Shown piece after piece: positions 1 through 64,000 of a stretch of DNA of 64,000 nucleotides. Within the stretch, counting starts at the first letter, position 1. The number at the start of each line of letters is the position of its first letter. Both the position numbers and the translations under genes were made by a program. The notes under the pieces were generated by a model. It ran no database searches. It saw only the letters and a program-made list of their open reading frames with translations, and was not told where the DNA came from. Origin of the DNA: Yuukianura sp. NJ FZ-2021 (lineage: Eukaryota); NCBI GenBank assembly GCA_046563655.1, contig CM102290.1:12090001-12154000 (forward strand), given 5' to 3'.

Positions 1-3000
1 GAAATTTTGAAAATTTAAAAAAAGCGTTGGATATAATTTTACTTGGACTTAAGACGTAGTGAAAGGTGTTAGACGGAGAGTAGTGTTGAAAAGCTTTGCT
101 CTGAGGGAGAAAGTGTTGTTGGATTAAATGCCAGTTAAACTTTGACTCTTCATTTCCAAGTGCTTTGCCAGAGGTTTTTTGGCCACGAACATCTCTATGC
201 TTTCACTTTTAAAAGATTTTAGAAATGATTAAAGAGAAAAGAACGAACTCCGGCGGCTTCTACTTCAAAAGCTCCTTAAATACACTTTACTTACTTTTTT
301 CACTTTTTTTCGCTTTTGGGGGAAAAAGAAATGGGGGAACATCGAAACTCAAAAGTTTTGGTTTATGAACTTTTTCATTTGAAAAAAAAAAGCAGCAAAG
401 ATTGTAGGAGAAAGCATAAGCGAGAAACTCTGTTTGAGTGTATCGTGTGCTAACTTGTATGGGAATTTGGTTATTTGATTGGAAATTTTGAGGTATTTGG
501 AAATTTCGGAAATGAGAAATTTTTGTGGTGAGAGAAAGGTGAACGACGTTAGGGTTTAAAATTATAAATTTTTGATGAAAATGTGTAGAGAGCGATGGTT
601 AGGTTATAGTTTAGGTTGGTTAGGATGAGATTTAGGATGGTAGGGAGAGTAAGATGACTTTGTTTGAGATGAGCTTGAGGCTGTTGGTGGTGAAAGTGTT
701 TTCGGAGTACGTGTGACATGTGCAGATGGATTTAAAGATGGTGTTACGTTAGGTTAAGGTTAGGCTAGGCTCCAGAAAGTGATTGGAATTTGGATATTGG
801 CGGGAGGAATGTTGTGGAACTGCGGAGATTGATCAGAGGGCTTCTGGATTAATGAGATCCACTTCCAGAACCGGTGGAGCTCACGGAGCCACCGTGGTTC
901 AAAGTCCCTACTTACTATGTAGGATGAAGATCTTGTAACTTTCACTTTCTATTTTCACTTCCAATCTTCCGTGAGGAAGCACAGGATCCCTTCCGGCCAT
1001 GGACTGGGTAATTTTTTATATGGAAATTAATATTCCTTAAATCCTATGCACTGCTCTCCACCACCTAAATCCCTCCTTTTTGGTTTCCTTGGCAACTGGT
1101 GAAAATGTCAATCTCAACAAATATTTGCTTACACGCATTCCTGTGCGGTTCCTGTAAAACACTTTCTCCATAGGCTGGTATGTTCTGCTGAGATGTAAAA
1201 AAAACTTTCCAGGTTTTTTTTCCAAGGGCCTTTTGTGTAAAAAATTTCCAATAATTGTCGTTATCTTTATTTTTGAATTTTTTGAAACAAAAATTGTAAA
1301 ATCATTCAAAATTGTATTATTATGAAAAACGGCGTTTCTTACACGAATAGCAATAAATCGGAGCTAAAATTCGCCAAGGAAACGAGAGCTGCCGCATTTT
1401 TTCAATTTTGGAAGAAAACAATTAAAACTCGACTTGAGTTGACCAAAGTCCCTGTCTTAGACAAGGTCAAGAGAGAATCTTTTGTTCTAGAGTTGACTTT
1501 CGTCGTGGGTTTAGCCAAGGGGGGCCCTTGAAGGGGCCCACTGTTCAACGGAAGCCAGGATTGTTGTTAATTGGGAGTGGCTCCATTGTTGCTTTTGTGT
1601 TTCGCCTCCTCCTATTGTGCCATGTGACTTCGTGGGGTGGGAACTTCTGAGACGGTTATGACAGTGGTCCCCCTCCCTTCCCCCCATCAGGGGGAGGGGG
1701 GACCGTCCATATGCAGAGGGGGAGGGGGACTTTTCATATGAATGACTCTAATTTTTCATTCCTTCGGAATTTGACATGTGGCTGAATCCCGTGACTCTTG
1801 GATGCACAAGGGGGCTTTCTTCGTAAGGGAAAGCAACGAATGTTTCCACAGTAGCGAATATTTGTTTTCTCCCGCCGACTTACTCCACTCCTTCATTTTC
1901 TGTGGAAATGGATAGGCTATTATGTTACAGAAAACTTAATCACCCCCTTTCAACTGACACATCTCAAGCAATACGAGAATGTCTTTCTACTAAAACTCTC
2001 AACCATAAAAGTTATGCAAGTCTATCCTACGACCAACGACTCTGAATTTGTTATGCACAATTGTTAGGTTAGGGTTGCATAGTGTTTTGGAAGGAATCGG
2101 GCTAGGTTGCAGTTGAGCCTAACCTGATGAGCTGATTTTGTAACTGCGGTAATTGAGGAGTTCAGAAAACAAAGGATTTTGAAAATGGAAACAGGAAAGA
2201 GGAATGGCTTTGTATTTTGTAACATTTTTGTTGTGTGGAAGAGATGATGATGATGTTCGTGTGTCATGCTGCATGGGGTCAAATATTAAATGGAAGGATG
2301 ATGCCCTATGGTAGGCCTTATTCTATTGTTTTGTTTTTGCCAGGATGTTTTAGGCAATGAAAAAATAGAGAATATGGTAAAAGAAGGGGCAATTCTAGGA
2401 AAGTTTCGGACGGATTCAGTTTTTACGGCCTGGACTATATGCTAAACATTGCCCTAGGTCTGAAGTGTGAAATCGCTTAAAGTCTAATAGTAAGTTTTGA
2501 AAACATGTGAAGAAGCCGTACAGAAGTAGTACAGAAGTAGTTGGCCGTACAGAAGTATCCGTTCATTAGTATCCTGTCACGTGGTTTCAGCTGCTGAGAG
2601 AAAGCAAGAGCAGAGAAAACTGTGTTTCATACTTTCATATGACCAAAAGGATTTCCTAATTAGAGTTTCCTCTTTTCTTAGCAACTTTCATGCTATACGA
2701 CGCAAGGAAAACCCCAACAGTTTTTACTTTTTCAAAAGACTTTCACCAGCCGTATGGTCATGAGAGAAACATTTCAAAGAATACACCATGTTTACCAAAA
2801 AACAAACACAAAATAACAGTAGCAACTATCCTAACTTTAACTCGCTTGGCCTAATTCATCAAAGTTTGCCTAACCTAACGTAACTCAATTGTTTTGAAAA
2901 TGCAAATTGTTGAGCGTCTTTTTGCGTTTTCTTTTTGAAACTAACATTAGTTGATTAATCAGGTTTTCAAAATAAGTTTTCCAATTTTTGAAAACTGAGT

Positions 3001-6000
3001 TAATCAACGTTAGAAGTTTAAGAAGAAAGTTAGGTGTGAAAATGTGTGTTCCAAGTTCAAGTTAGGTTTAAACGCTGACAAGGTGTATTTGAGAAGGTAC
3101 ATTTTCAAAAAAAACAATGTACAATGGTTTGCAAATTTTAGGTTTTAAAATTACTGGTACATGTGTTTGTGAACCTGATTTTTCCGGTGTGATGGTTCTG
3201 TTGGAACAATTGTATAGTTTTTAATTGTGTCTAAAGTTGATGTAGGGACACTGGAATGAAGTTGTTTTTGAGAGTAAATTGTTGGTAGTGGTGGTGGAGT
3301 TGATGTGGGTTGAACATCCCAAGTCCATTTTAATTGAGAAGTCTTGTGGTGAAAGTGTGTCTTGTGAATATTGGATGAAGGAAAGGGAGGAGAAAGTGCT
3401 TGTGGCTGTTCCACAGAATTATGTTTCAGAATTTTGGAGAATTGAGATTTTTGTTGGTCTCGGCATGATTAGGAGTTGGTGAATTTTGGGCTGGTTTCTG
3501 CGTAATGATAATGATAGAGCCATGTAATTACTCTGGGCCCTCTCCACCATTAAATTCAAACTTTCCCTCTCTCTTTTACTTTCTTCCCACTCTGGAAAAG
3601 GCTTTGGGTTAGGTAAGGGGAACCACATTCAGAACATTGTTTGCCTCTTGCCGTTCCCTTGACAACCGCTACCACCAACACAACCTCCTGCCAATTACTT
3701 TGAGTTCTCTCCCGTTGCTGTCTCCCTGCTAAGAAACAATGGCCGTTCTCTGGGCCCATTTCAAAAGTCATTTCTGTCACGACGACTCACGCCTCGGCCG
3801 GTGAGACACGTGAGTCCATTTGGAAATGAAGTTGAGTTGCCCGCCAGTTTTGAAAAAAGAAGTTTAGGTGAGGTGACATGGTTGAGTTAAACATTAGGGC
3901 TTAACACTAGCTGCTACTCCAGGAGCTCTAATGCTGTAAGCGTCGTGTGCTCCTCAGACGAAGGGAGATGAAATTCGGTTCGGTTTTTCGGTTCCGGACT
4001 TCCGCTGTAGTCCCCTCTCACCCAGTCCAAGTGCTCTCTCTGTTATAGTTGTGAAGGCGGAGGTTAACTTAAGTCTGTGCTAGCCTGTACCTAGCACAAT
4101 CTCGGAGTTCCATTTTGAATTTGAATTTTCCCTCGTCTTTTTTCTTCACCTGGACGTACCTGGCGGAAATTCAAATTTCATTGCTCCCTCTCTCTCTCGA
4201 AGTGTTTGACATCAGCATTAAACTGCAAAGCTTATGGCGTCCAGCATAGTTACTTGAATTATCCAGATCATGCGCATATGAATTTTGATCATTACAGGAG
4301 AAATTCAGCCATTTTAGGCATTCACGATTTACGATTGACGAATGACGGTTATGAAAAAAAAGAAAGAAAACTTGGTGCATTTTCTTAATTTTTTGGCTTT
4401 CCGGTCAGTTTTTCAAGGTTCAAATTTGACTTTGAACACAATTTTGAAATTCTGTTGAAAATAGTTGAAACGTTTTAACAATGCTGTGTTTTATGGGAAA
4501 AAAAATTCCCAAATTTTTTGAAAAAAAAGTTTACAATTTTGACTAGTAAACCTAGTCAAACCTTTTGACCTGTTTCAGAGATGCAAGTTCTAACGTAGGG
4601 GTGGTTTGCGGATGGTTGCATCTGAATGGTTACGTTGTTCAAAGGTTACGGAATCCACTTTCTGGAGTCTGCATGCGGATGGTTACGATGTTACGTTTCG
4701 AAGTTCTACGGTGTAGTTACGGCGTTTCTTGAAGTTTTTAGCTTAATATGAATGGTTACCTAGCCATCGGTGAGTTACGTCACGATGGTTACGGTGTTGG
4801 AGATTTTACGTCATGTCTGGATGGTTACAGTGACGGACTTTTGGGTTATGTCCTGTTGCTTAGCACATGGAAACTGGAATTTGGAGCCTTCTGGGTACGA
4901 TTTGGGTTGTAACCTTGTGGTGGTTACCTGGATGGTTACTGTTGAGCATAAGGTTATTGTCTGCAGGGTTAAAGACTGGAGAGGACAATGGGCCAGAGTG
5001 GTGGGGGTGATAAGATAAAAGTGTGGAGCCAAGAAAGTCTTCTTTTGAAAAGACGCGGTGAAAGTGTGAGACAAAGAAAGTCTCACTTTGCCCCACTTTC
5101 TCCTCATGGAAATGAGCAGAGAAAACAAAGCTTTCGTCGACACCGGTAGCCACCCACCGTCGTCCCACCCACTACCCCCCGGTGGGCCTTTCATTTCCCC
5201 CCGTGTCACACTTTATGAACACAAAGTGTTTAGGATAGGTGCCTAACCTAGACAAGCCACCGCAGAAGCGCCAAAAACCACCACCATTTTGAATGTTTTG
5301 GTAATTACAGTTTGGAACTTACTCTTTTACAGGCAAACCGACAATGCACTCTTCCTCATGCATGCAAGCCAACATTGGATTCAACTGTGGTCCAGACGAA
5401 GCTTCCATACCCAACATCGGTAAGCCATAACCAAACTTAACAAAGTCCACTTTACACTTTCTCTATACAAACCATTTCAAATTTACTTTGTAAGCCTCTC
5501 TCTAAGCTCGAAATTTTCAAATTCTTTCTCCAAATTCAAATTTTACTTTCCTCTCTTTCCTGTTTTTTGCCTCTTTGCTTCAAAAATGAAAGCTCCTCCT
5601 CATATATTTCCAAGTGGGCTTACTAATTGGTAATCAAATTCAGAAATCCCGGAACCGAGAAATTCGAAATTTGAAATTTGAGAGCACAACATTAGGTTCA
5701 GAGTGAAAGGTGTAGTCGGCAAGTGGCTGAAGTTTCAAAGGTGAAAGTGATGTTTGGCAGTTCAGTACGGCAGGAGAAAGTTTCATGTTTGCTCTGCAGA
5801 ACTAACTGACGCTTCCAACAGCAGGAAAAGTCCAAGTTGAAGGTTGTTGACTATTCACCTGACGATGGAAAGGAGAAACACCGCGGCGGTGGCTCATCAA
5901 CAATGTATATGGCTCAACGGTCCGAACCATTTTTCAGTTGAACTTTTTCGAAAATGTCGCTTGGACAATATTTTTTCAAAAAAAAAAAAAAAAGTAAACC

Positions 6001-7324
6001 GAGATTATGTAAAGATCTTACTAAACCTAAGCCCAAGTTCAGATTTCCAAAAATTTCCAAAGTTAAAGTAAAAAATTTCGTTTCAGAACGGAAGTTCTTA
6101 TAGTGTAGGTTTTGGAGAAAGACTTTTGTGTTGATTGAAAATTCACCTCAGAACGGTAGTGCAGCTCTCTACTACATAGCTCGTTAAGTTGAAATTTTTT
6201 GATTTTTTTTTTGAAATTTTGGCGAACGTTTGCCATTTTGCATTACCTGGAGCCGTTTGTAGGAAGGAGTGAAAGTGCGCATGAGGAAGTGTGGCTCCCT
6301 TGCCATTCAGTTAGGCCAGGTTCTTATCGCCATTCATACACCACTGAACTCCTTAGGCATCCTCTATTCGTTTTCATTTTTTAAATTCCATCATCTTCCT
6401 CACTCTTCCGGAAATTGCTAATAGTCAAATATCCAACCGAGGAGAGAGCTCTTCCGATTTGAAAAAAAAACTTTCACTATAGTACACGGAAACATCAATG
6501 CACACTGCAGAAATGAAAGAAACTAAACCGGTAGCATATGGATTTGAACCATTTTTTGGTCCCTGGAAGGAAAAGCTGCAAAAGTAGACTTTTAGTTGTT
6601 GCTAGAGGCATAACTGTCTTTTTTTTCTGGGAAGGAAGCTGCTGCACGTTTTCGTTTTAATTTGAGTTTTTCTTCGTGCAGGATGTGCACATGCGTTTCA
6701 CTCAATACAAAAGAGATGCGCTAAAATTTTGAGCGTATCGTGCTCGTAGGTTAGGAATTCTGCCTGAGTATTTATCGTCCTAGTTGTTGTAGGAGAATAA
6801 AAAGTGAATTGAAATTAATGTTGAGTTAAGATGTTTTCATAGGTTGCGTAAGGTGAATCAAAATGTACAGTTAAGTTTTTATCTTAGAGTTTGCCACACT
6901 TTGAATTTTAACAGAAATTTAAACAGAGCTGCTATAGGACAATAGAGAGTCGATTTTGAATATTTACTTACTTAAATTTTGAAACAAAAGTGACATCCCG
7001 CGGGAATTTCGGTTAAAGCATAATGCCGTGAACGACGAGAAAGGTCAAAGGTTGGGCGGAGAATGTTGTGACCTTGAATTTTGCTGTGCTGACTCCTGTA
7101 CTGCTAGTCCTAAGTAGTTAGTAGTAAGTATATTGTCTGTTGTCGTATGACTTTTGTTAGTGCCTTCCCCTGGGAGAAAGTAGTGAAATTAACGTGAACC
7201 ACGACGTAGTTCCTTTTCTTGAATGTAATGAACTAAAAAGTAACAAAAAACAGGCAAAAAGGAGTCAAAATTGGCTATTAAAGGGATGTCGCACAAATTT
7301 TTAAGTGCCAATAAAATTGAACTT

Positions 7325-7577
7325 CGGGAAAGACGCAGTTAAATTCATTCGCGAAATCGGTTCAAGGATCATGAAAACCACGGGCGAAAAGAAATCAACC
7401 TCTTATTTATTCCAGCGCCTCAGCATTGCCACCCAACGCGGAAATGCAGCTTCCGTTCTTGGTACCCTTCCCACTGGACATCATCTCACAGAAGTGTTTC
7501 TACTATAATCTCAGATTTTTCTATAACCTTTTCAACCCACATTTGGTGGGTGTAAGTGTAGTCAAATGAATAAATTG
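7325..7577 (+). mobile_element. 5'-truncated non-LTR retrotransposon remnant (CRE-clade-like, restriction-like endonuclease C-terminus plus 3' UTR)
   Basis: Translation GKDAVKFIREIGSRIMKTTGEKKSTSYLFQRLSIATQRGNAASVLGTLP..* (stop 7506-7508) matches the characteristic C-terminal 'QRLSIAxQRGNAASxLGT' of CRE-type RLE retroelements (recognised from memory). A short 3' UTR ends in AATAAA-TTG. A perfect 11-bp target-site duplication AAATTGAACTT flanks it at 7314-7324 and 7578-7588. Confidence 0.8.
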
Positions 7578-7694
7578 AAATTGAACTTATCTTGTATAAC
7601 CTCAATAACAAACAGATTCTCGAAACTTGCATTGAGAGGTACATACTATGTAACATGCATTTTGCGAATGAGGCATACGGCATGCCGTAGTAAT

Positions 7695-7745
7695 TTATAA
7701 ATAAGTAATCGTTATAAATAAGTAATCTTTATAAATAAGTAATCT
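7695..7745. repeat. 3 x 17-bp tandem repeat (TTATAAATAAGTAATCN)
   Basis: Units start at 7695, 7712 and 7729; preceded by the perfect palindrome TACGGCATGCCGTA at 7676-7689. Confidence 0.9.
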
Positions 7746-10700
7746 TTTTTCCATGTAATTATTTAACTAACAAATTACAAACCGCTTCCTATTATGTTCA
7801 AGAGACAAAAAAAACTATTTGACTGGCGTCAAACTGTACTTCAAAGCCGACTTCGAAAAAACATTGTGTTGAGATTTTTTTTTGTCAAGTTTTTCTTTTT
7901 TACTTTGGCTTCCGTTAGTTTATACAGAATGTATAGAAAGTTGTGAACTTCGGGTTGTTAGAGCTGTAGTGAGGTTGTACCTATACTATTTGTTGTTGTC
8001 ATTTACATAAATTCAATTGTGTAAATGCTTATGAATCATAATGTACTCCACGTTTCATAAGTCATAACTCCAGACTGCAATCCACTTTTGGCATTCTTGT
8101 GCGGAAAAAGTTTGTGAATGACTCTGGGTTGTGTATGTCTCACTTTGGTTTAGTGAAGTGGCTATGAGCCATTTGGAGTGAAATACACGTTAGGTTTGAC
8201 TGTTTACTGCAAGGCGCCAATTTCCAAACGTGGTTGCTGTGTATTCTAAAAGCCCAAAATGGAGCAGGAAGCTGGTCGTAGGTGCACATTTGCGACAGCG
8301 CACTTTGGGTCGTTAATCATTTCATTGAAGCGGCTTGACAGAAATTGCTACTCAACACTTTCACTTTCATTCAAACACCCCCGCTACCAGTCAAATGACA
8401 TACATTCAGGGCAGGTCAAGTGACACAGAGACACTTCCTACAAAAATATAAGGTTTCCTAAGATCAACATTAGTAGAGGTCAGTCACATGACAAAGCTTT
8501 TTCCGTCCAAATTCGCCCAGTTACTGACAAATACTGTAAAAATTTCAAGCTGCCCATCTCTAATACAAAACCAAGCGATTTATGGACTGGCCACGACGCC
8601 ACTTAGCGTTGTGAATGTTTCAGTTTGAAGGAGTTGAATTTTGGAAAATTTTCAATCTCGTTTCCTTTTGTTCAATTGTCGTTTGAAAATTTTGAAAAAC
8701 TTTTCCCGTGTTTTGTTTCTATTGGCTTGATTTGAGCAACTAGGGAAGCGGAAACTACGGAACAAAACTCCTCGACTTGAGCGATTTCTTCAAAAGGAAA
8801 AGTTCTATTTTTCATATTATTAAAATAGACGGAGTTGTCAAGGGGATGTAAATGTCTCCACTGCTGGTCAACACATGTCCAGACACTGGAACGTGACATG
8901 GCCTCAATGACCCTTATTATGTCACTCCACTGTCCTGTAGCAGCCCCTTCCACTTGTGACGACTAAGCACAGCTCCAGTTATCTCCTCTCGGTTCAAACA
9001 AAAGTGACGACGACATGTAAGAAGAAACTTTATGCTGACGAGATGCGTTTTCCGGCTGGCTAGGTAGCTATGGGAGACAGTTTTTTGAATTTGAGCGGCA
9101 GTGAAGTCAAACTCTGCCTTCGAAAGCGGGAGTTTTGAGTTTTTTGTGAGCGGGAGTTTTGAATTTTGGCGGTAAAGGGACATTAGACTGCTTTTTTAAC
9201 GTAAGTTATTAAGTAGTGAAAGCTACTTTATTAAGGAAGCACAAATGACTTTCGGAGCTAAAAATTTGCTTGAAGCGATTTCTGCCTTCCGCTTTCACCT
9301 TCCTTTGTTGTTTCTTTTGAATTTTTTTAAATTCGTAACACTTTGGTTCAAAAAATGGAAAATTCTTTAAAAATTCTTGACAGTTCTCAGAATAAGGCTA
9401 GGCTAGGAAAATTTTCCTGAGAAAGAACAGAATAAGGTTATGGTTTGTGGGTGTCTTAGCTGTTGAGAAGATGTTTAGGCATGTAAATGAGTTTGTGGCG
9501 GGCAGAGGGGAGGGGCAGGCGGATTTGAAAAGCGGGACGAACATGGTGCGACATCTTTAATTCCTGGTCTTCTTGGTTGTCAGTTGTGGTTGATTAAATA
9601 TGGAGGAAGGGGAATGCCGCCCTGCTGAATCATTCAGCTCTAACACGTTCAGCAGTGAGACGGGGCGTGAAAGGAGTTGGAAGCGTCGGGGCAAGGCGGG
9701 GGATTTTGAAAATTTCAAAAAACGAAAAGATGTGCCCAGATTTGAAGACAAAGGATCTCCTTTTCCCGCTTTTGGATCATCAAAAATTTAGACGGTGGGT
9801 AGACTGTGTCCAGTGGACCTCCTCGAGCCTTCTAGCCTGTTGGCGGGGACTTTGAATTCAAATTGGCTTCAAATATTGAACAAAGTTTCAATTAACCTCG
9901 GACCAGAAGTAACAGAGCTTGTCGTCGCAGAAACTTCATCAATATTCAGATGCCGAGAGCAGGAGGTTGGGCTCGAGCAGAGTGAAAACATTTCAATAAC
10001 AGGGTTGTCCATTAATACAACCAAAATAGTTGATATTTTCAGAAAAAAAAAACGGAGCGTTTTTACTTTTTTTTTTTTTGAAAACGACTACTAGTGGTAA
10101 GGTGATTTGAGGGTGGGAGGGAGAGAGTCATTTGCTTCAGTGTGGAATCCGACCCGCCTTTTTCCAATAAATTCAAACTATACCACACTTTGTGGAGGGG
10201 TTCCAAACAAGACCTAATTCTGTTCTTCAATTCCGCCAATTTCAAATCTCACTTTCCGATCTCTCTTTTTTTTCTGGCGCGTAATTCAAATTCATTTTGT
10301 GCTATTTTCACTTCCCACTTTCACCTTTACCTTTCTAGCCCAAAGCTTTTGGTATTAACTGTAAGCCTCAACGTTTCGGCACGTGTATCTTGGCACCATA
10401 TAAAAGTTGAACCTAAAAAACCGCAAAATTTGAATTTGTAAAGAAAACGAAGCGCAAACTACAAAAAACAAGAAAGAGTTAAAGAATGGTGAAAGTCTGA
10501 CTTTCAAGGTAAACGCTAAAAGCTGATTTGAGAAAAGAAAACTGAAAAATATTGGTTTACTAAATTGAAACTACGAACTTTGGATTTAAAAAACAGGGAA
10601 ACAGAAATAAGTCACATTTCGAAAACCTGAAAGCTGAATTTGAAAAATTTGAGAATTTGAAGAATTTGGAAAAATGTAGAAAATTGTAAATAAGAAAAAG

Positions 10701-13700
10701 TTGTCATTAGAATAAATGGTGAAAGCCGGATTTTAACGGCAAGACGGGATTAGGATTAGGATTACGAATGAAAATCACAAAAATTGGATTTGCAAAAACG
10801 AAAAAAGTCGGATTTGAAAGAAAAAGTGGCAGAACTGGAATTTGAAAAAAAGGAGAAAGCTTTTCTTGAGAGTATTTTTTTTTTTAGAAAAACTGGATTT
10901 TGAAAAAAAAATTGGAACCGTGTGCTAGTTGGTAGAAGGAGAAAGTAGGACAGTTTTCCATTGTAGTGTGACAGCCCTTGAGGCAGGGAGAACAAGCACG
11001 ACGACCGCCTATCTTTTGCTCATCTTTCAGGACGAGGTTGGGCAGGAAAGCAGAAGGCGAAAGAGAAAGCATCGGACGCACGCAAAAATAAATTATTAGC
11101 AAATACACCTTAGCACAGGAGGGTTTAGTCTTGGTTCAAGCGAGGGAACCAAGGATTCAGTCAAACTTTTAGACTTTCTGGCCTAACAACAGACACACAA
11201 CACTAAACTCTACTCATTCTGTGAACTTTTACCAAGAGAAAGCTCCATGAGGAAGTGGAGGGTCCAATGGCAGAGCAACCAAGTTGTGATGCAACTCCAG
11301 TCAGTTTGACGGGAAAATAAAAGTTGAAAGTTTTCTTCTTCCGACATTAAAGTTTTAAGTTGCCTCCTTTACTTGCATTCAGGAGACAATTTTGTTTGCC
11401 GTTGTTTCAAATGTTAACTTTTGTTCCTTAATTCCTGAAATTTTTGGTTCCTGAACACGTTGTCAACTTGCTGCTAATCTTGTTAGTTTCACCGAAGAAA
11501 GTAGCGTAACCTCTGCTAACTGAAAGATTGAATTTATCCTTGCGTTGACCTAAATTGCAGCTAACGGGTCTTTAGTTTCATCAAAATTTACCAGCGTTAC
11601 CAAAATTTGCGTTTACGTCCTTTATGTAACTTACTCGTTAGTCTGTCGTAGAGTAGGTTAAAGAGTAGGGAAACGTTAGATTTAGGTTAGGTTAAACCTA
11701 GTGAAAGCAGTAATGTGATTAGGTTATGTCCTGCGTAGAGGTGGTTGCACCTGTTTCAGGCATAGCGGGAAATAAAATATTCAAACGGAATAAAGTCTTT
11801 GGGAGAGATTTGAAGTTTGTTTTTAATTTCCTAATTTTCCAAAACCCACCTTCCCTCTACAGCTTGTCCAAAGTTTAAAAAGTGAATGGCGTCTCTATTT
11901 ACATTTATATGAGCAAACACAAGGAGAGAAAGCATCTTCTCCTGCCTATTGACTCACCCACCCCAAAAATCCTACACACCGGTAGTGCCCATCTTTGTTT
12001 TTAAAATTAGACAAGGCATTAGACTTTGAAATTTCCCAGACTTTCTTTTCTTACTAGCAGAGCTTGTGTTTACTTTCACCACCTCAGGACTCACCTTTTA
12101 CCCACAACTTCCAAGGCTAGTGCGGGAAGAGAGTGCGGTGATTTATAAGGTTAGGTTGGTCCTAGGAGGGAAATTTAAATTAAACCAGATTAAAAATTAA
12201 TTCTCAACAAAATAAACCCAAGAGGTCTTTGTCCAAAGAGGGCCAAGGAGGTGGGGTTTTTAACCTAACAAGTTAACCTAAAAAGGCGCTTTGAGAATAC
12301 TACTAGCACAAAGTAAATTCTAACTTCATAGCCTCACTTTCTCTTTTCAATTTCTGAAGTCAGGGAATGTAGGTGAGTTTGAGATTCTTTTGAATTTTCT
12401 TTTGGCGGAGGCCATGTCTGAGAGTCTTCGTTTGAGCCTTGAAGACGAGAGAAAGTGATTTTCATTCCCTTTAAGTCATCGTCTAATTGAGCAGGAACAT
12501 TTCCATGCACTTTCCAAAAGGTTGCCTTCAAATGTTCCAATGTTGCTGTGGAGATAAAGAGCGGAGGTTACTTTATGAGTGTAAGTGGACTCATTCATGT
12601 CGCTCCAGCAGCTCCATTTCCTAAACATAATGACACGGGAAGTTAAGGAAATGACCTTCTGGCTCATCCCTCTGGAGCAGAAAAAAAAACGGATTCAGTA
12701 CACTTTAATAATACCACACTTAGATTTATGCTAACGTCGTTCAACGTTACTGCATTATACATAATTTTGTGTACACCGTGCCTGGTTTACGCTCATGTAG
12801 CGCTAAAGTAGAAATTTGATAGCGACTACCTGTAATAACACTACACCCAAAAAAGACAATGTCAATGTATATACTATGAGAGGTAGGTTAATTCCACCGA
12901 TTTACTTCAGCTATACGTATCGATGTTGGTTAGTTAAATTAAATCCAAGAAATGTTTGGTCGTACACCTATGTTGCGTAATGCTAATGTTGTGTTTCCGC
13001 AACTGTTGTATGAAATCCATTGAAGTTTTTGTGTATTTGAATTTTGATAAATTCAAGTATCATGAATTGTAAGAAAGAGCAGGATGTCTTGTTCAAGATG
13101 GGGAAGGATTTTGAATAGTGAGTTTCGTTTGATTTACGGTTGACCTTTGACCTTTGAATCTCTGTTGTTAGGTAACTATCCCTATTCCTCTGGAAAGTAG
13201 ACGCTGTTTGACGCTTATGCCGAGCTCTTCTGGACTTGATCCTATGTTGTCATGGATTGAACAAGATCTCCCGTCCTAACTCTGTTTTTAGCTTTTCCGG
13301 ATTTATGCCCTGTCACCCCGTGTGCTCCTTCCAAGACCATTCTGCCCTTGTGGTTCTTCTTGAGACATGTCACTTGTCTTAGACTCAACATTAGAGCAAC
13401 TAACCTCACATAACACTATGCTAAAACTAACCGGAACAGTGAAATCCATCTTCCTTAGTACATCAAACAAGAAGTTTGCGGTGGTGTATTAATTAAATTT
13501 TTCAAAAAAGTGAAACCAAACCGGTTTCCAAATTCAAAACAAAAAAAAAACAGGAAGGCTTGGGAGAAGGTCGAGAGAAAGTTGTAGCTTATCGCGGTGA
13601 CAAATCTAAGGAGATTGGAGTTCGCGTTGTAAAATAATAGCATCGCTTAGGCCGAATTTTTAAACTTAAGTTACGGATGGTTGAAAAATTCAAAAGCCCA

Positions 13701-16700
13701 ATTTTAAAAATTTTCATAATTATCCAAAACAGCTTTGAGTATCAGCTAACTCCTTTGACAGGTTTGACCTAATCTAAAATTTCGAAATTTCGAGAGAAAA
13801 GAGAAACTTTTAAAGTGCATAACAGGGCCTGACGATGAGAGTATAGCCAATGGAATGTAAATTTTTTTTTGAAATTTGAAAAATCAATTTGGCGCTAAAT
13901 ATACATAATGTGCCAACTTTCCCCGAAACTGGTAAATATTAGGAATTGGGCTGCAAAATTCGGTGTATTCTTTGGAGTGAATTCGCAAAGTGTGTCGTTT
14001 TGTGTCTCTTTTTAAATTGAAAATGTTAAACTTTGTTTTTCTTTTTCTGGGTGGATGTAATTTCTGCGTTTTGTGCCTTCTCCTTTCAATTATGCTTCTT
14101 CGTTCAAATGCAACCTAAATGAGAAGGTGGCTGTCGAAAGGGAGTAATTAAATTCCCTAAAATCCAGAATTATTCCGTAATTTTCCCCTACTTGCTCCAC
14201 TCTCTCTCCAAAACCTTGAAGGCTTTCTCTCTCTCTCGTTCTAATTCATGTAATTTCAGTCTTGTTTTCTAGACGAGTTTTCAAATTGTAGGAGACCAAA
14301 ATGGGCAGGTGAAAGGCACTCCGCGCAAATTCAAATTGAGGACGAACCCCCATTTAAATTAAAGTGGAGTAGTTCTGGAGAGAGCCGGAAATGTCAGGGG
14401 TCGTGGATGGCCAAGACAGGCTGTGGTGGGGCCGGTGGGGCTGAAGTGGCTACTTGTATTTTTAAAATTGGCGGGGACTGGGCCTATCATGTGGTCAAAC
14501 GAAGCGGATCCCTCCTCTCACAATGTGTCGTCCTCTGTCAATATTTGCCTTTAAAGTATTGAGTGGAAGGTGACGATGAACTAATATTTTCTTTGCTTTC
14601 TTCCTGGCTTGGCTCAACCGATGTCTTGGAATCGACGGACTTTTGTCCTGTACGTCCAGATAAGAATTTCAGGAAGCTCCAGAAGTGTTTCTTTGGTTAC
14701 GCTAGGCTAGAAAACTGGAGGAAGTAACTACGGGAGGAATTTTGTGGACTTGTGTCTGGAATTGAGTTGATGGATCCATTCTTACGGACATCATCCGCAT
14801 GTCACGCAAAGTGGCTCGATTCGTAGTATTCTCATCCTCGCGAGCCAACTTTGACATTTCGCGACGTAAATTCGGTTTAATGTTAACGGGAATTCAACTT
14901 TCGACATTTACAGAATTTCCTCAGAATTGCTGAAAATTGAGCTGGTGTGAACGAATCGGAAGAACTTTTTCAAATCGCGCACTTCGCACATCTGAGTTGC
15001 TTATTTAGCCGTTTTTAAGCTTTGTCTACGATTTGTGATTTTTTGAGAGTATTTCCGTAGCTGACTCTTTTTTTTTAATTTTAAGAACGTTAGGTTTTTA
15101 CATTTCCGCTTAGGTTGAAAGTTGAAACTAAAAGTGAACCAGAAGAGGATGTTACGCTGATGATGTTTTGAAATTTGGAGCCATTTTCCACATGATTTTT
15201 TCCCAGGACCGGGAAGACGAATGCGAATGCTGGACAGAAGGCGGTTTTTTTGGAATTGTAGTAGCTACATCCTTTCTCTAGTAACTTTCAGCGTGTCTTT
15301 TCACTTTACTGGACAATTGAACCTGGACTTGTGAATGGAGAGTTCTGGAAGATGGACAAAGGAAAGGATTTTGGATTCTCGTTCCTAAGAGACGCTTCAA
15401 TTTGAATCTCCAAATGCCTTCAGTCTTGTCACGTGGAAAAGATTCCATTCTGCGTACGTCTTTCAGAGCTTGTGCGTTGTCAAGATTTTGAATTCGCTAC
15501 AGTTTGCTCATAAATTATCTCAAACTTTTGGTTTTTGTATACTATATTCCGTTAGTTCTTTAATTTTGCTTAAGCTTCTACCCAACTAGGATCTTTCCAA
15601 AAGTTTCAAATTGGTGACAGATTTTCAAATCTATGAAATTTCGAAAGTTCAAAAAAATTGGTTCAATGTTGTTGTCCGTTTGGCTGCGAAATTTTTTGTC
15701 GATTTGTTATGGTTCGACTGATGAGTACAATTGTTGAGTATGTTGACCTTAAGCAGCACAGGTTCTGGTAGTTGGAATGTGATGAATGTGAATGGATTTA
15801 ATGTCTGTACTTCGATACTTCGGAGAGATTTTTGTAGGAGTGATGGATTTCCATCTCCATAATCTATGAAAGAAGGCATAAGTAAAGTGCCCTTCGTACT
15901 TTGGACTAAAAAGTGCATTAGGGAGACTTAAGTTGACTCAATTGAGAAGATGAGATATTAATAGGAACCATTAGACAGGAGACAGGAGACTATATTTCTG
16001 TATCGAAAGTCAGAGAAAGTGGATTCAAACCCATATTTTAAAAAGAAAAAGGGCGGGAACCAAAACTTTTTTGAATTGTGGAAAGTTCTGAGTCCATCGG
16101 CACACAACTTAAAGTGAGATGACCCTTGACCTACGTAGAGAGTAGTTAGGGATTTGGCATTGAATTTGATTGGATTACTCGGTGTTAATTTGCAGAGTAC
16201 GAGGTACGTAGCTCGTGGTCTGAGACTCTGGGCATGCGTGGACTCCCCCCCTCCGCCAAAAGACGGAGGCCGTCACCTCCACTCTTGTGAGACAACACTT
16301 TTCTATCTCCCGCACAATTAACTTTAGTCGTAATTACTAAATTTTAGTAATTACTAATTTAGTAAGTGCTGCTTCAGTAGTCATTCACACTTGCTCAGTC
16401 CGTGTGTGTCCGCCAGAGGGCCAGTCTGTGTCTGTCCAAGGTCATTCACTCTGTGTCCCCGGGGTCATCACTCTCTATGTCTGTCTCTTGTCTTTTTTGT
16501 GGCACTCATTCGTTGTCTCTGCGTCTAGCTCAAGTCAAGGGCCAGGGGAGCCCTTAGCGTATTAGTGGGTCCGTTTTCCCGTCACTAATACGCTAACTGT
16601 CGTCTTCTAATTCTACGTTAGGTCAAGCCGTTCTAGGCAGGTCAAGTCCCGGACGTTTTGTTAAGGGCTCCCCTGTACTTTTGAGGTTGCAGGAGCTCCT

Positions 16701-19154
16701 TTGTTTGGACAAGTGCTTAGCTTGGCTCCTTGTGAGCGTCTGAGGGCTTTCTCGGAGAGAAAGTAAGGGAGTTGCATGTCTGCCAGTTTCCGTGGTGTGT
16801 CACTATAAGGCAGGCAGAGGGATGAGGAATTGACAAAGTTACGCCAGTAGGTCTGCTGTGTCTCTCGTCTTGTCAGTCACGTCCCACTGTTTCTTCCCTT
16901 GTTCTAGAAGTGTCCGAGTCAAAGGAAGCCATTTTGTTTGGCTTGTTAAATATGCAAGGGACTCTGTTTCGGACTCAATCGAATCTTGACTTTTGAATGC
17001 TCTAACTGAATGTTATTCCTAAACCGAAGTAAAGGTTAGGGGAAAAATCCAGTGCTGGTGGATAATTGATCATTACGATTGATTTATTCCCTTATTGTGG
17101 ACTAAATGTCAGAAAGGGGCGGTAAATTTTGTAAAGTTTCTGCTCTAGTTTTCAAATTTACAAACCCACGCCCTCGATTACTCTCGAGTTTCTGTTTTTT
17201 ATAAAATCGAAATGTCGATTGCTACAGAACTTCGTGTCAAAAAAAGCTGAAAATTTGGAATAAAGGACTTCTTTTTCTAAAGTCAAAATTGCGAACTTGA
17301 TTTAAAAACAGTTAAATTTTGAATATCTTTAAATTTATTAGTTAAGTAAAAAATCAAAAAGAATTGTTAAGGTTTAGAGGTCATTGACCTTTAACAAATT
17401 TCTGGGCCACCCAGTGACCCGTCAGGCTAGCTCCATCCTATGTGTCAATCAGGATTGAGTACGACATTTTCGAATGTCGTCTAATGACATATGCCCAATG
17501 TCGCTATGGCAGAAGGCTAATGTCGCCAGAGCTAAGGGTCTCAGTCGATTTTAGAAACAAGGGACTTTCCTTGGGCTTTTGGAAAAGTTGTAAGTCGAGA
17601 GTGACTCTGAAAAAAAAAGCTTTGTTTTTAGTCTTACGTTCCAAATATAATTTTGCATGTCCCGCGTTGTATTTTCTGGAGGGCGGGAGAGTGGATGTCG
17701 CTTTGTTGTTGCTTTGGAGAGAAAGCAGGGGTTTTCCATTTGGATTGATTCCTCTACATCAGATTCCCATCAGTAGAGGCTTTTGGGCAACAGACACTTT
17801 GGAGGCCATTTCAGATTAGGTTAGGCTACAAAACCTAACTTTAGTTGTGCATTAAGTTAGGGAGAAGATATATGTCGCAGGGACTCCGTTCTGGATTGAG
17901 ACAGAACACGAGATCATTGAATTCAAATCAGAATGTGGGAGCGATGAGCTCTGAGGATGCCGAAAGTGGAGACTAATGGTCGGCCCCTTCTGCCAAACTA
18001 TTGACTTGAGTGCTTGGCATTAGCCTAACTGTCATGTGTGTGATGCTACCCTCTCCACATATGTCACTGCCTCCATGACATTCTGAATCATATCGAACAA
18101 ATGATTAGCACACAGCGTTACGAACCAAAACATTGGCTCCGGCATGGCACTCACACGATCCGAACGCCAAAGACATTAGGCACTGGCGAAACGAACTTCC
18201 GGGGAGACGAATGACGAGCTCAGTGGATCTGATGAGACCAAAAGAGCAGTTTAGCTCGTCAATGAATTTAAGAACACAAGCGGTGCACAACTCTGAAAGA
18301 AAAGTTGGAGAGATGCAGCTAGGAGACAAGTTTTGAACTTTTGGAATTTTTTTTTAATAAAAATAGAACGAAAGTTTAAAAAAACAGGATTTTAAAACGA
18401 GGGAAAATTTCTTCTTGTTCTGAAATTCTAAAACTGAGATTCAAAATCCGGAATTAAATTTTGGTATTGATTTCCCGATCTCTAAAATTTCTTGGAAGAA
18501 AGGTTTTGTTAACTTGATGACATTAAGTTGACGGTGAAATTGGCATAGTGGATACGTTGGACTGGACTTCCTGGAAGTTTTTGATGAGGTGGAAAGACGT
18601 GTGAGAAAGTGGAGAAACGACACAAACTTTCTCCAACGCTTAAGACGGAGAGAGTAAGATGCTTTGTGTTGAATTTGGTGTGAAAGTTCACATCTGATTG
18701 AAAATCGACGCTCAAAATGAAAGCGGGAAAAGTTTTTGAAAAAAAAAAACGCCGGCATTTAAGTCATTCGTATTTCTACTATTTCACTTTTGTGTTCAAA
18801 TAACTGAAAATCTTGTAAATTGTCTAAGGTCAAGTTAAAGGTCACGCCTATTTTCTAGAAGCTAGGTTGAATTTAATCGGAGATTTCTAGAAGTTGTCCC
18901 TTTCAATATTTTTTGAAATTGGCGTGTTTTTGAAATCGCGTTTGGAATTGTCGCTATTTTGAAACGTGTTGAGAACTGGAAGTTTGTCACTGGAGATCAC
19001 AATCCTTGGTTCCTTTTGTCACTGAAGTGTTTCCTTGTCCATGTTTTAGTTGACTATGCACCGAGCTTTCTTTGAAATTGTTTCTTCTAAAGTTTTTTTT
19101 TTTGAAATTTTAATTATTTTGTAATTAATGACTTAAATTTTTATGTATTTGTAG

Positions 19155-19724
19155 CCTGCAAGAGGAAGGAAGACCAGCAAGCTCCACCAGCCGAACACCA
19201 AACTTCTTCACCCAAGAAACCCCGTTTGGTTTTCACAGATCTCCAACGACGTACGCTTCAGGCTATTTTTAAAGTGAGTTAAATTATATATAATAATATT
19301 ATAATATTAATTACATTAAACATTAATGTGACCTTTGACCTTGTGACCTCCTTAGGAAACAAAGCGACCTTCTAAGGAGATGCAGGTGACGATTGCACGT
19401 CAACTGGGTCTCGAACCAACGACTGTTGGCAACTTTTTCATGAATGCACGTCGTCGCTCCATGGACAAATGGAAAGAAGAGAGCGAAACCACCAAGGCCC
19501 AAGGCCCCACCCCTTCAAACACGAACGGCGGCAACCAAGGCGCACAGAGCACTACTGTCACCTCCACGTCCTCCTCCCAGCATCCACCACAGCAGCAGCA
19601 CTCGCAGCAGCTAGGTCACCAAGGTCAAACGGTCCACGTCGTCACCGTGCATCACACGGGCCTCTCCAACCAACAAGTTCAAAATGACGCCCAGTCACAC
19701 CTCCACTCGTCAGAGGCCGTGTGA
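19155..19724 (+). CDS. onecut: Onecut-class CUT-homeobox transcription factor, last two coding exons (linker, homeodomain, Q/H/S-rich tail); CUT-domain exon lies upstream of the window
   Basis: Exon 19155-19273 (after TTTGTAG, phase 1) reads (A)CKRKEDQQAPPAEHQTSSPKKPRLVFTDLQRRTLQAIFK. GT-AG intron 19274-19355. Exon 19356-19724 reads ETKRPSKEMQVTIARQLGLEPTTVGNFFMNARRRSMDKW...EAV*. The atypical homeodomain F48/M50 (NFFMNARRR) and the ACKRKE linker are diagnostic of Onecut/HNF-6. Confidence 0.97.
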
Positions 19725-22700
19725 CACTCCTCCACGCCCTAACCCAACAGCACCACTCTCACTCACGTCATGGTAGCCTTCTGCAGCCCTTACGCAACGA
19801 CAATTACCCGGTTTTCAATAGGTCAAGCGATCAGTACATTCCGACCGGCAGCATCGTCGAGGGAGGGCAGAGGTCAAGGTCATCAGTTTCCAGTCACTTA
19901 CACTCCAGTCACACTACTAGTCATTCCAGGCAGCATTCCATGCAGTATCTTCATTCAATTGTCCAGAATTCAATCTGGACTCAGCAGTCAACCGATCTCA
20001 TCGTGCAATTTTAACCCCGCCCTGTGATTTTTGATTTCAGCAACTCCGAATTGTGATTTAGTTTATTTTATTTTTTTAAATTATCTTTAGGTTCTTTTAA
20101 CTTTTGACCAACCATTTCATACGGTTAGTTTTTGCGCATGCGTAGGCAGCTTTACAGAATCCGTAACTCATCAGTCAGTTCGAGGCAAATTAGGAACAGA
20201 AAGTCGAATGTTAGTACTAGTCAATTTTAAAAACTAAAGTCGGAGTGATTTTTAAAATTCCAAGTGTAAACAAAGGGAGTTGGTTCAGTTTGAAATGTTC
20301 CAGCATGTAACAAATGGAGTTTCAAATTTTGACTTTGACCTTTGTTGTTTTTGTTGAAAATTTTCGGCCGTTGAGTTTAAATATGTTAAAATTCGTTTAA
20401 TTGTTACTTAAACTTCCAATGTTTGTGGAAAATGGAGACTATACCACAACATATTCAAAATCCGTTTCCACTTTCCCCAGTTTTAATTTGTATTTACACA
20501 GTCATTATACCGCTGGGTTCCAAAGTAGGGCAGTTTAGACTAGTATATCTTAATTAACTTGGGCAATTACACTTTAATTGAGGAGGCTTCAGTTAAATTG
20601 TAAACCATCCACAAAAACCAACCAATACGGAGTGACAACTCTAAGCAATACACGGTCATTTTTTTGAAAAACCGTAAATAATTAATTCAAAACCCACACG
20701 GTGCTTCCGCGTTTTGAACATTTAAAAAAATTGGGCGTTAATGTGACCTCTGCCCTCCTCCTACTCCGCACCACATAAAAAACTCATTTTTGCTTTAAAA
20801 AGTCGCACTTTGCCCCAACGTCCCCACCCCCTAAAAATAATTGTAAATACAAAATGGAGAAACGTTATTTTAGAGCGTGTGGATGTGGTAAAAAAAAACA
20901 ACAAACCAACGTGCGTGTTAGTTTTGTAGAATTTTTTGAGGGTTTTGATTTTGAATTTTGGAAAAACTCGCCTTTCCGTAATAATGGCTAAACAAAACCA
21001 AATATTAATAACTTCTTTCCATAAAAGAATAATTAAAGTTAGACAAAGACATCTAAGAATTATTTTTGAATTAGAAAGAAAAGAGTTAAAAGTGCAACAA
21101 AACAAGAAAAAAAATCTTTCACTCGAAAGGATTTTTAGACAAAAAGAACAACATTTTAAAAAATGGTTTTTTCTTCTGGTGTGAACGTTTTTTGAATCCT
21201 CCGGAATGACTGGAAGGCCCCCGCTACTTTCTAATTTCTAATTTCATAGCTTATACAAGTTTGTTTTTTAAAATTTAAAAATTCGAAATTTTAAATATTG
21301 AAAATTTTGCGCTCTGATTAATTGTCCCTATCAATTGGACTTTCCAATGTTTTCAAATCCACAAACCCAATCTTGACAATACTGTTTCCAATTTCTGCTG
21401 TTTCCGAATTTACTTGCAATATTTCAAAATCTGAATTGAACTTTTTTTAAATGCTTTGTTTAATTCAAAATTATTTAACTATTCCAATTTGCAACGTTTT
21501 GAATTGCTTGCGTGATTTGCGTTACTGCTTTTGCGTATGCATGAGCGGATGATTTCTTAAATGTTAAAAGTGAATACCGTTGCAATAATTAAGGCATGAA
21601 GGGATTGATCTTCCCAGAATGCTTAGAAAGTGGTTATGGTTGATTTAGTTAATTTTAATTCTATTTTAATACACATATCAACATCCCTCGTTCTTCCTTC
21701 TCAGCAGCCCAAAGACCTGCGCCTAAAAACATCACTTTTGCTATAACTATACTTTACATTAAGTTTACTTTAAATACTTCCCGCTCTGACCCCAATTGAC
21801 CTTTCACCAATGTCATGCAAACCGGTTGGCCGTTGATCATGTGCCCTTGGGAGCCCTTCTTGTCACAACATCCCCCGTAATCACATTGTTTACTTTGGTA
21901 GACTCTTTAACCATTGATATACTTTTAATTATTATTTATTGATATTAACTTATTATTAATTGTTAATTTCCTAGTCAACAACTTTTGCTAGTCACGCATA
22001 CAGCTAATCCATACCAGTGAAACAGGCAGCGACATCTAGTCATTCCATTTTTTTTTTGGTTGTGAGAATTCGTTTTTATACTAAATATTAACTTCTAGTC
22101 AACGATTTTTTTAATATGTTAATTCTATTAAGTTTACTGAACATTTAGTTAATGTCGAGTAGGCTAGATTTAGCCTAACCTAACTTTGTTAGGGTTAGTA
22201 TAATGCTCGACTGTTTACTCACATTGTCAAGGTCATTCCTTCTAAGTCATTCCGAATACTTTTGTAAAACGTTTTAAGTTATTTTTAGTTTGTATTTTAA
22301 GTTTATGACCAACAGAACGTTGAGTTGGAAGGAATAATCAAGGTGGTCCTACTTGTAACTGTGTCACAAATTATATTTTAATTTAAACGACTTAACTGTT
22401 TTGTTAACCTATTTGAGTTAACTGTTACACCAAGAGTCGCTGAGTTTGAATTGAGAACGAATCAGGAAAGTTTGAGGGCTCTACTTTTGTAACTGGATGG
22501 TCGTCGTTGGGCAGGGGACTTTAGTTGTTAAGGGCCCCCGAGTACTTGGACGTCTTGACTTCATTTGATCTATCTCTATTGTCAATTTTAGCTTGTTAAT
22601 CAATTAATCCCACGACGGTAAGATGTCCCCGCCAGCATCTTGATCGGTTCTCTTCGTGAAGTTTGTCAAAGGCTCCTTGCTCGCTCTGTGTCACTTTGTG

Positions 22701-23059
22701 TAAAATCCAGGGAGCTGGAAGGAAGGAAGAACCAAAGAGTGAAGTATATTGTCTAATCCCGCAATTAAATTAACTTTACATTCATCTGTAAGTAGGGAGA
22801 CTTAAGTTAGTTAGGGAAATACAAATTATAAAAATGGTTGGTTAAAAGTATTGAAATAAATCACTTAGATACTCCTCATCACATTGATCATGGCTCTTAA
22901 TTTAGTTATTTTAATTCAACTAATTAACTCATTCAATTAATCTGATAAGCTCAAAACCACAAATGCATGCATGCCCCACCGGCAAAATACTGTTGAACAA
23001 AAATGTTTAGGTTTATGCTTCTCAGAGGATGCGCATGACTGACCAACTTTCTGGAAAAA

Positions 23060-24145
23060 AAACATGAACTTTTAGTCCATGTTTGTTTGTTTTTTTTCAA
23101 AATTTGACGAAAGACTTGATGCTCGATGTTGGACTTTTCAATATTTCTTAAAATTGGTCATGTTTTGTGAAAGTTTTTCCCGAAGAGATTAGCTCTCTAT
23201 CGCTTTCCGTTCTCAAGATATAAGTTTTCAAAATTATACTTTACATTTTCAATAAATTGGAAAATCCATATCTCGGGAACGAAAGGTGAGAGAAAGGTAA
23301 ACTCTTCGCTCCTGAATTCACTATAAATTTTCAAAATTTCATTTTAATTTTCAAAAACTTTCAAAATTCATAACTCGGGAACGAAAAGCGATAGAAAGAT
23401 AAACTCTTCGCCCCTGAATTCACAAAAATAAGGCGTATTTTTAGAAAATATAAAAAGGTACCCTCAGATTTTGACGAAGTTTCGAAAAAATCCATGGACT
23501 ATTGTCCATGGTTTTTTTTTTCAAAATTTGACGAAAAACTTGATGTTCGATTTTGGAGATTTCAGAATTTCTAAAAATTCTTCATGTTTTTTGAAAGTTT
23601 CTCGTGAAGAGATTAGGTCTCTATCGCTTTCCGTTCACGAGATATAAAATTTCAAAATTTCATTTTAATTTTAAAAAACTTTAAAAATTCATAACTCGGG
23701 AACGGAAAGCGATAGAAAGGTAAACTCTTCGCCCCTGAATTCACAAAAATATGTAGTATTTTTAGAAAATATAAAAAGGTACCCTCAGATTTTGACGAAA
23801 TTTCGAAAAAATCCATGGACTATTGTCCATGGTTTTTTTTTCAAAATTTGACGAAAAACTTGATGCTCGATATTGTACTTTTCAATATTTCTTAAAATTG
23901 GTCATGTTTTTTGAAAGTTTGCCTCAAAAGATTAGCTCCCCATCGCTTTCTCTTCGCGATATATAAATTTAAAAAATTTTATTTAGATTTTCAATAACTT
24001 CGAAAATTCATACTTCGGGAACGAAAGGTGATTGAGAGGTAAACTCTTCGTTCCCGAATTCAAAAAATATTGAGTATTTTTAGACATTTTACTAAAAAGG
24101 TACCCTAAGATTTTGACCAAATCACATAAAACAAAGCATGGAATT
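23060..24145. repeat. Tandem array of ~321-bp fold-back units
   Basis: Palindromic nodes CCATGGACTATTGTCCATGG at 23492-23511 and 23813-23832 (321 bp apart), with degenerate nodes at ~23063-23081 and ~24137. The first unit is longer (~430 bp) through an internal duplication. Units contain a second inverted pair, e.g. TCTATCGCTTTCCGTTC 23620-23636 / GAACGGAAAGCGATAGA 23700-23716. Confidence 0.95.
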
Positions 24146-24325
24146 TGAATAGGTTGAAACGACAAGAGTTTTATAACAAGTTTTTCTATCCTTGGTTGCT
24201 CTAGCAACTGAAATGTTCATCAAATCCGTATTTTTCAAAATTCTCGATCAGTTAATTGCCAGAGAAGATTTTCGTTTTTGCAAATTAATTTTGGATTCTG
24301 TGATTTTCCATTTTGAAGTCATACT

Positions 24326-25594
24326 TCAAAGGCTTTTGGATTCTTTCTTTTTTCTGCCTTTCTTCACTTGATCTGCAACGCCGCTTTTCAAAACCTTTCC
24401 ACTCCGAAGCCGAATTCCATTCTCTTGAGCTGCATCTCCTCTGCAACAAACGAATTAAAGTAAAACTAAAACTCAAATCCAAAAGTTAACAAAAATTTCA
24501 GATTTTTAAACAAAATTCATTAAATCCAGAAAGTATTTTTGGTTACGCTGGGTCTGGAGTCGGTGGTTGTTGTCTGATGAGCATACAGTATTCGTTAACA
24601 GCCACCAAATTGTAGAATCCGCTTTCCATGTCAAATGTCACTGGCTCCACATTTCTAAAAATGGAATTTAAACATGTATTTTCTTAAGTTTTAAAGTCCA
24701 CCAGAAAATGCTGTCCTCAAAAAGCATTTGACTTCAGAAATTTGAAAGTTTGAAATTTTAATTACGGATGAGGTGAAGCGGGTTCCAGATTTTCAAAATG
24801 ACCCGAATTTGCGCCAATTCCAGAGTAGAAGAAGTGGAAAGTGACTGGCCAATGAGGGGTCTCTCTGGTTGGCAGAATGTTGAAGAGTTCGGTGCTCATC
24901 ATCCGAACTACCAGGGGGTTGAACTCATACAATTCGCTGGCAGCGATCAGCTCCACAAATGTTCCGTATTTGCCCAGTCGGTGCATGTACCTTCCATAGC
25001 GACGTTTCAGCGCCTCCTCTTCGGTTTCATCTTCGTCATGTTCAGAAGGTCGTCGTCCATAATCTTCGCTTTGTGCAGTAATGTCGTTGACGAAGGTAGG
25101 CCAGTTCGCGGGTTCCAAAATGTGGTTCACTTTTCGTCGGAAATCAGAAACTGGTCAGAAACAGTTAGTGCGAAAAATGTAAAATGTTTAACACAAGTGA
25201 TCGTACCAACTTCCTCTCGAATGCGTTCATGAGCTCCCTGGTGACCAAGGAGTGCCTGCGAGATTGCGCGGAAGAGACAGTTCCCGTCCATGCGGGTTTC
25301 AATGACCTCGAAATGACTGACCTCATTGCGAGAATTGACGACGCCCAGTCGATAGAATTGGGTCAGCATCGTGTCCATTTTGTCACATGCTGAAGTCGCT
25401 TGGTCTTGAACTTCGTCTGGTGGTGGTTCAGAAGTATTTGGATCATGCGCAAGTTGTTGTTCTGGATTGGGGCTTTGGACGGGCGCTGACTCTGTGTCCA
25501 TGTCAATGGAATCCATCGATTCTGGACCAAGCGATGGAGTTGAGTCAAGTGTGATCGGGGTCGTATCCATTTGATCATTTGAGTCCGATGCCAT
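24326..25594 (-). CDS. OTU-family cysteine protease (deubiquitinase-like), ~331 aa, 4 predicted exons
   Basis: Exons (minus strand) 25594-25207, 25150-24766, 24654-24547, 24440-24326, joined by GT-AG introns of 56, 111 and 106 bp that keep one open frame (996 nt). OTU motifs: MDGNCLFRAISQAL (D103/C106), YGTFVELIAASELY, GHFE (H247). Acidic/Pro-rich N-terminus; C-terminus ...ENGIRLRSGKVLKSGVADQVKKGRKKKESKSL*. Exons 1-2 are secure; exons 3-4 rest on weaker donors (GTAATT, GTAACC). Confidence 0.85.
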
Positions 25595-25834
25595 AATGGA
25601 TATCGAAAATTCGACAGCGAGTTAGTGTCAAGTCAACTGGTTCACGCTTTGGTCGAACGCAAACGCCTTTCCTTTTCACGAGTAATTTTTCTAAGTTTTT
25701 GTAGAAGGTTTGTTGACTTTGATTTTCTTTAACGTTAAAAAAATAACATTTCGTTGTCAAGGAAGCTTGGCTTTTGTCGTTCCTATTTTCGCACTGCAAT
25801 TATTTTACAAAACTTTTGGAATAAATTTGGAAAT

Positions 25835-25980
25835 AATCCATGGACTATAATAGTCCATGGATTTTTTCAAAATTTGACGAAAAACTTGATGTTCGGTTTT
25901 GGACTTTTCAGTATTTATTAAAATTTTTAAAGTTTTTTGGAAGTTATTCCCAAGAGATTAGCTCTCTATCGCTTTCCGTC
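25835..25980. repeat. Partial copy of the 321-bp repeat unit with a perfect 29-bp palindrome
   Basis: AATCCATGGACTAT-A-ATAGTCCATGGATT at 25835-25863, followed by TTCAAAATTTGACGAAAAACTTGATG...AGATTAGCTCTCTATCGCTTTCCGT as in the left array. Confidence 0.92.
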
Positions 25981-26189
25981 GGGAACACTTTGTTTTAGCG
26001 AAGTTGCAATGTCGCCTTCGCCATTTCGTTAAAAGAAAGAATCAAAATACCGTTTAGTACATGTTTTCCACTAAAAATTAACGTTCAAAAATCAATACAT
26101 AATTTATATCAGTCTTTCTTCAAGTTACATTAAATTTCGTACTTGTAAAGGAGCACAAAGGCGTCTTTGATCAGTTTGCGCCTCAGGTG

Positions 26190-26743
26190 AAGTGCACATG
26201 CGCCACCTACATAATAACAGTGTAAGAAGACAGCTGATGATGCTCTATAACCATTTACTTACACTTGAATCACTCACTTCGTCACAACAAAGGTAAAAAA
26301 CAAAAGGACATAGAGACAAGTTCCTTTGTTTTGTGTTCCTTCTCCTTTAAATCCACAAGAACCAATTACCAAGGTGAGTAGCATTTTAAACTGGCCATCT
26401 ATTGACTAATTACACATGCCTAATAATTAACAGGTCCTCCTCCACCCTCGACAAGGTGACGGGAGGGATGACCTCTACGAGCGTACCACTGACCACTGCA
26501 AGCAACTACTTGTTCTGAATATTCTCATATTGCTGTCAATCGTCGGCTCAATTAAGAGTGAGTTCTGTACTTTGCATGCCATTGATGTCATTCATCCAGC
26601 CACCAAGTTTCGTCGTTTCGTAAGCAAGACTAGAAGTTCGTTTGACTGACCGATTTGACGTTTTCTAAACGTCAGGCACTGATATTCCGAAGACAGAGTT
26701 CAATCACGATTCCAAGTCGTTTCGACGTCGGCACCACTACAAG
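26190..26743 (+). promoter_or_regulatory. Probable RNF11 promoter and spliced 5' UTR
   Basis: NRF1/Ewg-like TGCACATGCGC at 26193-26203. Candidate UTR introns 26374-26433 (AAG|GTGAGT...AACAG) and 26558-26675 (GTGAGT...GTCAG). TSS not determined. Confidence 0.5.
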
Positions 26744-27776
26744 ATGGGAAACTGTTTCAAGCGCCAAGCTGCTGATGACGTTTCGTTACTTAGAGGAAAC
26801 GTTGAGAGAGAGTCAAGTTCATCAGACCAGTTACATCAAGATGCCTATCAGGTACGTCACCTGTAACGATTGTTGGTCTTGTTTATGTTAGTAATTACTA
26901 ATTGAATAGCATTCAAAGATGTTAATCCAGCTAATGCTTAGAGCTGACACTTATCCCCTTATGTCAATATGTCACTTGGTCATATTGACTAGTCAAATAG
27001 TCTTGCGTAATCTTAACTCCTTGTTTCTTGAAACGAGTTCCATTCTGTCGTATGCCATTTTCGTTAAGTTGTTAAGGGAATCAGTTCAGTATTCGGAAGT
27101 GAACGACATAATACCCAGATTCAAGTGTTGTGTTTGTACTAAAGGATAAGCTAGACTAATTCGATTCTTCTGAATTACAGGAACCGAACGTTCCAGTATA
27201 TTATCCATCGCCTAACGTTAGACGCCCAGTTACTCAGCTGACAGAAGAAGAGCAGGTGAAAATAGCGAAGCGAATTGGATTGATTCAGCATCTGCCGAGT
27301 GGGACTTATGACTTAACGACCAAAACAAGGGAGTAAGTAGTAACACTGTTGAAGTTCTTCACAAAACTATTACTGCCAAGTACTATCCTGCTACTGAACA
27401 AACCTATTGCATGAACTAAGGCTCTTCGGATACCAATTTGTATGTATAACCGTCTTTCTTTTTTTCAGATGTGTAATTTGCATGATTGAGTTCATACCGG
27501 GAGTCCTGATTCGTTATATGCCATGTAAGAATTTTGCTATTTTCTTAAGTTATTTACTATCCATTGACAATGCAGGTTGTTGCATTTTGTTCTTCTTTAT
27601 TCCTTACAGGTATGCACGTTTATCACCTCCACTGCATTGATTCCTGGCTTATGAGAAGTTTCACATGTCCTTCTTGTATGGAACCAGTGGAGCCAGCGAT
27701 ATTCAATACCTACAACATCGATACCTTTGATGCCTTAGCAGCTCCACCACAGCAGCCAACCGCCGGTCAACAATGA
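26744..27776 (+). CDS. RNF11: RING-H2 finger protein 11 (E3 ubiquitin ligase), 160 aa, 4 coding exons
   Basis: Exons 26744-26851, 27181-27332, 27469-27524, 27610-27776, all GT-AG and frame-consistent (483 nt). Protein MGNCFKRQAADDVSLL...VPVYYPSP...QLTEEEQVKIAKRIGLIQHLP...RECVICMIEF...RYMPCMHVYHLHCIDSWLMRSFTCPSCMEPV closely matches RNF11, including the MGNC acylation motif and RING-H2. Confidence 0.97.
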
Positions 27777-30700
27777 CTCTCGGTCCAGCCTCAGTCTCCA
27801 TATTTGAACAAGATGCTCACAACAAAAGGATCCGTTTTCCCAACTTTGAAAAGAATCACCAAGATCTCATACGACTTACTTCATCATTGACTCCTACCCG
27901 CGTAAGGTCGTAAAATTCAATTAGGAACAACTCACCTGTGTACTACTATTCCTGAGAGCTGTATGTTGATACTACGCAGCACCCTTACTTAATATCGTTA
28001 AAAAATTGTGATTGGGCTCTTTCCGTAAGAGCACTAAATTGTTAGCAACATGAAGTTCTTAGCCTAAAGACTTAACGTCGCTAAATATTTACATGGAATG
28101 GGGCGTGCCAAAGGGTTTGGTAGTTAGGACTGGAGGTATTTTGTAAACTAGTAGGTTTCGAGTGTGATTTTAGTTAATTGTAACTAGAAAACTGTTACTA
28201 GAAAGTGATAGACCTTATGAGTCTAGTGGCGTATGCGAATCTCCAGTCGTCAGATTTTGTATAGCTTTAGATACGGCAGGATGGAAACGTTTACATTTAA
28301 GTTATTGGCATGATGTCATTCCATAAGCTGAAACAACCTATGCAGAACGACGATGTTGCTAACAAAATATTAAGTGTAGGGCCAAACTTTTTCAAGGAAA
28401 TTAACGACAAAACGACTTTTGTACTGACGTTTATCAAACGTCACTTCGCTTTCTTAGTTTTTTCAGCGCTAAGCTTATTACCTCGAAACTATTGAAGTAG
28501 CTTGAACAAATAACCGACTCACTGTAACTTACATTCTGTTAGCTTAGTTTCTGTTCTAACTTTTTATTGACCTTTGACCTCACCAAGTGGAAGTTATGTA
28601 CACATGTATGCTACTGCGTATGCCCCTCCTTGTTAATGTAGATGTTAATTTGTGCCAATTCAGGAGTAGGTTCCAGCCATCTTATTTAGTCACTATCTGT
28701 CCGTCCTATTTTGTGATTAAGTTTTAAATCAGTTTCTTTTGTTGTTTTTTTTTACTCTAGGGACGTTGGACGACGACACTTTCTCAAAAGCGTGTGCAAT
28801 ATCACTTCTGTCTTTATGTGTATTTGAACGTAAATGCAAACGCTTCGAGTCACGTATTTGGTAGACTTATGAACGGTGAGTGGACTTAACGCTACTGGAT
28901 TCTAAGCATTCTTAAAACTTTTCAAACACATTTTGATTTTGAACAAAAGAAAACGTTTTTTTCTGAAAACTGATTCCTACTGAACCTTGAATGGGGAATA
29001 GCCTAAGTTTATTAACGAAGTTGGAAAGTACTGCTATGTTATGAGGAAAATGTTAAAATGTTTGGAAATTTTTAAAAAATGTAACTAAATTTTCAAAAAA
29101 AGTGTTTAGGTACTCCAGGTTTGCTGATGGTTGAAACGGCTGTTAACATTATTCATTAACTATTGGTTCTTTATTTAGAATTTAAAAAAAATTGAGAAAA
29201 GTCAAAAAATGTGCTTTTTCCAGTCTTGTCATGCGCAGCACGCGGAAGTTGTGTAAAACTATTGGAGAAGGATTATTGATAGTCAGCAACCATTTGTAAA
29301 TTAGTGGACGAACTAGAGTATTATTACTAGGTGCGCAGTAGACTAACAATTTTAGTTGTGTACTAACGTAAGTCGAGTTTTCAAAACGAAGTTTGAATGT
29401 GGAAATCGAAGAATTACAAACTTTGATTTAAAAACTTCTGTGCTTTGGTTTGAAAATGAAAATATTATGTTGATAACAGGGAATTAAGTTGGTATTATTA
29501 TTCATACATTACTTTAATTTCATTGAATAACATAACTTTCACTGTATCACTTCTTGGTTCTAAGAAACACTGAACTAAAATTAAGGTTGACCTTAAGAGT
29601 CCACTTCAAGGTCAGTTTTTTTCAATTGTGCGAAAGTAATTTACTTCACAACATTTTATTGTTAATACTAAAATGTGTAGATGATGTAAAACCATATTTG
29701 TTTTACTATTAAACAAAAACCATCTGTACCTTGACTAATCTCGTGTTTATTCGATTGAATTGAATTGATTTTAATCGAGTTTAATCGATTGAATCGCGCT
29801 AGTCAAAGGATTGATGTGCTTTAAAACAGGGATTAAGGAGGATGTATTGCCGCATATAAGGAAAATGAATGAATCGCTGGGCCATTCATTGCTGAAATGA
29901 AATTTTTCTAATAACGTTTTTGAAACCATTGTTTTTAATCACATTGTGTTCGTTTTTGTTTTTATTTTTTAGTCGCAACGTAGACCTTGACCTGTGAACT
30001 TGGTTCTCACCGTAGTAAGTTCTCACTCTCGTTTCAAAGCGTCAAAAAATTCGTTTTTTTTTAATTACAGAAAATGTACAGTTTAGAACTTTTTTTTTCT
30101 TTTTTTTTCAGTTTTCCTCGCAACTTCAATTTTCAGTTGAGCTTTCACTTTTGAATGACAGAGAGCGCTGGAATGCCTTTCTCCGACCGAACTTTCACCA
30201 CGGCATTTCCACTTTCTCTTTGCTCTTGACGTGCCTGTGGAGTCAGCAGGTAAATTTAAATTTGGAACCAATGGTCCAAAGCTCGTTCTGAGATTGAAGC
30301 AGCTTCGTTTTTGTGTTCTAGGCCTAAAGGCAGGAGCCTCAATCTTTGTTCGCACCAGAACTAAAAACTGGTCTTGGTCTCAGTTCTCCAGCGTCTGCGC
30401 ACTCTGCTCTTCTGAAGAAAGTTGAGCAGCATTTTTTGTGTTCCTTTTCGCCACGGTGAGGAGAGTGAGGCTGCAGTTGGAATCGGTGGTAGCCAAGTGC
30501 CTGGAGGTAGTTATAGTCCCGGGTACTGTCGGAACCAGAAGCAACTTCCACGGAAGCAGCTGTAAAAACCCTAACCAAAATAATCCTACTCATCCATTCT
30601 CACTTCAGTCAAGCTCTGCACCACATCCGAACCAGAAGCACGCCAGTAACAGCTCCCGGGTAACGCCTGACCTCGTCCAGCAACAACCAGCGAACGGGTC

Positions 30701-31677
30701 ACGGCTACTTTTGAAGTATTTTGACAATAACTTCGGCTGGAGAAGCTTTTTCTGGTGAGAATCTCGAAATTTTTGAAAGTGGCGTCCCTATTGGCCAAAA
30801 GACTTTGTGATCCACTTCTGGAGTGTCAAGTGCTGTCGCTGTCAATTGGCGAATTAGACATCAACACTTGAAAACGTCAAAATTCAAGCATCGCTCCGCT
30901 GTGCTTCTACAGAATTCACCAGAAGTGTTTGCAGTGCTGTTGTGGCCATTGACTTTATTCTGGCTGGAATTCCGAACTTCCTGGAACCCCAGAAGTTACA
31001 ATTCTGTTTTGTGTTCGGTGGCTGCTCCTGACTGGGACTTGTGTCTGTTCTTTTGTTTTAAAATTTTTTAAAAAACAAAATTTGTTTTAAAACTGTTCTA
31101 CAGACCACTTTAAACCTTAGCTGGAGTTGAACAACTTGGGCCATGTGCATAGCCGTTGCATTAACCATCAATCAATCACGAATCTTCTTCTGTCTAACAT
31201 TGGAGTAAGCCAAGTCCAGAAAAAGAAGAGGATCATTTTGAAACTGAAGTGCAGGAGAACATGGTAAAGAAGGAAGCAGTCCATGGATATCCCATTTTGG
31301 CAGACTGAAGGTCCAACTAAAGTCCTATTTGTCATTCTAGACCATTTCTAAGCAAACATTGGAAGACCTTAGAGCTGCCACTGCTCCAGAAGTTGTGAAC
31401 TGCGAAGCAAGAAGTGTCGGAAGTGTTGGAAGTGTGTCATAAATTAAGTCTCATTCCATGCACTTTCCTCTTCGTCATGACTCTATCCTCGGGAAACTTG
31501 GTCCTGGGAGCTTCTTCGGATCATGCTACAAGCTCAGCCTCCACACTTGACTTTTTCATCTGAATCTTCAGGAACATACATAGATGAGCCTACAATTTAA
31601 TTCTGGACAAATCGCTGTGTTAAAAAGTTCGCTGGGTTGACAGTTTGCGGTTTTGAACCATCTCGAAATAAGTTTTC

Positions 31678-31953
31678 GGGTCATTGACCTTTGCCCAGAG
31701 GTCATTGATCTGCAACGACTAGACAGTGACATCAGTGAAAGTTTATCACCTCAAAAGTGACAGTCTAAACTAATCCGAATTCAGTTCAAAGGTCATTCAC
31801 CTTTGAGGTCATTGACCCCAGAGGTCACGAACCCAGGACGATTCAGTTTCCCCTGAAGTTAACAGTTTTTGACCCAGTGCAAAGTGACTTAACCCATCAA
31901 ACGCCGAATTCACCTTCAAAGGTCAATCAACTCTATACGGAGGTCATTGACCT
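31678..31953. promoter_or_regulatory. Cluster of six IR1 nuclear-receptor palindromes (EcR/USP-type response elements) just upstream of the Ephrin ATG
   Basis: GGGTCAtTGACCT 31678-31690, AGGTCAtTGATCT 31699-31711, AGGTCAtTCACCT 31790-31802, AGGTCAtTGACCC 31806-31818, AGGTCAaTCAACT 31920-31932, perfect AGGTCAtTGACCT 31941-31953. Confidence 0.65.
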
Positions 31954-32030
31954 CTGACCTTGTTTTGACCTTGACGAAGCCTCACACCCCCCGTCTGGGG
32001 TAAGGTGAGCCGCCTGCCGCACGAGGGTCA

Positions 32031-32152
32031 ATGGGTCTCATGGCCTGCTGCCTGGCTCTCCTCAGTTTTCTTCTGCTCGTCCTGGAGTCTCTGCCACAGG
32101 AGTCGGAGAGTGTCAAGCTACCGGATATTTACTGGAACGCAACCAACCCTAT
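32031..32152 (+). CDS. Ephrin: Ephrin ligand, first coding exon (signal peptide and start of the receptor-binding domain); remainder lies beyond the window
   Basis: MGLMACCLALLSFLLLVLESLPQESESVKLPDIYWNATNP followed by a phase-2 GTAAGT donor at 32153. A hydrophobic signal peptide plus the ephrin hallmark (I/V)YWNxxNP at the conserved exon-1 boundary. In-frame TAA at 32001-32003 upstream supports this ATG. No exon 2 was recognised in the window. Confidence 0.88.
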
Positions 32153-34530
32153 GTAAGTTACACTTTCATTTTTTACTAGGTTAGGGTCCTGGACATAGGT
32201 TTAGTCCAGGAAAAGAAAAACAGACTGCTAGACTTGACTTGACCACTGTTGGTGTGGTGGTCACGGCGTCCTGGGACAGCTTTCTCTTGCTTTCTCCCGA
32301 AAAATTGAGATTCAAATCATGTTTATGGGTAACTGCCCTTTCGTATTCGGCGCCACAACGAAACCATGGAACAAAACATAGAACATGTTACATTTCGTTC
32401 CACATGGGTTTTTAATCTCACAATCACAAAACATTGTGACTGTCACAGTACAAAATTCAACTTGTGCAAAAAAAAAACTTTTGAAAAAGTGAGACATTGT
32501 AAGAAGAATGAAAAGATTCAAGTATTCAGGACTTAAAAGATTAGTAAGGGCACTTCAAAGGGTCCCAAGGGCCCCCTTTGATCCCAACAGAACTAAAAAC
32601 CTTTTGTCAAATCCCATTTACCCGGGAACCCTTAATTGAAAAAACCCGGGTTCGGAATCACCTTTCCAAAGTTTAACTTTCCAGAAGTTGGTTCAATGAA
32701 CCTGATTTTTTCACACGGTTAGGTGTCTGCTACGCCACATTAGAGAATTCCATTGCGCATGACTTATGCCCAGGCTTTCTTTTTGAACTAAAACCTTAAC
32801 CTAGGTTAAACTTTGGTTAGCATGTCTGAATTTGCGAATTGCCAATTTCGTTAGTTGGACTTGACTTGGAACAGACACACCCATAGTTTGTTCTCCTCGG
32901 CCTCACTTTGGCCACCCTACCTTAACACTTAAGTTGAATGGAACGATGGCATGGGAGGGGGAACTTTTGTGGAAAAAGGGGGGCAGTGCAGACTTTTTGT
33001 ATTTTGGCGGCAGAGTTACGTTCCAGGTTTAGGTTTTTGGTTGAAGTTAGATTTGAGAGTGGACTGCGATGGGCGTGGATGGCTGGCACTTCTGGGTCTC
33101 ATTAGGCAGAGGTCAGGCAAGTTCGCTATGCCAAAGAATCCTGCTCAAATTACACCCTGCGCCGTTGGAAAATGGCCTCTGATTGCCATGCAAGAACTTG
33201 AACGCTCCAGCTTACTTGTGTTTTCCTCGCTAAGATTCAAATTTGAACAGTTTTTTTTTGCTTTCGGTTGGAATCGAACCCACAACTTTATTTCATGGAT
33301 CACCCCTGCACTCTTTTTGCAAGTCACCACATAAAGCTAGACTAATTATTGAGCATAAACCAAACCAATCCACCAAGGATTCAAGGCTAAGGCTTTGCTG
33401 ACGCCCATTTTTGCATAAGATAGTATCCGTTTCTGAATGAGTCACTAAAACGTTGAATTTTAGTGCTGAGTAGACGATTTCGGCGATTTTTGGGAATTTT
33501 TTTTTATCTCTAATTTTTGGAATTTTTGATTTTCTTCGATTCGATTTCTTGAAAGTTTAGAATTCTCCAACTCTTTTGGAAATAATTGTATTTCTCGACT
33601 TTGCGAGAAATTCTCGTCTTTTTTGCAAACAAGAAAATTTCTTGTCTCATGATGTGTTGAAATTTTTTTTCAAATTCTCGCTTCCCCAATTTCTTGATTC
33701 TCCGAGTCTCGTGACTTCCAGAATTTTCAGGAATTTGAATTTTATAAAATATTTTTGAAAATCTTCAGTAACTCGCCATTGTGAATTCATTATCAAATTC
33801 AAAAAAAAATATTGTTGCGAAATTCTTGTGTTTTCCTAGAAATATTTGTCAATTCTCGTTAAAAATTTGTCCTCAAAATGTCTCTCCAATTCTCAGTGTT
33901 GTTTTTCTTTGAAATTTCTTTCCGTTTCTCGCAGTTTTTTTTTTGAAATTACTCTCCATTTCTTGCTATTTTTTGAAAAATGTCCTTGTCTAATTTGATT
34001 TGAGAGAAGTGCGTCTGTTCATTTACTGGAGGTCTAGTGGAACTAGGAACGGAGGTGTCAATCAGCCTCAAAATCTTAAGCATCTGCTCCTCTTACTGTC
34101 TAACTATCTCCTGTCTTTTACAAAAACCCAGATGCGATGTGGGGACTGTAGCCAAAAATCAATGGGAGAGAGATGAGTCTTAACGCGGAAGATCATTTTC
34201 TTTTTCCTACCCTACAGCAACTTTTCCTAACAAACAAGACACGTCGCAAAGTCTAATTAAATTCTGCTTTTTTCCGTTTTCTTCTGACTTTGAAGCCAAA
34301 AGCAAAACTGGGTGGAAAAGAGACGCTGCAGAGCGGCAGCGATTGTTCCAGTGAAATGTGACCTCCGTTGTAGAGATTCTAGGAGAGGGGCATGTTACAG
34401 GTTGGTGCCCTGCGGGGGCGACGTGTCACATTTCATAAATTTCGGGTTGCCATAGGCTAATTTGGAGACTATGAAACTGTGTTTGACATTTCACATAAGC
34501 TTTCGTTTGAGTCAGGTCTTCGGGGTCACG

Positions 34531-34847
34531 AGGTCATTGACTTGAAGTAGCAGGTCACTGCTTTGAGTTGACAATTCAAATCATTTCGAGTCATTTACAT
34601 CAAGGATAACGTGAAAGTTAATGTCCAACGTACTTTCAAGGGTCAATAGGTAAATTGCTTGGGGTCAAGGGGTCATTGACCTTTATGGCAGGTCAATATT
34701 TCTAGACGATCGTCATGCAGCTTCTGCAATGAGCTTATATTTTAGCTTAGCCATTTTGGTTACCGGGGTGATACCCTCCGTGTCAATGACCTCCCATAGG
34801 TGGGGTATGGGGTAATACAGGTGAGTTGGTGGGGAGGTCAATGACCT
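34531..34847. promoter_or_regulatory. Second IR1 nuclear-receptor element cluster in Ephrin intron 1
   Basis: AGGTCAtTGACTT 34531-34543, GGGTCAtTGACCT 34670-34682, GTGTCAaTGACCT 34780-34792, perfect AGGTCAaTGACCT 34835-34847, plus several extra RGGTCA half-sites. Confidence 0.6.
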
Positions 34848-37800
34848 CATGCTTAGTAGCAGTTGATAGGCTTTGGATTTGAGCAAATGAGTGGTAGCTT
34901 TCGTAATTGGATAAGATCCTATTCATTTCTCCTTAATTAGTGAGCATGGCTTCTAATTAGTCATTTCTGGCAGAGAAAGGAGAGCTGCTTTCTCCTGGAG
35001 GAGATGCGTTTTGTTCATTGAAGGAGCAGGGGGGGACTAGACTATGTGAGCGTGACAGGAGTCAATGGTTGGTGCGGTGGGGAGACGGAAGGAAGCCAAA
35101 GTTGGGCAGACAATGCGGACATGAGGAAAAGTTAACTTTGGCAGAGTCACACGGAAGCCATCTCAGGAGTACAAAGGAGGCAAATTCAAATGGAAACCGC
35201 CGGACTCCATAAATTCCATTTCCCCATTTTCCAAGCCCAGTACTACTTTCCACTCAATTCATTTGGGACCTGTAGCCTCTAACCTAACTTAATTCTGCTA
35301 TGCACTTAGTTCTTTCAAAATTTCCTGTTTTTTGTTGGTTTTCGAGTTTCATCAATTACTATTTCCATACCTAAATCAATGTTCAACACTCCCGTTGTTT
35401 AGGAAAAGCTTTAATTCTTTTGTATTCCCCAAGAGTTTCGGTTCAGCTTAAAATATTCCGACCGGTTTTTCGGTTTTGCCGGTTCACAGAATTCGGTAAA
35501 ATCGTAAAGCGATCTACCATGTTTTCTGCGTCGCTGTCCTGCTGTAATCTAAAATCCATTGGAAAGTGAATGAGTAAATAATGGATTTGTGCATGAGTCG
35601 TAGGATTTAAGTGGGATTGGAATTTGAGTTTCGGCGCTGATCCTAGTACTTCTAAAACGTAGTGGAAGGAGCTGAAAACCATGTTCAAAAAAAGTGTACA
35701 GCACTGCGAACGGGAGTTTTTTTGGTAGTTGTTCCCGGGTGAAATGAAAGTGAGGAATTGGCTGTCGGGTTCTGTTTTGGAGGAAAAAGGCGGGAGTTGA
35801 CCATCCGATTAATCAGATTTTCAAAAAACGAAATAGAAACCATTAGGGATGAAATGAGGTTCTGCTGGGAAGTTGTAATGGAATGTAGAGCCACTTTCTA
35901 GCTTAAAACTAGAAACTGTGATTCACAGTTCTAATTCTAGAAGAAAGTCTTAGTTTTCTCACTAAACACTAAACAGTTGCTCTTGCTACTTTGGTTTTTA
36001 GTGGAAAGTTCATATTGAATTTTGGCGCCATAAATTGAATCCATCTCCAGGAGCCAAAGTGGGTTCTAAGGAAAACACTTTGTTTCTTAGACTCTCCCTT
36101 TAGAATCAAATAGACTTTGAGGCTCATCCTCTTTAGAACCCATTAGATTTTGTCTATTCAAATTCAAAATGGAGTCAGAAGGCTCGGTAATGCTGGGAGT
36201 CTGGATGCTGGAGTTTCCAAATGTTTTGGGTTCAGCTGCCAAGGGTCTCCATTAAGACGCTTCAGACATAAGTGCCCACCAAATTCAAAATTAAATCCAA
36301 AAGACGTTTCCCGCGCTCTCTTCCAAACTTTACTTCCAGTACTACGCCACAAAGATCACAAATCCAGTTACTCTAAAAAAGAAACTCTGGCTTGGAATTT
36401 TTCCATTTGCTTATTCTGTTTAGTAGAAAGGTTGGAGCTAAAAGCTTGTCTAAAGAAGAGTGAGAAAATTTAAAAATAGTTGTATCTTAATTCTGTTTGA
36501 ACAAACAAAAACTGGTGTTTGAACAAACTTTAAAGTTGAACAGAGTCATTCATCAGTCAGAGCAGAACTAAAAGAGCGTGTTTGAAAAAAGTCAAACGGA
36601 AAATTGAAACTGTTTTGGAACAATTTTTGAAAGACGGCGCAAATGTAGCAGTTTCAAAAAAAATGGAAGCGACACTTTCGCTTCAAGCGTTTTTTTTTCA
36701 CAGAGCGCCAACTTTCAAAATATATTTAAAGACAAAGGGAGAGAAGAAGCTCAAACTTCTTCCACTACATCCTTTTTAATGGTAATGAGAATGGGAATGT
36801 TAGTCTTTCTTGTCAGACAACCGGAACACTTTTTCTTGTGCCTCCTTCCTGTGACACTGACACTGTGTTGAATGACCTCCATTTCTATAGATCTGTTCCA
36901 AATTTTCAAAAATTTTACAATTTTTTGGAGAAAGTTAGTTTCTTTAGTTTTAAATCCGTGTTTACCACTTTTCCAACTGATTTGAGTCTCCTGTGGCCAC
37001 AAAGAGAAGGAATTTGATGACAAGTCGTCAGTAAGGATTTTGAAAATTGAAAAGTTTTCTTTTCGCGCTTTTTTTCTTCGTTTCTCTTTTTCCCGGGTAT
37101 TTTTGGAAGCTATAAAGTCCCATTTGGTGGTTTCGGTCTGATTCTTCAGAGTTTACTTGTAAAGAGGACCTGGAATTTAGTTGGAAAGTGGAATCTAAAG
37201 AGTTCTGGAATGGATCCAACGGAGGTACTAGTACTAGTAGTACTGTGGTTCCCTGGAAGAAGTTGGAGCCATTGAACTGGTGCGTTCCTCCGTTTGGTTT
37301 TGCCGCCGATATATTAGGAATTGGATAAGTGCGGATTTGGGGTAGCTGGCATCGGCACTGCATAGTTTGCAAATGATGCGAAACTGGTTTCGCAGGAGAC
37401 ATGCCAAGTCCACCGAACCATCAATTCCCTCATGGATCTTCAGTTGAGGGGGTTTTTCAAGGGGGGGGGGGGACTTCGCATGGTTTTTGGGCGGGAGACT
37501 TGAAAGGGCAAGGCTCTGAGTCTGACACGGTTTGCTGTGCCCTCCTGCCTTTGAAATATGCCATCCGCTTCTGCTACATTTCCCCAAGCACACAACCTCC
37601 CCCCTCCCGCTCGCTGCGGGGGAGGAGGGAGTTTGAAGCGGAAGAGAAAGCGAAGAAAGTGAAAGTGAATCAACATAAATGCGAACCATTTCCCCCCATT
37701 CCACACAAACACCATTTACAAGGAAAATCAATAAGGGCCCTCCTCAATCGTAGGTTATACTCAAACTCATTCACACTCCATCCCAAACATAGTCATTCCA

Positions 37801-38351
37801 TCACCCTATTCCTCCTCCGTTTTTCTAGGTGTCAGGAGTACATAACACATCTATGGAATCTAAACACCTCAGAATTATGGTTTACCTCCACTTCAAATCT
37901 TGCCGCACTTTCTTTTCAAAAGGATTATGGGCACTTGAAGACTCAAAGTACACTTTCCCACAACACAAAATAAGACATAACACTCAAGGACACCAAATTT
38001 ACTGATTTACTCAAACTCCTTTCCACTCTTTCACTAAAAGATGTAAAGCAACGATAGGCTCCATAAACTTTACACGTTAGATTTGGCTGACGCTAACCTA
38101 ACGTTAACATTTCTCAAAATGTTGACAAATAACACTACTCTTTTCCAAAAAGAGTTACAACTTTCTACGTTTCAGTTGTATTAGCTTAATTTGTTTTGGC
38201 CTAACGTTAGGTTTTTAGAGTGTCGATTACGATAGGTTGTTACGCTAACGGTGGTATTAGGTTAACCACGGCCTTGGGAAGTGTATGGTCAGTGTAGCTC
38301 AATATTGTGATTGGTGGATTAGGAATCGCTTTGATTTTAATTTGTTTTAAG

Positions 38352-38593
38352 CAAGGTTCCTTGACAACGAAAAATGAATTTTCTTTAGCAGGTTGAGTAT
38401 ACCTCGCTTGTTGACAAAAAAAAATGGAAAAAAAAAATATTGGTACCAATTCGTATGTAAAATAAATTTAAAAAATTCGGCTGTATTGTTATGACTACGT
38501 TACCATGAAATCAAAGACACTATTTTTTGCAAAATCGAAAAAACATGAGGTATTTCTCCACCTGTTAAAGAAAATGAAAGTCAACAAACCTTG
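38352..38593 (+). mobile_element. MITE copy 1 (hAT- or P-superfamily-like; CAAGGTT...AACCTTG termini)
   Basis: Terminal and subterminal inverted repeats (ATTTTCTTTAGCAGGT.. / ..ACCTGTTAAAGAAAAT); 8-bp TSD GTTTTAAG (38344-38351) / GCTTTAAG (38594-38601); homologous to 41226-41489. Confidence 0.85.
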
Positions 38594-41225
38594 GCTTTAA
38601 GGTTTCTAATTCCTCAAATTTCCAATTCAAAATATAAAAAAAGCGTTTTTTGAAAAACTTTGAAAAAAAATCGTTTACAGAAAAATTTGGAAAAAGTTTT
38701 TTTTTAAAACGTATAGTTCTGTAGTTGAGCAGTTGAAGTGTACGTGTAAGAGGAACCTTGGAAAGAGGGAGAGAAAGCTCTTACCTCGTCCTAATTAAAA
38801 GCCACTGTGAAAATGTCACTAGAGTGAGACATAATGAAGCGCTGGAGACTGTGAAAGAGGGGGGCTAAATTGTGGAGTGGGGGGTTGATCCTGGAGAGTG
38901 ACGGGCACAATTAGGAGAACCCGACTTCGAATCCTTTGTCATGTCCATGTCGAGCTCAAGTATTATAGCGGCCGAAGCTTCGGGATAATAAATGTCAGGC
39001 GATGAGAAACGACCAGGAGCATAGACTGACTGTAGGGCTCCAAACGGCCTTGGGTACCCTCAACATCCATTCTCAGTCCGTTTTTAGTTCATGCTGCTTT
39101 TAGAAGAAAAATGCCCGGGAAAAAGAAAGAAACCAAGGTTTTTGGCGGGAACAAAGAATCAATTAATTTCACTTTCCCTTGGATTTCTTTTCGGAGAAAA
39201 GTCAAAAGTTAGGGCGCGAATATTTGTTGGCAACTTGACCCACTTTCTCCGGAATCCATTTTTTAGAACTTTCACTTTTTGAACTTTCCCTCCGTGGTTT
39301 TTCAAAATTGAATTTTGAAATCTCTATGCTCACCTGCTGGAATTTGATGCTGCTGCGTTAGGTTTCATATTATGCTTGCCAGAGTAATGAATTTGAGCCT
39401 TCTATGGCTTTTGCCTTTCACTTTCATTTTCAAAAGGAAACACTTTTCCCGCTCTCCCGCTTTGTTTAGTTCTCAAAGAAATGAATTTGAAATTACAGTC
39501 AGCGCCTTACGCTTTTTACCACTAGGCTACACCCCTTTGAGAACACAGGAAAAACCTCAGGCACCTAACGTTATAAGTATACCTTAAATCCATCTTCAAA
39601 TTAAGCGCTCTTTTCTTCCTTTTTTTGAAAATTAGGCTTTAAGTTACGTCTTGCCAAAAAAAAATTCATTAATTTTATTTCCAGTTTCCATGAAGCTGAT
39701 AAACCTTAAGAAAAGGAACAGAGGAAGTCAAAGGAATGAAAATTTTTTGGTGTCCCGAGATTTGAAATTGGCGCTCTCTAGAACTTAACTTATAGTAAGT
39801 ATGCTTAGGAAATCCCTTGGATTTTGCTCAATAAGTTTCTTTTATTTAGAAAAGAACAAACTAGAAATTAGAAAAAGGACTTTTTTAGACTCCTGCACCC
39901 CCACCCGACTCCGCCCCCACAAAAAAAAGTGAAAGTTTTGTGTGAAAGTAGGGGGAGGGGAAGAGGCGGGGGTGGAAATGGCGGGAACTTTTGTAAGCAA
40001 TTAAGACGAGAAGCTGAGCCTAACACTTCTTTTCTTTTTAGTCCTGATTTGCTGAGGCAGAACGTTCTTACGGAAGCACTTTTTTTAAGTTTTCTTATGT
40101 GCACACAAATAAAACCCCTCGTTCTAGGGAAAAGAGGAAGAACTAAATTTTGTTTTAGAAAAACATTTTCTTTTTGAAAAAAATTGACATTTGTACAAAA
40201 AGTAGTGTCAATTTGATAGCTTTGGAGGGAGGGAAATAAGTTTTGAATTTCTGTGTTTTGTCTCTTCCTGTCTACAAAGCTCTTCAAAACTTAAAGAGAA
40301 ACTGCGTAATAGGAAAAAGGGGGGAAACTCAATTTTGAAAACGCGTGTAGATTGTTTCGATTAATTTCATTCCACTTTGTTCTGGATGGGGGGAGGGGGC
40401 GGAATACGGGGGGTGGGGAGGGTAAAATTAGTACAAGGGGAGGGAACCATGTCATAAAAATTTACTCTGGGGACTCGCAAGTTCTATTGTTGTTCAAACT
40501 GTTTGTTCAAATGACAGTCCCCAAAGACTTGGCGCTCCAAGGTAGTAGTAGCCGACGACACTTTTCAAAAATTTCAAAATGTCGCTGCGCCTTGCCTTTA
40601 ACCTAACAGACCACCACCACTACAGCCTCACTACATTTAGAAAATCAGGGGCCATAAAAATCCGGGCATACACTTACCGCTCACTGACTTTCACCAGTCC
40701 CTGCACTCTAGTCTCCACCACGAATTAATTTAAATTTCGAGCCAGTTTTTTGAAATTTTGAAAAAACTTAGAGGTTGAGAGCGGGAGTGGAATAAAACCA
40801 TTTGGAGGGGTCTGGGCGTCTGAGGGGAATGCAAATCCGTCGTAAGTTGGAAGATGCCCAATGCTGTCCTTGCGGGAGAAGATGGCGCCGGTCCCCCCGT
40901 TGTCGTAAAAGAAGAATCAAATTCTGGAGGGCGGAAATTACGAATGTGATGATGAGGAGCGGAAGCTTGTTGAAGAGGAAGTGCCCAATCTGACTCATGG
41001 GTCTCCGCTATTGATCCAACTTTCTTTATATTTCCAAGGAGAAAGTTACGGGGGCAGGAGAAACCACTTGGCACTCCAACGCCGAGTTCCAGCGTTCAAA
41101 ATTTCTAATTTGTGGGGAGCCTCGGGCGATTGGCACTGGTCACCTACTTTTTCTTTATTGGTTTCTGAACTCAATGACGGAGCACGCGCAGTTATGTTTG
41201 GTCAAGCGATCATGACAGCTCGGGG

Positions 41226-41489
41226 CAAGGTTACTTGACAACGAAAAGTTAATTTTCTTTAACAGGTTGGGTACTACCTCGCTTGTTGACAAACAAAAAA
41301 CAAAACAAAAACTACAAAAAATTTGTACTAATCCAAAAAATTGGTACCAATTCGTATACATTTAAAAAATTAGCTGTATTGTTATGACTAACGGCGCCCC
41401 GAAATGAAAAGATACTTTTTCTTTGCAAAATCGAAAAAACATGAGGTATTACCCAACCTGTTAAAGAAAATCAAAAGTCAGAAACCTTG
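41226..41489 (+). mobile_element. MITE copy 2, same family
   Basis: CAAGGTT...AACCTTG ends; subterminal IR ATTTTCTTTAACAGGTTGGGTA / TACCCAACCTGTTAAAGAAAAT; TSD GCTCGGGG (41218-41225) / GCTCAGGG (41490-41497); shares ATTGGTACCAATTCGTAT and TTTGCAAAATCGAAAAAACATGAGGTATT with copy 1. Confidence 0.88.
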
Positions 41490-44400
41490 GCTCAGGGGGT
41501 CAAATTGGTTGGAGAAAGTACGGTGAATTAGTTTACTACGATTTTGTTAACGTTAGATGGTCAGACTAGTTGGATTAGGTTATTAAAACCTTGTTTATTC
41601 GCTGGTTTGAATTAGGTTGTCGTTGGATATGGTTAGGTTAACCAAAGATGTTGGATATGCCGCAAAAGATGTAGTAAACGAGGTTTTAATTACCGCAACA
41701 TGTCAACTGAACAAATTCCACCGAAAATTGGATACGGTACAAATGATTTGTTTCCGGTTTTAAAGTTTTGTAATTTGAAGTTTTCAAATTTCTCTGCTTT
41801 TCCTTGAAACGTTGACTCCCATTGATACAGTATGTGCCAAAAATAAGTTTTTTAAGTACTACACAAGTCAACCGTCAAAGGAGTTTTCGTTAGGTTATTC
41901 CGTATGAGGTAGAGCATTTCTCCGCCGCTGTCAAGTTTGTTTGTGCCAACTTTCAAAATGGCAAACTTTTTGAAAGTAATAAAACAGAATTTTTATGCCT
42001 TAATTTGTGCACCTTACGATCAGGCAAATTGGAGGAGTTTGGTTTTCTAACTTCACGTTCAAACACGCAAGGGATTTGTAAACTTTGAAAACAAAAATTT
42101 CGAACATGTTTTCAAAGAAGAAGTTCAAAAACGTTAGTTTTTTTTTTCAATTTCCGTTCAATTTGTACTAGCGTATACTCAAATTTTAAGCGTGAATTGA
42201 AGAAATTTATCATTTCAGCTAGAAGGTCAAGTTAAAATGGCAACTTTTTATACAATTTTGAAAACTTTGAAATCTCAGTGAAAGCTTAAATTGAAATTGC
42301 AAATTATCAGTTTTTACCTGAGCGTAATATTTCAAATTTCCGTTTGAATTCATGTGACAAAGCTCCATTTAAAGCAAAATAATTGGATCTCTGAATTCAA
42401 AAACTCAAATATCATTTCATTTTTCATCATTAAAAGCAGAGGGTGAACAAAAGGTTTTTTGTTTGAACACGTTTTTCCTTTTTCTAAACAAAAAGATCAA
42501 TTTTTAGTCTTCTTTGTTTTTCTGTTTCTCCCTTCCCCTTCTTTTTCTTTTTAGATTTCAACTTGGATAGCATTCAGAATTTTCTGGAACTTGTTTGTTT
42601 GAAAACCATAAATGTCAACATTCAATTCCTTTTTTAAAAATCCAAACGAAATTGAATTAACTCTGCCTGTCACGTCAGCGTGAAGAAGAGTTTATGAAGT
42701 GAGTGTCTAATCATTTCTGGATTCTGTCCACCCACAAACATTCAACACAGAAAAAAAATAGGCGGGAACTTGCATAAAAGTCTCCTCATTTCCAAAAATA
42801 AAAAAGACGCGCCAATTTTCCATAATTTGTGGCTCAAGAGAAAGTTGGGTTGTTGACAAAAGTTTATTCCTTCTCTTTTTTACATAGTACGACCACAAAA
42901 GTTAGTCAAAATTGGCGGGTTTGTCTGTACGGAACTTTAAGAACTCAATTTCAAACAAAAAATTCAAAAAAGTAAGTTTGCGTTTTACCAGGATTTTATT
43001 TTTGGCTGGCAGCCCTTAAGGAAGGCGTGGCTTTCACAGCGTTTTTTGAGTTTTTGTAAATTACGTAAATTATGAATACTTTTTATGTTTTTTGAGTTTC
43101 ATAAAGTTATTCAGCTTCTTCCCGCCCCCAGTTGCTATGGATGGGGGGACTGGAAACTCAGCAGCACTTGAACGTCCTCTCCAAAACGAAACCTAAAGCG
43201 AGAGAGAAGCTAAGCTAAGGACTCTTTTGTTTTAGTGCAGGGAAGCGTAATTGCAAACCTCGCAAATCATTTTCAATGGAAAATGATGAAGAAGGCTCCT
43301 CATCCTCTGCTTTTTCAAACAAAGGGAGGCGGGAAATTAAGAGGTCGTTGCCCTTGCCGCACTTTCACCTAAAATCTGCGGGTTGGAAGGTTCCAATGAC
43401 ACACTGCTCGGCGGATGCCCAGCAGTACTAGTTTGTAGTAGGTTTCAAAGCAACTTAGTTTCAACTTTAGTCCTCCTACCAGCACGCACAGCACATTTCT
43501 TTTGTCATTTCCAGAATAGAAAAAAGTGGCGTCAGTGATCAGCCCAGTTCCGTACTTTCCATACTTTCACTCGATTAAACTCAATTTCCAATTTTGGTTC
43601 TCCCAGAAGGAGTTTTGGAGCTTACGAAAGTGAAAACAGTCACATCCGATACTACGTGTGTAGGGAAAAGCGATGACAGCAGGAGCGGTGTACAAAAAAC
43701 ACAGAGTTTCGAATTGCATATGTAATATTCCATATTATTTTCGGCAAAAACAAAGTGGTTTTCAATTTCGTTTCTGTTTTACCTAACGTCATCTTACGTA
43801 TAACTAAATTTTAAACTTATTTTTCCAAATTGTGTAACATTCTAACATTACAACTCTAGCAAACCCAGTTTTTTTTCTTTAAAAAAAAAACAATGTTTTT
43901 GTCTTTTTTTTAATCTCTCATTGCTTAACACAAAAAAAAATAATTAACGAGCTTGTTTTTCAAAAATGAAAAGTTGTTTTTCTATTTACAAAGTTTTTTT
44001 TTAATTTCGCGAAACAGAAAGAAAGGCGGGCGCATCAATTAAATATTTTTTGTTTCTGATGTTCTTTTTGTGTTGCAACTTTCTCCATTTCACGCCGTTT
44101 GTTAGGTTTGAAAAAAAAATTGGCCTCTTTTTGTGAACTGGGGAATCAAATCCTTTTCAAACTTTTAAAAAATTCAAATAGTAAGGAATAGAATACTAAG
44201 GTTTCAGTATCCTGAATTTGTGAAAAGAGGAGGCCCTTGAAGGGTTCGTTCCTTCTGAGCTCACTCTCTCATAAACTACTTAAACTATCGAGTGGCAAAA
44301 ATTCAAAAGCAGAAAAGCTTTGACAATTTTGGGCACTCAAATTTTCAAATCATAAAATGTTCTAAATCGTTGTTGATCGATTTGTGATTAAAATCAGGAT

Positions 44401-47400
44401 TTTGCTGTGCTTTCACCGCTGATTTCAAAAACTAACCTCATTAACAAAGATAAAGTCAAAGATAAAGTGAAAGTTGTTATGATGCATATCAAATAGTAAA
44501 ATCTACAATGAATTATTCACACGAGGGTAAGCTAAACCCGTCACATTAAATAAAATGCTTTCTTTTTGTTTGTTTTTTGGTCAAAACATGGGTCTCTGAC
44601 CCACTGTGGGTCTGTGGGACTACTTGAAACCCACCTCAACCCCCTTCCCTTTTTAGACCCCCCCCCCTCTGTTGTTGGGAGGGGGGGGGGTCCATTGCCC
44701 AATTACTTGACACTGTAATGGAAGTGAGCGGAAGTGGGTAAGGCCTTGGCTAAAGGGTTCTCCATGTGAATGGAGAATTAGGTCTGGTTGATTAAGTCCA
44801 TTTATCCCAGAGGAAGAAGAGATCCGTGGTCCAGAGCCACCACGAGTACTGCCAGTACTTCCCAATAATTAAAACTCGCTTCAGCCTTCTCGGGGGACTT
44901 GGACTCTGTCTGGAAGTTGTGGAAGAGTGGCAGTGGTACTTGCTAATTCACCATAAGCTTTCTCTCTCTTCCTACCCGGGAAAATTCGAATGTGATGCCA
45001 CCACCGCACTAGGAGTTGGAAGTATAAATGGTTCCAAAGTACATACAGTCGTCCTTAATCTCCAAACTCACTCCTCAATAACTCCATTCACTTCCACTTC
45101 AAAGACTTTCAATGAGACTTAATAAGGCATATGGGAATGTGGCATTAGAAACTACTAGGGACTTAACTCTCTCGGCGCCATTTTCAAATTCAAAAAATTC
45201 AGTTCCAAATTAAAAAGCAGGGACTTAAAATCTAGGCTTTGACATAGGAGTAGATTTTGAGGAGAAAAGGGAAAGGAAAGAGAAAAGGTGATGCTTGGGT
45301 GGCACATTTTTTGAAAAATTCAGAAAAAATGAGATTTGAACTCCGCTTTGAATAGGATAGTGATCTTGTTAAATTCAATTAGAGTTGATTGTAATTAGGC
45401 CCAGGTGAATAGTGCTTGAGTAATCGGATTGACTTCCGGAGTCATTAGGAAATCAATAGCTGAGTCGTGCGAGAGTATAAGGCTTCAGTTCCAATCCGAT
45501 TAATTGCGAATCTCTGACTCTCTACTTTTTACCTCCTCATTAACTCCCCCACCCATCCGTCACTCCCTTTCACTTCTGAGAGAGAGGGGGGGGGAGAGAA
45601 AGTAGGGGGGGGGGGTGAGGAAGTAAATGAAGAAGGCTTAGGGAGAGAGGAAATTGGAGGCTGGGGGCGCTTTGTCTTTTTCGGATTTTGAAAAGAACGG
45701 GGGAGGCTGTGAGGGGGCGTTGCCTGGGGCAACGTCGCTGCTCAGGTAGAACCAAATAGAAAAGGAAGCTTTCTTTCTCCCTTCCAGGGAAAAATGGATC
45801 CACTCCTGTGCTACGGTGAAGCCTTGTAAGGTGCCCTGTAAGGTGGGACCAGCCCCACCAAGTCATGCATACGACAGGACCCGCCTCGAGGGTGGGGCCA
45901 GTAGCTCTAAGTTGATGAAATGATTTTGATTGATGGTTGTTCTTGTGGGCAGACGGCTGAGAGTAGCGGTAGTGGAGCATTAGTCATTGATAGCGTTAGC
46001 GGGAAGATTTGAATTGAATTTTGGCGGGAATCAATTAGTCTCTGTCCAGTGCCAGGAGGAGGTCAAAAGTGAAAGTCAGGCAAGATGATGGGCACATTTC
46101 TGGGACTCTTATGACTCACTTCACTTCTACAAATTGCATCCATTTGGATCTAAGCAAAAGTGGACAAAAACCGTTTCCAAGTGCTTTCTGCAACCAAGCA
46201 TCCGACGTACACTTTATTCTTAGAGTGGTTTCCGGACGTTTTCGAACGGAAACTGATGAACAAATATCTCCGTAAACGTAATTTCCTAGAAAGAATCTAG
46301 TCTAACGTAAACCTGTCTATAAAAGTGTTCGTGTCCATAAATCACCTTCAATAAAAGTAACACGGACAGATACTAATGGACACATTCGTCCATAAGTGTC
46401 CGTCCATAGCCGTCCAGAGACGGATGGGAACGGCTTCCAGCAGAGACGCATCAAGCATCATCTTCCAGATCTTTCAAAATATCCCCCTCTCCCCACCCCA
46501 CCCAAGCACCAGATCAGAGTCGATTAGTCAAAGGGAGTGCAGTAGCACGCCTCTTTCCTTCCAACGCAACCTAATGAACTTAATTTATCAAACATCACTT
46601 GCACTATTTAAATTGAAACGCTCTTTCTTCTTTCTTTTTCCAAAAAACGAAAAAAAGCGACCTTTGCACTTTTTTCATCCTAGATTAGGTTGGCAGGATT
46701 TAAAAAAAAGAAATTAGAAGTTTAGAATGTTGATGGGACAAAAGTTCGGAGACTCCACCACGCCCATCCCATGTTTTCCCTAATCCTCAACTTTCTTCAA
46801 TCCCAAAATTCAAAAGTCAGCGCTCTTCCCGCAAGCAGTAACTTTCCCGCCAAACCCCTCTTTTCTTTTGTTTTCTTCAAAACCCGTCGAAAGACTAGGC
46901 AAAGCCCTCCAAAGGCCTAAGGAAAAGCAGAGAAAGAAAGCGTTCTGAAACTTAAGTTTTTTGGAAAGTGGAAAATGGGAAATCAGGGTTAGGTTTTGGT
47001 TAGGCTAGGTAGGCTATGAGAAAAGTGGTCGTGAGTCTCTCCTGGGAAGGATCGGTTCTACTGCTCCCCTTCCTCATTCCGTTTCTTCCAGACCACTACT
47101 TTCTCCACTTTCTCCGTCCAAACCATAACTTCTCGCTTAGGTTACGTTTTCACGGTCAACCATCGCTGAACATAGTGGGAAAATTTGAATTTCGAGCGAC
47201 TTTTTATAAAAGAATTTTTGAAATTTTGTGATATTTTTAGTTCCGGATAAAACGCGGTTTGGTTAAATTTCTGACTAAAAGTGTCCCTATTGAAAATATC
47301 TCAAAAATATCCTTTTTGTGGAGATATTTTCCGAGATATTTTTGGTCAAGATAAAATATCATTGCGTTGTGATCTCACAAGTGAGACAATTTGAACAGTT

Positions 47401-49490
47401 GCTCCACATCTGAAGAACAGCAAAAGCTGATGGGAGAATCAGAGGAAAAGAAAACTTTTTGAAAACGAGCGATAGAAAATGAATTTTTGAGTAGAAATTC
47501 AAAGGGTTTGGCGGAAGATTCCATCTGCTTATGATTTCATTGGTCTTTTAGGCTGGTGGTACGTGCGTTCACATACAAATTCCTCAAGTGGGGACAAAAG
47601 AGACACTTTTTTTGGAAGTGGTGACCACCCTAGGCAGGGAAGAGCAGGAAGGTTCAAGTCCACTCAAGCGAAAGCACCGCGGTGCTTTTCAAACACGCTA
47701 CACCGTGTTTGAACTTGAGCTTTTCCCGGGCGCTCAAATATCCAATCATATTTCAAACCTTTCAGCAAATCCCTCTCCTGTCACCTTGGAAACGACAGCT
47801 TACAAGCACTTTATCAGGCCAGGGACATTACTCCTTCCTTGTCACTTCGTCCAGGACATGGACAAGTTACAGGAAGGATGAGTGCTTCCCATTGGTCAAT
47901 CCTTCCGTAGTACTTGACATCTTTCTAAAAATAAGTCTTTCATCCTGGCTAGGGAAAGTTCAAAAATTTCAAATTTCCGGGAAATTCCGGCTTTTCCAAT
48001 TCGGAACTTTTAAGGGAATCAAAGTCAAATTTTTGTGAGCATTTGAAGTGGGTTTGAAAGGTTTCTCTTTGTTCTTTTGGTGGAAGGAAGGAGGAAATCA
48101 ACTTCCGTGCCGGAAACCAAACCTGTCTTGAAGTATCTTTTCAAATGTTTTCAAAATGGTTTTCAAAATGTTTTTTGAAATAAACAGAGGGAACAGGAGG
48201 GCGAAGTCCATAAATCTCCTTTATGCACTTACTTTCTCCTCCTACCTCTGCGCCGACTCCATTATTCCGCACTTTCTCTTTTTATAAACGCCCAAGGTGG
48301 AAACGAACTTCAAAATTGATCTCTCTCCCTTATCCACCATCACGCTTCATTACGCCCTACACAAAGATAATTAACACACAGATTTACCTGTTCCTGGCAT
48401 CAACTAACGTCAATTTAAGTCAATTAATATCAGTCAATTAACCTAACTGCAATTAACTAAAGTGGAAAAGTGGTAAACCGATGCTGTTGCGCTACAGTTA
48501 AAGCTTGGGCTCATTAAGTAAAAATTTAAAATTTAAAAATTTTTAGCTTACAATTTCCAAAAAAAAACGTCACTTAATTTATTTCCTCATTTTTTTTTTC
48601 GTAAAATTTTTTCTTATGTAACAATTTAAACCAAAAAAGTTTTTTTTTATGCAAATCCAGTAAATTTATGTTTAAGTTGATAGAAGTGAAAGCAACTCTT
48701 AAGTCTAATCTAAACGACATAATTAACCCAGTTTAGGCTGAAACTGATTAGTTAACATTTAAAATCTAGAAAAACACATAAGTTTTATGTTATGGTTTTT
48801 GTATGCTTTTCGTAGCTTTTAGGGCCAAATGTACAAATGTTTTGAACGACTAGTTCCGGACTAGTTAGGAGCTTCAAAGTCCTAATTTGACCTCTTGACC
48901 CCCTCCTGAGGTGGCAACTAGGCTGTTAGGGCTAGCAGTGAGCGGTAGACTTGAGTGGATTGATTGAAGACGAAATTGAATGTTGACATGCCTTGGTCCA
49001 ATTGGGATTGGAGGTTGATGGGACATTGGTTACGGTGTGTAGGAGAGTGAGAATAAAGATGTCAGAGACTAAGACCGTTTTAAGCAGTGCTTAGACCCAT
49101 AGTTGGGCATCGGAGACTAGCAGAACAGAGGGACCTGTAGTGTGGTTGAGTAGTGTACGAGCTGGTGTTCGTGCCAGAACAAAATAATTAACGCCATAAA
49201 TCAGAGGCTTATCGCAAAGAAAGAAACAGAGTTGGGCAAAGAACTGCAAGTCGGCGGCACTTTATGAGATGACAACACGACTTTCCAACATAAAGTTACA
49301 CTATGTACTAGTTTAGGTTAGGCCAAAAATCGCAAATTTTACACATCGGGTTTCTAGTAATTTTGCACACACGCTGGTTCACACTGTCGAACTTTTCGCC
49401 ATAGCTAGTCGAACTTTTCATTTTCGCCAAGTGAACTTATTTCCACTATCGTAAATGGATTTTTAGAATTTGTGGGAACTTTGTGTCAGC

Positions 49491-49728
49491 CAAGGTTCGT
49501 AAACAAACAAAAAAAGTTTTTTCTACACCAGGTTGTTTAATAACTCGACGTTTTTAATTTTGTTAAATAATTTGCAAAATTTGCTTCGCCGTGCCTTTCG
49601 ATGGTAATGATTTGTATGTCATGTAATTGGAATTGGTGCAGAAATTTGTTTGAAGTAAGATTTTTGGAAACCCTGAGTTATTGGATAACCTGTTGTAGGA
49701 ACTACAATTTGGTTGTCAAGGAACCTTG
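49491..49728 (-). mobile_element. MITE copy 3, diverged, opposite orientation
   Basis: Its right end GTTGTCAAGGAACCTTG is the exact reverse complement of the left end of copy 1; left end CAAGGTT; TSD GTGTCAGC (49483-49490) / GTGTCGGC (49729-49736). Confidence 0.78.
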
Positions 49729-52700
49729 GTGTCGGCGTTCCAGCGTTTCGGTTTGTTCCGCCGGTACGGTTTTGGTGACAATATCGTTCCTACACGGTTC
49801 AGTTAGCTTAGGTCGAGGATGAGGCTAATGGAATTCCACTAATCTCTCCTAAGTGGGGGAGAATGGGGAAATGATCATAAAAATATCTCATGCTCCAACC
49901 ACTTTCTTCGATCAGATCAAAAGCACTAAGCCCCACTACCACCACACCTAAAGCCCTAACCTAAAACCTAAATCTCAAAAACCTAACCTAGTCTAACCCC
50001 TGTTCTGGAAACGTTGTGGGCCCGAATTCCCGAGAGGAACGTTAGGTTTTTGGAACAAAAGGAGATTAGATGGTCGGAAGATCTTTATTATTTTCCACCC
50101 GTCGCCTCATTTGGGAATTGAAACAAGAAAACAACTTACGAGATCTCTCCTTACATTTCAAAACTTCCCGCCGTCGTACTACCCATTACTTCCTCTCCAT
50201 TGGGCTTCCCCGTTCCCACGCCGCGCAAATTCTACGATTCGAAAAGCCCCATCAAACCAAAGGAGAACTGCCCATTTGTCGATGCCCATCATTGCGCCAT
50301 TTTCAAATTTCCAAAACAAGTTGTTGAACAAAAAGCTCCGAATTCTCTTTCGTGCGCCCCATTAGACTCTGGCTGGTTGAAGTGAAAGAGTTGGGCGGGA
50401 GAATCTGAAAGGCAATTACATTACAAGACATTTGGTTTTATGAGGCTCCTTGACGACATGATAAAGGGAAGGAGACACATTCTGGGGTGGACATGGACGG
50501 AGACAATGTCACGGCATGTCAGCGCCATCCGTATCTCACTGGGACGATAAAGTTTTCTGGAGGGAGGCCCCCTTTTAGGTGGAGGTCAGACGGTTTTTGG
50601 CTTGGCGGGAAACTTTGATTTGAAACGGGGGAAAAGAGTTATGGGCTAATATGCAGAAGGCGGATTCCAGCGGGCAGATTCTTGAGGTCTAATTCATTAC
50701 GCCAGTCGAGATTTTCCGGGGGGAATGTTTGGGGCGGTGTGAGACAAAGATTCATTCGCTGAGGAAGATCATTGATCTCTGGGAACAAGATCCAGTGATA
50801 AGGAGTAAAACGGACCTTCACAGTAGTAGGGCTGTGCGGAGTTTTAAAATGTCGCGGCATGTGGTCAGCTCCTAAACCCACTCGACGACATGGCGACATT
50901 TCCCAAAACTCTCCACTCAACATTCCTTTCGTCGTAAGTCACCGCCCTCGACAACCCCAACATCTTACGTTTTCTAGTATCTCACATATCCAAAGGCAGA
51001 TTTTATTGTCAAAAACCAAAAATTCAAAAAAGATTTTTGTAAAATAGTTTTTTCCTCTACTCTTTTCAACTGGTGCTATCCATGATGTGCCTACGTTTGT
51101 GTGATCTCGGGTTTTGGCAACATTTTTATTAGTAAGTTCCATGATAGTGTGTCCATAAAGCTAAATTTAGTTAGCATTACCATAAACTTACACAACATAT
51201 TTTCAAATAAGTTGCGACAACCACTATTTTCAAATTTTTGACTTCAAATTTAATCACTTTTTCTCAAAAACTGTGAAAATTTGGTCAATATTTCCAGGGA
51301 TTTCGTAAACTTAGTTTTTCTGTACCAAAAAACTGAATTTGGAAAATTTCACTTGGTTCACTAAATTATTGCCATTTTTTTCTAAATTGAAGTTTGAAGT
51401 GAATCTTGTTTGGCCAGTCGGAGGTCCCAGAGCGGTTTGAATTTTGGCGGAAAGTTTTCTGGAAAACGCAAGTTTTGTGTTCAAACATTTCGTTTGGTTG
51501 TTTTGAAATAACTGTGTAGACTAAAAGTCCATGTCCACCTTCCAGGAAGACATGGACTCACCGTTGTCCGTAACTTTTCAAATATTTGATTAGGGTTTGT
51601 AAGTTGCTCAAAAGTGGATGGGAGTTATAGTGAGGGATTGCTTAAGTGAAATTGAATTGGTGATTGGCTCCTTTCAGCGTCCTGCATGCCGAGAGGTCAT
51701 TTATAATTCACCACCCAAACAACAGACTTCTTTCATTTAAACATTTCACCATTATTCCACCACCACGCACACCCGCCAGAATTCAAATACTCCAATTTCC
51801 TGTTTCAAAAAATACATCAAACATTTAAGGTGCCCATTTTTCAATTCTGGAACACTAAACAAAACAAGAACGATCTGGGATTCCCCAGTGGATACAAATA
51901 CAAGGTGGTCAGTGACCTCTGCTTCTGCGCTCTTAGCCTAACATAACCTAATCAATCACTTTTTCTCACAACGAAGGAATGCCTTATACCATCCCATTTG
52001 TGTCAACATTAACCTAACCAAGTATGACACATTGCCAAAAGTTAGACTATGAACACACTCCATGAGATATTTGGGTTCTAGGGCATAGAAAGTGGGGGAA
52101 AGCATGGACTTTTTTTACTTCTAAATCACACGGAAAAAATGGAAGCGCGTTCGAATCCCCGTTTTTTGCATAAACTTGAATTGGGAAGACCGGAATTTTG
52201 AAAAAAAAGACTCTGTTGTGCAATTGCTAAAGAAATCCAATAAAAGGACTTTACTTTCCTTGTCCTCTCCTTTCCAATGTTATTTGGACAATAAAGGAAA
52301 TACTACGGAGGAGTTACATGTAAGAAACGGTGAGGAACGAACTTGTCATCGCCTGACATCCCTTCCTCTGCAGTCCCATGTTAGGTTAGGTATACATGTA
52401 CACTCAATGGACTTATGCATAAATTACATCCAATCCATCCCTGCCTGTCTACAAGAGGTTTCCAGAGAGGGCGGGTGGGAAATGGTGGGGGCGGGGGTGG
52501 GACTGACAGCCATTCTTCCCATGTATTATATGTGACTCACTTCAGAACACCAAATTTTACTCAAAGGCGGGTAGCCAGGATAGGATTATCCCACGGCAGG
52601 AGGTTTTCCCACCTTTCCCTTTTTTGAAAAAAAAAAGTTTTTGAATTTTTGGTGGGAAAAGACTTTCTCTTTTCACCTATTATTTATTCGGCAGACCCTC

Positions 52701-55642
52701 GTCTGTGACATGGTGTCCAAAAATAAGTGGATCTATGAAAAGAAGTTCTACTTTCAACTTTCTCTTTCACTCTATAAGTGCTATAAGGTTGACTAGAACC
52801 TAACGTTAGGCTTAACCTAACGTAATCGTTCAGGTTAGGCTAAACCTAACGGTTCCTAGAATCGCCCATCTTACATTTAACTTTCACTAAAAGTGTCAAA
52901 GTGGGGGTGGTCTGAAAAAAAGAACAGCCAAAGTTGGTAGGGATTTTCCAAGTTTTGGGGAAGAAGGAAGTAGAGGGAAAAAAAAAGTTTTTTCAAGTTT
53001 TGGCGCGTGGAATTAAAAATTTAAGGAAATTTTTCTCCATTACTTATCCTAGCCAAGGTGGCACTTGGAGAGGCCTAGAGGAAAAGTCTACTTTACACCT
53101 CTGTGAACACACACAAAATTGTTGGAGAGAAAATTGAATTTGGAATGGAACGGAAAAGGCGCGAAGGTCTGAAGAGACTTTTGAATTGCTTTTCCATCGT
53201 CCGCCTAAAAAGCATAGGAGAAACCATGGTTGCTTTCTCTGGAGGTCAAAATTAAAAATAAATAAAAACAGGTTGTCGGAGTCTTTACGACCGACTAAAT
53301 TTTACTTTAGCACAGCCAAACAGGACATAAAATAACGAACAGCGCTTGTTTCAAATCACTGCTCAACTGCTGTACAAAATCGCAGCATTTTAAAGCTAAA
53401 AGCTTCAATATATTTCTGATTTTGCGGCAATTAAAGCAGCGCAACTGAAAAAATCAAGTTTTTAATAACCCAAAATTTTTACAAAATTTTTACTCGAATT
53501 TAAAGAAATGTATTGTTGTGACTATCGATTCTCTTTTTTTTTGACAACTCCACGGTTTGTATGCACAGTCTGTATGAACACGTTAGCATAAGTTTTTAAA
53601 AAAACGTCTATTCAACCTAACTTTTTTTTAAAAAGAAAGTAGATGGTGTTGGTTTCTCACTTATGTGAGGTGGGATCTGGTGGAGATGAGTTAAATGGAT
53701 TGAGTTAAAGGGAAGTCTGAGTTAATTAGAGTTAGGGAGTTAGAGGAGCTTAGGTTTCGTGGGTGGTGGGTGAGGGAAGGCTAATTGTAAGTGGTGGTTG
53801 CGGTTGTGTCCATCTCCATCTGCGTCTCCTAGGTAACCTCTCCTCCGAGTGTCTAATTTCTCTCGTGTCATGTGGATGGATGGTCCGTGAGTCCAATCGA
53901 TTGAAATACTAAAGCTAAAAGAAGGACTCACTTTTTGGATCGAAGATCGACTGGGAGTAGGGAGGCTGTTGAGGAAGAAGTAGTATAAGGTTAGGATGTT
54001 GGATCGCAGGAAGTTTGCGATCACTGTGAATTAGGAAGCGAGTCAAAGTAAGTGCACCTTCCCCTAATCGATCTCCACTTTCTTCTTCATGCTTTCCCCA
54101 ACAGGAGATGCATCATTTCTCCCCGTCCAACTTCCATTCAGAGCACAATTTTCAAAGTTTCCGCTTCCCCTCCATCATTCCCCCACCCCTCCCCTCCTCT
54201 TATTATCATAACACTCACTTTGGCCAGATTCACTTTCAGCCTCAATCCAGCACAGCTCAAAATGAGTCATGGAGAAACGCAAAGTTAGGTTTCAGGCAGA
54301 AGTTGGTCCAACTTTCCAGCTGAATCGGTCGCACAACTCAGCTAGCTAGCTGGATTCAGTCGCAGCTTCTCAGTTTAGAATTGCACATCTTCCAAAGTAC
54401 TTTTTCTATCTTTTCTTGAAAGAAACAACTGTTGCTGGTCATTCCGACGTTGGGGCGCGCAAGACTATCTTTCGTTCGTTCTTCGTAACACATTTTGATG
54501 GTGGAGGCTGCTGGAGAAAGTTGGGGAAGTGAAAGTGCTTTTTCCTCGAGCGAAGGTCTACACAGATTCAAAGTCGATTATTTCGGCACTCGCTGTGCCA
54601 AAGGTCACATTCTTCTCTTTGGGGAATATGACATGCAATCAGCTGATTCTGGCAATCAGTTCACAAATTCCATCTACATATCTTTAAAACGGAACATTCC
54701 CTCGCAAATTTTCGCGCGCCAAATTGCAAACCAATCACTCTGCTAGCAGTTCAGGTCAAAGGTTAACCTCTCCCAGGGAAAAGGAGAATCTTGTAGTCAG
54801 CTGATACACGGTTTCACTTAACCAATGAACAAAACGTAATCTGGCATTCTATTTTTTTTCTAAGTTTAGGAATCTCCGGTTGAGGTCAAAGGTCAGCAGT
54901 TGTTAAACAGTGAGAACATGGAGTTATTAAGTTAGCGGAAATTTGCAAATTAGGCATAGTCGGAACGCAATTTTCATTTTTGTCCGAGGGTGTCTTAGGC
55001 TTGACTCAACTTTAGCTATGAATTTGTGACCTCTGTCGGTAGGGGTCACCGGACATGGTTTGAATTTGACAGAATATAAATTTGCGGTTGAATTTTTACG
55101 AGTTTGGATTTGAGAAGATCTGCGTAGAGAGAAAATGGGTCCCTTCGGTCGGAGTCTGTCGGTAATGGATGAGGAGGATTCAATGGTTTGAATAGAAGAC
55201 ATAAAATGAAATGGGTTTGTGCCCAAATTTACACGGCCTTCGCACTCTCTCAAAACCAAATCTTCCCGCCTTCGTCTTCTTTGTCTTTAGAGGCAGACGA
55301 AGAAAATGGATTCGAAAGCCTCCAACGGAAGTGTCTTCCTCAGCTTCCTCTTCCTTCAACATGGCTCCGAGGAGGCAATTTCAATTAGCTTAGGTTTAAA
55401 TGCTCGAGCCAAAGGAACCTTCCGTATCAAGTTGCCCCAGACAGGAACAGAGATTTATTACACGCTTTCTTCACCACTTTCCACTCCCAGAGACCAAAAC
55501 TTCTCCGTTTAAATGTTTCCCGCCATCCTGATTTCTGGCGTACCGTTCCAACCCCCTTTGCATTCTAATTAAGTTTTGCCCCAATTTCACTCGCCATTTC
55601 CCTTCACAGTCTCCACTTTTCTTAACTTTTGCGTGACAAAGT

Positions 55643-56110
55643 CCCTGTTCACAAATTATTGGCAAATTTCTTAGCCTGCGTGCACAAAAGTATTGACAAA
55701 TTTCTTAGATCTGATTGTCTGGAGAAAAAAATTCACAAATTTCTTATACTTTGGATCTTATACGCAGAATCTTGCCTTTTTTCAAAAATATATTGGCCTA
55801 CTTTTCAAAGTTATGTACTCGAAATATTATCAAACTTTTCTCCCAATGCACAAAACATTGAGGAATTTGTCAGCCGTCGTGCATAAAATGTTGATAAATT
55901 CCGAAGAGCTTGGGGAAATGCACAAAATATTGGCAAATTTCATGCACAAAGTACAGAGTATATTGGCAAATTTTTGCAAACCCGTACAAGAAATATTATT
56001 AATTCTAATTCTGTAGGTGTTGTGCAAAAATTTCTCAGCTAGTACGCAGAATATTTGCAAATATTTCAGCAAATGTTCCTCTGCTCAAAATGCTAGCGAA
56101 TTTGTCCCAG
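55643..56110. repeat. Degenerate ~35-bp tandem array (GCACAAAATATTGGCAAATTT core), probable transposon-derived relic
   Basis: Recurrent CACAAA(A)TATTG(G/A)CAAATTT-like cores, e.g. near 55650, 55683, 55921, 55954 and 56046. Confidence 0.7.
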
Positions 56111-59100
56111 TCGTTCTAGTTGCTGGAAGAACACTTTACTTTCTTCGATCCTTCAAGAATTCTCCAGCCGGAAAGCTCATCGCTCTTTAAAGACACTGGA
56201 GAAGGAAAACCCGGGTTGTTCTAAAAAGCTCTTACGTTAGGCTGACCCACTTTTCTAAAAAAGAATTTGAATTTGGCGACCCAGTTGGATTTCATTTGAA
56301 TTTTATGGTCATGGAGAGGACATTGCCAGAGGGTGACGACGTCTTCTCACAAACTCAGACTTTCCAGAGTACTATATAGTCAGTCCATGCTCATGCGTCC
56401 TCCTGTTTTCTTTGAACTGTCTCCTGAGGCTTCCTATCCATCCTATTAATACAAAGACCTGTGAAGAGATTCAATTCAATTCAAAAGCGGCCTACAAGCT
56501 TTCAGCTTGATTGAATTTCCTGCGTTGCTAAGCAACCCCTTAGTCCAACACACCAGAAGTACCCAAGGACTTTTGAGCAAAGTGTAAAGGCTCATCCTTC
56601 ATCTTCCAAGAATGGACCTGCATAGTTCCCGCCATTTCCTTCCGCGTTAGCCTTTGCTATGCTAGGTTCCCCAACTTACCTTGTTCCAGATTGCAATTAG
56701 TGGAAGTAGAGTTTCTGCAAGATGGATTTCTTGTAGGGAAAGCGAAAGCGGTTTTTTTTTTGTTGAACTCGAGCTGGGAACGCGCGGTGCGGTTTTTTCT
56801 TTTGGATTCCAACTGGGAAACACCGCTGCGGTTCTTTTTGGTTGCTGCAGAAAGCTATGGACACCTCATTCGCGGTTTTAGTTCTGTATGTGGTCTAAGT
56901 AGTACGACTCTGCCTAAAGACAACTTGGACACTTCTGGACGGAAAATTACGGACGGTTGTAAATGACGTTCTTAAGTTAGGATGCACGTTCATGGCGTTC
57001 GGTTACTGTTTCGGTCCAGTAGTTTTCAGCCTAGGAGCAAAACATTACTTGACACTTTTGCACGGAGAATTATGGACTGTAGGTACTACGACTTTTGCTA
57101 CTTTTTTTAGTACTAATGAATGTTTTTTGGTTAGGCAATAAGTGTTAGTAGCAGTCCGGGCAGTGAAAATCCGTCCTTAAATAAACATTTCGGTGCATAA
57201 GTTTCCGTACGTAAGAGTCCGGGAATGGAGACGACCAAGACTAATGGCAGAGTTCCATTAGGAATTCCATCGAATTCAACTCAGGAATTCGTTAGCAAAT
57301 CAGCAGCAGTTCCTCAGCAGAGCTCATTCCCCGAATCCAAAGCTTTTGAAGGAAAAGAGAAACAAGTCTCAAAATAAATTGAACTTAGAAAAGAGCGGGA
57401 AATTGAAATTTGAACATGGCGGGCTCTCTCTCACCTTCCCTCTCAAGTTTCATACTGTGCTCCATTCCTTTTGTGTTCCAAGCATTCCAGGTTAGGTACA
57501 ACACAATTGGTTAGTTTTGGATTTAGAGTAATCCGGACTCCGTCTCTAGGTTTCCATGGTTTCCGTAGTCAAATCCCATTATGTCCCAGATGGATCCTGA
57601 GGTTGAGATCAGACGGAAAGGAAAATTCAAAAGCTCAGCAGCCTCTCCTCATCTAATAAACAGCCAAATCTCAATTCATCTTCATTTCCTTTTTCCCGCC
57701 GAAAAAAGAGAGAGAGAGTGAAAGTATAGGTTTAGGCTACCCTTTAAACTGTGAAAAAAAAATATAGCGAGCTGAAAAACTTCTTTTTCCTGTTCATTTT
57801 TCTAAAAATTCAGACTCAATTTGAAAACCCTGCTGTTTTCTTTTTTTTTTCTGACTCTTCCACCTTTTCGTTTTTTTCAGGAGCAGTATATAGGAAGGTT
57901 AGGTTTTTTCCAAGTTAGTTTTTTTTTGTGTTTGTTTGGAGATTTGAAAATCCCGCTCAAGTTCTGCAAACCTCCTCCCCCGCTTCGTCCAATTTGAACA
58001 ATCCGAGTTCATTTATTCATGAAAGTCTACGCGAAAGTCGACTTTCTCTTTGCCTTTCTCCAGCGGCCTAATGTCCAATTTGCTTTTAATGTAATATTTC
58101 CCCTCCATTTTCTACGTTTTTCCTCAGCACCATTTTTCAAACAAAAAGTGCAGGAAAAGTCTTCTTGCAAAAGCAAAAACGGCTTGACTTAGACTTGGAA
58201 TCTACTGGGAATTGAACTCCAAAAGTCGCTCGCGCGAAAGTTTACTAGACTAGGCTATAAGACTAAGAGAAGGAGAGTCCCTGTTACTTAATTCCCTGCT
58301 CGTCATCAGTCATAAGGCGGCGGGAAAATTCAAATATTAATGCACCACCACATTAGGCAAAGACTTTCTCTAAATCGATTTTCAAAAGAAGCTTTCCCGC
58401 CTCTCCCTTTACCGCTACTCCTGCTGCTGCTACGGGAAGCTAAACTTCCTGGATAATAAAAACAGGCATTCCAGCCATCCATTTCCAGAAACAAAACTTT
58501 AATTCAAACTACCCGCGCCGTAATTCAAACTTCCCGCGTAGTTTCTTTAGCCTAACTTGGCAACTTTGCTACTTTAGCTCACAGTATACTGCGATAGTTT
58601 CCAAAGATTTGGTCTTACATTGTTTCCGTAGTAACAAAAGTGACACGGGGTGTGAGCTGGGTCTGCGCATGCGTCGGGGCAACTATTAATGCTAATGGCA
58701 GGAGAGAATAAATTAGACATTATCAAAGTCATAATCATAGAGGAAGAGGCAGAGGTAGCAAAAAGGGCGGCCCAGTTCATGGAGCCAAGATAGCCTCTTG
58801 CGTGGGGCGGGCAGGTTTGAATTTGCATGGAAGGAAGGCATAGGGCCCTATCGTGTGCAGAATCAGTTCCGGTCGGATCCCTCCATTTGGCCATTAGTTC
58901 GTCATTATAATAATTTCGCCAAAGCCGAGCCGTTGGGCTGGTTGCCAATCCTTAGCACGTTGGCCGCGGGAACGATTCCAGGTGAAGGCAGGAGAAAAAA
59001 AAACAAGAGAGGAAGTGCGAAGACTTTGGACAATGGGCCACCAGAGGGCTCCGCTGGAAGGAAATGAGAAAAGTGGCGGCACGGGAGAAGGCGGGATGTC

Positions 59101-62100
59101 CATTAGATTCAAAAATTCAAAAACTAATGCATTCCTTGTTCGTTTTAGGCTAGACTTAACGTTAGGTGAGGCTGACGTTAGGCTAGGCTAAGCTAAAGTC
59201 TATGAAAAGAGTTTAGCGTAGTACTAACTCTTCCGTTTGTGCGGGAAACTTGAATCAGGGCATACAAAAGTCCAGAATTTCTGACTTCCAGAAAGTTTTC
59301 TTGTGTTGGACTTTTGTTCGGTTGATGGAGGAACTTGGTTTGGAATTATCGAATTATTCCACTTCCTTCCCGCCCTTTCAGCAGCCGAATCCAACTGGAG
59401 CAAATGAGCTTGTACAATGGAACTCTAGTTTGACACACTAACCACACAGTCTTCCTTTAGTCCCCACCAATTGTCCAAAAACTGTGTCCAAACTTTCCCC
59501 ACGTTCTTCCTTTTTGCAACAAAAGTCAAACAACTTTCGTGTCATTTTGCAAAAACGGGAGAAAGAAATCTTTTCGGGAGTAAATCTACAAAATCTAACT
59601 TAAACCAGTCCATAACTTTCACTTTCAACCTAATCTTAGCCTATCTTGGAGCTTTCCCTAGCCTAACCAAAAACAAAACACAGAAAACTAAGTTTTGTGA
59701 AGACTTTGAAACTTATAGTTCGCGTTTAGCCTATGATTTTCCGAAAACTTTTAAATTTAGATTCGCGTTGCAGCTTGACCTTTGAAGGTTAGGTAGGTTT
59801 TGCTTTTGCGAAAAGTTTGAAGGCCAGTTTAGCTTTTTTTTTAACTTCCGCTTTCTGCAACGTTTTTTACAGTTAAACTTTGGCTTAATTTTGCAAAACG
59901 CTTGGGAAGTCAGGTATTTGTTCGGTGAAAATTTTAACTCAAAATTTAACTTTTTCGGTAAATGTTTTGGTTATGTTAGGCTGGTTGGTTATGCTTTAGG
60001 GTTGGAAATGGTCAAATTTTAGTATAGAGAAAGTTTGTTCGTGAAATTTTTTATGTTTTCCAAACACCCACTGGGTTAGGTTTTTGCTAAGGTCGCGTGT
60101 GAACCGTGTTTTCTCAAGAACCAAACGGTAGTACATGCTTTGGCATGTTTTCTGTGCTAAAAAGTGCAGGATTTCAATAAATCAGGGGCTTTAAGTTTTT
60201 ACAAACCTTTTGAGAGAGAACATTGTTTGCCAATTTTTTCCACTTTGCCAAAAAAAATTGCAAAACTTGGTAAAAGATTAAGAACTATGTAAGTTTTTAT
60301 TTTACTTGCAAACTACTAAAGTGTGTAGGGGAAGAAAAAAGTTTGTCGTCAAATGAAGAACTGAATGAAAAGTAATTGGAACTTTTTTTCTTAAAAAACA
60401 GTTTTCTCGTCTTTTTCAAAAAAAAAACTTTGTTTTTCAAAGTTTTTTTTTCTTCTTACTCTTCCTTCTAAAAAAAAGGAGAAAATGGTAGTTTGTATAC
60501 TCTAGTGGAGGTAAATTCTCTTGTGGATAGACGTTCTACTTTTCAAATAGAAGCCGGGAGCAGGTTCTAGTTTGACTTTTGGTTCTGCGTTGGCGCACTT
60601 TGTAGCGCCATTTGAACAAGTCATTTTGGGAGGGAAGTTTGAAAAGTAAGACTTTGCTACCAAATTAGAGCCTATTATTCTACGGACTCTGTCCATTTTG
60701 AACTTGGCACAACAAAGACCACTTCACTTTCCTGGAACGAACTCTGGAAGTAAACAAAAGTCAAAAATAAATATTAACTTTTGTACCGTAACAAAAACTT
60801 CCAGTTTCATGTTTTCCAATTCTTGAATTTTTAAAATGACCCCACTTTTCATGAACTTTCAGTTGGAGCACTGCAAACCGAGTTGTGCGGGATGCAAAAT
60901 TTGGATTTAGTGAGTTACAAGTTAGGCCAACGTTAAGCTGTTTTAAAGATTAGTTCCGGTCTTGCGGTTCCAGTTTCGAATTTAGATTTTGGTTTTTTCT
61001 TAAAAATTTTCGTCAATTTCCATGGTGGTTTATGATTCATAGAAAAATTTTTTGCAAAAAGCTGTTATAGATAAATGACCGCACCCAAAACTAAGTGCAT
61101 CGTCTAAAAACTGTGAGTTGGCGGGAATTTTTGAATGTCTAAATTTCCCCGTTTATAACATGGGAGAGAGTCAGGATCTTCGTAGAAGTTTGCGCCAACC
61201 ATCATCAATCTACATTCATAAAATCTAATGGAGCCTAGCAAATGGCACTGTGAGTCACATCTCCATAATGCTCTATTTCCAGTGGCAGGGATATCGGTGG
61301 TGGTGCAGGACTCTAAAATCTTTACAACTCCCGGATTCTCCATTTCCCAGTCCAAGTGAAGCGGGAATTGAAATGTTTGGTTGTTTAAGGAGTTCCCACC
61401 AAAGTCCAATATTCGTTGGGTGGCGCGTGTCAAAGGGTCCCTTGAGTGACAGGGTCTTTATTTGTCTTGGACTTGTTTGTGGTTCCAGAATTGAGTTCTT
61501 TGGGCCCTTGTTCTGGCATGCCGTGTGGTTCACTTTGAATGCATCAAGGGAACTCTTGCATAGTATGCTCTCCGTTTATTTGGAAAAGATGAAAGCGATT
61601 GAGTTATGCAAGTCAGACGCTTTTTGGTGCTTCGTCGTCGTGCAGCGGAGCACAAGCCAGAAGGGACTTGACTGTTGACTGGAACATGTTGAGTCACATT
61701 TGGCACCAATATGGACCGTGCAACTCAGTCACCCAGCACAATTCAAACGTTCCCGCAGAATCTCCTCTTGGTTTACTCCTGGAATGAAATGAAATCCAAA
61801 ATCAAACACGATTCTCAAATTGCTGCCGGTTACATTTGTATTTCGGGGTTTCAAATAGTTCCAAATAGGTTATGCCGGAGTTAGTCTAAAATCTAATATG
61901 TTTTGAACGCTTCAGGTTAGGTTTTAAGTCGATTCCTGGAGTGTGTGATGTTCCAAATAGGTTTAGACTTATACGTTTGATGCTCATGTTCTAATTGACC
62001 TCAGCGAGGCAGAATTCCTTTCAAACATGCCCCTGCCCATCCCTTACCATGTTCAGTTTTGGGGCACATTTTAACTTGAACATGCTCAACAGTTGGACTT

Positions 62101-62250
62101 TGTAACACTCTCTGCATACAAAGACTGTGGAGCCGGGAGCCATTTTCAAATGTTCCCACATGTAATCAAGTTGGAAGGGCACTTTTTGACCTGTTTCTAA
62201 TTCATTTCGTCTCCTAAATCAACGCGGTTACGGCTCATCGTGACCTCTCG

Positions 62251-62434
62251 GACGATTTACGTTCAAAAAAGAAATTAACCACTCAAAAACGACGTTTACC
62301 GGTCAAAACCGACGTTAACCGCTCAAAAAAACGTTTTCGTTAAAAAAAAACGACATTTACGCTAAAAACGACGTTAACGCTCGAAAAGCGACGTCTGCGC
62401 TTGAAAAACGACTTTCACACTCTCAAAAAGCGTT
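62251..62434. repeat. Degenerate ~20-bp minisatellite (AAAACGACGTTAACCGCTCA-like, roughly 8-9 units)
   Basis: Successive units such as CAAAAACGACGTTTACCGGT, CAAAACCGACGTTAACCGCT and TAAAAACGACGTTAACGCT. Confidence 0.85.
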
Positions 62435-64000
62435 ATGCGTTTGGGACAATTGGGACAAACATTTGGGAAAAAGCTAAAAAGCGAGAATATTCCTTTTGAA
62501 AATTCAAATTTCGAAATCATTCCCGCCTTCCGAATAGATAGTATAACTTCTCAATCTACTTTTTTAATTAGTCTCCGTGTCCGTTGAGTTCTAATTAATG
62601 ATTCCAAGACGACGGTCAGACTTTACATGAAATTCATCATCACTCAAGTTCATTAGCGGAAATCAAGTGTGCGCATGAGTCCGTTTCCAAACAGTTCTCT
62701 CCGCTAATCAAGTTTCATGAGTCTTCTGACTTCTATTACCTACAACACTACAGTTCACCATTAAACGCCATACGGTATATTTTAAATTCAAAAATTGCCT
62801 CCCCGGGGGAACATGAAGAATAGGATTCGGTCGGAACAGAGAGCGAGAGAGCCTTTGCCTTAATTAACAACTACCTGTTAAACCTAATTGTGTCAATAGA
62901 CTCTAATAATGGCGGGAACCTTTGGTGCGACCTCTTGCGCCATGCGCAGAATGTCCGAAGGAATGCCAATGCCAAAGTGTTTTCCTCTGTGTTTTTCAAT
63001 TTAGCAAATTTCGCAATAACTAAGTTGTGACTATTATGCTAAAAAGAGAACAAATAAAAATAGTCAAGTCACTTTGGCATGTGGAGACTTCAAAGACAGT
63101 CTTATGGGCAGATGAGCTGCAATTGCAAAAAAATGAGCCATGGTTGCAAAAAATGAGACAATGGGCTCCTTGGAAGAAGGTTCAACAACAATTGTTAATT
63201 TCCTTCTATTCATTCCTTTATCTCCCTTTGGGATCTAAAGAAGCATTTAAACTTCAGCGCCAAAGGGGTCTCACTTTGCCCCCGAAAACACCTTCAATTC
63301 AAAATATTTGCTGACCTGTGTGACTCTTCCAGGAATCGAATAAGTTTTAACATATTCGGGATGAGTCATGTGATCAATTCTAGAAATAGAATTAAATTGC
63401 AAATTCATTGAGGTACTTCAATGTCCAAGTTTCAACGTGAGTAATAGTTCTAAAGTGGAAGTGGAACTGGCTCATATGTCAGGTTGACAAGGAAGAGGGA
63501 ATTTACCCCCCCCCCCCTCCAGGGGGTAGGGGGGGGGGTCTGGGGAAGTTTGAGAATGACACTGACGCTGTGGACAAGGATTGATTGGCATTACTCATTT
63601 TATAAAGTCAATGGAAATCGATTCAATTGAAAAAAAAGTTGGATCCGGATCAAAAGTTTACATCTTTGGAGCTGCATCGCTTGCACTGCCTCGATCTTTT
63701 CTCGTGCCACTTGAATTTGAATCTTCCCGCTCCGTCTTCTAAACTTTTGTGTTGGCTATGCCCGCCATCTCATCACAATTTCAAATTGAGGTGGACCTGA
63801 AAAATGGTGCAAATCAAAAGTTTTCCTTGTTGAAGTTCTTGTTCAAGTTTAAACCTTGCTTTGGTTTCTTTTGTAGCAGATGAAAAAGTGTGGTTCTGGA
63901 ACTGAAATTGTTGCTCATAAATCATGCCAACAAAGGCGCTTTGGATTTCCTAGTGGCTGGCTAGAGATGAATGGTTTTGAACTGTTCTCGAATTCAATTT

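Follow-up and report, generated by a model that had tools for sequence, protein, structure and literature searches.

An OTU-type cysteine protease gene of Yuukianura sp. with a LANA-like motif on a putative terminal exon

Exon structure of the OTU gene

The window, i.e. the whole stretch of 64,000 nucleotides (64 kb) analysed here, contains 129 open reading frames (ORFs) of at least 75 aa, three of which gave Pfam matches (homeodomain, OTU and RING-H2). The OTU match belongs to a minus-strand gene at 25594-24326, readable as four GT..AG exons with compatible phases, which join to 996 nt and 331 codons with 0 internal stops. For comparison, we used related proteins, chiefly P0002, which has an uninterrupted ORF, and two related genomic loci: L001, a tandem pair of genes of which gene 1 (50% identity) is the closest relative, and L002, an intronless copy. 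From upstream to downstream of the gene, the features are as follows.

25815..25979, no strand assigned: on the upstream side of the gene, an incomplete unit, directly oriented and 82-88% identical, of the ~320 bp repeat that is also present downstream
25207..25594, minus strand: exon 1, with the ATG at 25594; an N-terminal part rich in acidic residues, Ser and Pro is followed by the beginning of the OTU domain, which includes DGNC
25277-25279, minus strand: codon of Cys106 (DGNC), in exon 1
25151..25206, minus strand: intron 1, 56 nt, GT..AG, at the same place as an intron of L001 gene 1
24766..25150, minus strand: exon 2, the remainder of the OTU core, with GHFE
24798-24800, minus strand: codon of His247 (GHFE), in exon 2
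24655..24765, minus strand: intron 2, 111 nt; its donor GTAATT includes the in-frame TAA 24762-24764
24547..24654, minus strand: exon 3, encoding the C-terminal beta-hairpin that is conserved in the family, GFYNLVAVNEYCMLI
24543..24545, minus strand: in-frame TAA immediately after exon 3, inside the GTAACC donor; the stop of the unspliced model
24441..24546, minus strand: putative intron 3, 106 nt, GTAACC..TTGCAG, GC 0.24
24326..24440, minus strand: putative exon 4, made up of a split codon, 37 whole codons and the TGA; its frame translates to GDAAQENGIRLRSGKVLKSGVADQVKKGRKKKESKSL followed by the stop
24395..24415, minus strand: IRLRSGK, the LANA-like motif, residues 303-309, with the preceding G at 24416-24418
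24404-24406, minus strand: codon of the second Arg of IRLRSGK, the candidate arginine anchor
24344..24364, minus strand: KKGRKKK basic cluster of NLS-like look, from residue 320 (residues 26-32 of the tail peptide)
24285..24465, minus strand: alternative terminal exon with a TAG acceptor (AG 24466-24467), in another frame, giving a 60-residue tail without RLRSG
23040..24122, no strand assigned: on the downstream side of the gene, three units of ~320 bp in tandem, each containing an inverted repeat

The bases, coordinates and frames on which the earlier note had built its gene model were reproduced by translation for all four exons, as were IRLRSGK at 24415-24395 and KKGRKKK (NLS consensus, K-[KR]-x-[KR]). 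Both in-frame TAAs, at 24762-24764 and at 24543-24545, sit within a GTAA donor. Exons 1-3 are colinear with the uninterrupted ORF of P0002 (BLASTP of exon 3 against P0002 residues 240-261, E 0.001), which supports intron 2, and the intron positions of L001 gene 1 match those of the window gene; at the level of sequence comparison, exons 1-3 are thus backed by homology. In many relatives, the GHF motif is likewise followed by this G-[YF]-Y hairpin, which in the structure model of P0002 corresponds to the strands 245-253 and 256-261.

The gene is real, and its product is an OTU-type cysteine protease. This assignment, already made in the earlier note, was borne out by a match to the Pfam family OTU (PF02338) just short of its cut-off, by OTU relatives, by the Cys and His motifs and by the fold of P0002. 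The Pfam match covers residues 103-147 of the exon-1 ORF with an E-value of 1e-4 and 23.2 bits, at a cut-off of 23.3; the exon-2 ORF alone yielded no OTU match in the Pfam search. P0002, which is 48% identical to exon 2, scores 36.1 bits against PF02338, and the cut-off is reached by 8 of the 12 relatives scanned. The OTU catalytic signature is present with DGNC (Cys106) and GHFE (His247, with a Glu at +2); G116, H117, F118 and E119 are invariant in all seven sequences of alignment A1, and G220 and H221 in all 14 sequences of alignment A3.

Searching 1.84 billion representatives with exon 2 in phmmer gave 16 matches, the best with an E-value of 2.5e-20 and 50% identity, and no close orthologue among them. 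For longer proteins, a word-index search with exon 2 returned 92 candidates, of which 0 reached E <= 0.001. With exon 2 as a single-protein query, no related loci were found in prokaryote genome contigs, and a search of viral contigs for related loci likewise found none. Look-alikes in the ESM Atlas are OTU clusters (top score 0.95).

Fold evidence comes from the relative P0002 only, the model of which has a pLDDT of 78 and a pTM of 0.76. In Foldseek it gave 50 PDB matches at E <= 0.001, headed by OTUD1 (4bop, E 1e-7), OTUD5/DUBA, OTUD3 and nairovirus vOTUs; these share its fold (E 1e-7 to 1e-4, TM on target 0.5-0.66) and the Cys and His motifs, at an identity of only 14-22%. Unlike OTUD1, DUBA, OTUD3 and the vOTUs, the family of the window gene has two additions, the C-terminal beta-hairpin of exon 3 and a long inter-helix insert. 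Presumably, the Cys/His pair of the enzyme would cleave ubiquitin or a ubiquitin-like modifier. Taken together, we consider the locus to be probably a single-copy, intron-bearing cellular gene, the product of which belongs to a small and rapidly evolving branch within the OTU cysteine-protease (deubiquitinase) superfamily.

Genomic setting

An ONECUT exon lies 4.6 kb from the gene; its best matches are from arthropods, with the springtail Allacma fusca on top (92% identity over 39% of the query), and the genes flanking the OTU gene, ONECUT and RING-H2, are host genes. Judged by this one conserved homeodomain exon, the genome would be that of an arthropod and possibly of a springtail; a nematode origin, which the short introns and TTTCAG-like acceptors had suggested, was discarded in view of these matches. 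By tblastn, the 64-kb window holds one copy of the OTU gene. Transposase, reverse transcriptase (RT) and Rep/helicase were found in 0 of its 129 ORFs of at least 75 aa. Further copies of the ~320 bp repeat were not found in the window, and around the gene no transposon termini (TIR, LTR, Helitron ends) were recognised, the flanks consisting only of the local direct 320-bp tandem repeat.

It is highly improbable that the gene is carried by, or left over from, a mobile element (Helentron, Ginger or a non-LTR type with an OTU domain), its product serving the element, for example by countering silencing. Such an origin would agree with the placement of the gene between units of the local repeat, with the tandem arrangement of two relatives and the lack of introns in another, and with the OTU domains described for Ginger1 transposases (PMC2836005) and Helitron/Helentron ORFs (PMC4067079). 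Distant relatives are moreover fused to C2H2 fingers and an RT; P0018 matches RVT_1 (E 4e-19) and falls into one 90% cluster with the OTU-matching P0008. With Ginger1, the Helentron ORFs and these OTU-C2H2-RT proteins, the gene has the OTU domain in common; however, the RT-linked relatives match at just E 7e-6 and 39% identity (P0008 against exon 2), and as far as the sequences tell, the RT fusion is confined to such distant cousins. In contrast to transposon-borne OTUs, the locus is devoid of transposase, Rep and RT, and the gene has introns and host neighbours. With only one copy in the window, introns at the positions seen in L001 gene 1, and flanking repeats that are tandem, direct, found only here within the window and free of recognisable termini, membership in a mobile element is not supported, nor are the terms mobile and transposon-encoded, which the earlier note had applied to the enzyme. 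Alternatively, the locus could be an unexpressed or decaying duplicate, with the downstream open frames being noise. The best match in the representatives searched is distant, the window is gene-poor, the gene is embedded in repeats, and L002 illustrates that family members acquire premature stops; but the reading frame stays open through exons 1-3, with both the catalytic Cys and His retained and the hairpin intact, and we regard decay as quite unlikely.

The 3' end and the putative exon 4

Past the hairpin, the coding sequence could end in at least three ways: it may stop at the TAA 24543-24545, be spliced to 24465 and continue in the other frame, or be spliced to 24440 and continue in the RLRSG frame. 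The RLRSG frame is entered only from the AG at exon start 24440, and exon start 24465 lies 25 nt upstream of it; from the same donor, the AGs for exon starts 24471 and 24465 lead into a different frame with a tail of 60-62 aa. Regarding the first of these ends, P0003 and L001 gene 2 terminate ~15-16 residues past the hairpin, compared to 14 for the TAA 24543-24545 here. Regarding splicing, the place of putative intron 3 and exon 4 is taken in L001 gene 1 by an intron and a short last exon. This short last exon is backed by a block of 23/28 nt common to the intronless L002, the score of which was reached by 0 of 300 shuffles. The donor of putative intron 3, GC|GTAACC, recurs in L001 gene 1 at intron 2, and the exon following it there has homology support.

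The sequence of exon 4 itself was assessed at several levels. Its codon-usage log-likelihood is -10.6, a value equalled or exceeded by 70% of 2543 random stop-free windows of 37 codons, and codon usage lends it no support. Its GC content of 0.43, against 0.24 and 0.30 in the flanks, was considered as evidence for an exon and dropped, since 0.43 is merely the approximate window average (about 0.40). The tail has no Pfam family, the 37 aa gave 0 matches to PDB sequences at E <= 10, and the tail had no usable match in the ESM Atlas; for the 42-aa stop-to-stop ORF holding exon 4, a word-index search of 5.8 billion proteins returned 15 candidates, none at E <= 10. When exon 4 DNA was compared to the tails of L002, L001 gene 1 and L001 gene 2, the observed scores were reached by 312, 485 and 432 of 500 shuffles, respectively, and are not significant. 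At the protein level, 76 of 1000 shuffles scored at least as high as the RLRSG-frame tail did with L001 gene 2, and 29 of 1000 at least as high as the alternative-frame tail did with L001 gene 1, uncorrected for six tests; both were taken as not significant. In the relatives, the post-hairpin tail is variable and disordered. Translation of the RLRSG frame is a serious possibility, against which we lean slightly.

A LANA-like motif and the nucleosome

In the putative tail, GIRLRSGK matches GMRLRSGR of KSHV LANA at eight residues, with 6 identical and 2 conservative positions, so that G-[M/I]-R-L-R-S-G-[R/K] is common to both (LANA residues 5-13 in the peptide 1-23). The chromatin-binding segment of LANA is given as PPGMRLRSGRST (PMC11381367), and that of IL-33 as the motif MXLRSG (PMC8750818). 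The likeness to both, to which the earlier note had drawn attention, holds with one exception: the strict hexapeptide M-x-L-R-S-G is not matched by I-R-L-R-S-G, which has Ile at the Met position. With IL-33, the tail shares the L-R-S-G core and a hydrophobic residue two positions ahead of it, Ile here versus Met. In LANA, the replaced Met6 is buried in a hydrophobic pocket, and nothing in the sequence of the tail corresponds to the second strand of the LANA hairpin. The NLS of LANA, at residues 24-30, is described as following right after the chromatin-binding residues 5-22 (PMC4982378), and an NLS-like basic cluster comes soon after the motif here as well, with KKGRKKK 11 residues on. The settings differ, as the motif is C-terminal and on a putative exon here, whereas that of LANA is N-terminal and on a viral episome tether; the resemblance is one of a short motif, not homology.

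By chance, the six-frame translation of the window should contain RLRSG 0.20 times; LRSG occurs four times in its six frames. The longer pattern G[LIVM]RLRSG[KR] has a chance expectation of 2.8e-4 per window and of 0.017 per proteome of 8 million residues. Conservation of RLRSG, which had been proposed as a check, was not found: R.RSG is present in 0 of 18 related proteins, all of them at most 50% identical, and the motif is also absent from the three genomic tails read (L002, L001 gene 1 and L001 gene 2), which are rich in Gly or in acidic residues. LRSG occurs in one of the 18 relatives, in the hairpin region and not in a tail. Among the sequences compared, the LANA-like motif is a single occurrence without conservation, and it is probably either untranslated or not working as an anchor.

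For co-folding, the tail was combined with giant-virus H2A and H2B stand-ins, without alignments; the mark applied is reached by 51 of 78 solved complexes and by 2 of 108 mismatched pairs. The tail scored 0.90, compared to 0.01 for the best control, with at least 80% of contacts agreeing between runs and a partner pLDDT of at least 56. In the predicted pose, the second Arg (R12) contacts E53 and E84 of the H2A-like chain and E141, L142 and H145 of the H2B-like chain, while I9 contacts E48, Y49 and A52 of the H2A-like chain. As in LANA, the pose thereby brings the second Arg into the group of Glu residues that correspond to H2A E61 and E92 and turns the first Arg towards the C-terminal helix of H2B, with hydrophobic residues running along helix 2 of H2A. 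The predicted contacts mirror those published for M6, R7, L8 and R9 of LANA. The check by co-folding, as suggested in the earlier note, thus came out in favour of docking on the acidic patch in the LANA pose as far as the prediction goes; its success, including the contacts of R12 to the E61 and E92 equivalents, may reflect memory of the solved LANA-nucleosome complex.

If the tail were translated, the protein would be expected to enter the nucleus and to dock on the H2A-H2B acidic patch in the manner of LANA. In full, this reading requires that exon 4 is spliced in, that KKGRKKK directs nuclear import, that GIRLRSGK docks on the acidic patch via its second Arg, and that the OTU domain acts on nucleosomal ubiquitin, for which H2AK119ub-type substrates would be more plausible than H2BK120ub. 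We hold it to be unlikely, with arguments on both sides. The close match to LANA, the low chance expectation of the 8-mer, the co-fold, in which R12 and I9 make LANA-like contacts, the canonical splice sites of exon 4 and the short last exon of L001 gene 1 speak for it; against it stand the competing acceptor with its other frame, the unsupportive codon test, the missing motif in all relatives and genomic tails, the stand-in histones and possible memory behind the co-fold, and Ile in place of the pocket-buried Met.

As to the substrate, H2BK120ub is reported to abrogate LANA-type binding, while H2AK119ub does not hinder it (PMC11381367). The earlier note had named H2A and H2B ubiquitin alike; since H2BK120ub blocks this type of binding, our analysis disfavours the H2B half. 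Nor is the docking of a deubiquitinase on the acidic patch through arginines an unrecognised architecture, as had been supposed: the H2AK119 deubiquitinase PR-DUB (BAP1/ASXL1) is described as docking in this way (bioRxiv 10.1101/2023.02.23.529554) and provides a precedent for the concept. PR-DUB is a UCH-family enzyme, whereas the candidate here is an OTU; by the same account, its arginines reside in a structured loop and it employs extra DNA clamps, whereas the candidate anchor here is a flexible linear motif.

The anchor idea is attractive, and we give it a low probability, as a candidate only. It is similarly doubtful that an animal OTU deubiquitinase has gained, on a short last exon, a mimic of the LANA/IL-33 motif together with an NLS, tethering the protease to the acidic patch as an H2AK119ub-type nucleosome deubiquitinase. 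On present evidence, the locus holds a lineage-restricted OTU gene with a putative 3' end. Should the tail be real and bind, an enzyme would for the first time be found to bear a LANA-type anchor. This would then amount to a third, independent invention of the arginine-anchor peptide, here aiming an enzyme; a viral and cytokine peptide solution would have arisen again in an invertebrate gene, and anchor and NLS together would form a compact natural module for pointing a deubiquitinase at nucleosomes.

Gene structure and the encoded OTU protein

The OTU gene is compact and lies on the minus strand of the window, from 25594 to 24326, with three short GT..AG introns of 56, 111 and 106 nt:

Exons of the OTU gene
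25594-25207, minus strand: exon 1, with the ATG start and about 90 acidic, Ser-/Pro-rich residues ahead of the first OTU motif, DGNCLFRA
25150-24766, minus strand: exon 2, the remainder of the OTU core and the GHFE motif
24654-24547, minus strand: exon 3, encoding a short conserved segment
24440-24326, minus strand: putative exon 4, joinable in frame via a GTAACC donor and a TTGCAG acceptor

Joined in silico, the four exons give 331 codons with no internal stop, with Cys106, His247, IRLRSGK as residues 303-309 (window 24415-24395, minus strand) and KKGRKKK beginning at residue 320. The splicing of predicted exons 3 and 4 into a C-terminus containing IRLRSGK, as described in an earlier note, was reproduced in sequence, frame and residue numbers, Cys106 included. 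Just upstream of the start codon, positions 25705-25733 form a 29-nt inverted match of 97% identity with 38564-38592, 13 kb off.

On the evidence of sequence and fold, the gene encodes an OTU enzyme, as had been proposed. Against the exon-1 ORF, which holds half a domain, Pfam OTU gave E 1e-4 and 23.2 bits, just below the cut-off of 23.3. An exhaustive phmmer search with exon 2 against 1.84 billion representatives returned 16 relatives at E ≤ 0.001 (four at E ≤ 1e-10), the best at 50% and 48% identity, and the Pfam OTU cut-off was passed by 8 of the 12 relatives scanned. The catalytic Cys and His are both in place in the window protein. The fold evidence comes from a model of the relative P0002 (pLDDT 78, pTM 0.76), which in structure comparison resembles OTUD1, DUBA, OTUD3 and nairovirus OTU proteases.

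Exons 1-3 are supported by sequence comparison with relatives, among them those on two metagenome contigs:

Family members on metagenome contigs
L001, 5560-6800 and 7120-8270: two tandem OTU paralogues (genes 1 and 2), with introns in both
L002, 347-1183: the intronless family member P0002

P0002, a single uninterrupted ORF on the 1.5-kb contig L002 and possibly a processed copy, contains, in this order, counterparts of exons 1, 2 and 3. Exon 3 aligns with its residues 240-261 (E 0.001), where the model confidently places a beta-hairpin (strands 245-253 and 256-261), all residues beyond it being disordered. A G-[YF]-Y hairpin comes after the GHF motif in many relatives, and the intron sites of L001 gene 1 are those of window introns 1 and 2.

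The putative last exon and the 3' end

Exon 4 is not supported beyond its splice signals, and the 3' end of the gene is provisional. Counting from the GTAACC donor, a TAG is the first well-formed acceptor; its use would move the exon start to 24465 and open a different frame, with a 60-residue tail. Of the four nearest AGs, the CAG for an exon start at 24440 alone yields the RLRSG frame, and in the remaining two position -3 is a G, which is regarded as poor in an acceptor. Without this splice, translation would terminate at the TAA of 24543-24545, 14 residues past the hairpin Cys; in the relative P0003 and in L001 gene 2 the stop comes 15-16 residues past it. In L001 gene 2, the post-hairpin stop is part of a perfect GTAAGT, with AATAAA directly after it, so that this gene may also have two alternative 3' ends. 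The codon-usage score of exon 4 (-10.6) is matched or beaten by 70% of 2543 random open 37-codon windows and lends the exon no support, which is weak evidence because the score was trained on a small set of 488 codons from the window.

The closest relative, L001 gene 1, favours exon 4: at the same position this gene appears to carry an intron followed by a short terminal exon. Downstream of an intron-like insert (pyrimidine tract and TAG end), it has a 23/28-nt block in common with the intronless L002, at a score reached by 0 of 300 shuffles, and the proposed exon-3 donor GC/GTAACC of the window is identical to its intron 2 donor. The L002 tail is shortened, relative to L001 gene 1, by a TAA within this common 28-nt block, and AATAAA stands about 125 nt downstream of the stop.

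Conservation of RLRSG in related copies, the check suggested with the original reading, was not borne out among relatives that are all at most 50% identical. None of these 18 related proteins contains R.RSG, and one (P0006) contains LRSG, which is located in the hairpin region and not in the tail. An RLRSG-type motif is absent from the three readable genomic tails, all Gly-, Asp- and Glu-rich, to which exon 4 has no significant similarity at the DNA or protein level. No related loci turned up in the viral and prokaryote-genome collections searched. We give translation of the RLRSG frame somewhat less than an even chance.

Genomic surroundings

Mobility of the OTU gene, which the earlier note had called transposon-encoded, is not supported. 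With four family members as queries, tblastn found one copy within the 64-kb window, and of the 129 ORFs that reach 75 aa, only three match Pfam (homeodomain, OTU, RING-H2).

Features around the OTU gene
19356-19721, plus strand: ONECUT homeodomain-end exon, with arthropods as top database matches
27549-27773, plus strand: RING-H2 finger exon (zf-rbx1 E 3.6e-7, under its cut-off; zf-RING_2 E 1e-5)
23040-24122: three tandem units of a ~320-bp repeat, downstream of the OTU gene
25815-25979: partial unit of the ~320-bp repeat, upstream of the OTU gene, in direct orientation

Springtails are near the top of the ONECUT matches (Allacma fusca, 92% identity over 39% of the query, and Folsomia candida). 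On this one conserved exon, the genome would probably be that of an arthropod. The neighbouring RING-H2 exon, which is E3-ligase-like, is on the opposite strand, 2 kb upstream of the OTU gene. Each ~320-bp unit contains a 101-nt inverted repeat, 74% complementary; further copies were not found within the 64-kb window, and the flanking repeats could not be read as transposon ends.

The family has mobile cousins: in the related protein P0018 two C2H2 fingers are combined with a reverse transcriptase (RVT_1, E 4e-19), its cluster-mate P0008 carries OTU, and both are read as a retrotransposon ORF whose N-terminal part is an OTU domain. The literature describes OTU domains in both Ginger1 transposases and Helentrons (PMC2836005, PMC4067079), so a transposon-borne OTU would not be new in itself. 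The odds of a transposon counter-silencing role are very low.

The tail and the nucleosome acidic patch

The putative tail reads ..NGIRLRSGKVL.. against ..PPGMRLRSGRST.. in the LANA peptide of nucleosome work (PMC11381367), with six identical residues, I for M and K for R; the chromatin motif of IL-33 is stated as MXLRSG (PMC8750818). The basic cluster KKGRKKK, 11 residues downstream of the motif, echoes the layout of LANA, where a nuclear localisation signal (residues 24-30) comes after the chromatin-binding residues 5-22 (PMC4982378). The likeness to LANA pointed out earlier is very close. At the window's six-frame composition, RLRSG is expected 0.2 times per window and G[LIVM]RLRSG[KR] 2.8e-4 times per window, or 0.017 times per proteome-sized set; since scanning very many windows must yield a few such chance matches, the value of 2.8e-4 is a reason to look again rather than evidence of function.

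Co-folding of the 37-residue tail, also suggested earlier, was performed without alignments, using the histone-fold parts of two giant-virus proteins as stand-ins:

Stand-in histone genes
L003 (912-kb giant-virus contig), 362-889 and 1158-1562, minus strand: adjacent H2B-like and H2A-like genes

The acidic-patch residues of both are eukaryote-like. The tail passed with a score of 0.90 (runs 0.91, 0.89 and 0.90; best of three controls 0.01), at a pass mark that 51 of 78 solved complexes attained, against 2 of 108 mismatched pairs, and the runs share at least 80% of contacts at a partner pLDDT of at least 56. In the model, the second Arg (codon 24404-24406) contacts H2A-like E53 and E84 and H2B-like E141, L142 and H145, the first Arg H2B-like H145, S148 and E149, and the Ile H2A-like E48, Y49 and A52. 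According to a review (PMC9040877), LANA R9 pairs with H2A E61, D90 and E92 and R7 with the H2B C-terminal helix, while M6 and L8 run along H2A helix 2; by position in conserved motifs, the residues contacted by the tail are the counterparts of these. Because a like complex is already solved, the pass shows likeness and may be memory of it.

A deubiquitinase docking on the acidic patch through arginines is an established feature of BAP1/ASXL1 (bioRxiv 10.1101/2023.02.23.529554), and to that extent the architecture is not the undescribed one it was taken for; an OTU enzyme with a LANA-type motif was not described among the literature matches listed, which are non-exhaustive. H2B ubiquitin, one of the two substrates put forward, is disfavoured for an enzyme with a LANA-type anchor, since LANA binding is reported to be abrogated by H2BK120ub and not by H2AK119ub (PMC11381367). 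It appears unlikely that the protein is anchored to nucleosomes by its tail, and improbable that it is a histone deubiquitinase. The window locus is a real and probably functional OTU gene whose family is small and lineage-restricted; its tail, if translated, would be a striking LANA mimic.
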